A stretch of DNA of 64,000 bases from Catajapyx aquilonaris. Its lineage: Eukaryota. The DNA lies in assembly GCA_000934665.2 (NCBI GenBank), contig KZ538048.1, positions 62,001 through 126,000 on the forward strand, written 5' to 3'. This document shows, piece after piece, positions 1 through 64,000 of the stretch. The position numbers and the translations under genes were made by a program. The notes beneath the pieces were generated by a model. That model was not told where the DNA came from, made no database searches, and worked only from the letters and a program-made list of their open reading frames with translations. The number at the start of each line of letters is the position of its first letter. Positions within the stretch are counted from its first letter, which is position 1.

Positions 1-77
1 ATACCCGAAACGTAATGCCTCGAGTTGATGGAGTAGTTGCGCAAGGCGTGGCTGCTCGTCTTTTGCGAGTAGTGCAT
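1..77 (-). CDS. Possible start of a coding exon running off the left edge (MHYSQKTSSHALRNYSINSRHYVSG...)
   Basis: ATG at 77 (minus) opens a frame with no stop to the window edge, and most codons end in C/G. No homology recognised. Confidence 0.2.
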   Translation of the reverse strand, partial: MHYSQKTSSHALRNYSINSRHYVSG

Positions 78-1024
78 CCGTCTGATTATCTAGCAGGCCC
101 CTAAGAGTACCATCGTGGAAGCCAAGAGGCACTAAAAAAGAGACGCCAAGCTTCGGGTCTACCCCGCCTCTAGAGTATACGCAACCTTCTTTTGCATTTT
201 TTTTTCTTTTGCTTCTTCCTTCGTCTTCTTTCATCCGACATCTCCTCCGGTTCTCTCTGGGACAAAACAGATATATAAGGCCGCCCCACGGAAATCACTA
301 GTAATGTATGTTATATCGCCGTGCCGATGTTGAGCCGAGAGCGGCTCTTTTCGTCGCATTTGCAGGGCGTGCCTGCAGCTCAAGTAGTCGAGCATCATGC
401 ATGTGAATGGGGCTTCTGGCCCACCCCTCGGCCAGCCTACACTTTTTTTTTATTCCAAGTCTGCCAATGTGTACCCAGTCCAATCAGCTCAAAAAATCCG
501 CCGCTAAGCCCCTATCAAGCCGTCTAATTATTCTATAATGGCTTGCTGGATCAATTTCCCAATGCATGACGAAAGCCCCTCTGGTAATTGGAATCCTCCA
601 ACGTCCACAGCATGCACTAGGTCAAAACTGTCACACCGATACCTCTAATCTACAAATTGGCAATGCGATACCGATATCAAGACACGTTTAGGCCCCCGAG
701 AGGTGCAAATTAGGCACGATTGTCCACATGGGCACATTTCTACAAAAATTCCCCCATATGTCAGCACATGTCCGAAGATCATGAATACGAAATATTACCC
801 ATTTCCATTATACCGGTCCTCCCTTACCATCTTCCCCCTCCTGCTAATTTGTCCCTTCCTGTCCACCTCATGCTTCCCCCTTCCCCTCTTCCCCATCTGG
901 CCATGACCCTACGTCCTTCTGCCAACCCTATCTGCCCCAACTTGACCCCCGGAGAGATAAACCTTCCCTTCCTTCATTCTCCTGCTGTATTATAGTGTAA
1001 TATGTATCCAATATTATTGTAAAT

Positions 1025-1026
<2 letters not shown>

Positions 1027-1056
<30 letters not shown>

Positions 1057-1185
1057 TATTTGTCACCCCGTGATAGGGCCATGGGCCCTCTTGGGGGNGG
1101 GGGGGGGTGGAACATTCCATTTACTATGATTTTTCTTCAGACACCATGCAGGGATGAAAGGGTATAGGGTAGGGATGGGGATCCA
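1027..1185 (-). mobile_element. 5'-truncated retroposon (SINE/LINE 3' end) with (TAAA)n tail
   Basis: (TTTA)n at ~1027-1057. Flanking direct repeat ATTGTAAATAT at 1016-1026 and 1186-1196 (TSD). The 3' region resembles the 3' end of the SINE at 43103-43440, including the terminal stem-loop. Confidence 0.6.
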
Positions 1186-2586
1186 ATTGTAAATATAGTA
1201 GTTATTGGCCAACATATGCACTTTACTCCCCGATCTCACATGGTATACCACCAAAAATTATTCATTTCAAATTTCAAATTTCCCTCCTGCCACCGGTCAA
1301 TCCGCGCCCTCTATCAACACGGAAACGAACCAAAGGGCGATGTCCGTAAACTTGTGTCCCTGACACGTCCAACAGTGACCCCCAACAAGCCACAGGCCAT
1401 CAGCAGCCCAATTTCCTGTCACACTGCAGTCGATCCTGNCCCCCAACACCTCATGGTGCAGCCATTAATCAAGGGAGCCCGAGTCAAGAATAATCTGAAT
1501 CGGACATTAAACCGGCCGGGGCCTCACCTTGCAAATCACGTCAGTAAGAGGAAAGCTTCCCGTTCGCTTACACCGCTTTCATTGCGATAAATGGAGGTGG
1601 GCTCAAAAGGGGCCTCACGCGAACTGGCTTTGCTTGCGTGGATATTATAGAAAGAGCAGAATGCCGACGGCCAGCTTATGCAAACTGACGTGCAAAAACC
1701 TCCGCCAAGTCGCATCATATTAACGGGGCTCGCCTCTGCCAAACTGCTTGTCATAATTGTACGGATTTATGCAGGTTTCCGGAAGAAAAGCCGGGGCCTG
1801 CTCGTTACGACCCTAGACTAAAACCCATTGCTTTATGCTTTACAGCGTGTAAAACGTCGTGGCAATTCCAGCCTGCAAATGGACACGTAAAATCTCAGGT
1901 ATAGTCGGTTGTCGCAAGGATGGGTCTTGGGGAGAATTAATAAACAAGAGTAGTAAGTTTACCACTTGAAGGACGGACTGAAGGCCAACTGGACCGCATG
2001 CCAGTCGCGGTGCCAATCATGACGGACGTCAAACTGCCATTTTAATATCGTAAATGGACCAGTTGAACCCAATTAGAACCGCAAACAAGCCCCCCATCAG
2101 GAAAAGCCCACCGTATCCCAATATGATTATGGCAGGTCTGGGCGCAGAGGGTCAATAATTGACGGAAGTGGGGTGGCCAATCGGCAGGCAATAGCCAAGA
2201 GAGGCTAAAGTGTTGATGGCGTGTGCAACAACTTTTATCTAGGGCAGGGCGGATCCCCCACTCGGAATCTGGCCACGCAACACAATGCTATGGAACACAT
2301 TGCTGCAGTCGACTCCACTTGCATGTGTATAATCTGCACCGGGGCCAATCGGAAATGCCAGCAGGAAAGTAGAGAGAGAGAGAGAAAGAAAAAAAGTTAA
2401 CTATTTGTGTTAGAACACTGGCCTCAGGCGTTTCTGTACCTGTGGCCTGCCGACCAAAGGGGGGTCATCAAGTGATCTATCAAAATGTCAGATATAAAGT
2501 CCGGAAATATTTCGAGCCCGATTTGCAGAAGAGTAAACAAGAAGTTCGCTAACCTGCATTATAGTGTACTAATTTTCATGAAATTA

Positions 2587-2743
2587 CAGTGGAATTGGGA
2601 CAAAAAACGAATTACAAAATAATGAAAATTAAATAATCAATCAGTGAAGTGGGACAAAAAATAATTAAATAATTAAAAATTAAAATAATGAATCAGTAAG
2701 TGGGGAAAATGAATTATAAAATAATAATGAAAATAATGAATCT
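2587..2743. repeat. Degenerate AT-rich tandem repeat, ~55 bp x3
   Basis: Recurring CAGT(G)AAGTGGGACAAAAA...AATTA..AAATAAT.AAAAT...AAT unit starting near 2587, 2642 and 2694. Confidence 0.6.
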
Positions 2744-5700
2744 GATACAATATAGACAACCCCCCGCATAACCAACAAAATTGTAATTTAAAAAAAAAAG
2801 TACACGAATTTTTACACATTGAGACTGACAAACATCACATATTTCCCTCCATGTAACTCTCATTTGAACATACTCTTTTCAGACTCCTTCAAGCTTCAAA
2901 ACTCCAGCCCCGCATTTAAGGCCTCAAAAAACCTCCAGCACCTGTATTTTTTTCTTTCATTAACCCCCCCCCCCCCNTCCCCACTGCTAATTGACATCCC
3001 CCCACACAAACTTGTTCCACCACCACGAATTTCCCATAGCACGCTATACAGACCTAACTTGCAGCTACAACCTTTTCCGGCAAGGGTCGCAAAGGGCTAT
3101 TCAAATCCAGGAGTGTATCCCTCCTAGTCTGCTTCAGTTGGCCATAGAAGTTTTTTTTTTTTACCCCCAACTCTCGACCCCTACTGGACACGATTACCGT
3201 CTGGAAAAAGCAGATCGATGACCACAGTTCTTCGGATGTCCGCACGGTTCTTCCCTTGACAAAACCCCCCACCATGAGCTTTTGTCATGGATGCCATGGG
3301 GTTCCTCGTGCCCACAGCCAAAGAAGAGGGACGCCGTCAACTTCTCTTTTTGTCCTTCCCTTTTCCACCAGCACCAGCAGGGGTTTCCACCCTGTTTTTA
3401 GTTCCCTCCCCAAAAAATAGCCCTGGCTCAGACCCCTTCGAGTCGGCTTTAGTCAATGAGGCTGCTGGAATGTCCGTCGGCGAGGTCATTATTGGACTCG
3501 AAAGCAGGGTTGAAGGCCAGAGGAAGGGAGAAAATTCTACCAAAAACAAGGTTGGAACATGTGATTTTTATCTGGTAACAATGAAATTCTATACCAAATT
3601 TGTTACCTGGAACAGTACGTTCCTAAAACTCTGTTGTCGCTTGGGAGTGCACTGCATTGTCCTTAAAAATTTAGGCCGACTCTTTTGGCGCCTGACGTAC
3701 AGATTACTTTCCTCTTGCAGCTTGCTCAAACTTTAATAATAGAATCAAAAAAAGTTGAACTACTGGCTATTTTTCAGGCAGAGTTTTTCCCCTTTTTTTA
3801 AAGGAAGAGGGTTGTTATCAAAGCACATTAGCATTGGCCGTGATTCACCTATAAGCTCAAGAATGTAATTAACTTGAGATCTGAGCCAGAGGAAAATATT
3901 CTGCTCGAGTCCACCAGCACAAGTTGCTCTAGTCGATAATTTCATGCAAGTTGGCGGGAGGATGTAATTTCCTACTTCCATGAGGTTTCCTTGGTGTTTC
4001 GCACAGATACCGTCCGGAAATGGGAGGGGTTGGCGGATATCTCATTTAATCCCCTATCAATTGTTACGACCGTTTATTGTCGAGCCAAAACACAAAACAT
4101 TGTCATGTTGGATATGACACTATAGCTTCAACGTCCAAAAACCAGATGATTAGCTTCCTTCCGCTGTGAAAGAGACCAGTAGAAATTAACTTCCTCCTAT
4201 AGTTGAGGAGCACTGTAATTCAATTGATTCGATCGTAATGAAATTACAGGCCTGGAGTCCCGCCGTCGAGAATGAACCGTGAGAGTGACCAGAAGAATTA
4301 CTGGAAGCTAGTCCGCTCAGTTTAATAGTCACAAGAGGGAATTTTTTTTCATATAGCACCGACCCACTTTTGGTCCCGGAATTGGCCTGCCCGGATTAGT
4401 CTATAATGATATCCACCGGAGCAAGTTGGCAGATTTTATAGATGGTCGCACGGGCTGCTGAATACTTCATGGCCGCATGAAGTCTTCTTCAAACCGGTAA
4501 GGTTTCTTGAGGAGGTGGAATTAGAGAGGCTAGATTATGCTTGAAGACGGGTCTCCCTCTTTGACGGTGTACTAGGTCCCCCCTTTGCGCCTCCAGTCAA
4601 GCGGTGCGGTTCCCCCGAAACCGTGAAATTTGAGTTTATTTTGCAAGTTTGGTAGTGGAAGTCGTTTTCCACCAGGATGACTACACCCCTCTTGGCGGAG
4701 TACACTACCTAGCATCGGGTGTCGCTATATGCTTGTTTGTCACGGACAAAAGGAGTGTTCACACGGCACACTTCGCACCTGTGATGTTGCCACACCCCCT
4801 TGGGGCTATACTGTACCTCGGGTAGAAATCCGTTGGGTGTAATCAAATTGATTGATTTTCCCGCCGATTTTCCTGCTAGCCTCGGCTATCGTACTATACT
4901 TACTCCAACGTAGTTTGGAGAAAATTGTTTGCGACCACTTTTAGACTTCGGGATTCGTCTGTTGACGTTGGGTTATTTGCATTCAGGCCCTGGTCCGACC
5001 CCCGCAAGGATCAGGGACGCTGAGATTTAAAGCAGGGGCGCAAAGTGATGAAGTGCTTCTCCAGTAAGTTAGTACAATTTTAAATTCTGTACTTCTCGGT
5101 CCCGAATTGTACGGAGGCTGTGAGTTACATTCGAGGAAATTACGTGACCGACATAATCGAATTTCGGAGGTATTTCTTGGTACAAAAAAAAATCGCCTTG
5201 ATTAAAGCTCGCTGTTAGTTAATATCGTTAAATCGCTATTCATAACACTAACCTGAGACGCTTCTGTGAATAATTGATTTGTATAAAGAACGTACCTTTT
5301 TTCCCTATGCGTAAACATGCATATATGAGCGCGTATAATTAGGAGAAAATTATGTTTCCTGCGTGCTAAAAGACATGTCCGGACGAGGCAAACAGGGATT
5401 ATTAGTGATGAAAATGCGTCATTTATGAATGCTGTGTGCGAGCCGGAATTAATGCAGAAAAAACACGCGTAGCGGTGAACACGACTCACACTGGCTGTCA
5501 CCTGCTGGTATTATCAGGAGATTAACCTTTTGAAAGGAATAGTGCGACACTGGATGACCGGCTTTCCAGTCAGAACTGTCTGGGATACAAACTTTGGTAC
5601 GCATAAAAGGCCCGTTTATATGTATATGCAATCCTGTCATTTGGCAGGGGCTTGAACAATGCGGGGGCCGTAGATTTGAAAATGGGCGATTCAATTTCTG

Positions 5701-8700
5701 CGTGGCCTCGATAATAACAATCGAATTTGCACGGTCAGTCGATTTTCAATCTAGTCATATAGGGTCATATAGGGTGGACGTGGATGAAGCCGCGTACAAG
5801 CCACACACCGCCACTTCCAACGCCCGCTGCAGGCTAGTTTTGGCATGCGTAACATTCACAATAGGCGATGATGACTCTTCCATATGGCTCTCACACCCGC
5901 CACCACTGTTACTCGGTTCTGATATAGGTGTATGCACCAGCAGGCTATACCAGATCATGTTTTCCTGCAAGTTCATGTGTGTACCCACGCTTGGGGCATC
6001 TCAACCCAATGCAAATCTAATGAGGGTCCCGACACCCATGAACAAACAAGTGCATATTGAAATATTGGTAACGTCACGTTTTTGACTAGCGGCTGCACCA
6101 GCAGGGGGGTATGCTTGTTAAAAAAAGAGCAATCAGATTTTTTTTTTGAAAAAGGGAGGATTGTTGCTATGCAGTGCGCGGAGAATCTAACGCCTGTGCC
6201 GGCGGAAAATTGAATGTTCATTGAACCAGGAGGATCCCCAACTTTTTGTCTCCTTTGGAATTCTTCAAAATATCTTCTGGCCCCTCCCGAAGATTAAAGC
6301 GCTGAAAAGCGCTTCACATGTTCCAAACCAACTGGAACGGTAAAGATTTCCACTTTATCAACTCTACAGGACTTTTGCTTTTCAATAGAAACTTTTGTGA
6401 CAAAACTTGGTTTCTGCCCCCACAACTTCACTGCTCAGTTTGCAATAACTCTGGGTTCAACTTTCGACTAACAAGCCTAACTATGGCTATAAGAAAAAAG
6501 GGGGGGGGGGCCCATCGCCAAAAAGAAGTGGGCAGTGAGAATGTGCAAAGACGGTGAAGGCCAAGGCTCTCCAGAAGCTCTCCCTCGGTACATTCCTGTG
6601 GCTTTACAAGGATCTTTTCAGGAGCGTCAACCAACAAACTACCCCCTCGCCGGAGGAGCAGTCTCGTCTTGTAGGACAACTTGATGGATGTGAATGACGT
6701 CAGTTCCGCTCCCATGACTTTCCCTTGCCTTGGTCCAAAAAATCAGTCGACTTCCTCCACCCCCTAAAACTCTTTTGTTGTTTGGACATGTGCCATTGTA
6801 CGGCGGGAGATTTTGAATCGTTCTTTTTTTGGTGTGACCGCCAACTAGAGTTTACGAGGCGGGGGACCCCACCTTCCATTTCCGCTTGGGAGTCGGTACA
6901 CGTTGTATCGTGGCGGTGGTATCGATCACCCCAGCACAACCACCCACAGCGGTGTAATTAGAAACATGACCTTATTTCCTTCCTCGGCGGCTGACCCCTG
7001 GGACGTAGTCATTTAGGACGTCATGTTGAGAAATGGAAAGGAGGGACGCGCCAGACGCACTAATCCGCTTCCGACGCGTCTATCTATTTGCTGAATAAGT
7101 CATTCGCAGTCTGACCTAGCTCCGTGACCTCTAGATCTCATCAATCTATAGCACGGAGGGTCTTAAGTAAAAAAATAGTGAGCACGATTCGGCTCTTCAT
7201 TTTATCTAAACTGTGCTTCTCCACACTGGCTTCATCCATTTCTTAACCCATCCCCGACCCCTCATTTCATTCATTCATTGAGGATTCGACGCTTTGAATT
7301 CATGAAAAATTCAAAAGGATCCATCAAAATAGGCCCAGCTCGTTTTCGTTTATGACTAAGAAAATGGGGGCAACCTTTTTCTTATATATTTTTTTTCCTT
7401 CCCCCACAACATTTATACCGTGGTAAATTAATATACTGCATATAGAAAGTGAGGGGGGGTGACGCCTCCAAAATCGAACTCCCCAGATCCCAAACTACGT
7501 TTGAGCACCTCGTCAGAGAGGGGGCCTGAGGACCTCATACCGTTGTCGCTTATCCATAAATTATGCGGGGACGAAAACCCCCTTTGTCACACGCGTCGTC
7601 GGAAATCTCGCCTGCACTATAATAGCGTAGCCTCTTTTCCAAAAAATCTGGTGTCTGAAGCGTTGAACGACGAAAACGAGCCTAGGTGAATGACAGCTTC
7701 ATAAGGGAAGGACATGTTTGCGGGGGCCCTTTTCCAAAAAAAAAAATTGGTTCTATATATTTTTTGCAAAAGCAGCTAGGGAAAAATCGGGTTCATTTTT
7801 TGGAACGCCGCCTCAAGATGGGCCGGAAGATTATTCAGGAAGAGAAAAAAAAAAGTCCATNNACTAAAGTGGCTTCTACAGTTGCAAATCCTATTAGTTT
7901 CCCTCTCTTTTAGAGGAGGCTCAAGTTATTGGAGCAGATTCTTTGCCTTCCGTGCGGGTGTTGTATTTTCCAGCAATGCTCAGCTGATGGCTTCTTGAGA
8001 TTGCTCGCAGGCAAAGGCGGCATCTTGCGGACGCCCAACCGGATGAATAATTCATTTTTCGCATGTTGGAAAAAGCCCCTCAAATATTTTTAAAAAAATG
8101 GATATACGCATCTATAAACGGGGTAGATACCAAAAATCAAACTAATTATAGCAACAGTCGATAATCTGTTTTTTTTTCAACCATTATATATGTAAATATG
8201 GGGATCATTCCTATACCAAATCTTCTGGCCGATCCTTAGATATTCAGGCCACGTCAAGGCTCGCAATATATGCGGAATAAGGCGATCTCTCAGAAGCGGC
8301 GCACCACTGACCTGTTTTGGGTAAGCTGAAGCATGTTTCCCAATCGCCCTCAGAGTGCGATTACTGAATATGAATGAGATGACGACGGAGCTTTGAACCC
8401 AATTAATTTATTACGCGGTTGCGAAATCTTTTACTGCGACAACCAGTACGTACCTTCTGGAACCTTCTGTACTTAAAAAAAGAGGGGGGGCGACCGTTTC
8501 GAGAAAACTTATGGCCGATGCTTCCGCAGTAATTCACTCGAACAATTTAATCTCGGGACCGAGCGCATTCAACAAACATAAAATCTAAACACTATACCTC
8601 GTATCTTCGTTTTCTTGCCTTTTTTTTTTTTAAGAGTGTCGTATTTTTCTCGCTTTTGGACCTAGCGAAGTATTTTCTTTTGTCGCAGCCATTGATTACT

Positions 8701-9325
8701 CGACGATGAGTTATTTCTTGGAAAGCGACCAAATCCAATTAGTTTGGCAGCGGTAAAGAGGGAGTTTGTTGCAGCAGGATTGTGTAATCTGGCTAATGAT
8801 ACGTTCAAGTAAAATACGGCTAGAATTTACCCCAAAACTTGCAAAGTCTGATTCCACTGTTGGGAGTAATAAATGGGGTCGATTGCATATACACTGAAAC
8901 AGCTTCCCACCAACTTTTGCATAAAAAGAATAAGACGGAAAAAAATGGTCCGGTCGTTAATTACTCCACTTTGTACATTTCCAATGACGTTCCTTTTAGC
9001 GATCAAGGCGTCACGTCTCGAGAGGTAAAAGGCAAGACATTATTCCATCGATTCCTTCAGAGAGTGGTGCAAAAGTTTTCTACCTCTCTTTTTGTCGCGA
9101 GTCAAAAGGATGGGCCTATCGCCAGAAAATCTCGCGTATCGGAAGCTCCTCATTTCAAGGGCATTTCGACCCTGTGAAAACGTCGTTTATGACATAAGCC
9201 AGTCTATATTGCTCACTTCCCTACAAGAGTCACTGGTCCAATGAAAAATGTGCCGTTCTTCCTCATTCAAAAAGACATTGAGGACCTTTTTGAACATTAT
9301 TTGTTATCTTTTCTAGTGTACTTAC

Positions 9326-9374
9326 CAGCCACATGGGCAGCTAGGAGTAAAGCCAATAGGAGGATCAACCGCAT
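9326..9374 (-). CDS. First coding exon encoding a signal peptide (MRLILLLALLLAAHVA|phase 1) of a secreted or membrane protein; downstream exons not found in the window
   Basis: ATG at 9374, classic n/h/c signal-peptide pattern, strong donor CTG|GTAAGT at 9325, and an Inr/DPE promoter 108 nt upstream. Confidence 0.7.
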
Positions 9375-9450
9375 CTTGATGTCCACTGGTCACCACACAA
9401 GTGTCCCGAGAGCACACAAACTGAGCCGGGGATAGGAGGTAAAGGACCTG

Positions 9451-9484
9451 GGTCCACACGCCAAGGCCGACGGAGCACGACTGA
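9451..9484 (-). promoter_or_regulatory. Core promoter: Inr plus DPE
   Basis: TCAGTC with A+1 at 9482 and GGACC (RGWYV) at exactly +28..+32 (9455-9451), the spacing established for Drosophila DPE promoters. Confidence 0.6.
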
Positions 9485-12311
9485 ACTGCGGGGAAGCGAA
9501 GGCCCCCCTCCCCCCAACAAGCCAGACTTTCAGGAGGCGCGGCACACCGATGATGTCATGACTACGTCATCCTTTTACACCCATGGTGGTCATGGCCTGC
9601 ATCTTCAGACCATGCTTCAGACTAATTATTCATAGGATAGTGTGACCTCGGTTGACGACCTTCTTAGTTTAGGGTGTGTAAGACCATGTTGGTTTGGAAA
9701 GTTGCATTCAACTTTCATAGGTTTAGGGGGTTCCCGGTTCTATTGACCTATATTTCTAGGAGTAGTGTTTATTAATGCATGTGCGGAGATTGGTTTTCCG
9801 CTAAGCAAACGCGGGTTCCAATGAGCGACTAATCATCGAACAGCTTGGGTTGGCGCGGCCAGGAGAGACCCAAGTTTTGAGGTTTTTTAATAGCAAAAAA
9901 ATATTAGTAAAAAAAAAAAGAGTCTATGAATACATTGGGGGGAACCAGGTGCGTGTGCCAGTACCAAGTTGGAAGCTTCAGGCGCCAAAGTTTGCCAACA
10001 CGGCCGATGCAGTACTGTATGCCTACAATATTATTCTACGTCATTTCTCCCCCAGGTTCTATCTGGGTGTCAGTAGCAAGTGCGTTCTTCCGTGATGTGA
10101 TCTCACTTTCGGCTGAAAAGCGTAATGTTTGATAAAGAAGTGCCCCGAGTTTGCAAGCAAAGTTTCCCCCAAATTGCATGTGCTCTCCAAATAATTATTG
10201 TAATGGAATGCAATCAGCCCAATGAGGCCCCCTCTTTTTGACTAGCAGCGAATTGTAAGAGATAACAATTTTTTTTTCATAGTTCATGTACGTCATGATT
10301 GGCTATAATGCGGTAGTTGAAGAGATAAGGGTGTATCCAAGCTGGCAATCAAAAATATTGAATGAAAATTCTTGAAATATCGGCCCCAAATATGTGCCGT
10401 GTGTATCACATTAATGCTGCGGTTTAGGATTACCACTTACAACACTATTGATTTACGGCTCATGCAGAGTGTGCTAGAGCCTTATTAAAGTAAACTGACC
10501 AAAAACGCATACATTTTCATAATGGCGGCCGGCTACAATAATTGGAAGTCAACATTACTCTTGTTCCCTGATATTACATGTCCATTACGCCTTCTGACAC
10601 ATCATTACACGAGTGTACAAAAGGCATCGTTTAATTTACCAATCACGTACAGGATGATGAAAAGGGCTTAAAATGTACATATCTCGAAGGTGTCTCACCT
10701 CAACCGAAACCATCAAGGTGCAAAGAACATCCGGTGGGAGTAGTACAAACCCAACAAGAACCTTGCTGTGGAGTTGTGTTTTTAGACCTGGCCTTTATAC
10801 CGGAAGAGTTGCAAGGAAACCGATAAAGCGTGTGGGGGGAGGTTACATCTCCAGGGAGATTCTCTTCCGCCTTTGGAGCGATCCCATAAGGCCAGAGTAA
10901 GCATCTAAATTTAAGCCGCGGCTGATGCGTGTGCAGCGGCGGCCATAACTTATCATGGCCGAAATGCGTGATGCTGGCTCCGAATTTTCGTGCGTACAAC
11001 ACCGGGCCGGGCTGTTGGTGACTAATCACAGGCCAGGTCTGCACGTAGCACCTGCTTCCCATACCCCACCTTTTCTTCCGCCTCACCAACCACTGGATAA
11101 TTACAGAGGGGGGGAGGGGGGGGGCTGCTTTTGTATTCTTCTCGAGGGCCACGAGGATGACCTTTGTGCTCATGCCTTTTTTTTTTAGGGATCTAATGGC
11201 GCAGGCTCTCAGGTGCTTCGTTTGTATGAGTGTTTCAGATTGCTGGCTGGAGGAGTCGAGAGTAAGGTGGTAATGTGATTGCAGGTGTTGTTTTCTCAGA
11301 TGTGCTAAATCTCCTTGGGAACGGATCGTTTGTGTAGCTATATAGTCGTGTCTAAGACTAGAGGGGCTCTTGACCGATCAAAATGTCACATACCACTTAA
11401 TTTTCGGTGCTGGTTTTTATTGGTCTACTATGTATAGGAAATATGAGGGGGATTAAAATTGTAATGTTTAGCTATCTTGTGAGATTGCACGCGAGCTCGT
11501 TCTTGTCAAGCGACAGTGATTTGCATGGGTCATGCCATCGTCGTGATGTGAGAACCGTTCTCCAATCTCCAACATGTTCATAATTTTGGCTTCATGCTTG
11601 CCAAGGCCTCACCAAACAGCCCCAGAGCTGCAGTATGAACAAATGCCGATAAGCATGAAACATGCATGCTTACAAGCCCTCCTTTAGCAACAGACCCTTC
11701 CTTTCATGCATTGTCTTCCAAGTGGGATCGGTCCTGTCAAATATATAAACGAAGATTTTTTTTTCTTCTTCTCCCTCGACAGCCACCATTAGAATGCATA
11801 ATGCATATGCACGCAGGATAGGTAGGAATGGTTGGCATGCGCCAACAGTAATCTTGGGAACTATTTAGAAATCAACTTTCCACATATAAGTACTTTGCGC
11901 CCCGGACGAATATGCAGATTAACTCTATGCACATTCTACTATTTAGCCCTAGGGATAGACTAGCATGAAAATTGTACGGATTGTTTGTTGGCCCCAACGC
12001 CTTTTTTTTGCCCGCGAAATTTCTAATCGAGCGCCAGGATGGAAGCGCACTCTGGCATTTTAGCGATTGTAAAGGCCTGCTATGTATAGGTTCCCGTTAC
12101 AGTTTATTGTTGTTGGACACAAATGAACGTGTTTCCTTGGTTGCTGCCTGCAACGCAATCACGTCCATGTATTGTTTTTCTTTTTTTGTCAATAGCACCC
12201 TGGTGGGGAGTAAATTCTATTTGCTTCCGACGATGTTATAGTATCAGTGGAGTTCACTACGTGCAGTTGTGATGACTTGTTCTTTTTCATTTGGGGGTCA
12301 CGTGAGCCAGA

Positions 12312-12368
<57 letters not shown>
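12312..12368. repeat. (TA)n microsatellite
   Basis: Direct reading of the sequence. Confidence 0.95.
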
Positions 12369-12370
<2 letters not shown>

Positions 12371-14880
12371 TAGATTGGAGTAGGCCTATATGAGGGTAAA
12401 GTACGACACTTTGAGTTACAAGTGGACGTACTATTCAGAGACGACCTGTGACACACTCAATCTTTTACAGGTTTTGAAAATATATCCCTATAAAACTATC
12501 CGACTATTCTGTGCCACAGTAAAAGTTGCAATTATCCTTCACGCGACAAAAAAAATCGCTTATCGATAGCAAACTAAAATTTAATCATCTTAGTTCAAGC
12601 AATGGGATATATACTGAGGACAAGGAACGTGATCATTAAACTTGGGTCTGGATTAGGTTGCGCAGGGAGACCAACGCTTTCAGTGGATTCAGAGAATTTG
12701 CACATTTTCGGGATCAATGGGCAGGCCTTTGGTGCAGCTCCGTGGTACGCTATATAATCTGTAAAATTTTATCTCTTTGTTGAGATTTTCTCTGTGAAAA
12801 TTACATCAGTGCAGACTGCTGGATGTATTTCAGCGTGGCATCTCCGTTTCGGTACAGAAAATATTTATAAACATAATATACACCGAGCTTGCCTCGGAAC
12901 AATCAATGTAAAATTCAGAAGGAATGTCAACATAAAAATACCGGTATTGAAAGAATTCCTTCTACTGTACTGTCATTCGGACTTAACGTGGGAAGAATGA
13001 GATTAACTATTAAAAAGGGGGGCCTATTATGCCACTAAATGTTCTGCGAGGTGAAAAAACCAGTTATTGGGCTTCCCAAAGGATTAGCGTACAGTATGTA
13101 TCACGGAAAACCAGCCGCTGGCTTTTCCCATTATTACAGCTGATGTCGGCGAGCTAAAACAGTACTTTGCCAATAATTAGCAAAGAAATTGGCGCTCTCC
13201 AGAGTATGTTCCGCAACTCCCTTGGCTTGCCGTCAGTGTTCCGTCTGGCAGACATCTCTATTTTGGATCCTTTGTGCTCGCGCTTGAATTGTTAACACAA
13301 GCTCCGTAGCCTATCATTTATATTTAGGGGAGCCAGGGGTTAATCGCTTTTACCTCATGAAAAATGAATGCTTAATGGGGATAATAAAGTCCCTTTGGGT
13401 TAGGCCCGCGTTCATGGAAACCTCCACTGCTCACTTCCTGGTGATTTCAATTTAGATATCGCAGGCTACACGGCACGACCAAGGAATGTTGCAGCCATCA
13501 TCCTTTCATTGTCTGTTGCTTAGGATATTTGGCGCAGCACATCATCGAATCTCCCCCCACCCATCCCACCCCCACCCCTCTTTCTGGCACCACACCAATA
13601 ACATATCCTAAAAGTCACGTTCGTGCCTTTTGCTGACTTGTAAAACATGTCACGCTTCAAAAATACATGTCCACATTCCTCAACGCATCAGTAAGTCCAA
13701 AGGGCTTACGATGGGTTATTCTGTCCGTCCGTCAAAATATAGAGTTGCCAAGGAAGGAATCAATTCATTGCTAGGGAGTACACGATATGTATAATTACAG
13801 ATTCGTGTTCTGTCTAATTGCTCCAAGACTTTCCTTATGCTTAGGATATTGATTCGCAACTGCAGGCAAACGTCGAGAACATGTATAGGTTTGCTTCCAA
13901 ATGCGGACTGCCGCAGTTTCATCTTTTGGAGTCATGCGGACAAACTGCAAGTCATAAATCGCATGGGCTATATGTACGGATGCGATATCCCCCGCCCTTT
14001 TTGCCCGCACATAATATACTCTTTTTTTGCAAAAAAAAAAAAAAAGAAGAGCAAAAACAATACTTGGAAGAGCACGCAAGAAAGTGTCATCCTAGAGCAA
14101 TGTATGGGTTGGAAATACAATTTAGTTCGGGCAGGCCACAAATCACCCAGACGCACGATTTCACATCAATAACGATCCCTGATGAAGTAAGCACAAAACA
14201 GGTTCACGTACTGTAGCACACACATGTAGGCCTAGATAGCAAATGCACCGCATGCAATCCACTGCAGATTGTGCCTTATAATAGATAGATGGGCGTCCTC
14301 CAATTAATACAATAGTGCCGGGATTGATTAAATAAAGGCTGAAAAGGTTTGATGTATGAGCCTGTATATACGCCGCTATACAATTTGGCCCAGTGTATAT
14401 ATTGAGCGCCCAATAAAGCTCAGTTTACCTGCATTTGCGTTTTGCTAATTGTACGCCGTGGAAGCAACACATGTTGCATGAAATTAAAATTGGGCAAGCG
14501 GCACGTACTGTATATGTGCCAGTCATCAGTAGAGGAGGACATTTTCCAGCCACATTTTTTTTTGGGGGGGGGAGGGGGGGGATCCATGGCCCAACATGGT
14601 GCTGGCCACCCCCTCTGCTAGTTGTAAATCCCAAGCAGGATTGAAAGACTAGGTTGGTCGTTTGATCAAAATCCAATTCTGCCGTCCTTGTTATCGATGT
14701 GTGCGGGATTAATGAAACTGAAACAAACGGCCGCTGTGTTTGTTCTTGTACAGAGGCCTGATGAAATGGCTTAATAGGCCTAACCCAATCATGAAAGTTT
14801 GAATCCGCTCTCGGAGTGTGAATATTGGTCCCATCAGATCCCAATGCTCTTTTTTTAAAAATATTTGAAAATGTATTTTC

Positions 14881-14915
14881 GAGGAGGAGGAGGAGGAGGA
14901 GGAGGGGGGGGGGGG
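14881..14915. repeat. (GAG)n followed by a poly-G tract
   Basis: Direct reading of the sequence. Confidence 0.9.
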
Positions 14916-17900
14916 ATGGAGTTGTCAATGGAATGACGATGAGGTGTTTGGAAGGAGAGTCACATCCTTGAGTCTACACACGCCAGTACACGTTTTATTG
15001 TCATGCTCTCTCCATATCGGCACGTGCTCTTAGCATCAAGCTGGCAAGAGCTGAATACTTTGCTGATGTTGGGCGTTTGTAACAAGGCACACAATGCCAG
15101 CACTATTCAAATGCTAATTCTTATCGCAAGAATGTCGATTGAGGCAGCCCCTGGGAGGTGACACTTGCCAAATTCCGACAAACTTATACATCTTCTAGTG
15201 CAACTGGGCCGTCGACTTCTGAAAACATGGGTCGTCTCGTTACTGCACTATTCAAGAGCCCTCTCTTGTGATTAATCTTTCCTCTTGGTGGAAAATGGGG
15301 CATCATTACAAAGTCGGTTATACCGCAATTCTAGCTGGCGAAAATTTCATATTAGCATTAAATTTCATAGGTTGACAGACCTCTCCTTTTTTTGTATGTG
15401 TATGGAATCCCTGCAGACTCGGGGGAATTACGGGACAATGCCCGTTACCTATCTATTAATTTTGGTGAAAGCTTCCCCATCAGGGACTCAAAGCACTCCA
15501 TTACAGATTTTCCTCGGGATTAACTTCTATAAATCGATTCCATGCTTTATAGCAATAAGTAGGTCATGGCAGCTTTTTTTTACTAACCTTTAGCAGGATC
15601 CTTTATTTTAATAGAGATGGCACCCATAGTCTTGCTGCGGAGATATAAAGTTGAAAGTATAGGCTTAAGACGCTATAAAGCCTCGACAAGTTTCCCCAAT
15701 TGACTCCTACGAAGGCATCTTGCAAGTTTGTTGAAAGTTGGCACCAGAGTTAAAACGCCCTTTTTTTCCTTAGAGTTCACGTGTCACTTGCAACATTCCA
15801 TTTGAAGCCGAAAAGAATTTTACCCCTTTTGTCTCGCGCTACTTACATTATTCCCTTTCATTTCGTTTCTTCTTTTTTTTCTTTTTTTTTTTTAAAAAAA
15901 TAGAGTCTCCTCTTCATAGTTAGGGGCCGAGGCGATATTGAGCCAGAACAAACTTTGGCAGCATAAATGCATATCATCAGAGGCTTATTCCGGAACAAAA
16001 TCGGTTTCCAATAACAATGGGAATCTTAAGCGCACAGACGGAGAATTTGTATCACAAACACATGAGAAAGTTGGAAGAGACGTTTCCATCACTGGAGGAA
16101 ACCAATTTATCTCAGCGTGACAGAGAAATTTTCAACGGACCTGTGGAGTGCACAGCAAGAAAACGGCCGGAAAAAGGGCGCCATGTATAGGGGAAGGCCC
16201 TTTTCTTGCTGGAATCAATAGGTTCGTCACACAGGCCCATACAGGGGGGCTATGAAAGATAGCTCAAGATTTGTAGCATCCAAATCGATAGTGCTGCTGC
16301 TCCTTGCTCAGCTCAAAATCTGGATCGAGGACTAAGGTTAGCTAGTCCAAACTAAAGCTAAAGGCAGCAGCCCAGTAGCGGCCAGGCTCCCTCAAAACCA
16401 CAACTCGAGTGATGGTCGTTCCCAGCTCCTTCCTTCCAATCATTTTCCATAGTGATGGCCGTCCCAGACGAATAGCTTTTCTTACCGAGGCTCATCCATG
16501 CTCAAAATAAGATTTCATCTTGCCTAAGAAGAGCGGAGCGGAACAGTAACCGGAAGAGAGAAATGGATCCACAAGGATTTCGGGCCTATTTTTTTTAGCA
16601 CTCGGACGAATTACGATTTCAATCTTCATAATGTGCCATTTGTAGCAAATGTGTTTCTTTACCATTTTAGGCAGGGTGTAGGGAAGAAGGGGGGGAAAAA
16701 ATTATTCTGTGAGGTGTACCGAATGTAATGTATGCGGACCTGACGTCCTCGTAGTATACACATTTGCAACGGTACCGCACAGTACATCATGGTGGGGATG
16801 GCCTGCAACATCATAGCAAAGCTGCTTCACGCACAGTTTTGGAATAATATTGTAACTTATTGTTGAAACACGGCCGTGATATTGCGGTGGGAGGAAGGGG
16901 GGGGGGGGGGTTCCTACATNCTCAGCTCAGTCGTACTTCCACATTCAAGTAATCCACGAATTTAATCATTTTTTACACCAAGTTCAGTCGTAAATAAAAA
17001 TATATAGGGTAAAGCATACGAAGCTCTTTGATATAGGAAAACGTGGCCTTAGTGTCAGTATTGCATCAGCTCTTTGACACTGCTTTTATCCGGAATTCTG
17101 GCAGGTTGCTATATACATAACTTTGGATCGCCGTTGCTGGGATATCGCACGAATAATATCGGAGAAAAAAACTCGATATAGCAATGCTCAGCTTTATGAT
17201 TCAATAATATGTTTTTCTTTTATGCGCTGAATTCCTGCAATGTAACGGTGGGTCTACCCCATATTGACTGCTTTATTGCCTTTATATTAATAATAATGCT
17301 GTAGTTCATTGTTATACACACATAGGTTTATTAATAACATATAACTCCAAGCCTTAAAGCAGCGAAAGTATATCCAATATTTTATAAGCGTGCTACAGGC
17401 CTGCGGAATATTTTTGGTGTGTGGATATCGCGAAGTTCGGATAATGGTTGTTTGCACTCTACGGAAATTTAAGTCATTATCCATTTTAACGGCTATAGTA
17501 TATGTATAGTAAGTTAAATGAAAGTTATAATTTTTATTTGTGTGCCAATGCACATTGCACATGGAGCAATAAATCATAGTGAAAGTTGCATTGATTTCAG
17601 AGCTTTTTCATCGATTCATCTAGCATTATAGTTGAGTGTGCAGCAATGTAAACAAGCCACAGTAGATGGCAAAATGGCGCACTGTTTGACTCCAAGTGCT
17701 CTCTTTTAATGCGAGCCTCATTGCGAGCTGGAAAACAAACTGGCTGATTGCAGATGCTCCACCCAATTGGTGATATAGGTCTACAGTACATGTGCAAACT
17801 GGAAACGTTTCAAAATGTTGCCTCCCAGACCGACACTTGTGCATTATTCATTGTACCTATTTGAGAGTGACACTTCTATATATAGCATAAGAGTAAATCT

Positions 17901-18519
17901 ACTGTACGCAGCACATACCCTACTGTATACGCAGCACAACCTCGACAGTATAGAGTACAATGCTGAATGAGCAGATAATTGGTACGCAGATATGCCTGGC
18001 GGTTATTGCATAGCAATACATAGACTGTAAAGGCCAGATTCACCTTGGATGCGCGTACAAGTATATAGTCCTGATTATATTTGCCTTGTATGTTGAGTCA
18101 TGCTTGAACCAAATTGTTTCCAGACATAATACAGACTCGAAAGACAATGTACACAGTCTATCACGGAGAGCTCATAATGTAAATGTACACACCCATTGCC
18201 GTATAGGAAAAGCAAATTATGACTGAGTAGAAACATCCAGCGAAAAGCTAGCCTAACTTTGCTGAATTCAATTTTCGCCAAATCAAAGTTGTTATTTGAA
18301 AACATGAACATCAGAGCCCAAAGCCAAATATCAATACTTAAAATAATCGTAAAGTGTTTTACAATTAAAATATACAAAAAGTACAGTGGCAAAGTAGAAA
18401 TATTTTAAAGTAAACGACCATCGGTATTGTAATGTGTTTTTAGGGGGGAGCAGTGACGCGACGATATATATACCAAACTGAATGCGCATGCACGATACGC
18501 CTCATAAGTAATGAGTAAT

Positions 18520-18643
18520 TTTTAAAAGAACATTATGATGTCATTTAGAGGGGGAAGATCAACCAGGTGTGACAGAGTGACAGGGGGAGAGAGGGGTGAA
18601 AAATTGGTTGAAAACACAGTGAGGCGCAATTTGTGATCAGCCC
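18520..18643. mobile_element. Decayed MITE-like fragment; related fragment at ~20690-20800
   Basis: The two loci share a GGGGG.AG.TTCA.CCA.G.GTGAC....GTGACAG.GGG core. Termini are degraded. Confidence 0.35.
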
Positions 18644-20689
18644 ATTCTTGTGGTCTACAGTCGAGGGTCGATAATCTATACTCTCCTATTGAGTGTAGAC
18701 CTTCATACCGGTTTATCTATTACAACTTGTTCCAGTTTGGACTAACATCACCTTGAACATCACCTTTGTTGCCACTGTTAATATGTCATTTGATTAGTAA
18801 TGACAACATTGGTGACAAAGTCTGAACTTGACATTCTCTCTCTCTACAGTACAAAAATACATGTTAAGCGGTATTAAAAACATCATGACCAGTACTTGAT
18901 ATGCATGGAATTGGCAGCAAAGGCAGAGAGGCCAATTGACCAAGTCCAAGTGTTACACTCCCACACATGACATATTGGGGCTATACCTAGTTTGATGATA
19001 ACGAAGGCCTAACAGAGGGGTCTTTATGAATAGTGCAGTAACTTATCTCTGCATGAATTAGGCAACATTGATGACATCGCTTCACCCTGAACCCCTTTTG
19101 GGATAAACAAAAGCTATCCATACCCTCCCAGTCCCGCCCCCAAATAGAAAATTCAGACAATTTATAGTACCCCTGCTGCCCGCGAGCATCATCGTTACCA
19201 TCCTTCCAGAACATGCTCATGCTACAGTACACAGTACATGCTTGAATTAAGGGAGATGCCTACCCTGCAGGGCGTGAAACTTGTAAGTTGATAGGCTGTG
19301 GCTCCTGCGACGGTATATCCGACATCCGTCAGTCCATGTCAGTTGTGCGATATTGTACCATACGCGGAGGTTTACTAAACATGAGGCAAGGTTGCTTTTC
19401 AAGTCACAGTGCTCTCTATAGTTAAGGAAAAGAAATATTTTCTCCTACATTATACAGCCATTTTGGAATAGCCTCTAGCGCCCTCCACCGTATAGAGGCC
19501 GTATTAGTCTGAGAAGTAGAAATTATCTATTGCGGTCAAAATATTATTGCGCGCCATAAAACCGCTAGGATAGCGTACCAAATTTAAATCTAGATTTATG
19601 CTACAGTTCTAATGTTTAAACGAATTAGTCCGCACATTAGTCCTGTTTGTGAGTCTGTCAGCCATGTTGGACCACAATACAAAGCACGGATACAAAGTTT
19701 GGATCGATTCCGGATAATTAAACGGTGTGACTGATTTTTTCACACCAAATTAAATCAGTAAGGTATAAACTAAGCACATTTTATTAAAAATTGTGCGATT
19801 TAAGTTCTGTACACTTTTTAAGTGTTGCCAACAGGTGTCAAGGGCTGTGACTCCTTCTTGACCCCTACACGTGCCGCCTCAGAGCAGCCTCCGTCCCTCC
19901 AAGCCTGGATAAAGCTGAGACACGGTAGGCCTAATGATATTACTCTAGCCCCGCATTGTTATTTTTTTGGCTTAGCTTTTTACCAGCAGTACAACTTCAA
20001 ACGGCAGCGTCGCCTTGGGTCTCTTTGTCTACTGCAGCCCCGTGTTTTTACCGGACATTTGCGTCAGGCGAAAGGCTAGTGGGTATATTACTGTGTCCTC
20101 TTGGGATAGAGCCTGCAAGAAGTGGTGTTGCCTCTATTTATAGCTACAGGGAGCTACAGGGCTATGTGTAGTTGGTGGACAACCCCAGCGGCCGGTAAGG
20201 TCAGAGTGTCTTGCCCGACCTTGCCTGTGAGTAACTTTCCTATAAGCCAATACCAACTAACTTAATAATACTGCAATATGCTACATGTACTATATCTCTC
20301 AAAAACATAGAGATGATTTTGCATTGGATTCCAGTGCAGGTTGCACTTGAGTCAAATGCAAAATCGTCTGTTTTTGAGCGATATAGTACTGTACATAAAT
20401 GGCCTAATTGTTTCAGTCTAATGGGCGGAATTTGACGCACGTGTCTTCCTGGAAATGACTGAGCCCGCTTGAGGGTACACTCATGTAGATTGCACAGGTC
20501 TGGAGCACAACAACCTATTTTCAGCGAAGATATCGCGAAATAAGTAGAGTAAACACATGTTCCTCCATGTAATAGGATATTAATATTAATACATTGTATA
20601 AGAAGTGATATCATCGATATGCATTTATGGGCGCAGTACCGTATTAAATATACAGTATGCAAGCAATAGGAGGGCGGGGTCCTGTAAGG

Positions 20690-20800
20690 CCAGCGTCAGG
20701 TAATTTAAGCGAGGGGGGAGGTTCATCCAAGCGTGACGGGGCGTGACAGAGGGTACGGCCAGAGTACAAATTGTCATTATTTGTGACTCAAATATTTTTT
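20690..20800. mobile_element. Decayed MITE-like fragment of the same family as 18520-18643
   Basis: GGGGGAGGTTCATCCAAGCGTGACGGGGCGTGACAGAGGG resembles GGGGGAAGATCAACCAGGTGTGACAGAGTGACAGGGGG at ~18550. Confidence 0.35.
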
Positions 20801-22978
20801 CCCCCCCTGTCAGATGGAAAGTATTCTAGAAGATTCGGGTATAATTGGCAGAAACAGCTCCCTGGTTGTCAGATCCGTAGAGAGGGAGACATTTCCTCTC
20901 CAAAATTCCATCACGCTGTAATCAATACGAGAAAGGCTGAGGTCCTCTCCATCTGCTATATAGAGTCCGTGGAGAGATAAGGTCTCCTGAACCCCCTCCT
21001 GCTCCTACTAGTAAACCGCTGAAGGATTTTTGCCAGAAATTCCATTAGCGTGTCGGCTGGAAAGGCGTGGCCGGTCCTGCTGGCTGGCTGGCTTGGCTTC
21101 AGAGTTAGCTGGAGAAAGGCCCGAGATAGGGGCACACCTGCTTTTATCTAGCTGGCATGGAGGCATGGCAGCAGAGGCAAGCTAACACAAGTACGGAAGC
21201 ATCGTAGTGCAATGGCATTGCAGGTCTGCTGTCGTTTTCCTCAGCTCATATAAAGCGGAGTCGTCACGCAAACATGGCCACCAGGGTTGGAGGGAAAAGT
21301 CCAGAGGGCGCAAAGGTGCTTCCCGCCGAATTTATTTCAACAGTTTCATCGATGAAACTGTCCCCTGCTCGCTCGGTTATGGCCACGACAGATGTACGGC
21401 CGGACTAGATTAAAAGGTTCGAGGGTGAGGACCCAACTTTCGGCCCATTTCATTAGCTCCGATGTTGTCGCATCTGCTGGGCTTTTCTGCCGAATGAAAG
21501 TGCGGCTGGGAGGGTAGGGTAGCTGGAGGACAGATGACGAATCCTACCCTACCACCCAACCCACCCACCAACTGCGTTTTTACATTTTTGTCAGAGTCTG
21601 GCAGCCGTTAGCATCATGTTGGACATTCAGGATGTAGTGTACACGCACGTGGGTGCTGGACAAGGAGACTGCATTTGCGGATCAGGATGACTTAATTGTG
21701 GCTGCCATCATGACTAATCCGGCCTTCGCTCATAGGAAATCCGGCGTCATGCAATTCATGAGGACGACTGTCATAAATTGAAATAAAATAATGGTGATGT
21801 CTAACATGCGTTCACCTGGCAAAAGCCATGTGGATGCAGTAGTGACGCATCTCTTCTCAGTATGCATACATATGGAACCACTCCCACAGTCTACTGTGCA
21901 GTGTTTATGTGCTTCCAGCCACAATCATCATGTTGGAATTAATGAGGAAAGAAGCCCGTATTAATTCCAACGAATTTTGGAATGTTTCTGCACTGCAGAT
22001 GTAGGCGTGTCCATTTCTGCGGTGTCTGCTGCTGCGTACAAAATGTATGTAGCAGCCAACGTTATTTTCTCCACTTTAGATCGGTTATAATCTAAAAACG
22101 TCGTTAATGGACTTTACGGCTTGTTAATATCACGGTACAAAAGCAGCAGAATGATTCGGTTAGCTTTACGGCGGTTTCTAATTAGCACCCCCTGCACTTT
22201 GAGTCTGGAGATGTGATACATGGACGGCAGCAGCAGCAGAGGCTAGGCGTTTATCCTTGCTAGGCTTGGGAACGTTGCGATCAAAATCTGCAGCTCGCGT
22301 AAATGCGAGAAAATCCCCTGCCGTCAGCGGCAGCCCTGCACCAGCTACTACCATGGCGAGCTTTCTCCATTTACAGGAGGTTAGGTATCTCCGAAATGGA
22401 GGCGAATATGTCGCAGTCAACAGCCATTGTTTCATAGTTGCCCACTTCCCTCCCCAAGGACGGCTTTGAATTTCCACTTCCTCTTTTATGGGCCATTGCG
22501 AAGGGGGGGAGGTGCTACTGGTTTGGGTCGCTTCTTCACCAACGCAATGCTTGCTTACTTGCTTGGTTCAGTCAGGAAGGTCCCGACGTGCACGCTTGTC
22601 CTCTGCTGTTATGGCCAGGTTGGACTCCCTCTGAGAAGTGCCTTAAGCACTACTTCTGAAAACACCTGAGACCCGATTTTCACCGGAGCAAAATAAGTGG
22701 CCATACCACACTTGAAATGCACATTTGAATGATTTCGTCATTCATATGAGCCAAACATGTCACTATAAGCATGCTATGTAATACAAAAATTATTGCAATT
22801 TTGACCAAATATGTGCTCCTGAATTTGCACTGTTCACATATTTTCTCTCTGAAATCGAGCCCACCATATTAAGTCGCCTTAGGAGCCGTGTGTTGCGGAC
22901 TTTAAGCCTAAGCTCGCTTAATTAGGCCATCACTCCCAAGCTTCATTATTTAGCCTGTAAAAAAGGGGCGTTACTTAC

Positions 22979-23088
22979 CATGAAACTGGAACGTTATAAT
23001 AATAATCACGGGTTATTCAATCTGTTGTCTGCGTAATCAGAGCACGATCCAGAAAGCAATTTGAAATTTACGACCCTTTCGCAATATT
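22979..23088 (-). other. Candidate (probably 5'-UTR) exon ending in ATG
   Basis: Long poly-T tract plus AG acceptor at 23090-23089 and a strong donor ATG|GTAAGT at 22978. No recognisable protein is encoded. Confidence 0.3.
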
Positions 23089-24635
23089 CTTTAATGAAAA
23101 AAAAATAAAAAATAACAATAATGCATGGAGGTGACAAGAGAGTCATGCAAAACATCAGAAATGAATTGGGCTGGCTGTCATTTAAGGAACGTTTCGAATC
23201 GATAAACAAGTTTCAAGCCGGGAGACATGTTCTATCAACGTCAATCGAAATTGAAGGCGTATCAATCAACACTCGCGCGTGCATCTTTCAGAACCAATTA
23301 AAAGATACGCCCAGACTGCAGTCAGCCAATGAAAGGAGACAAATGGGAGGAAAAAACGAGCAGAGAAAAAAACGCAAACGAGGGGAGAAAAAAAAAACGC
23401 AAGCGGAACCATCAAACACGTTGTTTTTTTTTCTCCTGCTTCAGCACTTTCGGATACAAGCGGTGGATGTAAAAAAAATAGGCAAAGTAGAAGACCTTTG
23501 TGACTCGTCTTCCAATCCTATTCGTGTGATTCGAGGGGAAAAAAAGAGACACCATAGTAGTAAAAAAAAAAAGAAGCTGTTTCGGCACAGAAAATAATCC
23601 GACCATTTCCTTCACATGGTTTGCCCTCCTTCATGGGAAGAGAATTCCAAAGCACCAGAAGCTGTTATCACTCCTCCACTAATAGCAACAAACACTTTGG
23701 TATCTCTGGTACACATGAGGAATGACATCCTAATTTGGGTTCCTTCTAAATGCGAAGAGTACTGCTTAACAAAATGGGGCAGTTGACTCTGACGTGAATA
23801 GCAAAAGGGTTATTCAGAACTACTTGTAAGTCATTTGCATCTGGTGGAGGAGGGTTGACATTCCCATGTGCAAGTTGCACTTACCGTTAATGCCAGACGC
23901 TGATCATTTCTTCTGGATGACTTTTACGAGCCAGTGTCACAATTGGACCGTCCTGACTTTACTGCCAAAAATTTCGAGTCCATTCGTTGAGTCGACCCCG
24001 GACGAGTCCATTTACTTTGCATGAAGAGGAGGTTATCTTTTCCTAGACGAGGTAGTTAAAGGTCGAATCTGTTGCTGCTTCGCTCTTTTCCTCCATGGTT
24101 TTACGAACAGACCGGGAAAAAGATCCCGATAAAATCGACATTATTTTTCTGGCCCTTGCCATCATTTCGACCATTAATGAGCAAGACTCATTTCCCTACC
24201 CTTACCTCCCAAACCAATGGCGGTAGAGATAGCGTCTGTTGTGTGAATCAAGTGAAAAGGCATCCAGTTAAAATTTCTAAAATAGCCCATTACGTTAATA
24301 CGACTTGCACTTTAGTCCAAGGTATTAGCGTACAATTTGGGTCGCGGGAAACTCAACGTTTCAGCACTGGAGCCGACTAGACTGTAGTTGTTATAGAACG
24401 TCTTGCTTCTACGTAGTAGTATTATCATACCAGCGCCATCCCAACACACTTTGAATATTGAAGCACAAGTGCCCGGACTCGGCTCACAAAGCTATAAAAA
24501 AAACATGCACAAGTTGCGCTAATGTTTATGCAGATGCTTTGCCAACCTCTCGTTGCTTTAATCAGGAGGCCCCCTCCACTTTCATGCGGAGTTTCATACA
24601 CTCGTTACATTCATGTTATGAATCCAACCGATATA

Positions 24636-24657
24636 ACACACACACACACACACACAC
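24636..24657. repeat. (AC)n microsatellite
   Basis: Direct reading of the sequence. Confidence 0.9.
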
Positions 24658-27293
24658 AAAAAAAAAACTAGCTCTCATGCATCACTGCATTGCCCAATCG
24701 AACCCGTAATGCGTATATGGCATTTCATGCCCGTGGGATAACCGACAGCAAATTGCCGCCGGAAAAAGGAGGAAGGGAAAATTAATAATGAAAGGCTAAT
24801 TACTTTGTGGCAAGTCATGATGATTGGGGAGAAGCCCATACGAGTCCCGCCTACAACATCCGCACTTTTTTTTATATACGGGGGGGGGGGATCCGGTTCG
24901 TGAATTTTGCACTGTAGTGTCGCATAAGGTTGCACGACACGACTGTTATTCTACTTTTTTTTTCTCAGCCTTCGTTTTGTTTAGTCGGGTCAATATCACC
25001 ATAGGATCCCGCCTAGAATCTCATGCATAGAAATCAGATTAATAGAGCTGTTTTCGTTCTTACAAGTTTTGGATGCAGGCTTGAGGCTAGGCGGGTAGAA
25101 ATAGCCATGTGATTTACATACAGTGACTCTCAAGATTCACCTGATTGTCCTACAGTACAGAGGACACGTAGACATGGCAACCTGTGGGCAAGAGGACTTT
25201 GTTACCCATTCGCCGCAATGACTGCTCTTGGGAAATCAATACGTCATAGCACGCCAGCGGCTAAATCAATGTCCTAACTAATTGGCGTTGATGGGTTTTG
25301 AGTTAATTTCAATGGCGCTAATTTTCTTACCCAGCAGTTCGATCATGTAATCTCGGGGCAATTTGCTGGCTTTAGCAAGTGCCCAAAGCGTGCAAGCGCT
25401 TGCTGGATAAATACCTAAATGGGCTTATGCCACCTTTTCTATGATAATCCCAGGCACACAAGCAATCTGGGTTGATCTAACATTTTGAGTCAGAGGTCGT
25501 GGCACGTAATGGGTCACACTTGGGTAGAAAATAGACTTGGATTTGTCCCTTGCTTGTAGTCATGTCGCGCACTTTTTTCCTCGCTCCCAGCCCATATAAT
25601 CAGAGTGAAATGAGCTTGCCGAGTTGGAAGGTCCCCCAGCCTTTTTGACTTCATTGGTCGTGACGTAACCAATAGAGATCATGATTCCTTTTACTGCTCA
25701 ATTAGAAAGACATAAAGAGGCAATGCGGGAGGTTACGGTCGACGTGAAATCGTCGGATGCGGCGCTACAGGCAGCCAAAAGGCAAAGGGATTGTCTCAAT
25801 ACCCAGAACCCTGCAGTTCGCCATTCAAGTTTCGACCTGCTACCAAAATGATGACTGTTTTTTTTTTTTCGCACTCCAGGAAAATCATTCCCTTTCCACC
25901 CATTCTGGCCAATCGCCAGGCCGTTTCGCTCAAGCCTTCGACAAACTGCCTGCCACCAGGTGAAACATTTCATTTGACACGAGCAAACGGGGGGAAAAAA
26001 GTGAATTTTGTCGATTTATTTTACTCGTCTTTTTATCTGGCTTTTTAGGAGGTTTTCTAGGAAGAAATGGCAGCAAAGAGACTGTGGGGTGTTGGGTGGG
26101 GTGGAGTTTCCATACGCCTCCAGCCAGCCTCTCATTCTTTCCCTCAGTCTTTGTAGAACGTCTTCCCCCGGAAGAATTTACCCATCCTTTTATGTTAATA
26201 CCAGAAATGCCGCTCCTTAATGCATGTCATTAAGCATTGTCTAATTTTCCTCCTTTGTCCGTTGTTAGTTGCTTGACTTTTGCGCCCCCCCCTCAACTCG
26301 ACTGCTTATATTGTAGTTCCATTATAAAAATGGAGCCGGTAGTCTGCACTTGATAATGTGGAATGTGGAAGGGGACTGGTAAACAAAGCAAAACAAGTCG
26401 GGAATTCCACAGTAGGTATGGCAGGATGGGACAAAAGTGCACCGTTTTGTTCTCAGGAACGAGGAGTGTAGCATCCAAAAAATTTCCGTGTTACAAGCCG
26501 ATTTCCGCTCTGACCACCGGGCAAATGCAGTGCCGTGACCAGGCCACATGCATTTTCATATCCTTCGCGTGCTCCCCGGGGTCAATAGGCGCCAAAGGGA
26601 AACTTTAGTGTATAAAGCTGGTGCATGGTGGAATGGTCCCCTAGAATACTTTGCAGGGCATTATGGCCCAAGTCTGGGGGTAGGAGAAATATGCGGTCCA
26701 ATGGATTCAGAAAGGAGGCGAGTTGACCTCGACTATTGGCGCTTTGAATATTTAGGCCGACCTGTACCGCATCAAAAAAAATGTATTGCCCTGCCCTTTC
26801 AACCCAGGGCATAACTAGAGTATTTGCATTATAGAGTTTACAGCACGGTCAGGGGACGTGGTGTGTGTGCATCAAAGGTAATTCTCCGCAGTGATATTGC
26901 ACGTGCAAATGACACTAAACATTGTTATTGCTTATTACTTTTTTTTTCCACATAGCAGTGCGGGTGTTTGATGGCATAGGTGACTCATCCTGGACAAAAT
27001 TCAGGTGAAACATATCCAAAAAGGTCAGGATGAGAAGAAAGCAAATTGTTGCGGTCAGAGTCGTGTCCGGAACTAATGTGGACGCCCCCAGAAGGCTGGA
27101 AGGCCAGTTGATCATCACCGCAAGTACGTGTGGGTATGGATATAGCTCCGGTGACTCATGGACCAAAATGCCCGTCGGGACTTAAATTCCCGGCCGGTGG
27201 CTGCAGGCAAAGCCATTAGTCGACTGCTTTTTTATAGTTCTTTTTTAAAGCCCGCCTCGAGTAGTTTTCCCTAGGTATTTTTACGTGCATAAA

Positions 27294-27333
27294 CCCCCCC
27301 CCCCCCCCCCCNNNNNNNNCCCCCCCCCCCCCC
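27294..27333. repeat. Poly-C tract containing an N gap
   Basis: Direct reading. The N run indicates sequencing or assembly difficulty. Confidence 0.9.
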
Positions 27334-30300
27334 TACACGCAGGAACCCCCTAAGATTTTTGTGCAACAGGAATGCCAACCAGAAAGTTGAGGCATGTCCA
27401 TACCAGTGGTAATATATTTTTTTGGGTAGGACCATCCCCCAGCATGTATGTCTTGACTCTGTAGGTTGTCCCCAAATTGCGGCAGTTATGACTTTTTATA
27501 TCCTGGGCCAAACACTGTTACTGGACTTTTTTTGAGGCCTTTGATGGCCTGGAGAGCGGTCAGAAGAGCGATAAAGTCGCAGTTCCGCAGGGACGACCGA
27601 GATCAAGGATGAGAGCAATCTTCATAGATGCCACGCGTACTTTGGCCCCTTGGCTTTGTCTAGAGATTATACGAGTTCATTCAAGGAGACGTCCCCACAG
27701 ACCAGACTTTTTATCAAGCCTGTGACTGAACAAATGCTATCGATTGGAAATGGCTGGTGATTTTATAGCAGGTGCTGGTGGTGTTTTTAAAATCCGAGTT
27801 ATTTGTTCTGTTAGCAGCATGTACACGCATAGGGTACTCATTGCGGCATTAGAAATTTTATTCTCTATTTGGCCGCCAACCAAATATTCCAATGTGAAGC
27901 AAATCAAGTGTTTAGACAATGGCTGCAGGTCAATGTTTTTTAGCTGAAAAGAAAAATGAACTGGGGCCAAAATTCAAATGACGGATTACAAATCATAAAG
28001 TTATACTGGCAGACAGTTTAGTAATGGCCCGTAATAAGGCATAAATAATTTACCGCTCGTTATTCAGGCAGCCATCAGTATCAGGCCTGATGGGATCACT
28101 TGAATGTTGAAACAGTTTTATGCAGCAAGTGCCGGTGTAATATATATTCCCAGTTACAAGGCACATATGGAGGCAGCTTTCGAATCCCCACGAGCACATA
28201 TTTTTTTTGCTACTGCCCTAGGAGAAATTTACGCTTCTCAGAACAATGAAATGGAACGATTAAAAATAGGACTCGCGAGACAAACGTCCCCATTGGCCAA
28301 CACATCATCTTTCCTTCCCAGTGCCACCTGGTGCTATTGGAAACTTGCGGATGTGCCAATGCGAAAGTCTGGGGGATGTGCGGGGTGGTCTGGACGTGGA
28401 AAACGGGTTAAAAATGCACACAGCGGCCAGGGTTTACACCCGCAGGCCCAGTTACACTAGGAAGCTTGCCAAGATATCGTGGCCCACGGATCCCCGTCAT
28501 CGCCCCTTTTGCTTCAAACAAAATGACCTTTGCCAAATTCATGCAAACTGGGGTGTGGCTGGAGGTAGTAAAGGTTGCTGCACGTTAGTTCTACGCTCAG
28601 CCATGTGTGTATGATGAGATGGCACGGATTCAGAAGGTGTTAGTATAGCATTGCCCTTCAGGCTATTCTGTTTATCCTTAACACATCTGCAACATGTCCT
28701 TATTGCTTGTTCTACACGAGAAGTACTTACAGGCGAATAGTTCAAGCTACAAGAGCCTGGTACAACATGAGAATTGGTAGGAAATGGTGCGTGATCATTT
28801 GGCTAGATTTCAGTTGGTGATTCTGAAATACAGGGTCATAAAGCTGTTCTGATGGGGATTATCATAGAGTCGGATTCTAGCATGCATTCCGGAAATTGTA
28901 CATTTTCATTAGGTATAGGTCTGAAGTATAGGTCTCAAATAACTAAGCGGAGATGTCAGAAACAAAATGATTCGTATCGTTGCAATGGGTAGAATTGAAC
29001 TGATGAGATATAGCTTTTGCTGAAAGACCGCATGTCTTCTTGGGCTTAGGTCTTTTCGAATTTATAAGACAAATTGGGCTGGTTGACTTTGACGATTCCA
29101 GCTTCGTAATGGAGATAATCGACTGTCAGTTAGCGTTCCGTCATCCTATGTGAATGTTAAGGATATTTCCTATCATTCACTTGGATATCACAAAAGGAAA
29201 ATTGACGTGCGGTTATCTAGGTAACGAAGCCGGAATCGCCAATGTCAGCTGGATCAATTTCGGCTTAGTATCCAAGGAACTTGGCTGGAGAGGACGTGCG
29301 TACCTTTCCACGATTCTGTATAGTGTGTATACAAAATAAGGGCACGTTGTCAAACTATAATACTTGGTTCATTTGTGATATTTATTATTTGATGAGGAGT
29401 TTTGATCGTATATTTTGTAGTGTTGGCAAAAAAGTTGAACACCATACGGTATGTAATTTAGTGAAGTGAATATTATTTTGAAATCATTATGAGTTCGTCG
29501 CCTGACGTTCACGTGGTATAGTGACACCTATGCTTCTAGTATAATTATGAATATTCTCTGACACCTTCATGTTGATACAAGTATTTTGTTGCAAAAAAGT
29601 TACAAAAAACCAATAGGTAAGAACGGTACTGTTTCAATCACCTTCATGTATCGTGTGAAATGTTCAATCAATTTGAAAATTAATTTCCAACACAATAATT
29701 GAATCAGTGCGCCCTTTTTGGTACAGTATCAATGCTTCGATTACAATTATTTAACTTTTCAAGCTGCAATGGGTGGTTGACAGGTTCTTTGGGATAAAAA
29801 TAATAGCACGTGGAAAACAAAAATGCTACTACACACTGTTAGTACCGTAGACAGCACAATTTCAGTATAAATTACTGTAGTTTCAGTCCCTTTTCCTGCA
29901 ACATAGTAGGAGAATCCCTTGTACTATGCAAAATTGTTGATTCAATTACTTACTTGATATGTATACAGTATATCAAAGGTGTTAATGTTTCGAATTTTTG
30001 ATTTTTCCACTTCCAATGGCAAAAGGACTAAGAATGCCGAATGTGCTGTTTTTGTAGCGCAAATATTAGATTAGCACATTAATAAATATTACATTATGTT
30101 TTTGCAGTATAATTCAATATAAAATGCGCTTTGTGGTAGGCTAAACCTTTAAGGGATATACCATATATCCTGCAGTGCAATATGTTTTAAATTATAAACA
30201 TGCTTGTCATTGAATAATAGAATTCAACATAAAAATCTAGAATGATATGTCATTGATATATTGCCATTCACATAAAACATATGGAACTTTTTAATCCCAT

Positions 30301-30550
30301 TATGTGACTATTTGAAATTGGAGAAAAAGAGTTGAAAATTATCAACATTTTAAACTACAGAAATATGCAATGATTTTGTAATTTTATTAACTTTCACTTC
30401 CTACAATAGGCAATTTACAACGCAAATATTGGTGGGACAAGGAGCAGTAGCCTACTGTACTAGTAGATTACATAATTTCCAGAATTGATATAATTTCGAA
30501 TAGTCGCCTTTAAGTTGCGCTGCGATTCTCACAGAAGAATGAAGCAAACC

Positions 30551-30700
30551 CAAGGGGTAATCACTCGAGCCGGTGAAAAGTTGTACACTGGAGTACCAAA
30601 TTCAAGGAATACCAAGGGGTAATAAAGAGTGAGGTATGAGGAGTACCAGGGAGTACCACTCCCAGGTGTACACCGGAGTACCGAAGTGATTACCATCTTG
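30551..30700. repeat. Small element with imperfect terminal inverted repeats and internal GAGTACC repeats
   Basis: Ends CAAGGGGTAATCACT and AGTGATTACCATCTTG. GAGTACC x4 plus GAATACC. TGTACAC(T/C)GGAGTACC occurs twice. Confidence 0.45.
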
Positions 30701-33017
30701 AGCAAACCAATAGTAGATTTATTTTTCAGGTAATCTCAAGTAGCCTACTGCTATTGGGGAAGAGAAACTGTAAAAATATATCACTAGAAATAATGTGCTT
30801 TAGCCTACTATACATTAATATTTGCAATGCAGAACGATCAGAGTCACGATCGAGTATTTCGATATCGTTCAGACAACCTCAATATTGTTGTAGCAGAAAA
30901 CATAATCAACTATAGAACTGCATTACACAATGCAATGCCTAATTCAAATTTTTATCAGATCCTTTTAGTCCAACGTTTGTATATTATATGAATACACAAG
31001 AACACTCGATTTGCTGAACGATTAGAGTCACACCAAACCAAGTCTTCTTGTGTATTCATAAGTGAGTTGATTCGCCTCATTTGCATATCTTGAAAACCCA
31101 GCATAATTTTTTCCCAAATTCCTGAATAGTTTAAAATTCCTAAAAATTGAAAACAGCACCCGACACAAACACTTATCATCAACTCTCGTGACTGTAATGC
31201 CCACCAACAAAGCTCTATGTTTAAATAATGCTCAAGAAGCAAAGCGCTAATAATGAACCATGACACGGAACTGTCGAGGCCTAGACACCCCTTCAAACAA
31301 AGTATTGATCCCACAAGTCAAAAAGTTGCGACTCTTTTGGAGTGCAACAAGCACCATAACCACATCATACAACTGACAAGAACAAGCTTTGTTAGCTCCA
31401 TGTTAGAAAAAAAAGAAAAGAACAGGAGTCGCATAACTCCGTTGGCAAATTTTCAACTCGGAACGAATTCCTCCTAGCAGGTACTATTAGTAAAGTTTGT
31501 TAACCGGAGGTCTGGGGGCACAACTGCGAATAATGATTTGAGGGCCCACCTCGACCAAGTTCATTTGGTAAGCGTACGTCGTTCCCCACGTCAACAGAAC
31601 AAAAAAGAGGAGAAATTGACAGTCACGAGGTCTGCCAACTTTTTCTGCACTTCCAACCCCCCCCCCCCCTACACACACACACCCTACTATAGATTTGAGT
31701 CAGGAGTGTAGGGGAAGGTTCAAACTTATTTGACAGCAGGTACTTTTTTTTCTCCCATAGGTTCTTCCTATGGCAAAAGTAGCACCTGGAGGAAAAAAGA
31801 GGAGGGATTGTTGTATCCTCTTTGTAAAGTAGACTCAGGACAGATCGTGATGGCGGGTTCTCTGTTCTCTTGTCACGTTCGGGACCTCCAATTGAGAGGG
31901 AACGGCTCTCTAATAGTTTAATTCAATGCGGGTTCGGCACACCCGCCGGTGTTGCATAATTGCCGCCAATGACTGTACGATGTGGGTTCTCTCTCATTTT
32001 TTTTTGACTAATTTTTCGCACTACGGGTACCCAGAGCGGTACAGTGTATGCAGTGCTGCAGAGCAATAACGGATGAAATGATGACAACTAAATCAATGCA
32101 CTTTGTAGGCATTTCAAAGTTTATCTCCCTGACTGCCTGCACTATACTCGTAGTTGGGGATACAATGGGAACCGAATGTAATGATGACATTGATGAAGCA
32201 TAAAATGCGCACGTTTATTCGCCAGTTGGCAATAAACATGAAAGCCTATTGCACTGTAATTTTCGTGATTGACAATTGAGTAACGCGGTGGGATTATTAA
32301 TGTTGTGCTTCCATGTTGTCTAGCTCGAGTCGTAAACACGCGTCTTTGAAGAACATTCTGGTATCTCAAAGTGAAGCTATCATTCATTCTATATTAAGAC
32401 GTCTTCAAGTTCAGTCCTGATCCACGCATCCGCTTTGTGAAAAATACTTCAATATCTACTACCCCCAGAATTAGCTTCAACCTTTTAAGGGCATATGGGT
32501 GACTTTGTTCGTTCTGCCTTCTGGACAGGAAATGCTATATGATATATGCGGTACCGGTATTACAAAACCAAGTACCATATGTGTGGACCCAGTTGAGGTC
32601 TGGTTCTTTCTGGAGGGCAAAACGGTGATGGGTACTTTTTGCATACTTATGGTTTCGCGGTTTGGTTATGAAATAGTTTTTAGTCTAAAATAGAATACGC
32701 GTGATGGCTAGAAAAAAAAAAAAAAGCCGTTGGGGAGAGTTTTGGGCCAGTGAATCATTGATGATGTAGGATGTTCGAGGAACGAGTTGGAAGGGGAAAA
32801 AGCGCTGAGGCATGATTGTGGATTTGAATTAATAATACGCCTGTGTAGCTCTAGTCTCACGACGACATTGACGGGTTGTAAAGTCATCTGATAAAAAGGG
32901 ATGCTGCCTCGTGAAAAATTATTGCATCTTGACGTGAAACAAGTTCGTGTCATGTTAAGTAAAGAATAACAGACATTTAAAAAACGTTTAACTCGTAATA
33001 ACAATAATGGCAGGTGA

Positions 33018-33018
<1 letters not shown>

Positions 33019-33087
<69 letters not shown>
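33019..33087. repeat. (TAA)n microsatellite
   Basis: Direct reading of the sequence. Confidence 0.95.
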
Positions 33088-33091
<4 letters not shown>

Positions 33092-33561
33092 GTGCAGGCA
33101 AAGTAATAATAATAATTAGTGTTATTATTTCACAGTTTCGAGTATAATAAATTATGCACTAGCTACTAGCATATTAACGAGAAATGCTATAGGAGAGAGA
33201 AAGCAACACCATAGCGTAAAATATTTATGGAAAAATATAGACCGAAACCATAATTATACTATGTATCGGATAACCACGTAATTACAGCAGGGGCGAACCT
33301 ATCGAAACAGTGAACACATTTGTGCCGAGGAGGAAATTTAGCGACCTAGTATATCAATTATACTGTCCAATATGTTACACTACAGGAATCGTGGTCTAAT
33401 TTAATAAACTAATTACAAGAGTGCACAGTTGTACAAGTGCATGTTCAGTACACTGTAAAACGTGCAAAAAATAGGGTAGGGCAGTATGACGCGCATTGCG
33501 TTATTTTCAGTGCGCGGTTATATTCCGAGAAAAAAAGAGCATGATGAAACACCAATTTCGC

Positions 33562-33596
33562 AACTAACACATCGTAAGACAAGTGTATTTTAAATA
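33562..33596 (-). promoter_or_regulatory. Candidate TATA+Inr core promoter
   Basis: TATTTAAAA starting at 33596 and TTAGTT with A+1 at 33565 (TATA at -31). No linked CDS found. Confidence 0.3.
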
Positions 33597-36423
33597 GCAC
33601 CCGAGTGACCTCTTTGGAATCCGCGTGACTGTTAGCTGGCCGATTATTTCAAAAAATTCCGTCATCCGTCGCCTTAGCTAGAGTGACGTTCATTCGGATC
33701 TGGAGAAGAAAAAAAAAGTGTCGTCTACCATGCACAGCTGCCAATGTCAATTCTCTAAATAAGAGGAAGAGAGGACCCTCCGCCAGCTGACCTCACCCTG
33801 GCCAACTGTTCCAGAAATTGGAGGGAGACTGTATGGGGTTGGTGGAAGGTGGAGAGAGATAGAGCTAAAAAAAAAAATCGAATCTCTAGAGAGTTGGTCG
33901 TTTCCGGCGGAAGAATTCCAGCAAAAGAAGGTGAAGCTAAATCGCCGTTTAAATGAAGCCACGTCCCATTTAGTAGTCTTAATAAGAAGAAACTTGAACA
34001 TGTACTGTGCAGGAAGGCACTGAGGTCAGGTTGTGGAACTTGCAGCGCATGAGATAACGAGATAAAAGGAACTATGGCTTCATTCACGTAGATGCAGCAG
34101 CGTCTGGAAATACAGTGCTGTAACTAAATAGAACCCCCCACCCCCTATATACACCCTTCAACCACCAACCAGTTTCTACTAAACAACTTCCAAGTAAATT
34201 GCAAAATCTCGACTGCTACTCGTCAAACTCGAAAGATTTCTTCTCTGTAGGTTCTTGATATGCCCGGTCCTTGCGAATTTGTGCAAGCATTACGCAAATC
34301 AGCAGCCTTGCCTTGAGTAGAGGAATGCCGGTAAACTTTGTCCTAATCAATACATGGTAGAGAGTTAATGTGATCAACTGGACGGGGGTGATAACGCGGA
34401 TGAGGGTTCTTGTATACACCGGGTGCATATCAGCGATACCATGCGTGTGGGGGAACAGAGTAAAGGAAAATTTTTGCCAAGGAAAATTCCCTCCCAGAAT
34501 ACATCGTAGCCTCTGAAAGTTGAGTGAATTGCTTACTGAGCCTTGAAAAGTACTCCACTGAAGGACCTTTATTTAAGGGGTGATGTTATCCTGTAAAAAA
34601 AAAAAGAAGAGGATCCCCCAAAAAAACGTGAAGATCTGGAGGAAGGGCGAGATATATTCATATATAACTTGATTTTTTGCCGGCAAAGTCGAAATGGCTT
34701 GCATCATTTCCTGTTATGAGTCTTTTCGTCGCGAGACAGCAGTTCCAAGGGCAACCACGAGATGGGAACCACTTGAAGTTATAAGCTCTGCTTTCTTCCT
34801 TCCATCTAGCGAGTGCTGGGAAAATCATACTAGCCTATCATAATGCGATCAGGCTGAATCGATAGTGCTCAGTACTTCAGTAAGTAATGGAAGCTATAAT
34901 GAGCTATTAGCCCCTATTACAGTATATGCCGTGAAATGCAGGAGCCTTGATTTTTTTTGGTTGCAAAAAGCCAATTTTTTATGACAGTTTGGGTGCACTG
35001 TGCAGCAGTGAGGTATTGAACCGTAAGTATACAGGCGTCATGAATTTCCATTAGTTATCTACATTCAATGCAGGCAAAGGTAGTTTTAATTAAATGGGCA
35101 AAAAAACATTCCACACAGTCTCTGCACAGTTGCATTTAATGATGCTATTATTCAGCACTGAGTGAAACTTGTGTGTTGACCTGCGGATTACATTTAAACT
35201 GTTGGCAAGCACTAGCTAATTAAACATCCAAACACCTGTTTACGCTTTTATTAAGTCTAACAGTGTTCCAATTTATTTATACTCTCGTTTCAATGACTCG
35301 GAGTCTGCAACGCTATTTGTATACAAATTATCTGGTCCCTACAGGCTTGACATGCCTGTGTTAGTGCACAGGTAAATGTTTCGGGTGTATACAACGTTGC
35401 TTTATTTGTACAATTCACGAGGTCATCTAATAACAAAACTGTCGTTGCATATGCACACATTCATATTATTTACCTAGAGTTATATCTATGAAATCATAAT
35501 TTCACATAAACTTGCACCATTTTTACTGGATACACTAAACAAAGTTATGTGTTTGGGGGGGGGGGGGATATGCACGAATTACTACATCCATTGTTGCTTC
35601 ACCCTGTACAATGGGTTCCGTAAATGCATTACCACACCTGTATGAACTAGAGCTATGTCTTGGGCAGTCTAGTTATATTACTGAAGACACTTTGAAGGCA
35701 CATAATTACATTGTTCATGCCATCTTTTGATTGGTGGCTGTTGGCCCCAATTCACCGACAATGAACATTAAAAAATTTATAGCTCATAATCGCTTAAAAG
35801 GCATGTGGTCGGACATTTACGAAACACCATGTACCCGAATCATCTAGTATGATTCCAGTGAATGTCAAAACTGAATCGATGCGCGCACAAACCGCGGTAG
35901 GCCCTACTCCAACAGTACCGTAGGTGGGGAGCTGCAAGGAGTGAAGTTCAAATAACGTACGAGGTACACCGATATCAAAAAATATAACATTTTGACAGTA
36001 ACTAATATAGCACAAGTTTCTAAATCTGGGTAGGTCCATGGCTGATGAAACAATTGCACCGTACCCTGAAAACCTTTCTGTTGGTGTGTTCGGGTCTGCT
36101 TCACAAACGAGAAACCAATAGCCCAAAGAGGGCTTAATGTTGTTGGAAAATCATACAGGACTGAAGCTAAAACTGAAATAGCCTAGTTAGGAACGTAAAT
36201 AGCGGCAGTGAAGCATAAGTCCCTAATTAGACCATCCTGTTATTATGCTACATTAGTGACCCAAAAAAAGTGATATTTTCAGATAGAAGTGTACCTCTGA
36301 TGTGGCTTCACCCTGTATAAACAAAGTTCTTTCCCATGCACTCGGAGTTTCTCTGCAAAATAACAAGACATAATGGAGCTAGTGACAAAGGCCAGCAGCA
36401 ACACCATACTCTCTTGTACCAAT

Positions 36424-36524
36424 TTAGAGTCTGAGGACTAGGAAGGTCAACCAAAGTGCGGTATTAGCTGCCATGGCTAGTGAAGCTCCACTCTGTACTG
36501 TCGTCTCCGTCATACTGCTGGTTC
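36424..36524 (-). CDS. Klingon/Wrapper-like exon 11 (Ser/Thr stalk and GPI-type hydrophobic tail, stop)
   Basis: TSSMTETTVQSGASLAMAANTALWLTFLVLRL*. Candidate AATAAA signals on the minus strand at ~35406 and ~35278. Confidence 0.85.
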
Positions 36525-39500
36525 CTGAGGAAGACACTTTCAGAGAGTTTTTAAACCACATTTGATTTTTAAAATTAATTAGATTCAATGCTTACTTGGT
36601 TCAGTCGCACCTCCGGCTTGATCATTCATAGAAGAGGTCGCAAAATCCATGATTGCTATTGGTGATATGATTCAATTAATAAATATTCCCCTTTTTAAAA
36701 ATAACGATCTTACTTACTGGTTCCGAAAGTGGAAAACACGAAAGTGTCCGAGGACTTGCTCCAGCCGTACTTGTTCCTGGCATAAATCCGGAGTTGGTAA
36801 ATGGTAGCTGGTTGCAAGTCGGTAAACTCATAGGATTTGGTGTGCCTTAAAATGGTGGAAGAATCCGCCGGCACGGTGATTTCGGTCCATGGCTCGGGTT
36901 CCATTCCCGCAAGCTGAAAAGAAAGTAGATGCGAAACTTGCCGCGTGTTGAATTTCCGCGGATTAACAAAGCGACGGAAACCTGATATTCCTTGATCTCG
37001 ACGCGGTAGTCGATGAGGCGAGAGTAGCAATCTACTTCCCATGCCAGTGTGTAATTGGTTTCGAATGGGCTTTCCGGGCTGCTCAATATCACCGGAGGAT
37101 TAGGCTTCCCTGCAAGACATATCATGCCAGACCGGTCATGCTATACAAGGCTCAGCTTACGGTAGATGTTTGGTACCTGATAATTCGATATTCACTTGAG
37201 AGTCTCCCATTTCGTTGACAGCGTAGCATGTGTAGTCGCCAAAATCCTCGCTCCTAACTTTATGAAAACTGATGTAGTAGTTGTGGTCTTTGTTGCGAAG
37301 AGTGTGGGTAGAGCTGGTGATTGGCTCGCCATTGAAAAACCAACTAACCTGGCCAGAAAGAAGAAAAATTGAGCCGGTTATTTCTTATGGCTGATGAGGC
37401 CACGTGCATACCACGCAACAATGGCGGATAAGGCTGACCACGTGCATGCGACGCGACAATGGCGGATAAGGCTGACCACGTGCAAGAGCCATTTTGTAGT
37501 CAGCCTATACCTACATTTGCAGGCGGGTTGGCGTAAACAGTGCAGGAAATCTCAGAACTACTGTCTTCTCCTCCGTGGATCCAAGGCCTGTGCACTTCAA
37601 TGTCCGGGATATCTGCTCTCACGCGAGAGAAGGAAATTAACCGCTTGTAACACTATTTACCGGCTCGTTACCCCGGGCCGGTATAAACAATGCTTACGGT
37701 TAATCTGAATGTTAATGGCAGCCACGTCGGGCCTGCCCACCGAGTTGATGGCTTGGCACAAATACAGTCCGGAGTGGTGCCTGTTGACCCCGACCAGCTT
37801 CAATGTGGCTCCATCGCGTGGTTTTTCCTTCCCACTCTGAAAGTGAATTATTTCAGTGGATTTTTGTGTGTGCCATAGAAATGTCGCATTCCTCACTAGA
37901 GTGTGACTGACGAGGTGGCTCTACTCACCCTTCTCTGCCAGGTGATGTCCGGCTGCGGGTTGCCCTTGGCTACACAAGTGATGGCAATGTCACTACCTTC
38001 GTCCACAATGACCGGGTCTTCTTCGGACAGGTACAGTATCCGAGGCGAGGCTGCAATGCGGAAATGCAACATTTATCCTGTGGATTATGCAACTCCTGGC
38101 TTAACAAGGAAACTGGCAGTGGAGTGCAATAGAACTAATCAGTGGCCTGGCGACAAAAATTAATAAATCAATAGTGAAACCCAACTAGATTTCCACCTTC
38201 CATTTCTCTCCCCCCACCCCCCCCCCCTCTCCCGCGCCCATCACCTCTCAAAACTGCAGGATCCGCTCCAAACCCTCCCATTTAATTAATCCTGGCCAAA
38301 TTAGCAAGGGCTCTTCTCATTAAGCAGTTAGCATAGCCGTTATTTCCATTTGGAGCAACAGGAAGTTGTAATTACTGGAGGAGAGTGGGATGAGAAAATA
38401 TTCCGTCCCGTCCGCAACTCTCACGCACATTGTACAGTTGGTACAGTGCATGTAGCAGACTCACCCAATACGTTGAGGACGTGCATTTGCCTCATGGGTC
38501 TCCTGGTGGTGATTTCGCAAACGTACTCTCCCGAGTCCTCCATGGTGAGGCTGCCGATCTCTAGAGTGTAGCCGTTGTTCATTCGGATCCGGGACGAGTT
38601 CCCTTTGGGCATGTTCGTGCCGGCCAGGATGAGATTGCCTTTTTTCCACACTAAATCGTACGATCCTGCAGTAAAAGGACAGATTAATTTCCCCCAAAAC
38701 ACATGGGCTTCTGGATGTGACACCGCGCCTGTGTTGAATGCAAACTAACAACATTTGTATAATATATTATTATTGCCAATAACCTGACATTTTTGGACGC
38801 CCCGTCAAATTACATGCATTAAATGGGTGTGTTTGTCACACGCCTGGAACTAATATTGTTGTGTCATGTCAATAATTATTACACACACGGCGTGAAGCCA
38901 TGTAGTCACGATCAAATTCACTTACCTATATTACAAGCTCATTGTGGCAAATATTTGTCGTGACACTTTGTCCTCCTGCCAGGCGTTATAAACAGTCAAA
39001 TGTGATTGACACTTCCCATCGATCTCGGGCTTGGCTGGGATGTTTGCAAGCAAACCACTTTCGGGTTATCGTTGTATTTAGCCAAAACAGATTCAAATTG
39101 TATGGATTCAATCAGGCCCTTCAGTCGTCGTCGGGAAGATTGATGACCAAGAATTGCCCGCCAGAGACACTTACCCAAGTTTTGTACTTTGCACGGAAGA
39201 TGTATATGTTCCCGCTCGTGTTTCAACACCTTGGTTGGGTAGCTCAGGAACTGAGGAGGACCGGATTCGCCATTTTCGGCCAATATTCTTTTACATAGCA
39301 CTGAAAGTAAAAACAAGGTATTTAATGTACTACATGTAGAATATAGCGCCAGTCAATTTCTGCTCTATCGCTGGGTATGGTCCATTTAGTCACAACGAGC
39401 CAGAAAGCCAGCATGTAAACAAGTGCAGGATTATCTCAAAACTGGTTTTTTTGTAATTAGTGGATTATGATGTACATCCATGATATGTAATAAAGTTAAA

Positions 39501-41363
39501 ACTAGGTAGTGGCTAGGTTATTCGCTTTTAGAGAGCATATATCTGAGATGGCCGTACACCACGTGGTTGCGTCTTCTAGCCGCTCTTAATTGGACTTATT
39601 GTGCGTTGGAAGAGCAGTCATGACGAAACGTGTGGGCCATGAATTACTTGCTCTAGCATGAAAGGAAATGTCGTCACTGTCGTCTTTGATACGACCGTTG
39701 CTATGTGAAGGCCTAGGCCCTAGATTGGGGTGGATCTTTACTGGCTGCAATTTCCGAGAGGTGAAGCACACCACACTTCATTTCCATCTTTATTACGTTT
39801 TATGAGCGTTCTTAGCTAATTCCAAACTGGACTTCTATTTCGAGTCTAGCCCTCAAACAAGCGTTTAAGAGCCAGCCTTGACAGGCCGGCTCGGACGCTC
39901 AAGAATTAAGATTGATTGCTAAAATTTTCCGTCCCCGCAACGAAAGTCTCTTCGAGTGATGTGTGGCACCAAAAAGCATGTTAGTGGTGAGTAATCCCAC
40001 GTCTAAAAGGCGTCAGAAGGACGAAGTAGAGGCGCTTTTCCTGCTTAATTGAATCTGTCGTGTCGTCCGCAAGGGGGGAAAAAAACGCAAGCGGCTGGGA
40101 AGCGCGTCATTCATGTGTCTTGAAATTCAGAAATGGACATTTTTTGGAGTATTCCTTTGCGGTTTTCACGTGGTCCTAGGCTCCATGGTATCAAGCAGAC
40201 GGGTCCGCTTTTAACTCGATGAAATCCGGTAATTAATTTATAATTACCACAAGCCATGTTAGGAGTAAATTGGTTCATTAGGTTACTGGTGTACTGTAAT
40301 GTAATGAGTGTTGGCAACACGCTGCCGACGAAGAGCGGAAACAAGCTGATGCAAGAATTACAAGGGCAGACATTATTCAACTCTTATTTTTTTTTGAACT
40401 GGGTCCGCCAGTGTCACACTTGCAATGCGTGGGTGAGACCATACTGGACATTGTTTTGCGTGACCATCATGATGGTATTTGGTACATCCTGCCACCTCCA
40501 GATTTACTATTTGCATATAGCACGCTTCAATTAAACTCGATTGGACTGTTCGGTAACGACTCCGAATCTGGTTACGCAACTAGGAACGTGTGTCCCCTAT
40601 GCAACCTATAAGGAAGTGACGTTAATACAACATGCTTTCTTATGCAACAGAATGATTTTTTCGGTGTCTAAAGGACTAATTCTTTTTCTTCCACACCACA
40701 CCATAGGATAGGGGGCGTGAAAAGTGTCCCCTTTAACAAAGTTAAAATCGCTACAAAAGACTAGGCGGATTTATCGTTCGTTCCCCTCTGCTCCAGCCGC
40801 TCAAGCACAATTGCCAGGCTTTGTCCTATCAATTTCCGGGCATTGCGGCTGAGAGGGTAGACAAAAAAAAAAAAAAATACAACAAACTAACCCCTCTGAA
40901 AAGGACTGTCCTAGTAGACCAGGCCTCGTTTATATCTATTACACAACTGACTGGAGTCAGCGCGTGTTCATGCCCCCCAAACTGTTGGATGTGTCTGGAA
41001 AATAGTCTCTACCCAAAGCGACTTTAGCCTCCCCGTTAGTCTACTTTTCAAACTCAAATCCTAGAATGTAAACAGCCCGGTACCCCCTGTTTGAAAGAGC
41101 TTTACAAACGCCAATCGCATTCAATTACCTGTGCTGCGCATTTGCATGCCCTGTTTAGTTACCCAGGAAACGACTGGTAGGGGGGGGAGGGTGGTGTTCA
41201 TTTTGGAGAGCATCAAAGCAAGAAAAACGGAAACTGCGTGGGATTCCACTCTTTTCACTCAAAATGTTGGGATACCAAAAAGTCACCTGTTAATTTGGTT
41301 TTTTTTAAAGGGGGTTTCCACATTACCTCCAATACACACTGCTAACACCACAATGGCCTTCAT
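36424..41363 (-). CDS. Klingon/Wrapper-like GPI-anchored IgSF cell-adhesion protein (signal peptide, 3 Ig, FN3, GPI signal); 11 coding exons, 459 aa
   Basis: join(41363-41327,39300-39175,38665-38465,38050-37929,37836-37698,37612-37515,37348-37177,37109-36982,36913-36718,36655-36596,36524-36424). All introns are GT-AG and phases are consistent; 1380 nt with no internal stop. Motifs LPCKVQNLG..WKKG..DSGEYVC, CVAKGNPQPDITW..HSGLYLCQAIN, WIHGGE..ISCTVYANPPANVSW..DFGDYTCYAVNEMG, FN3 LQPATIYQLRIYARNKYGWS, hydrophobic C-terminus. Confidence 0.93.
36596..36655 (-). CDS. Klingon/Wrapper-like exon 10 (60-nt symmetric linker exon)
   Basis: TAG acceptor, GTAAGC donor, phase 1-1, open frame IMDFATSSMNDQAGGATEP. 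Confidence 0.75.
36718..36913 (-). CDS. Klingon/Wrapper-like exon 9 (second half of FN3)
   Basis: WTEITVP...YEFTDLQPATIYQLRIYARNKYGWSKSSDTFVFST; canonical splice sites. Confidence 0.93.
36982..37109 (-). CDS. Klingon/Wrapper-like exon 8 (first half of FN3)
   Basis: GKPNPPVILSSPESPFETNYTLAWEVDCYSRLIDYRVEIKEYQ. Confidence 0.92.
37177..37348 (-). CDS. Klingon/Wrapper-like exon 7 (second half of Ig3)
   Basis: VSWFFNGEPI...EDFGDYTCYAVNEMGDSQVNIELS; frame is consistent. Confidence 0.92.
37396..37484. repeat. Intronic 38-bp tandem duplication
   Basis: ACAATGGCGGATAAGGCTGACCACGTGCA occurs twice, plus a partial third copy. Confidence 0.85.
37515..37612 (-). CDS. Klingon/Wrapper-like exon 6 (first half of Ig3)
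   Basis: IPDIEVHRPWIHGGEDSSSEISCTVYANPPAN; CAG acceptor, GTAGGT donor. Confidence 0.92.
37698..37836 (-). CDS. Klingon/Wrapper-like exon 5 (second half of Ig2)
   Basis: GATLKLVGVNRHHSGLYLCQAINSVG; canonical splice sites. Confidence 0.93.
37929..38050 (-). CDS. Klingon/Wrapper-like exon 4 (first half of Ig2)
   Basis: SPRILYLSEEDPVIVDEGSDIAITCVAKGNPQPDITWQRR; canonical splice sites. Confidence 0.93.
38465..38665 (-). CDS. Klingon/Wrapper-like exon 3 (second half of Ig1)
   Basis: SYDLVWKKGNLILAG...YTLEIGSLTMEDSGEYVCEI; canonical splice sites. Confidence 0.93.
39175..39300 (-). CDS. Klingon/Wrapper-like exon 2 (end of signal peptide, first half of Ig1)
   Basis: TTTCAG acceptor and GTAAGT donor; PPQFLSYPTKVLKHEREHIHLPCKVQNLG. 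Confidence 0.92.
41327..41363 (-). CDS. Klingon/Wrapper-like exon 1 (signal peptide MKAIVVLAVCIG)
   Basis: ATG, hydrophobic stretch and phase-1 donor GAG|GTAATG. Joins exon 2 to give MKAIVVLAVCIGVLCKRILA-ENG. Confidence 0.8.
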
Positions 41364-42740
41364 CGTCCTTGCCGCACTTGGCCCCCTGTAGACACTACAA
41401 GTAGAACTAACTGCCCCCCACTTTTACCCCTCTTGTCCACTCTTGGGAATACCACAATCTGCGCGCCTCTGAGTGTTGCACAAGCGCCTCCCGACGGAGC
41501 CTGATGGAAACCAAGCCGGCCATTTCCAACCGCGGGTCACATGTGATGGTCAAGTAGAGGGCGTTTTGCATATATCAAACGCGGTTTTTTTGATGATGAA
41601 AATATAGGGGAGGGTCATACTGCGTGACTGATGGCGGTTCAGTTTTTTTTAGTAAAAAGCTGATGGGGAAAACGTTTTGGAGTAAAAATGATCAATCATG
41701 GGTTTTTGCCCCTTTTTGGCTTCTAGTCTCTGGTCGGATTGCGTGTTTTGAGGTAATGGCTTAGTCACGGAAGGGAACGTTTCTGGTAATAACGGAGTTG
41801 TTGTGAATGAAGTCAGTGGATAGATTTAAATTTGAATTTGTCATTAGTCGAGGGCATGAGGTGAAACGAGTGTAAAACGTTTTAGATTTCATGTGGGGAA
41901 TATATTCGTGGTGAAGTATTGGATATTGGGGCAGTAAAATGAGCCATAGTTTGCAGAAGAGTCGATCAGTTCGACAAACATTTTCCGTACTTGACAGGTG
42001 TCAGAAAGGCACTGAAAATTATGAGTCCGGACAAATAAAGTTCCGTAATGGGCATCCAGTTTCTGCTGTTGGAAGGATCCGCTTAGGCATGTATCACGGT
42101 AGTTCATAATCGTTTAGGCCTGGATTAATATTATAGGGATATAATTAATATAGACTGTACTTAGGGAGGGCACCTTGCACTGGATAATTATGAAACCGAC
42201 AAGGAAAGTTTTACCATGTGCAAGTCTCAAGTATTATTCAAACTTAGTAGTTAATTACTCCATCCTCAGTAATGAATAACCCTAAAGGTTTGCAGAAAGC
42301 TTATTTATTGTAGGTTTAAAACAGGGGATTGGAGGGTTCGCATTAAAAATTTGACCGTTTAAAAATATTGCATACTTATCTGGACATTTTGCATCCATCT
42401 GCAACGTACAAATCCTAGGTACAAATATAAATTATTGTACCCAATTTTGGTTTCCTGACATGAATGGGTTGTGCACAGAGATGAACAAAAACGAGTGAAG
42501 GCTGTCCCCGTGGTGACGTTGTATGAAATGTGGGGCAATAGCCAAACCCCACTCCCCACATGGTTCTGCTATATTGCTAACCTTCTCCACTTGCATCCCT
42601 GCACCATCATAATGATCCAAATACGGAATCCCATAATATTATGCTACATGTCATAGAGAGGAAAGGATAAATAAGTACCGGTATTATAGAAACATCGTAA
42701 AATTATATCGAAATACTCATATTTATTTGGGAAAGTGAAG

Positions 42741-43092
42741 GGGAGGCGGAGTGGTGCTGCGGTAACGTGCGCGCCCACGGATGTTAAGGTCCCGGGTTCG
42801 ATCCCAGCCCGGGGACACCCCCTTCATCTCGTGCAGAGTTCATTGGGTCACCTCTGGCTTCGTCTCGGGTGGTATTTCCTACAGACTAAACCACCCGGGG
42901 GAGTTCACTAAAAATGGCCACATAAAGACATTGCACTGCACCTTGCACATCCCCTCCTGTCATCCTGCCCGTGGGCCCGGGCGCTTCAATAATTAGGTTC
43001 CAAATATGTACATCGTACAAAATAAAGGTCCGTGCTATAGCCGAGAAGGCCAAGCACTACCCGGATATTATTATTATAATATTATTATTATT
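42741..43092 (+). mobile_element. tRNA-derived SINE (family 1)
   Basis: A box TGGTGCTGCGG (~42752), B box GGTTCGATCCC (~42795), 3' stem-loop, (TTA)n tail. TSD ATTTGGGAAAGTGAAG at 42725-42740 and 43441-43456. Confidence 0.88.
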
Positions 43093-43102
43093 ATTTGGGA
43101 AA

Positions 43103-43391
43103 CCGAAGCAGTAGTGGTGTAGTGGTATGGTGTCCGACTGCTAATCGGGAGGTCCTGGGTTCGAATCCCGGAGGCCGGCGACCCTGACCTTGGTTTTCTG
43201 TGGTTTCCCATGGTCCTTGCAGGATAATTCCGGGGTCGTTACCGTAATATAGGCCACAGCCGCCTCCTTCCTTCCCTTTCCCTGCTTCATTCCGGTGATG
43301 AGAAAAATAGTAAAAAATGGAAGAGTTCCAGACAAAAAATTGGGAGAAATCCCCCCCTAGGAAAGCCCGTAGGCTGATAATGGGGTATCAA

Positions 43392-43440
<49 letters not shown>
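43103..43440 (+). mobile_element. tRNA-derived SINE (family 2)
   Basis: A box TGGTGTAGTGG, anticodon-like arm, B box GGTTCGAATCC, body GGTTTTCTGTGGTTTCCC...GGCCACAGCCGCCTCCTTCC, perfect (TTA)n tail. TSD ATTTGGGAAA at 43093-43102 and 43441-43450. Confidence 0.9.
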
Positions 43441-43443
<3 letters not shown>

Positions 43444-43700
43444 TGGGAAAGTGAAGCAACAATAACAATAACAAGTTGTCTCTGTTCCCCCAGTACACCG
43501 AATCATTAATATCACACTAAAGTTAAATCTTTTGTAAGCACAGCTTTTGCAAAGAGTGTAATCACACAGGATCGGCTTGGCACATTGTAACGTTTCCTGG
43601 GAATTAAAATTTCAACAATCGCTCAAAATATATTGTCAAGTACACAGATAATTCTGCCTTTTGATTTTCCATCTCAAAATTAAATTACAAAAATTTTTTA

Positions 43701-44119
43701 ATGTCTTTTCCTGAGGGCAATAACTCAGAGTCCGAGTTAAGTTTCTCCAATTCCACGTTTCCTATATCGCAATGGTTTAAAAGCAATGTGACAGCACGGT
43801 ATATGTCTACTACATATAATTATTATTTATTTAAAAAATCAGCCCATGGGGATGTGGACGAGGATGGTGCTGCAACGTCTCTTGAACATCAGACATCGGT
43901 CAGTGTTTGGTGCAACAGCATCATTAGTTCCTACAAGCAACAACGCCTGCCATTGGCCTATCGTTGGCCCTTCGACTTCGGTGGTCAGCAGCAGGGTCAA
44001 GGGACTGACACATCCCTGATTGACCTGGTCACCGAGGGAGGCAGCGGACATAATGTTCATTCCATGCAAGCTCTGAACGACAGGATGAGCATCACAGCAT
44101 CCAGGATGTTGGAGGAGGT

Positions 44120-44151
<32 letters not shown>

Positions 44152-44213
44152 ACTGGAGGAAAAAACATTCACTCCGTGGAAGCGCCTCGCCATTGAGAAA
44201 ATTACTAAATTAA
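43701..44213 (+). CDS. Uncharacterised 170-aa ORF; possible orphan gene or pseudogene
   Basis: ATG-initiated ORF covering a GC-rich, exon-like island (43843-44200) in AT-rich flanks. A CAG/CAA run reads as poly-Q in another frame. No homology recognised. Confidence 0.3.
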
Positions 44214-44316
44214 CGAGCTATTGGAATTAAATTCCGGCAGCATTGCAACAATAACATCATGCGATTTTATTAAAAATCCAGGGATTGAATGAACAATATG
44301 AAAATTAGCTAGTTTA

Positions 44317-44463
44317 GGGCCGTTTTCTCGAACAGTGGTTCAAATGTAAACCCGGTTCAAAGCCGGTTTAAACCCTTGACAACGGCCTAACAACAATCAA
44401 ATCAGGGATTAAACTGGCTTTCAACCCGGTTTATATTTGAACCACTGTTCGAGAAAACTACCC
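44317..44463. mobile_element. PIF/Harbinger-type MITE
   Basis: ~60-bp TIRs (GGGCCGTTTTCTCGAACAGTGGTTCAAAT... / ...ATTTGAACCACTGTTCGAGAAAACTACCC) with TTA on both sides (44314-44316, 44464-44466). Confidence 0.85.
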
Positions 44464-44581
44464 TTAATCATCACGAGAGAATGTGAATAAAGATGATCCT
44501 ATTTACCCAATGCCTGCGTATTAAGATGATTAAATGTATTATTACAGAATGTACTGATAATATCTTAATTTTTTCATATCA

Positions 44582-44828
44582 TGTTGTTGACTTGACGTTT
44601 GCTAGGTGACGCGACGTTGCCATATTTGCCACGTAGAATGAGGCTGTATAGCAGTGTGTCAACAGTGTATTGCACTTTGACTCCAGTATGACTCAGGTAC
44701 ACATTTTATCATAGCATACAATGCGTACCTGAGGCTTACTGGAGTGTTGGCACACTGCTATACAGCGTAATTCTACGTGGCAAATATGGCAACGTCACGT
44801 CACCTAGCAAACGCCAAATCAACAACAC
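44582..44828. repeat. ~250-bp imperfect palindrome immediately upstream of the orphan gene
   Basis: TGTTGTTGACTTGACGTTTGCTAGGTGACGCGACGTTGCCATATTTGCCACGTAGAAT... pairs with ...ATTCTACGTGGCAAATATGGCAACGTCACGTCACCTAGCAAACGCCAAATCAACAACA. The inner arms ACTCCAGTA..CTCAGGTAC.CATT / AATG.GTACCTGAG..TACTGGAGT also pair. Confidence 0.9.
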
Positions 44829-44881
44829 ACGGAAAAGAAATTAATTTTGAGAATACAGAACAAATTTGGCTCCAGGTCCTA

Positions 44882-45589
44882 ATGTCTAAATTGGTCAAAA
44901 TCACCCGTACCACTCCTCGCAAAAAGAGTGGCAAGACAATCCGCAAAAGGAGTCGCAAGACAATTCGCAAAAAAAGTCGCAAAATCATCCGGAACAAGAC
45001 GCTGGGCAAAAGCAGCCGCAAACTTCCAGGCAAAAGCAGCCGCAAAGTTCCAGGCAAAGGAACTACCAAAAAGACCATCAAAACAGCTGACACACTTGTA
45101 GACGACATTCCTGACTATCTCTCCAAGGTAAGACTTTCCAATCCCCTAATATCGCCCTCTGTTATTGCTGTCGGTTGTCCGGAGTGGGTTGCATTCAGAT
45201 AAGAAATCTTAATATTTGTATCATATCTCACTCTACAGGAGGAGGAAGAAAAAAACAAGATATCAACTGAGTTTAATCCACTTCTGCGTAAGATACACAT
45301 CCGACCTTTGGAGGAATACCAGCAGTTCTACCAAAATATGCTGGACACCTACAGCCAGAACCTCGCAGCCTACAAGAAAGGAGGGATCTTCGCCTACATC
45401 GGCTTCCCTGGCTATGACAAAGAGGAGACCAAAATGTCTGAGGACAACGCTGAAGAAAAATTCCACAACATTTTTCGAACCCAGCATTGGGCCAAGAGGA
45501 CCCTGAGCGGACTTCTCATTGGGATGTCATCAGATGATGCTGAGGATGCTGAGGATGCTGAGGATGGAGTTTCCACCAAGCCCAACTGA
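44882..45589 (+). CDS. Two-exon orphan gene, 198 aa: Lys/Arg-rich repeat N-terminus, diverged HMG-box-like region, acidic tail (candidate sperm or chromatin basic protein)
   Basis: join(44882-45127,45239-45589). Donor AAG|GTAAGA, acceptor CTCTACAG, phase 0, frame preserved. TGA at 45587-45589 and AATAAA at 45668. 24-nt coding tandem repeats. Confidence 0.75.
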
Positions 45590-46056
45590 AGTGTGAGGAA
45601 GATGCGGAGAATCTGTTAGAGAATACCTTTCTCGCGGATCCAGCGGATGAAACGTCTATAAGCTCTTAATAAATACATATAACTCGGCAAAAAACCTCGT
45701 TTCATTCACTTTTTTCTAGGACCGCAGGACTAGAAAGCCACTAGATTCGATTATTTTTTCTAGTAGATACATTTGTGAGGTTACTCCCATGTGAGATATC
45801 TCTGTATTATTTAGCAATAAACCATAACCCAATTGAATTTCAGCATAACGATGCAGGCATGATGTTTCAGTAATGTTATATATTATTAACACTTGTGCCC
45901 TGTTTATATTGTATACTGTTCATATATATTGTATGGCATGTAGCAGCGGGATTTCATGTTTGGATATGGTGGGGTATAGGGATGGGAATGGGGATGGTTA
46001 AGTTTTGATTCATGTTGAATAGGCTAATATAGAATCGAACTATAGGCTACAGTATA

Positions 46057-46300
46057 CAGGGTGAACTGACCAGTCAGACCTGTACCCGTGGCTCAATTGA
46101 CACCAGAGGATCATGTTATGTAGATGAGTCATTATGTCTAAACTGAGATCAAAGTACCAACAGTGCAAAAAGAACTGTCCCAGTCATCCTGACGTGTGGG
46201 CTGGCCGCTCGACACACACCATGTAAGTTACATGGTGTGTGTCGAGCGGGCAGCACACACATCAGGATGACTGGGACAATTCTTTTTGAACTGATGATAC
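46057..46300. mobile_element. Fold-back (palindromic) element, probably a Tc1/mariner-type MITE missing its outer right arm
   Basis: 73-bp arms 46154-46226 and 46228-46300 around a 1-nt loop. TA|CAGGGTGA terminus at 46057 resembles the termini of the MITE at 57688. Confidence 0.6.
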
Positions 46301-46749
46301 AAGTACAAATAGGTACAAAGTATCCTGGGAGGTATGGAAACCTCCAGCCCCTGAAATCGCATTATCACCGGTCATAATAGCAGTGATCCCTTATGGCTAC
46401 TAGCATGTCACACACTGACACGCAATAGGGAGGGCCGAAGGGTACCCTGATGTCCGACCCAGGGTCACTGAAGGACGGTTTGAGTTGATTCCGACTTCCG
46501 AATGCGGCCTATACCCGCGAAGGGAGCCACCAGTATATTTCTGTGGGGGCGCACCAGCGCCAAATTTCCCTCCTGGCGGATACTTTTATATTAAAGTACC
46601 GTCAACACAGAGCTAGGCTGGAAGAATCAGGGGCTGCGTGATACCCACCTGAAACGATACGATACCCATGGCCGTAGCCAGGATGGTTATGGGGNGGGGG
46701 GGGGAAGTGTCCAGGTGCAAAAATGTGGACCTTTCCCCCTTTACTCTTA

Positions 46750-47001
46750 AGGCCTCTACACAAATTCGGCGGAAGGCTGAGCGGTCGGAAAACGTGCGAT
46801 TGGGGGGCGCGGAATGTGAGTGGTGGCAATTCACAAATTCAAGCGGTGGCGCTGCGGGCGGAAAGTGGTGCGTTGGGAACCGCTCAAGTCCACCTGGATG
46901 GACTTGTGAGATTGCCACCGCTCAGTTCCGCGCCCCAAACCACGCCCCCAAACGCACTCTTGCCGCCCGCTCAGCCTTCCGCCGAATTTGTGTAGCGGCC
47001 T
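46750..47001. mobile_element. PIF/Harbinger-type MITE nested in the 46667-47362 element
   Basis: TIRs AGGCCTCTACACAAATTCGGCGGAAGGCTGAGCGG / CCGCTCAGCCTTCCGCCGAATTTGTGTAGCGGCCT; TTA TSD at 46747-46749 and 47002-47004. Confidence 0.88.
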
Positions 47002-47165
47002 TTAGAATGTCCTTCAAAATGTAGTTCTTACTGTGGTACTGTACGTATACGTGTCGGAGCCCAGAACGATACGAAGCGGACGAAACAGTGGCGCACCCAG
47101 AAAGTTCCTTAAGCGGTTGGGGNNNGGGTTCAAGGTTACAAGCTTAGGTGAATGAAATTATGTTC

Positions 47166-47173
47166 CTTCTCTC

Positions 47174-47235
<62 letters not shown>
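47166..47235. repeat. (CT)n microsatellite
   Basis: Direct reading of the sequence. Confidence 0.95.
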
Positions 47236-47539
47236 ATTTTGCGCCCCCTAAATGTTGGCGCACGGGGCTTGCTGGACTCTGCGTGTGTGGACCTTTTTAG
47301 GGTGGTCTCCAAAAAGAGGGGGGTACTTGTACCCACCTTTACCCCCCCTGGCTACGGCCATGATACCCGATACTTGGAGGAGTATTCGTCAATTATTTAA
47401 TTTTTTGTCCTCTTCCCTAGATTTTCCGCCCCCGTAGAGCGGCGCCCCGTGCGGATGCACGGGTCGAACTGGCCTAGGGCTGCCCCTGCTTGCTAACAAT
47501 GCTGTCTATTACAGCACAAAGAATTCGGAACGCAACATT

Positions 47540-47541
<2 letters not shown>

Positions 47542-47617
<76 letters not shown>

Positions 47618-47778
47618 TTCATCTTCACGGCGCCGTTACCCAAACAGGTATGGGGTTGCCAGCGAATATTAAGGAGGAGGTTCTTAATATCCTCGTATGA
47701 CCAAAGACATATACAAAAAAAACCAACATCTGAAGCCTGGTCGGGTACTCGCAGATAATTGGGGGGGGGGGGGGNTGT
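47542..47778 (-). mobile_element. Short retroposon insertion with (TGA)n tail (RTE-clade-style tail)
   Basis: (TCA)n at 47541-47620 on the plus strand. 13-bp TSD AACGCAACATTTT at 47529-47541 and 47779-47791. Confidence 0.8.
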
Positions 47779-50700
47779 AACGCAACATTTTAATCCAAGA
47801 AAATATACATTTCTTATAAGTTATGACACGTTTGTTTGCCTCAGATCCTTAGATTAATCGATATGGGCAAGAGGAACGCGAGATGGACATGTTAATACGA
47901 TATTTCCTTCACAATATGGGATTGTGATTTTTGCATAAAAACTTGGAACTCTTGAAAACCAGAACACCAGCAGTAACGTCATTATCATGTCACTTGTTGA
48001 ATCTACCCTGGCTCTATTAGTCTATTGATCAGTTTTCACAATCAATCTCGACTTATACTTGTACATCGAGAAAAAAAATAAGCGTGGGATTTACTGCGTT
48101 AACTCTTTCTTTGCTATCCTGGCAAACCTGCTCCCCGGTAAACATGACAGTACTGCAGGGTTGCTCTTAAAAGGCGTAAATCGAACAGGGTTCTTACAAT
48201 ACAGAAAGCTCAGAGCACTGAATACATCCGCTTTATTAATACTAGGATGGGAGATTATAAGAGGATCTTATGTATTCTCGGTTATTTCATGGAGATTGTA
48301 GACTTTTCGCACAAATATTCATATTATATATGCTGTAAATATACTGTAGGCGAATATGATTCCCTAAACTAGGGTTACCGATTATTATGATTATTACCTG
48401 AAATTGACCAGAACTCTGAGCGGGTTGACTTTGAGTAATACCGTACCGTTTCAATGCTTCGAAACACAAGTGTCGGATTCTTAAATTCTGCTTCGATATA
48501 GGAGAGTGATTTTTGCAAAACCGTGAAAGGCTATGAGTGATTCTTTTCTATGATGGTGTTAAGTTTCTGTGGCCATGCAGTACATCAAAATACTAATGGA
48601 CGAATGTAACCATTCTGTAATAAATCACGTGGACCACTGGCTGGAAGACAGTAATGAGCCCTGATTATGTTTATTTTTATTTCCCTTCTACGTGAAGGTG
48701 AGCTACTACTCACTTTTCTTCATTTTCATTCAAATATAATTATGCAGGCTTTAAAAAGCAATCTACACACAGTAAAACAGTATATTACTGACAAAACAAT
48801 ACCTCCGGGCAGCAAGAGTATATCTGTTTCACTCAGCACCACGGTTGGAATCACTTCATCATTCTGTATATAAGAATAACACTGTATAAGCCATCCCACT
48901 GGCCGCAGGACACATGAATATCACTAGTTCTCCTCAAAACTCTCTCATTTTGGTATTATTCAGAAAAATTATGAGCCTCAGATGATTATAATCCCACCGA
49001 ATATTAAGCATAATAAGGAACGGCTTAGACTGACAATGCAGGTTCATCCAATAGACATGCCACTTTTATAAGCTTAGTTAGACATCAATGGGAATTAACG
49101 CGGCATAAAATCCTAATGCGATATTTTCCATTTGTTTGTTACTACCTACCACACAAGAGATGCTAAACAGAAGAGAATAATCGATGAGGAAAATCTGAGT
49201 GTAAGTACCGTTGCTTTTACCAGCTTATTCTTTGCTTGCTATGTATGTGTTGTGGCAACAACGGCTTGGATCGATCGCGAAGTAATTACAATTTCCCCGC
49301 TGAGAAGTGGTGCGTAGATGGCGCATTTAGCACCTACCGGATGTAATTGCAAACTTCTATTTATTTTCAAGCCCAAACCAACACGAGAGAATTTCGTTGG
49401 AGACAACGAATCCTTTGACTATTCCTTGTTTGCACCACAATCCAATCTACTCTCCGGATTATTGCTACTTTTTTTTTGAATGCATTTAGCATGTCCGTCC
49501 TTGCTTGTGACACACCCACTTAGCCTTGACGCATCACACTGCTGATGTGTGAACAATCGTCTATTCTTGGCAACAATTACCAAACGCATTGCACCAGTTG
49601 ACATTACATCAATTGAAAAACCCACACTTTCTCCACTAGTCATAGGGAAGTGTCGATGACCGTCGCTCTATTTAAAAACTTCCTGGCGTCATGGTCATCC
49701 CCATAAACCCTTTTGAAAATTCCCAGCCGGCAAGGTTGCTCACCTGTAAACCTGGCCCATGTCCCCCTCCACCCACACCAAGTGAGTCATACCAGCTGGA
49801 ACAGTTTCACCTGGTCCTTTTATTCCCAGTAGTCTGTATATATCCCCCTTCTTCCTCTCACCATGGCTGTGACGCCTTCCCTTGCTAACTAAACTGGGCT
49901 AATAGTCCCTGCTCCTAATTAGAGAGCTCTCGCTTTGCCCTCAATTTGCCAGACACCAGGACGAGATATCAGCACCGACACACCAGAGTTGTCCGATGAC
50001 TCCTTAGATAGTGCAAGTAATTGCAGGATCGTTCATTAGATCAGAGACGCACGTAGCAGGCGTTATATCACAGGGGGTTCGAGTTGAATTTTTATGCCAA
50101 ATTGTTTGTTCTTTGATTGCATACCTGATTTAATTGGTACCAATAGAAGGTACAAAAAGGCAGAGGACAGAATGTACGGGAGGTATAATTCAAGTGTTAG
50201 TGCGACCTGGTTGTTATTCATCGTCAGGTGAATGCGTGTTGCTAGTGTAACAGCCCATAAAACCACTCCTTAGTCAATAGTCACGTTTGTCGCATTAGGA
50301 ATGTCACCCTTCCAAGCGTGATGTGCGTGTTTGCTATATCTAGAAATTTTACTGTAGATGAACACGTATTCCGGTATTGTTTACTCTGTCTGGATATGAC
50401 AAAAGTGTTCCTAGTCAATTTTATTAATTATCCTTAGAAGCAGATCTTTAGAATCTATAATTATACTAAATCGCAGTTTATGGTATCATTTTTGACAGAA
50501 GGTCTTTGGGGCTATTATGCCCATAACATTGCCGCCAGCTACGTTACTGTAGAGTTGCATACGTGAGTGGTGATGCTGGAGACAGTTCCTCATTGTTATT
50601 GCATTGAAAGGAAGCATAATTCATAATGATGTTCACTGCATACTCGTAGTAGGCTATATGTGTCGCAAAGGTCAGCTCAGATTCGAGTTCACTCCTGTCT

Positions 50701-53700
50701 CATGCAAACTTGAACATCTAGGGGGATTTCCACCTATTCTAATATGAGCTGACTACTGAGACACCTGGTAGCCTACCTATATAGTATACTATGCGGTATA
50801 ATATTTCCAAGGAACATGACACTCTAGCAGCTGGTGGGTACTGAAATAGGAAGCACGACTTTTTAATCGAATATGACACCGAGGATGATCCTTGGCAATT
50901 GAGTTCACTTTTAAAAATAACTTCAACAAAATGTAATGTAATGCGACGTATTTCAACTTCCGTAAGCAAGCTTGTGAACATTTTCTGTAAAAATAGCAGC
51001 CTGAGGATCTATGCGTTAAAATGGGATGTGCAGATAACTATCTTTCGAGTTTAAAATGGCCTGTGTGAAATGCCCTATCGCATAATCATCAATTGACGAT
51101 GTAGGTCAAAATGATGGGCGATTCATCTACTGTATTTCCGGAAGACTTCTGGGTAAGTTTCTGCTTAGACACTGAAACTGAGTCAAAATGCGAATAAATC
51201 AAGCTACAATTTAATTAAGCGAATTAAATTAAATGCAAATCTAATTTTATACCTAGTTTCACACCTATTATTCTGCCGTCAGGCAATGCTGACGGTCGTT
51301 CATGGTGCTTTGGACATCGTGGAAACTTCCCGATAACATTGGCAATCTAGTTCAATTGATTGATAGTGCCAACAACTTTGCAAGCTATGACAATCCACCC
51401 GTTGTCGGACACAGCAGTTACCGAGTTCTGCTCCAATGAACCGATGCGGTCCAGACTGGCCTGAACTCTAACCGGAATAGGCTAGATTGTGCTAGACACA
51501 ATCACTACGATCTGTCCGAACATGATCACGTTTAGTTTTCAAGAGAGGCTTTCATATTTGACTTGTATACCCATTAAATGTCTGTTTAATACGTTCCGGT
51601 TACATGCTGCATGCAACCCTACTTGAATTGTGAGTAACTATGGATCGTCTGAACAAAAGGGCGCATACGCAGGGCATGAAACACTGAGATATTTATGAAA
51701 ATAGGATTTCAGCTAAGTCAGTCTTTCCGCTTACAGCAACAGAGCTGACATAAATAGTATTAAGGTGCATGGATGTAAAGGGTGTGAAGGATATACGATT
51801 TTCCCATATTACAGAAATGTGAACATTTAAAATTAATAGATTAATAAAATAATATTGTATGTAGTCAAGCGGATAGCTTTTTTCGCTTGGGGCCCAAATC
51901 TGGATGCAGTGGTGACATTCCACTTAGCATTTCCTTCGGGTCATGTTCCACTTAAACGAATCCCGGAATCACCGGCAACACTGCTGTGATACACCATTAC
52001 TATGCCAATGATGATTCCTATTCCTCAAAACATATGAGGAGCATTCATTAGTCTACTGTTTAGCAAGTCATACATATATTTTTTGGAAAGTCGGTCGAAT
52101 TTGAAGAAGTCCGGAAATGAGGCAAAATCAAATCAGTGGATGCAAGACTGGCAATGTACAATTCATAAGAATTCCAGGAAAACTCAGTGGATGCCGGAGA
52201 AATCCGACGAAGCGAGGAAATTCCGATTATTTTCTTCAGGGTGTAGGAAATTTGAAATATTAAGTGCCTCAATATTTTTAAAGGCTAGCAGGACGAAAGT
52301 TGAGAGTATAAGAAACATTGCTATGGACATACTGTAGGTTGGAGACACCACACCAGTGCATTAAATAGCCTACTCTGGCAAGAGACAATGCGTTAATACG
52401 CGAGGCTTTGAGTACATTCCATTAAACTGGCAGCTGCTTAGCTATCACTTTTAAGGGCAAGGAAAATTTCAGCCAAAGTCGGCTTTAAGCGGCCCTCGTA
52501 TCAGGAGTAGTCCTATAATCTATACGCTAATGCACGGTCTTGGGAAGATCCACTTGCTTATACACCCTCCTGCATAATATTTTGTTAAATCTTGCTCCGC
52601 TGTAGACAAATTCAATGTTCAATGCTGTATTACTTTTCTATGTCATGCAGGTCACGATTAATTCACCAATATGGTAGATTTTAATCACTAATTATATTAC
52701 CGTGTCGTTTTTGCCATTAATTACATTAATCAAAGTGAGCATGTAATCCATATAAATCAATGGAAACTGATTTGTATGCTTGATATTGTCAGTATTGATT
52801 ACTGCTTTTACTCTATGGTGGGGGAATTTTGACTTGGTTCACCTGGTATATATGAATGGTTACAATGAATATTATGATAGAATAAAATTTTGGCGAGACT
52901 CTTATGTCCACATAACCGAATTTGCGAGAAGAATGATATGAAACTAACAAGCTCATTGTTAGATTGTACGTGTATAATTTTCCAAATGTCATTGTAGCCG
53001 GGGTAGAGAAGAGGTATTTGCCACTTTGCTTATTTTCAGTTAGAATCGAAGCTTCTTACAGTACTTTCCTGTCCAATGCACATAATAGCTTGGATCAATG
53101 AGGTGGAAAGTACCTGCAAAACTGATATTGAAACTGACTGACTGTGATGTTCTTGAATTTTCCACTCTATTTGTCAGACATCCTTTGAAGTGTTCAGATG
53201 AAGTGTTGAAACAAGTGCTGCCATCTCCTAACAAAGTTAGTAACAACGTACTACTCCATATGCCAGTAGATGGCAACCAAATGCTCTCATGCCTCACAGC
53301 TCAGAGTTAATTACAATTTGCTTACACTGCATTAGTAATGACCGACACTAATAGGATCTCCGTGTTGACCACTATAGCTACTACACTCCTACTTTGTCAA
53401 CAAAATTACCACACATCCCCCAACAAACGTATTGCACGTTGATCCACCACTCCCACATTATTTAACCACCGGTTTTAAATTCAGTACCAGTCAATACATT
53501 AACTACAAATCCCATACCAGAACATACACAAAATTCAACAATACAGCTATTGGAAAGCGGCATCAGTCTTTTGAGAAAATCCGCTGGAGGGAGCAGTGTC
53601 CCCGATCCCTCGGCCTTTCCTTTTGCGGTCCATTCAGGCAAGAGTTCTTTGGAGACGCAACCGGTGTGTGGACGTAGCTGCAGCTTGCTGTTAGATCCGG

Positions 53701-56700
53701 ACTTTAGAACTATGTGAAGTTTGTGCCGGGAAAGCAGTGCACATCCGCAAGGGACACACGGTGATGGCATTCAACAAGTGTGAAAGAGGATGACTGTACT
53801 TTTCACCCCCCATTGATTCAGGACGTGTCATTATATTTACGGTAAGTAATGGAATTAATTAACAAAAAAATTTACACATTCTGACGGAAATATTGGTGAG
53901 TAGAGTTGAAAGAGAAAGCAGGACATGAATCGCACCTGAGTGGTGGATCTGAAGCTACAAAAAAAAAAAATGAAGGGTTGCGCTTTTGAGTGCAGTAAAT
54001 CTCAGCCCCGCCTTATAGGTGTGCGAACCGTAATTGTAATGTTAATTCATGCAAATCAAGACCGCCGGCTCGGATGGTGAGCCCACACAAACCAAACGGA
54101 GTTCGAGAGCCCTATCCTTCACTTGGACCAAAGGCTTGTTGAGCCAGTGTTCCACAACCTACATCCATGTCCCGGTTGATAAAATCGTAACCCACCACCA
54201 TCCCGGGATGGTGTGGGCGAAGCAAGAGTTTGCCAAGTGACCCCAAACGTCTAGTGCACTTTTGCCCATTGTTTATCGTGTAGAAAGGTGGGGTTTGTAT
54301 GATTACATTTTTGGTGGGGGACTATCTTAGCCATGAACTCGAATGGGTGCTATCTACTATCTTTGCTGAGATAATATGCGAATATTATAGAGTATGTAGA
54401 GAGCAATGATGGAAACTAAGGCTCTTGAGACATGCTGTAAACAACGTGGCCAATTAGGCATGCAACCAAATAAGGTCAGTGCTTGATCAAGTGCATTCCA
54501 TATGGAGGAGTGATGTCATACGGCAACAATGCTCGAGATTTTTACGGCGACCGTTTTCCCTCTCCATTGTGCAAGAAGAATGGAGCAATGGCGAGCAATG
54601 GTCCTCAGGAGCATTGCACTGACAGGCAATTGACGTCATGGCGAGCATGAACAAATGAGGTAATTAGAGTGTATATTTGGGATACCTCTGGTGACAATGG
54701 GCGTGCAGGGAACCATTAGCCCCGATCATAAATTCCTGGCTGTTTGCATCATCGTTATAACCTAGGTTATAACAGGGGCACTAGCCTTGCACGCGCCTAT
54801 TAAACTGCTGTAAATCGGTGTAGGCAGCATATCATATTGCACAGGCACGTGACAAAACGGAAGCGATGAAATGTGATTGACACTTCAATATTCCAGGGAA
54901 TGGGAAGCTCGGAGCGCGACTTTTTGGTCGCTGTCTCCGACGTCTGGAGACCTTAATAACCTACGTCGATCCGCTTGCCAGCTTTCTTCTATATATAATC
55001 TTTGCGGTTGTGGAGGAAGATGCTCTCACTCTGGCTCTGCTGACTCACGCAACAAAATATATACATACGCACATGCGTGCCCCCCTTTTCTTATCGGCCC
55101 TCAACTCTTCCATTGTACGTTCCCCTTTTTTCCCTAGAAGTGTTCCGTCATTTTGGTTGACGTACGTTCTTCGAGGGAACACTTCTCCTTGACCTCGTGG
55201 GTCCTAAGAAACCATTAAAGCAACTCGGCGAGTAGACACTTATTATTTTTCTTGGTTTGGCCCCCGGAGCTCTTCTGCGCATGGAATAAAACGTTCACAC
55301 CCAGCTTGTGTGTGACCACCGTGGATGACCCCATGAGCAGCACTCCAGGGCCTTGTGTGGCACTTAAAGCAAAGCAGGCATCCCCAGTTTGATCTGACCC
55401 AAGAAAAAGGGCTTCATCATGGCCCACCAAAAGCTGGAAGAGGTTCGGGTCAAAAGGATAAGTGAGAAGAAACGACGCCTCCAGTTCTGTTCAGCTGACA
55501 GGGACCAGAAAACGCATGTTTTTTCTCACCATCCTTGGGGGCGAGGGGTGACAAGCGTGCGCTACTGTCAAGATGTCACCTAACGTAAGGACGATTCTTT
55601 ACATGCCTTTCAACTTGATGACACCGATTAGGTAAGGGCGTCTTGCCTCCCATGTTCCATCAGCTGAGTTCTTCGATCCCAATGACATTAGGGGGTACCA
55701 GAGGCAGCTCGAGGAAACTGGAGCAGAAGGAGCTGGCAACATTCACGCCAGTTGCTGTCTCCGGAAACAAGGGCAGCTGCGCTTGCCATCACCCTCTCAG
55801 ACGACCTCATCATCATCTCCATCATCCTAGGGTCCTACCCCAGCAGCCATTTTTGGAAGATGCAACACCTAGGGGGTGAATGAGAAAAGGGGGGCAGTGG
55901 TGACCAGGGGGGTCTTTTTGACCTTCTTTGTGCGACACAGCCGGAAAGGTGAGGGACCCGACCGCACGGTTTGATACAAAAAAAAAGAGGACCCAGACAG
56001 AGGACATTATAACACGTGCGAGTTGTGGACGTGATCTTCAATCAGGAAGCTCCCTTTTCCTTATTAGTCGCGACGATATGCATCGGTAGTTTGGTACCGA
56101 AGCTTGTTTTTTCCCTTGTGGACCATTGTGACTGCGCAGCAAGGAAGCTGGGAATCAGCAACTTGCAGTACGCACATGCTTTATGTATCCATTTCAGAAT
56201 ATATGTCGGCCATAACACCACCCATAAAACCTGTCACCGTGGCTACATGCCACCACTTGCATGACAGCAATACCAAGTACCTTTTTTTGTGACTGACTCG
56301 GTATACACGTCTCCTGTTACACGACGTCGGAACCCTTCCTCACCTTTTGCAAGGCTGCAAGTAGCTGGCAAGCAGATGGTGTAGTATGGCGGTGTCGTTT
56401 TATGCAGCAAACATTATCGCGACAGTGTCGTATTAATCAGCCGTACTTTACATTTCCTCGTGTTATAGCAGCCTTGGCATTCCACAGCCTCTCCAGCAGC
56501 ATTTTTTATAGCTCTCCCACTGTTAGCTACCTTGGCAGGATTGACTATTCAACTGGCAGAGGTATATCCATAATAGTAGTCGAGTCATTTGTATGCAGTT
56601 TAGTGCTTCAGTGTTATGCAGGATGGGATTAAATAATTTCTTATTATGACGACATATACACACAAAGACATGTAATCTTGTTTGTGAATTGTCTCGATAA

Positions 56701-57090
56701 TTTTAATCCTTTATGCTTTATATCAGCCGGAATGATTCATCCTAAACAATCGCAATTTTCTTGATAGCACATTATTCCACGGTATCATGTTAAGAGCTGA
56801 AAAAGTAGTTTGAAGATAACAAGGGGGTGATTCTAAATCCCGATCAGTTATCTCATTTTACATCAAAATCTGGTCCACTTCCTACCATGTAATTTGCACA
56901 AACTTGTGATTATATAAGTCGATTGCAGTACGCCAGCCTGTTTTTTTAACGGCTGGTAGTATTGCAAACAATAGGGTAATAATAAGCATGACTTTCCTCG
57001 CACACGCTATTCACTGTATGTAGCACCTGCCAACCTGGTATGTGTAAATGCGCAGTGTTTCTGCAATCCGATACTGCATTCGTCATTGTT

Positions 57091-57440
57091 AGTGGTGTAT
57101 GAGACGGCGAACGAGAGGCTGGGTCGAAGTCATGAAGGAAGAGGGTTCCTCAGGTTCGGAGGGGACGTCGGCCTCCCGTAGATGAAGATGGACGGCCAAA
57201 GAGAGAAGAGACGCCCACTAGCACAAGACTTGGAGGGGAAAACATCCGGACGACCAGAACTGGATTTTGACTGTTGGAAAAATCCGGCAACATGGTAACA
57301 GACCAAGGGCACAGTAATTGCAATCATGGACCACTTCATCGCACTGTGCTAGGGGAGAGTCTGATGTCGTCTTAAAGAGAGCATTGACATGATACCGTTT
57401 CGAGTCTATACATACACACCCTTTGTTGGTGGCAGACAAG
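57091..57440 (+). other. Candidate 5'-UTR exon of PHLDB
   Basis: Purine/GC-richer block ending in a good donor AAG|GTGAGC, upstream of the PHLDB ATG exon. That exon begins with an acceptor, so an upstream exon must exist. The 5' boundary is a guess. Confidence 0.25.
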
Positions 57441-57687
57441 GTGAGCCCTTAGAATATTCGCTTTCAAGGGTACGGTACCACTTCATTATGTTTTAACGGT
57501 CGTGAATCCCCCGTTAATTAGGGATTAATTAAGTGAACAAGTGGGTGTGCGCGTGAGAAATCCGCACGAAGCATTTCTCAACTTGGGGAACATGCTTAAA
57601 ATTTTCCACACGGCCAAGAAAAGGGATTCCACCGAATGTATTGCGTGAGCATGTCGAAAGGAAAATGCCTTACCCATCGTATATATA

Positions 57688-57840
57688 GAGGGTGATTCTA
57701 AAGGTTGTGCACAAACTTAAAATGTGTATAGAGGGGTCGTAATAGGAACTCGTGTTCTCCCAGTCTATTCCAAAGTTGGTTTATTCCCACCCCTATATAT
57801 ACACTCCTTAAGTTTGCGCACAACCTTTTGAATAACTCTG
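57688..57840. mobile_element. Tc1/mariner-type MITE
   Basis: ~50-bp imperfect TIRs GAGGGTGATTCTAAAGGTTGTGCACAAACTTAA / TTAAGTTTGCGCACAACCTTTTGAATAACTCTG, flanked by TA. Confidence 0.8.
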
Positions 57841-60151
57841 TATACTGCTCACTGAGCTGTTGCTCAGCATAATAATATTGTGTGTAAATGAAGCCAACAA
57901 GATGCATCAACAGGAGCTAAGAAAAAAGTACTCCATTCGAAGGACTTTGATCTCTGATTCTGCCTTATGGGTGTAGAGTTCACGACCCCAACAGTTGGCA
58001 CTTGCACTGCCGCCAGAACGACACTTAGACCTGTAATAGTAGTCGAGAGTGCAGCAAAGGCCACTTTTTGAGATGTAATTGGATCGCCTTTCCTGGACTT
58101 CTTTTTTATGCCCATACAATCACTATTTTATGGGCGAGGCTTTTACTGTGCCACTGGACCTGTGTAAGCACCGCCACCTTCTCAGACCCAGTTTGGCCAC
58201 TGCTTCACACACAGCATAACAATAAGTGTAAAATATTTTCTCCGTCGAAACCCATCCTCCCCTTCTTAGCTGACTATCAGTTAGAGTGGCAGTGGGCGGA
58301 TATATTTGTAGTGTTTGGTAGGGAAGTGAGGATACAAAAAAAAATATGGGGGGGTTGTCATGATGTGGATTTACAGGTGCGGGTTGGCCCTTACATTCAT
58401 TTACCTTTCCGCATCGGTAACAAACTACGCCCAACCTTGTCCGGAGCCCGGACTCTTAATGGACGGGCCACAACACACCCCTTCAGACTGGATTCTTTAG
58501 AGTTTATCGAGTAGAAGGAGAGGCTGAGGGGTAGAGAAATGCCACACGTGCCCGGCCGTCCAAAAGGGGATGCAAATGTCACTCGATATGCTGGAAAAAC
58601 GACACCCACGATGTGTAGAAAACCTGTTTACCTTTGTCAGGTGCAGTTTGACTGCAGAAGGTTGAACGTGCGAATGGTCCAGTGTACGGATTGTGTTAGG
58701 AGCCAGCACGTTTCTAAGGTATTCTTAAAATAGGCTATATGACTGTTTGTTTTTACCGGGCCTTCTTTTTAAAAATATTTGTATGAATGTTTATGCCAGG
58801 CCTCTTTGGGCAGGGTAAGGGTTCACGGAACTCCCGGTTCGTTAGGGTGACTGAGCTTTTGTGATGGGTGAATTAGCACGTTGGACTTTAGGATTGTTTA
58901 AAAAAAAAATTGATTGTGAACAGGAACCTCTAGAGTTTGAAGTTTTTGTTCCGAAGTCAGCTTATAGAGTAGTCCCAAGAGAGGCGAGAGAAAAAGGTGA
59001 AGGCAATTCGTCCTCGCTAGTGCTACCCCACCTTAGATTCAATCCTTAACCTACTGTACCTGGCCTTTTAGGGAGTGGTGTCCCAGAAAGGCGGGCGGGC
59101 TTATTTGTTTGCCCCTTTTTTATATACTTTTTGGTAAATACAGCTACTCACCAGTCGAAGGACGAGCAGCAATGTTTATTAATCGCGCCGTTTTTTTGCG
59201 GTATTATATTATGTCAACTTTCCTTTCGGTAAAAATTCCGTCTGGAAACATATTTAGCCATATCCTCATGTTGTAATTTGCATTTGTATTCCGGATGTCT
59301 GCCTAGTGTGCCTGTGTGCGGCCTTGAAGGCCGTGAGAGAGACGAAGGAGTAACTTCCACACTTGCCATCTAACTTTTGCAGAACCATCCTGGGTAGTAA
59401 AAAACATAGTCACGCCATATCATATGATGCAGCAGTTCACTGTTCACTCTCTCTGTGCCAGTTGTGATTGGGTTGAGCAACCATGACTGCCCCCCCCCCC
59501 CCTTTTTTTTTCTCTGCAAACCCTGATGTCGAACAGAAGCCCAATAAAGCCTAATAATAGGCGATACAGTATTATGGTGCGTGTCTATGTGGCCTTCAGT
59601 AAAAGTCCGATACCTGTCGCTATTGGGTAAAACGGGTGCATGACAAGCCATGCAGCCATCAAGATACTCTTCCATCTACAAACATGTGTAAGGTTCATTT
59701 GCATATTTATGAGAACCTTTTGGCAGGTACACAACCTCAGCTGTGTATAACATCACTGACCTCAAGACTATCCTGTACTGTATTAGCAAGTGAAAGTGAA
59801 CTGTGCATTTCTTATCCTATGACAGCATGTGACCAATATGCCTCTATTGTTCACCAGATTGTATAAGTTCCAGGGGAAAAAGGTTGTCACTTTCAAAATG
59901 AGATGGCTACATCTGTTATTTTAGAGAATTTGTAAAATAATTTGTACCGTACATTTTTGGCATGTTACACATTATTGTATCTTAGAATCGTTATAGCTGA
60001 GGCTGACTACAGGTCCATCTTTAAATAGCTGGTATATTGCAAATAACACCCTCCGAAAAAGGGGGGGGGGGTGGCCATGGCTTGCGTGGGAAGACTGCCA
60101 AAAACGACAATACTGAAACCTAACCATCTGACTTAATTTTCAGGAGGCAAT

Positions 60152-60317
60152 ATGGCTGAGGTAATTAGCAGCGACATGGAGGAAGCCTCTGTCAGGGAGC
60201 GCTTAAAAGTGACCGAAGCTGGAAACGCCCTGAAGGTCCAAACCAGTCATCCCCATTTGGTCAGCATGGGCAGTGGACGACTCAGCACTGCGGTCACAAT
60301 TCATCCGCTACAAGAAG
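60152..60317 (+). CDS. PHLDB: Pleckstrin homology-like domain family B (PHLDB/LL5) first coding exon, leading into the N-terminal FHA domain
   Basis: LKVTEAGNALKVQTSHPHLVSMGSGRLSTAVTIHPLQEG matches the PHLDB1 N-terminus as I recall it (LKVQTDKPHLVSLGSGRLSTAITLLPLEEG). Acceptor TTTTCAG at 60143 and phase-1 donor AAG|GTAAGC. The next exon was not found in the window. Confidence 0.9.
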
Positions 60318-61609
60318 GTAAGCCGTGGCACCACCACTCCTCAGACTCCCCACTGCTATATCCTTCTGTTGCGCCGACTTCTTGCGCATGCTTTCTGACT
60401 CGAATATACCTGTGTGGCAACATATCTGTTGTCTGGCATGCATAATAATTGCCTTTGCTTATGTAGTTGTAGTACTCCAGGCCCACTTACCATACGCCCC
60501 ATATTTAGACTGGATCATAATATTCACAGCATGTTGTATAGGTTTGATGATGCAGTAGCAGGGTGGTCAGTAATTCCTTCGCTTATTTTAAGACTTTTAT
60601 AGGAAAACCCTCGCTCCGCTCGCTCTTTTCTAGGCCTGCGGCTTGGGGTACCTATTCGGCGCACCATGTCGCCGGGGGGAGGGTGTAACGTTAGCCCTCC
60701 AGCAGTCTTAGAATGGCCCGATTAGTGAGAAGTGAGAATATGTCTGTCCTGTGTCTGTCGTTCCATAAAGGGAACTGACTATGTAAACAACTTCACAGTA
60801 GTGCCAACTGGGCAACAATACAGAGAAGGAATGGACAATTTCCCCGGCAACCCAACAGAGGGGTTGTTTACACCGCATAGCGCATAAGTAGAACGCGGGC
60901 CAATGGGGAGATGGCGGTAACAATATGCGGCGGACCAATCAGAGGGCTCGGCCAACTCCCGCAAGGATTTTAATATTATATATATTAAAATTCGAGGATT
61001 AATTGGGGCGTGCCACGGAAATAGGACTAGGCATCTGACAAGCATTTGGATAGGCGCCACTATGCTAAAAGTGATGAAGTGTACCGATATGGGTATCAAC
61101 TGTGAGGGATTTTCTTTTTTTTTTGAGGAGAAATTATTTTTTTAGCCAACAATGCCGCGACATTTTTCAGTGTCGGAGGGTAGGAGCAGTTCCACGGGAC
61201 ACCGGTACCACTCGGACAAAAACCGGCTGAACTCTAAATTGCTAGTTCTGGTCTAAGGAAGGACCAGAAACTTCAAGCACTTAGTAGCCACAGCCGCATT
61301 AGGTCTGATACATAACAGATTCAGCGGATGTTGTTTTTTGTTGGCAACAATTAGTGAGCAATGAATCATCTTTCATGTCCTTAAAAAAAGTATCGGTCTT
61401 CTTTCAATATGAGCAAGGTATTTGATGACATCGACGTAAAAATGACTATAATAACTGCGTTATAAATAGGTTGAAGGCTCAATATTGCTGGAGGATAATA
61501 TCATTACAATATTGAGCAAAAGGAATCATAAAACCCACTCCAGATAATTTCGAGAGTGAACTAATTATTTCTGACTGCTGATATTAAATTAGATGGAGGT
61601 ATCCTTACA

Positions 61610-61858
61610 GTCCCTTAATTGCTATATCCTTACATAACAGATTGGGATACTTGGAACTGGAACTTCAATCTTGTCAAGGGGTGAATCCTCATTTTTAAAA
61701 GAACCTAATATGCAGTGATGAACATGGATGATTCTGTAGAATAACCAATAAAACTCATACGTATAACATCCTGCATTTTTGTACATTAAAAAATAATCTC
61801 GGAGGGGTAGTTCACCCTGTCGTAACTTTTCCCAGCTGTGAAATGAATTTGAGAACAT
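61610..61858 (-). pseudogene. Degenerate non-LTR retrotransposon reverse-transcriptase fragment
   Basis: FSNSF...LRQGELPL..YFLMY resembles the GxRQGxPLSPxLFxLY motif. About 50 codons downstream, a frameshifted LLCKDIAI resembles LLYADDIAI. Confidence 0.4.
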
Positions 61859-63299
61859 GGGCTTTTCCCTGTTTCGTCACACACTCACACATGTGCATAT
61901 ATACCCCCAGTGCAGATGTGCGCACCATTTGGATTTAGACCTGCGGTTTCCCGTTGAGACCTTTTGAAGCCAACGTTGTAATGTCGTCCCCAGACAAAAA
62001 CCACCCTAAAATTGCTCTGTTTAACAATAGTCGCATAGAGCTTACAAAGGGTTGTCGGCACCGCTCTCGAAGCTCAGTTTATTTACGATGATCCGCCTTT
62101 GAGCACCAAGAACCATCCGTTTATGCAGAGTTAATTACGGTCCACATACGCCACATTCGAGTTGTTCGCCCGTCGTTTTCACGTTTCTTGGAGGGCCCCT
62201 CCAGCCGTTTCCGGGTCTCATTATGGACGTATGGGGCTGAGTGAAATTCCCCCGTTTCCTCCTGGTCTCCCCTACCATCCCACACCGTTTTGTTTGGAAG
62301 AAGAAAATCTTGGGGAGAGCTTGGGGGGAAGCGGAAATAAACTCAGCACGTGCTGCGAACAGACCTTCTTCGCCTATATACCACCAACATCGATCCGGCT
62401 ACATTTCCCTGGTTCCATTTGATTAGGACACATCTTTTTTGGCAAGAGTGAGAGACAAGAATGGTAGTACAGTAGATGCGTGGGATGAGGTGTGTAGGAT
62501 GTTTTACAGGTTTGGTCTGAAATTATCTCGGCCTGGCGAAAGTGTATCCATGCCATTTATCATCCCACATGTCTGGGACTGCTTTGCATATGGCTGACCG
62601 ATTTATCTGCATACTTGTCAGTCATGACAGCCTCTATTTCTTTACGACCTGAATGAGATAAGAAGACCAGTGGGCGTGACGTGACGTCAGCTCGCATGCT
62701 AGCTGAATATTAAAAATGCAATCGATTTTCAAGGCCACCGCTCCAATTCACCATGCTACTGCCAACAATTATGTCCAGAAGAGTTGCTTGCCCACTCTCC
62801 TGAGAGACTCAATTTGCTCGTTGCTGAAGAATAATCCCTGGATGGTTTAATTTGCCCAGATTAAATTGTTTCCTGGTTAGGGTCACGCTCGGTCGTAAAT
62901 CTCGGTGTAGAAATAGGCGCGGATTCCGGTATAGACGTTGACGTGCTGCAGCCGACGGTGGTACCGGCTGGTAGGTTTTTTTTCGGTGGCAGGAAGTGAC
63001 CTTTGCCGTGGCCTTCTCCCTTCCCCGGTTTATAACCGACTTACACCCATCCAATGAACCCTTCATACCCCTGTGCTGCATGACGTTCAGGTCTTCAAGG
63101 TAATCAACATCATCAAAGTCTTATCTGGCCGAGCTGCGCAGCTCACCGGTGTTGTGGTGATCTCAGGTGTTTGAAATTTTTCGAGGCGGCAATGAATGGA
63201 TTAATTCACGGCAGTGCAGTGCGTTGAATAAATCATGCGCGTTGTATATGCATAAGGTGAGACATCAGAGGTAAACTGCTAGTGGGGAAAACAATAGGA

Positions 63300-63450
63300 C
63301 AATGCATTGACTGGTGCAGGCACCGCCAGCTCAGAAAATGGATGCCAAATCGGCTGGTATATGATACAGTCTGTGAAAGTAAATTGGAGAAAGGCATTGA
63401 ATTAAGACAAGTAAAAAGAAGTATTGAAATAACTGGGCATGAAATGAAAA
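63300..63450 (+). pseudogene. Possible decayed RTE-type LINE ORF2 C-terminal fragment
   Basis: W..H...R..M..NRLV...V.E.KLE.G pattern loosely resembles the RTE ORF2 end (W.GHV.RM...RL...V.....EG). Confidence 0.2.
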
Positions 63451-64000
63451 GCTTGGGCCAGAAAAGAAGGATAATTAAAATAATCTTGATGAGACATGTA
63501 AGAGGGCCAAAATTAGCCCTCATTCTCTCTTTGAAAGTGGGGGATTTCAGCAAGCCATACTTCCAGAGACTATATAATGAATTTAATTAGCCCTTACTGC
63601 TATGGAGAGGTTTAAAAGGGGGGAATACTATATACGGTACTTCTTGTCAGTCCAGGTTAGTAGTTTTTTCCCTCCATTCAGGAGTCGGAATATTTTAAAT
63701 TAAATGGAGTTCGGTTTTTCAGAAAAGTCACATTCAGTAAATCGCAAATGCTATTGTAACTAAGCTACATTTTCTACTTATTGGATTTGTGTAAGAATAC
63801 ACTGATGAATGATATTCCGACTATTGCCACTTGATATTCACTTGGCGAGATTGAGCCATAGTTTCTGCGATAATTTTTAACATGGAAATTTTGCAGGTGA
63901 CATGTAAAACTTATACGCTCAAGCTGTCAACTTTCTATGACTCAACATTTTCCGGGTTGATGCAAGATATTGTCACATAGGCAGAATAATCGAGGCCACT

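Follow-up and report, generated by a model that had tools for sequence, protein, structure and literature searches.

A spliced reading frame with a strongly basic N-terminus is located at positions 44882 to 45673 of the 64,000-nucleotide stretch of Catajapyx aquilonaris contig KZ538048.1 analyzed here (the window). It raises the questions of whether this locus is a gene and whether its product is, as a preliminary description had proposed, a lineage-specific sperm chromatin protein derived from an HMG box. The best explanation, to which we give a probability of about 0.4, is a lineage-specific host gene encoding a chromatin protein of the protamine-like or transition type, which would stand outside the HMG-box family, an assignment made by analogy. 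Of the original proposal, the part describing a basic, probably DNA-condensing orphan protein appears reasonable, whereas membership in the HMG-box family was not supported by the profile tests described below.

Gene model and splice sites

Coding exon 1 (44882..45127, forward strand; 246 nt, 82 codons, aa 1-82) starts at ATG 44882 and ends in phase 0. It is followed by a phase-0 GT-AG intron of 111 nt (45128..45238) with the borders AAG/GTAAGA ... CTCTACAG/G and by coding exon 2 (45239..45589, forward strand), which encodes aa 83-198 and a TGA stop codon. An AATAAA hexamer (45668..45673, forward strand) is found 79 nt past the stop, followed by a T-rich tract. The spliced open reading frame, the canonical phase-0 intron, the stop and the AATAAA are thus all present as first described. 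The product translated from ATG 44882 has 198 aa. A second in-frame ATG at position 44786 could add 32 aa (230 aa in total), but it falls in one arm of a fold-back element. Splicing to the tandem acceptors at 45241 or 45244 would shorten the product to 197 or 196 aa, each step (45238/45241/45244) corresponding to one Glu. The intron contains one in-frame stop (45200-45202), and its codon score is strongly non-coding. It spans 37 codons, and its retention would yield a product of 106 aa that comprises just the basic domain, while the use of the AG at 45203 as acceptor would give an almost purely basic peptide of 84 aa.

The splice sites were scored with untrained matrices, with which the donor ranked 8th among 7123 GT and the acceptor 59th among 7312 AG dinucleotides on both strands of the whole window. 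The candidate is the sole two-exon model of at least 190 aa above either threshold pair in the window, and such a model was obtained in 1 of 60 Markov-simulated 64-kb windows. The synonymous-codon score, which was trained on a small set of about 450 codons from two neighbouring genes, was best for the proposed frame among all six in both exons (+0.157 bits per codon in exon 1, +0.037 in exon 2) and fell sharply to -0.43 bits per codon in the intron. The 134 open segments serving as the null had a mean of -0.164 with a standard deviation of 0.11 bits per codon, and both candidate exons lie inside the range of the eight true exons of the neighbouring gene scored by leave-one-out (-0.107 to +0.201). 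Exon 2 by itself is modest, about 1.8 standard deviations above the null, and in exon 1 the +2 frame scores nearly as well (+0.135), yet it contains three stops. The GC content is 0.46-0.48 in the exons versus 0.28-0.36 in the flanks. An acid-free 67-mer with more than 13 Lys or Arg residues is found in none of the other 243 of the 244 six-frame segments of at least 67 aa in the window. Tandem repeats such as those in exon 1 favour open frames, which counts against reading the locus as a gene, and no TATA- or Inr-like match was detected in 44300-44882. Because the splice sites are strong, the model is the only one of its kind in the window and codon use is host-like, the sequence suggests that the candidate is probably a real gene.

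Protein composition and charge

The whole protein has a pI of 9.9, a net charge of +17, a combined Lys and Arg content of 22% and no Cys, with 30 Lys versus 14 Arg residues. Its charge is bipartite: a basic N-terminus built from 24-nt tandem duplications faces an acidic part (aa 71-198, pI about 4.6) with one predicted amphipathic helix. Residues 1-69 (7.9 kDa) are acid-free and basic, with 29 Lys or Arg residues and a pI of about 12; a recount of the first 67 aa gave 19 Lys, 10 Arg and neither Asp nor Glu, in agreement with the earlier count. Three in-frame 24-nt repeats (44918..44989, forward strand) encode 8-aa units such as RKRSRKTI, and two others (45005..45052, forward strand) encode GKSSRKxP units. 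The same 69 residues hold putative phosphorylation sites, one of the CDK type (TPRK) and 13 of the form [ST]x[KR]. The hydrophobic moment reaches 0.53 in aa 17-42 and is low (0.31) in the first 18 residues. Eight acidic residues are found in the linker comprising aa 70-86 and eight in aa 179-198. A 9-nt repeat in 3.4 copies (45536..45566, forward strand) encodes a short Asp-Ala-Glu tract, which had been taken for the end of the protein; in fact seven further residues follow.

Homology searches and a role outside sperm chromatin

Remote homology searches were run one exon at a time. Only sub-threshold matches were obtained in Pfam, PHROGs and NCBIfam, and the best E value among PDB sequences was 0.54. 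In a search of 5.8 billion proteins covering lengths of 63-203 aa, none of 15 candidates reached E<=1, and exon 2 as the query matched none of 1.84 billion representatives, an outcome to be expected of fast-evolving sperm proteins. None of the 85 pattern matches in viral contigs or of the 596 in metagenome contigs was confirmed. In the ESM Atlas, exon 2 was linked to HSP90 fragments (0.85, low recognition) and exon 1 gave no usable match. No paralogue of the gene is present within the window. Arthropod proteins are sparse in these libraries, and an Ig exon from the gene next to the candidate likewise matched nothing. Since an ordinary Ig exon is missed, the orphan status of the candidate is weaker than it appears.

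The alternative that fares best, although we consider it somewhat unlikely, is a real orphan gene whose basic tail has another role. The product might bind RNA or DNA in the nucleus or nucleolus of somatic or early germ cells, or might be a Lys-rich sperm-tail or mitochondrial protein with the acid-free N-terminus as a targeting signal. The evidence for a gene is identical under this reading, the overall charge is moderate and the acidic half is large, and the N-terminus is Ser/Thr-rich with the elevated hydrophobic moment in aa 17-42. Basic low-complexity tails are also found in nucleolar, ribosomal and mitochondrial proteins. However, a housekeeping nucleolar or ribosomal protein would be conserved, so relatives would be expected in the searches, and the low hydrophobic moment of the first 18 residues argues against a mitochondrial role. 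Typical mitochondrial presequences are unlike a Lys-rich tail built from repeats. In favor of this alternative, a paper on insect sperm proteins cautions that a basic composition is not sufficient to recognize a sperm nuclear protein (PMC12216123).

Fold-back elements and neighbourhood

A fold-back (MITE-like) element of 246 nt (44582..44827; 83-nt arms, 93% complementary, z -21.5) has its 3' edge 54 nt before ATG 44882 and contains the in-frame ATG 44786. An unrelated element is located upstream (44313..44467) and two are located downstream (46154..46300 and 46745..47006), while the remaining fold-backs of the window are found at 20277-20397, 29071-29260, 30987-31060 and 57684-57844. Half of the eight elements in the window are thus crowded around the gene in a span of 2.9 kb (scan P about 0.02). 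These four are mutually unrelated and have neither a second copy in the window nor a clear target-site duplication. No repeats of at least 30 nt bracket the gene, and a Pfam search of 12 further open frames, which mostly lie within 5 kb, revealed no transposase.

In flies, transposons prefer promoters and open chromatin (PMC10018349). By this analogy, the cluster fits a promoter that would be open and active in the germ line. Damage to the promoter is equally possible: the stable hairpin 54 nt before the ATG, together with the lack of a TATA or Inr match, suggests that the promoter may be damaged.

These observations bear on the possibility that the locus does not work, being either a young proto-gene or chance frame in mobile-element debris or a gene silenced by fold-back insertion. 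We regard this as unlikely. The hairpin and the lack of a recognisable core promoter are consistent with it, as are the lack of a homologue or paralogue in the libraries and the window and the pLDDT of 45.7 for exon 2 in a single-sequence AlphaFold model. In addition, one similar model in 60 simulated windows is to be read against a genome with more than 1000 scanned windows. On the other hand, the top-ranking donor, the good acceptor, the polyA signal, the codon bias in both exons and the GC-rich exons all speak against a non-working locus, as does the lack of bracketing terminal repeats and of a transposase in the 12 open frames.

The neighbouring gene on the minus strand (39300-36718) encodes three Ig domains and one FN3 domain. 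Eight of its exons were joined in frame, and a further exon of 37 nt (41363-41327, minus strand) likely completes its signal peptide. The layout of this gene is, we assume, of the Klingon/Wrapper type. The two genes are arranged head to head, with the candidate 3.5 kb from the start codon of the Ig gene. Elsewhere in the window, an exon at 60145-60317 (forward strand, around 60152) has a strong donor and resembles the start of a PHLDB-family protein; no PHLDB match was found in Pfam. An open reading frame of 170 aa (43701-44213, forward strand) has no family match. Its GC-rich part (43844-44230; GC content 0.51 versus 0.32 in the flanks) has a near-neutral codon score in this frame and a short basic tail at its end. 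The frame may represent a further orphan exon or the debris of a mobile element. Two stretches on the forward strand (42740-42830 and 43110-43200) were recognized by eye as degenerate tRNA-like sequences with A- and B-box-like motifs. They adjoin (TTA)n tails and a 34-nt unit that is present twice, and are probably SINE remnants. An ARAGORN scan detected no tRNA, and Rfam gave no match in 42000-48000.

Comparison with the HMG box

The HMG profile comprised 228 boxes at no more than 65% identity, obtained from 391 domains in 120 proteins. Its 13 seeds were all PF00505, with 13 of 24 loci used and the others being non-HMG, redundant, truncated or unparsed. It was built from HMGB-type boxes of protists and giant viruses and contains no fly sperm boxes. 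As controls, 1415 chunks of 138 aa were taken from 664 unrelated viral proteins. The source proteins include many giant-virus and protist proteins with three to five tandem HMG boxes (L003/L022 on an IMGVR contig of 504,798 bp, L007/L014, L016, P0003-P0122), some of which also carry topoisomerase families (P0063, P0115, P0117).

With this profile, hmmsearch of the spliced protein recovered helix 3 only, at 0.5 bits and an E of 0.057 for one sequence, a domain score equalled by 82 of the 1415 unrelated chunks. Pfam searches of each exon separately found no HMG family, and hhalign against the HMG profile gave a probability of 0.7%. The full-box alignment scored -4.8 bits, a value also reached by 19 of 150 shuffles, whereas 40 held-out true boxes scored 50-159 bits. 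Columns 1, 8, 11, 16, 35 and 39 of the box hold a gap or residues absent from the profile. The core aromatics are replaced in the best register by Asp70 (for Tyr8), a gap or Val73 (for Phe11) and Leu98 (for Trp39), a substitution that the preliminary description had itself pointed out; none of the 228 real boxes lacks all three. The N-terminal Pro-Lys-Arg-Pro strand and Arg16 are missing as well: columns 1, 4 and 16 are occupied by Thr62, Thr65 and Pro77, whose frequencies there in the profile are 0, 0.005 and 0. The by-eye alignment to HMGB had nevertheless hit upon the register that the profile itself selects; it is the match over the full box that failed. With Pro1, Tyr8, Phe11, Arg16 and Trp39 replaced or gapped, the sequence does not support the "cryptic HMG box" as membership in the HMG-box family.

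Distant descent from an HMGB protein, in which the basic tail would have taken over DNA binding and the aromatic core would have been lost, is a separate matter and appears improbable to us. It draws on the three HMG helix-3 tyrosines (Tyr50, Tyr61 and Tyr68), which are matched by Tyr109, Tyr120 and Tyr127 in the proposed Y-x10-Y-x6-Y spacing. This spacing occurs in 57 of the 228 boxes, in 0.6% of shuffles and in 14 of the 1415 chunks. Helix 3 scored 10.0 bits, a value reached by 49 of 3000 shuffles and 15 of the 1415 chunks, with a true-box median of 35.1. A weak likeness to helices 2 and 3 extends over aa 89-128 (45257..45376, forward strand), where the ungapped score of 3.6 bits was equalled or exceeded in 9 of 3000 shuffles and in 4 of the 1415 chunks. 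However, when 58 sub-profiles are allowed for, 81 of the 1415 unrelated chunks do equally well, and no true box among the 228 scores below 24.8 bits on this part. Moreover, Pro96 falls within the would-be helix 2, where Pro occurs in 4 of 228 boxes. The predicted helix at aa 106-128 shows a Leu/Tyr heptad (positions 106, 113, 120 and 127, together with 109 and 116), and the likeness to HMG helices 2 and 3 can be explained by this plain Tyr heptad, which is possible in any amphipathic helix.

In a variant of this descent, two tandem box remains would precede the acidic tail, namely helices 2-3 at aa 89-128 and a helix 1-2 core at aa 134-166 (45392..45490, forward strand). In the latter register, Ala134, Tyr135, Phe138 and Trp166 are spaced exactly like HMG Ala7, Tyr8, Phe11 and Trp39. 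The corresponding pattern A[YF]xx[FYW]x27W, here at aa 134, is found in 101 of the 228 boxes and, among the controls, in 3 of 3000 shuffles and in 1 of the 1415 chunks. A linker as short as the required 7 residues is seen in 8 of 314 real tandem-box junctions. However, this second register was found post hoc and scores poorly against the profile: Gly-Phe-Pro-Gly stands in place of helix 1, there is no helix 3, and columns 10, 12, 31, 35, 42 and 50 hold residues absent from the profile. A separate upstream exon carrying HMG helix 1 was also considered and rejected, as 2266 six-frame segments gave no significant match, no donor above 2.7 bits is present in 41400-44882 and the AG directly before the ATG is poor.

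The boxes of fly sperm proteins, as far as the source covers them, also speak against such a descent. In the CG14835 family, the helix-1 Phe and Trp are kept by eye in 35 of the 36 rows shown in part 1 of 13 of supplement 3 (PMC9917458). These fast-evolving boxes lose the helix-3 tyrosines and retain Phe and Trp, the opposite of the candidate.

Predicted structure and other folds

Exon 2 was folded without an HMG alignment, as that would be circular, and the would-be helix 1, which is encoded by exon 1, falls outside the model. Residues 83-137 modeled from the single sequence reached a pLDDT of 71.1, and the one helix predicted with confidence spans aa 106-128; a second helix at aa 150-175 is weakly predicted (pLDDT <50). 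The predicted helices fall where HMG helices 2 and 3 would be expected, a point in favor of HMG descent. Foldseek searches with the exon-2 models, which lack the would-be helix 1, returned a best E of 1.2 and no match, and the best VIA Z scores of 4.0 and 3.6 for models of the same extent correspond to background. The HMG box is absent among the best 50 VIA matches listed for either model.

Other chromatin folds were considered and rejected. A by-eye likeness to the linker-histone winged helix (aa 113-177) had a glocal score of -18.0 bits, which 161 of 200 shuffles equalled; without the wing, the score was -11.2 bits, equalled by 139 of 200 shuffles, and true domains score 97-163 bits. The H1 profile comprised 49 non-redundant domains out of 99 usable ones in 115 metagenome loci. 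No PF00538-type winged helix was matched on exon 2 with this profile, which represents canonical H1, so that a very divergent domain could escape it. The would-be long helix of a histone fold, another by-eye likeness, is hydrophilic, and no Pfam histone match was obtained. A true Arg-rich protamine is rejected given the 30 Lys versus 14 Arg residues, the lack of Cys and the length of 198 aa; only a cleaved peptide comprising aa 1-69 would come near that definition.

Comparison with known sperm and chromatin proteins

Fly sperm nuclear basic proteins have fewer than 200 aa and mostly a pI above 10 (PMC9917458); the pI exceeds 10 in 12 of the 15 proteins in Table 1 of that paper and does not in the other three. 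The candidate, with 198 aa (230 aa from ATG 44786), conforms to the size of about 200 aa or less, and its pI is 9.9 for the whole protein and 12 for aa 1-70, as computed with a calculator that differs from that of the paper. True protamines have Arg clusters, often Cys, a pI of 12 or more and about 30-106 aa, while the basic proteins of insect sperm are in many cases made as precursors that contain Lys and from which less charged parts are trimmed off (PMC12216123).

The candidate resembles Atlas, an orphan transition protein of Drosophila, in being about 20 kDa, basic, without an HMG box and lineage-limited (PMC8445463). Atlas differs in its pI of 10.7 as compared with 9.9 here, and the likeness is one of description that implies no sequence relationship. 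For Atlas, testis expression, nuclear localisation and sterility upon loss are proven (PMC8445463). As an essential orphan that is HMG-less, it provides a precedent for a protein of the candidate's type. Mst77F, which is listed with one HMG box (PMC9917458), is likewise about 200 aa long; one of its halves binds DNA and the other, proposed to multimerise, is removed by proteolysis (PMC5133442). However, the DNA-binding half of Mst77F is C-terminal and the protein has ten cysteines, whereas the basic half of the candidate is N-terminal and the candidate has none. ProtA/B, Prtl99C, Tpl94D, tHMG and CG14835 share with the candidate the size, a basic extension and a likely fast evolution (PMC9917458). 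In contrast to the candidate, which has no helix-1 Phe and Trp in the proposed box, the boxes of these Drosophila sperm proteins are recognisable.

The H1-family protamine-like proteins (PL-I, PL1 and PL2 of Nasonia, and the spider precursors) also combine a Lys/Arg/Ser-rich repetitive tail with a small helical part. The wasp and spider sperm proteins are H1-derived, and precursor processing is common in this family (PMC13148410, PMC11607694, PMC4584325). Unlike the candidate, these proteins have a winged-helix domain, and their basic stretch is usually C-terminal. In the processed precursors described in the cited papers, the N-terminus is cut away from a basic C-terminal part; the layout of the candidate is reversed. 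By title or abstract, a narrow literature search revealed no insect precursor of a protamine in which the C-terminal part is acidic. Proteins of the HMGB1 type have in common with the candidate a helix with three spaced tyrosines and acidic residues near the C-terminus, but the candidate lacks the helix-1 motif and the core aromatics, and its acidic tract stems from a 9-nt repeat. The acidic tail of HMGB1 consists of roughly 30 pure Asp/Glu residues and is far longer than the 8 acidic residues within 20 aa found here.

A protamine-like or transition-type protein as the best explanation

Taken together, a protamine-like or transition-type chromatin protein remains our preferred, though tentative, reading. 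A role in sperm is suggested by composition and by analogy. The Lys/Arg/Ser/Thr-rich N-terminus would enter the nucleus via import signals, and this tail would neutralise and condense DNA electrostatically without sequence specificity. Phosphorylation at many Ser and Thr residues, among them those of the TPRK and [ST]x[KR] sites, may tune the tail. The acidic C-terminal half could shield the basic tail until deposition, and the helix with the Tyr heptad may allow copies of the protein to associate, a division of roles similar to that in Mst77F with the order of the halves inverted. By analogy, the spermatid would be the most likely tissue. The content of Lys and Arg in the whole protein of just 22%, the net charge of +17, the excess of Lys over Arg and the lack of Cys count against this reading, as does the pI of 9.9 where 12 of the 15 fly proteins lie above 10.

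A more specific scheme seems very improbable, namely a protamine-like precursor of reversed polarity, in which a 69-residue Lys-rich N-terminal condensing peptide that arose by recent tandem duplication would be released after deposition by cleavage at aa 70-86 from an acidic C-terminal chaperone half, this half possibly being a tandem HMG-box and acidic-tail relic that would have lost its DNA-bending core after the basic tail took over.

Significance

Outside Drosophila, hardly any sperm nuclear basic proteins of arthropods have been annotated, and homology cannot find them (PMC12216123). Orphan basic genes of the testis type are an already known kind. The candidate is plausible as a protamine-like or transition protein, outside proven HMG-box or H1 membership. 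If the reading of the C-terminal half as an HMG relic were true, this would mean that HMGB gave rise to a sperm protamine by an independent path in an animal other than a fly. Likewise, if the N-terminal peptide is released by processing, the known precursor designs would be extended. As a clean orphan candidate, the gene would be useful for a catalogue of arthropod sperm basic proteins.
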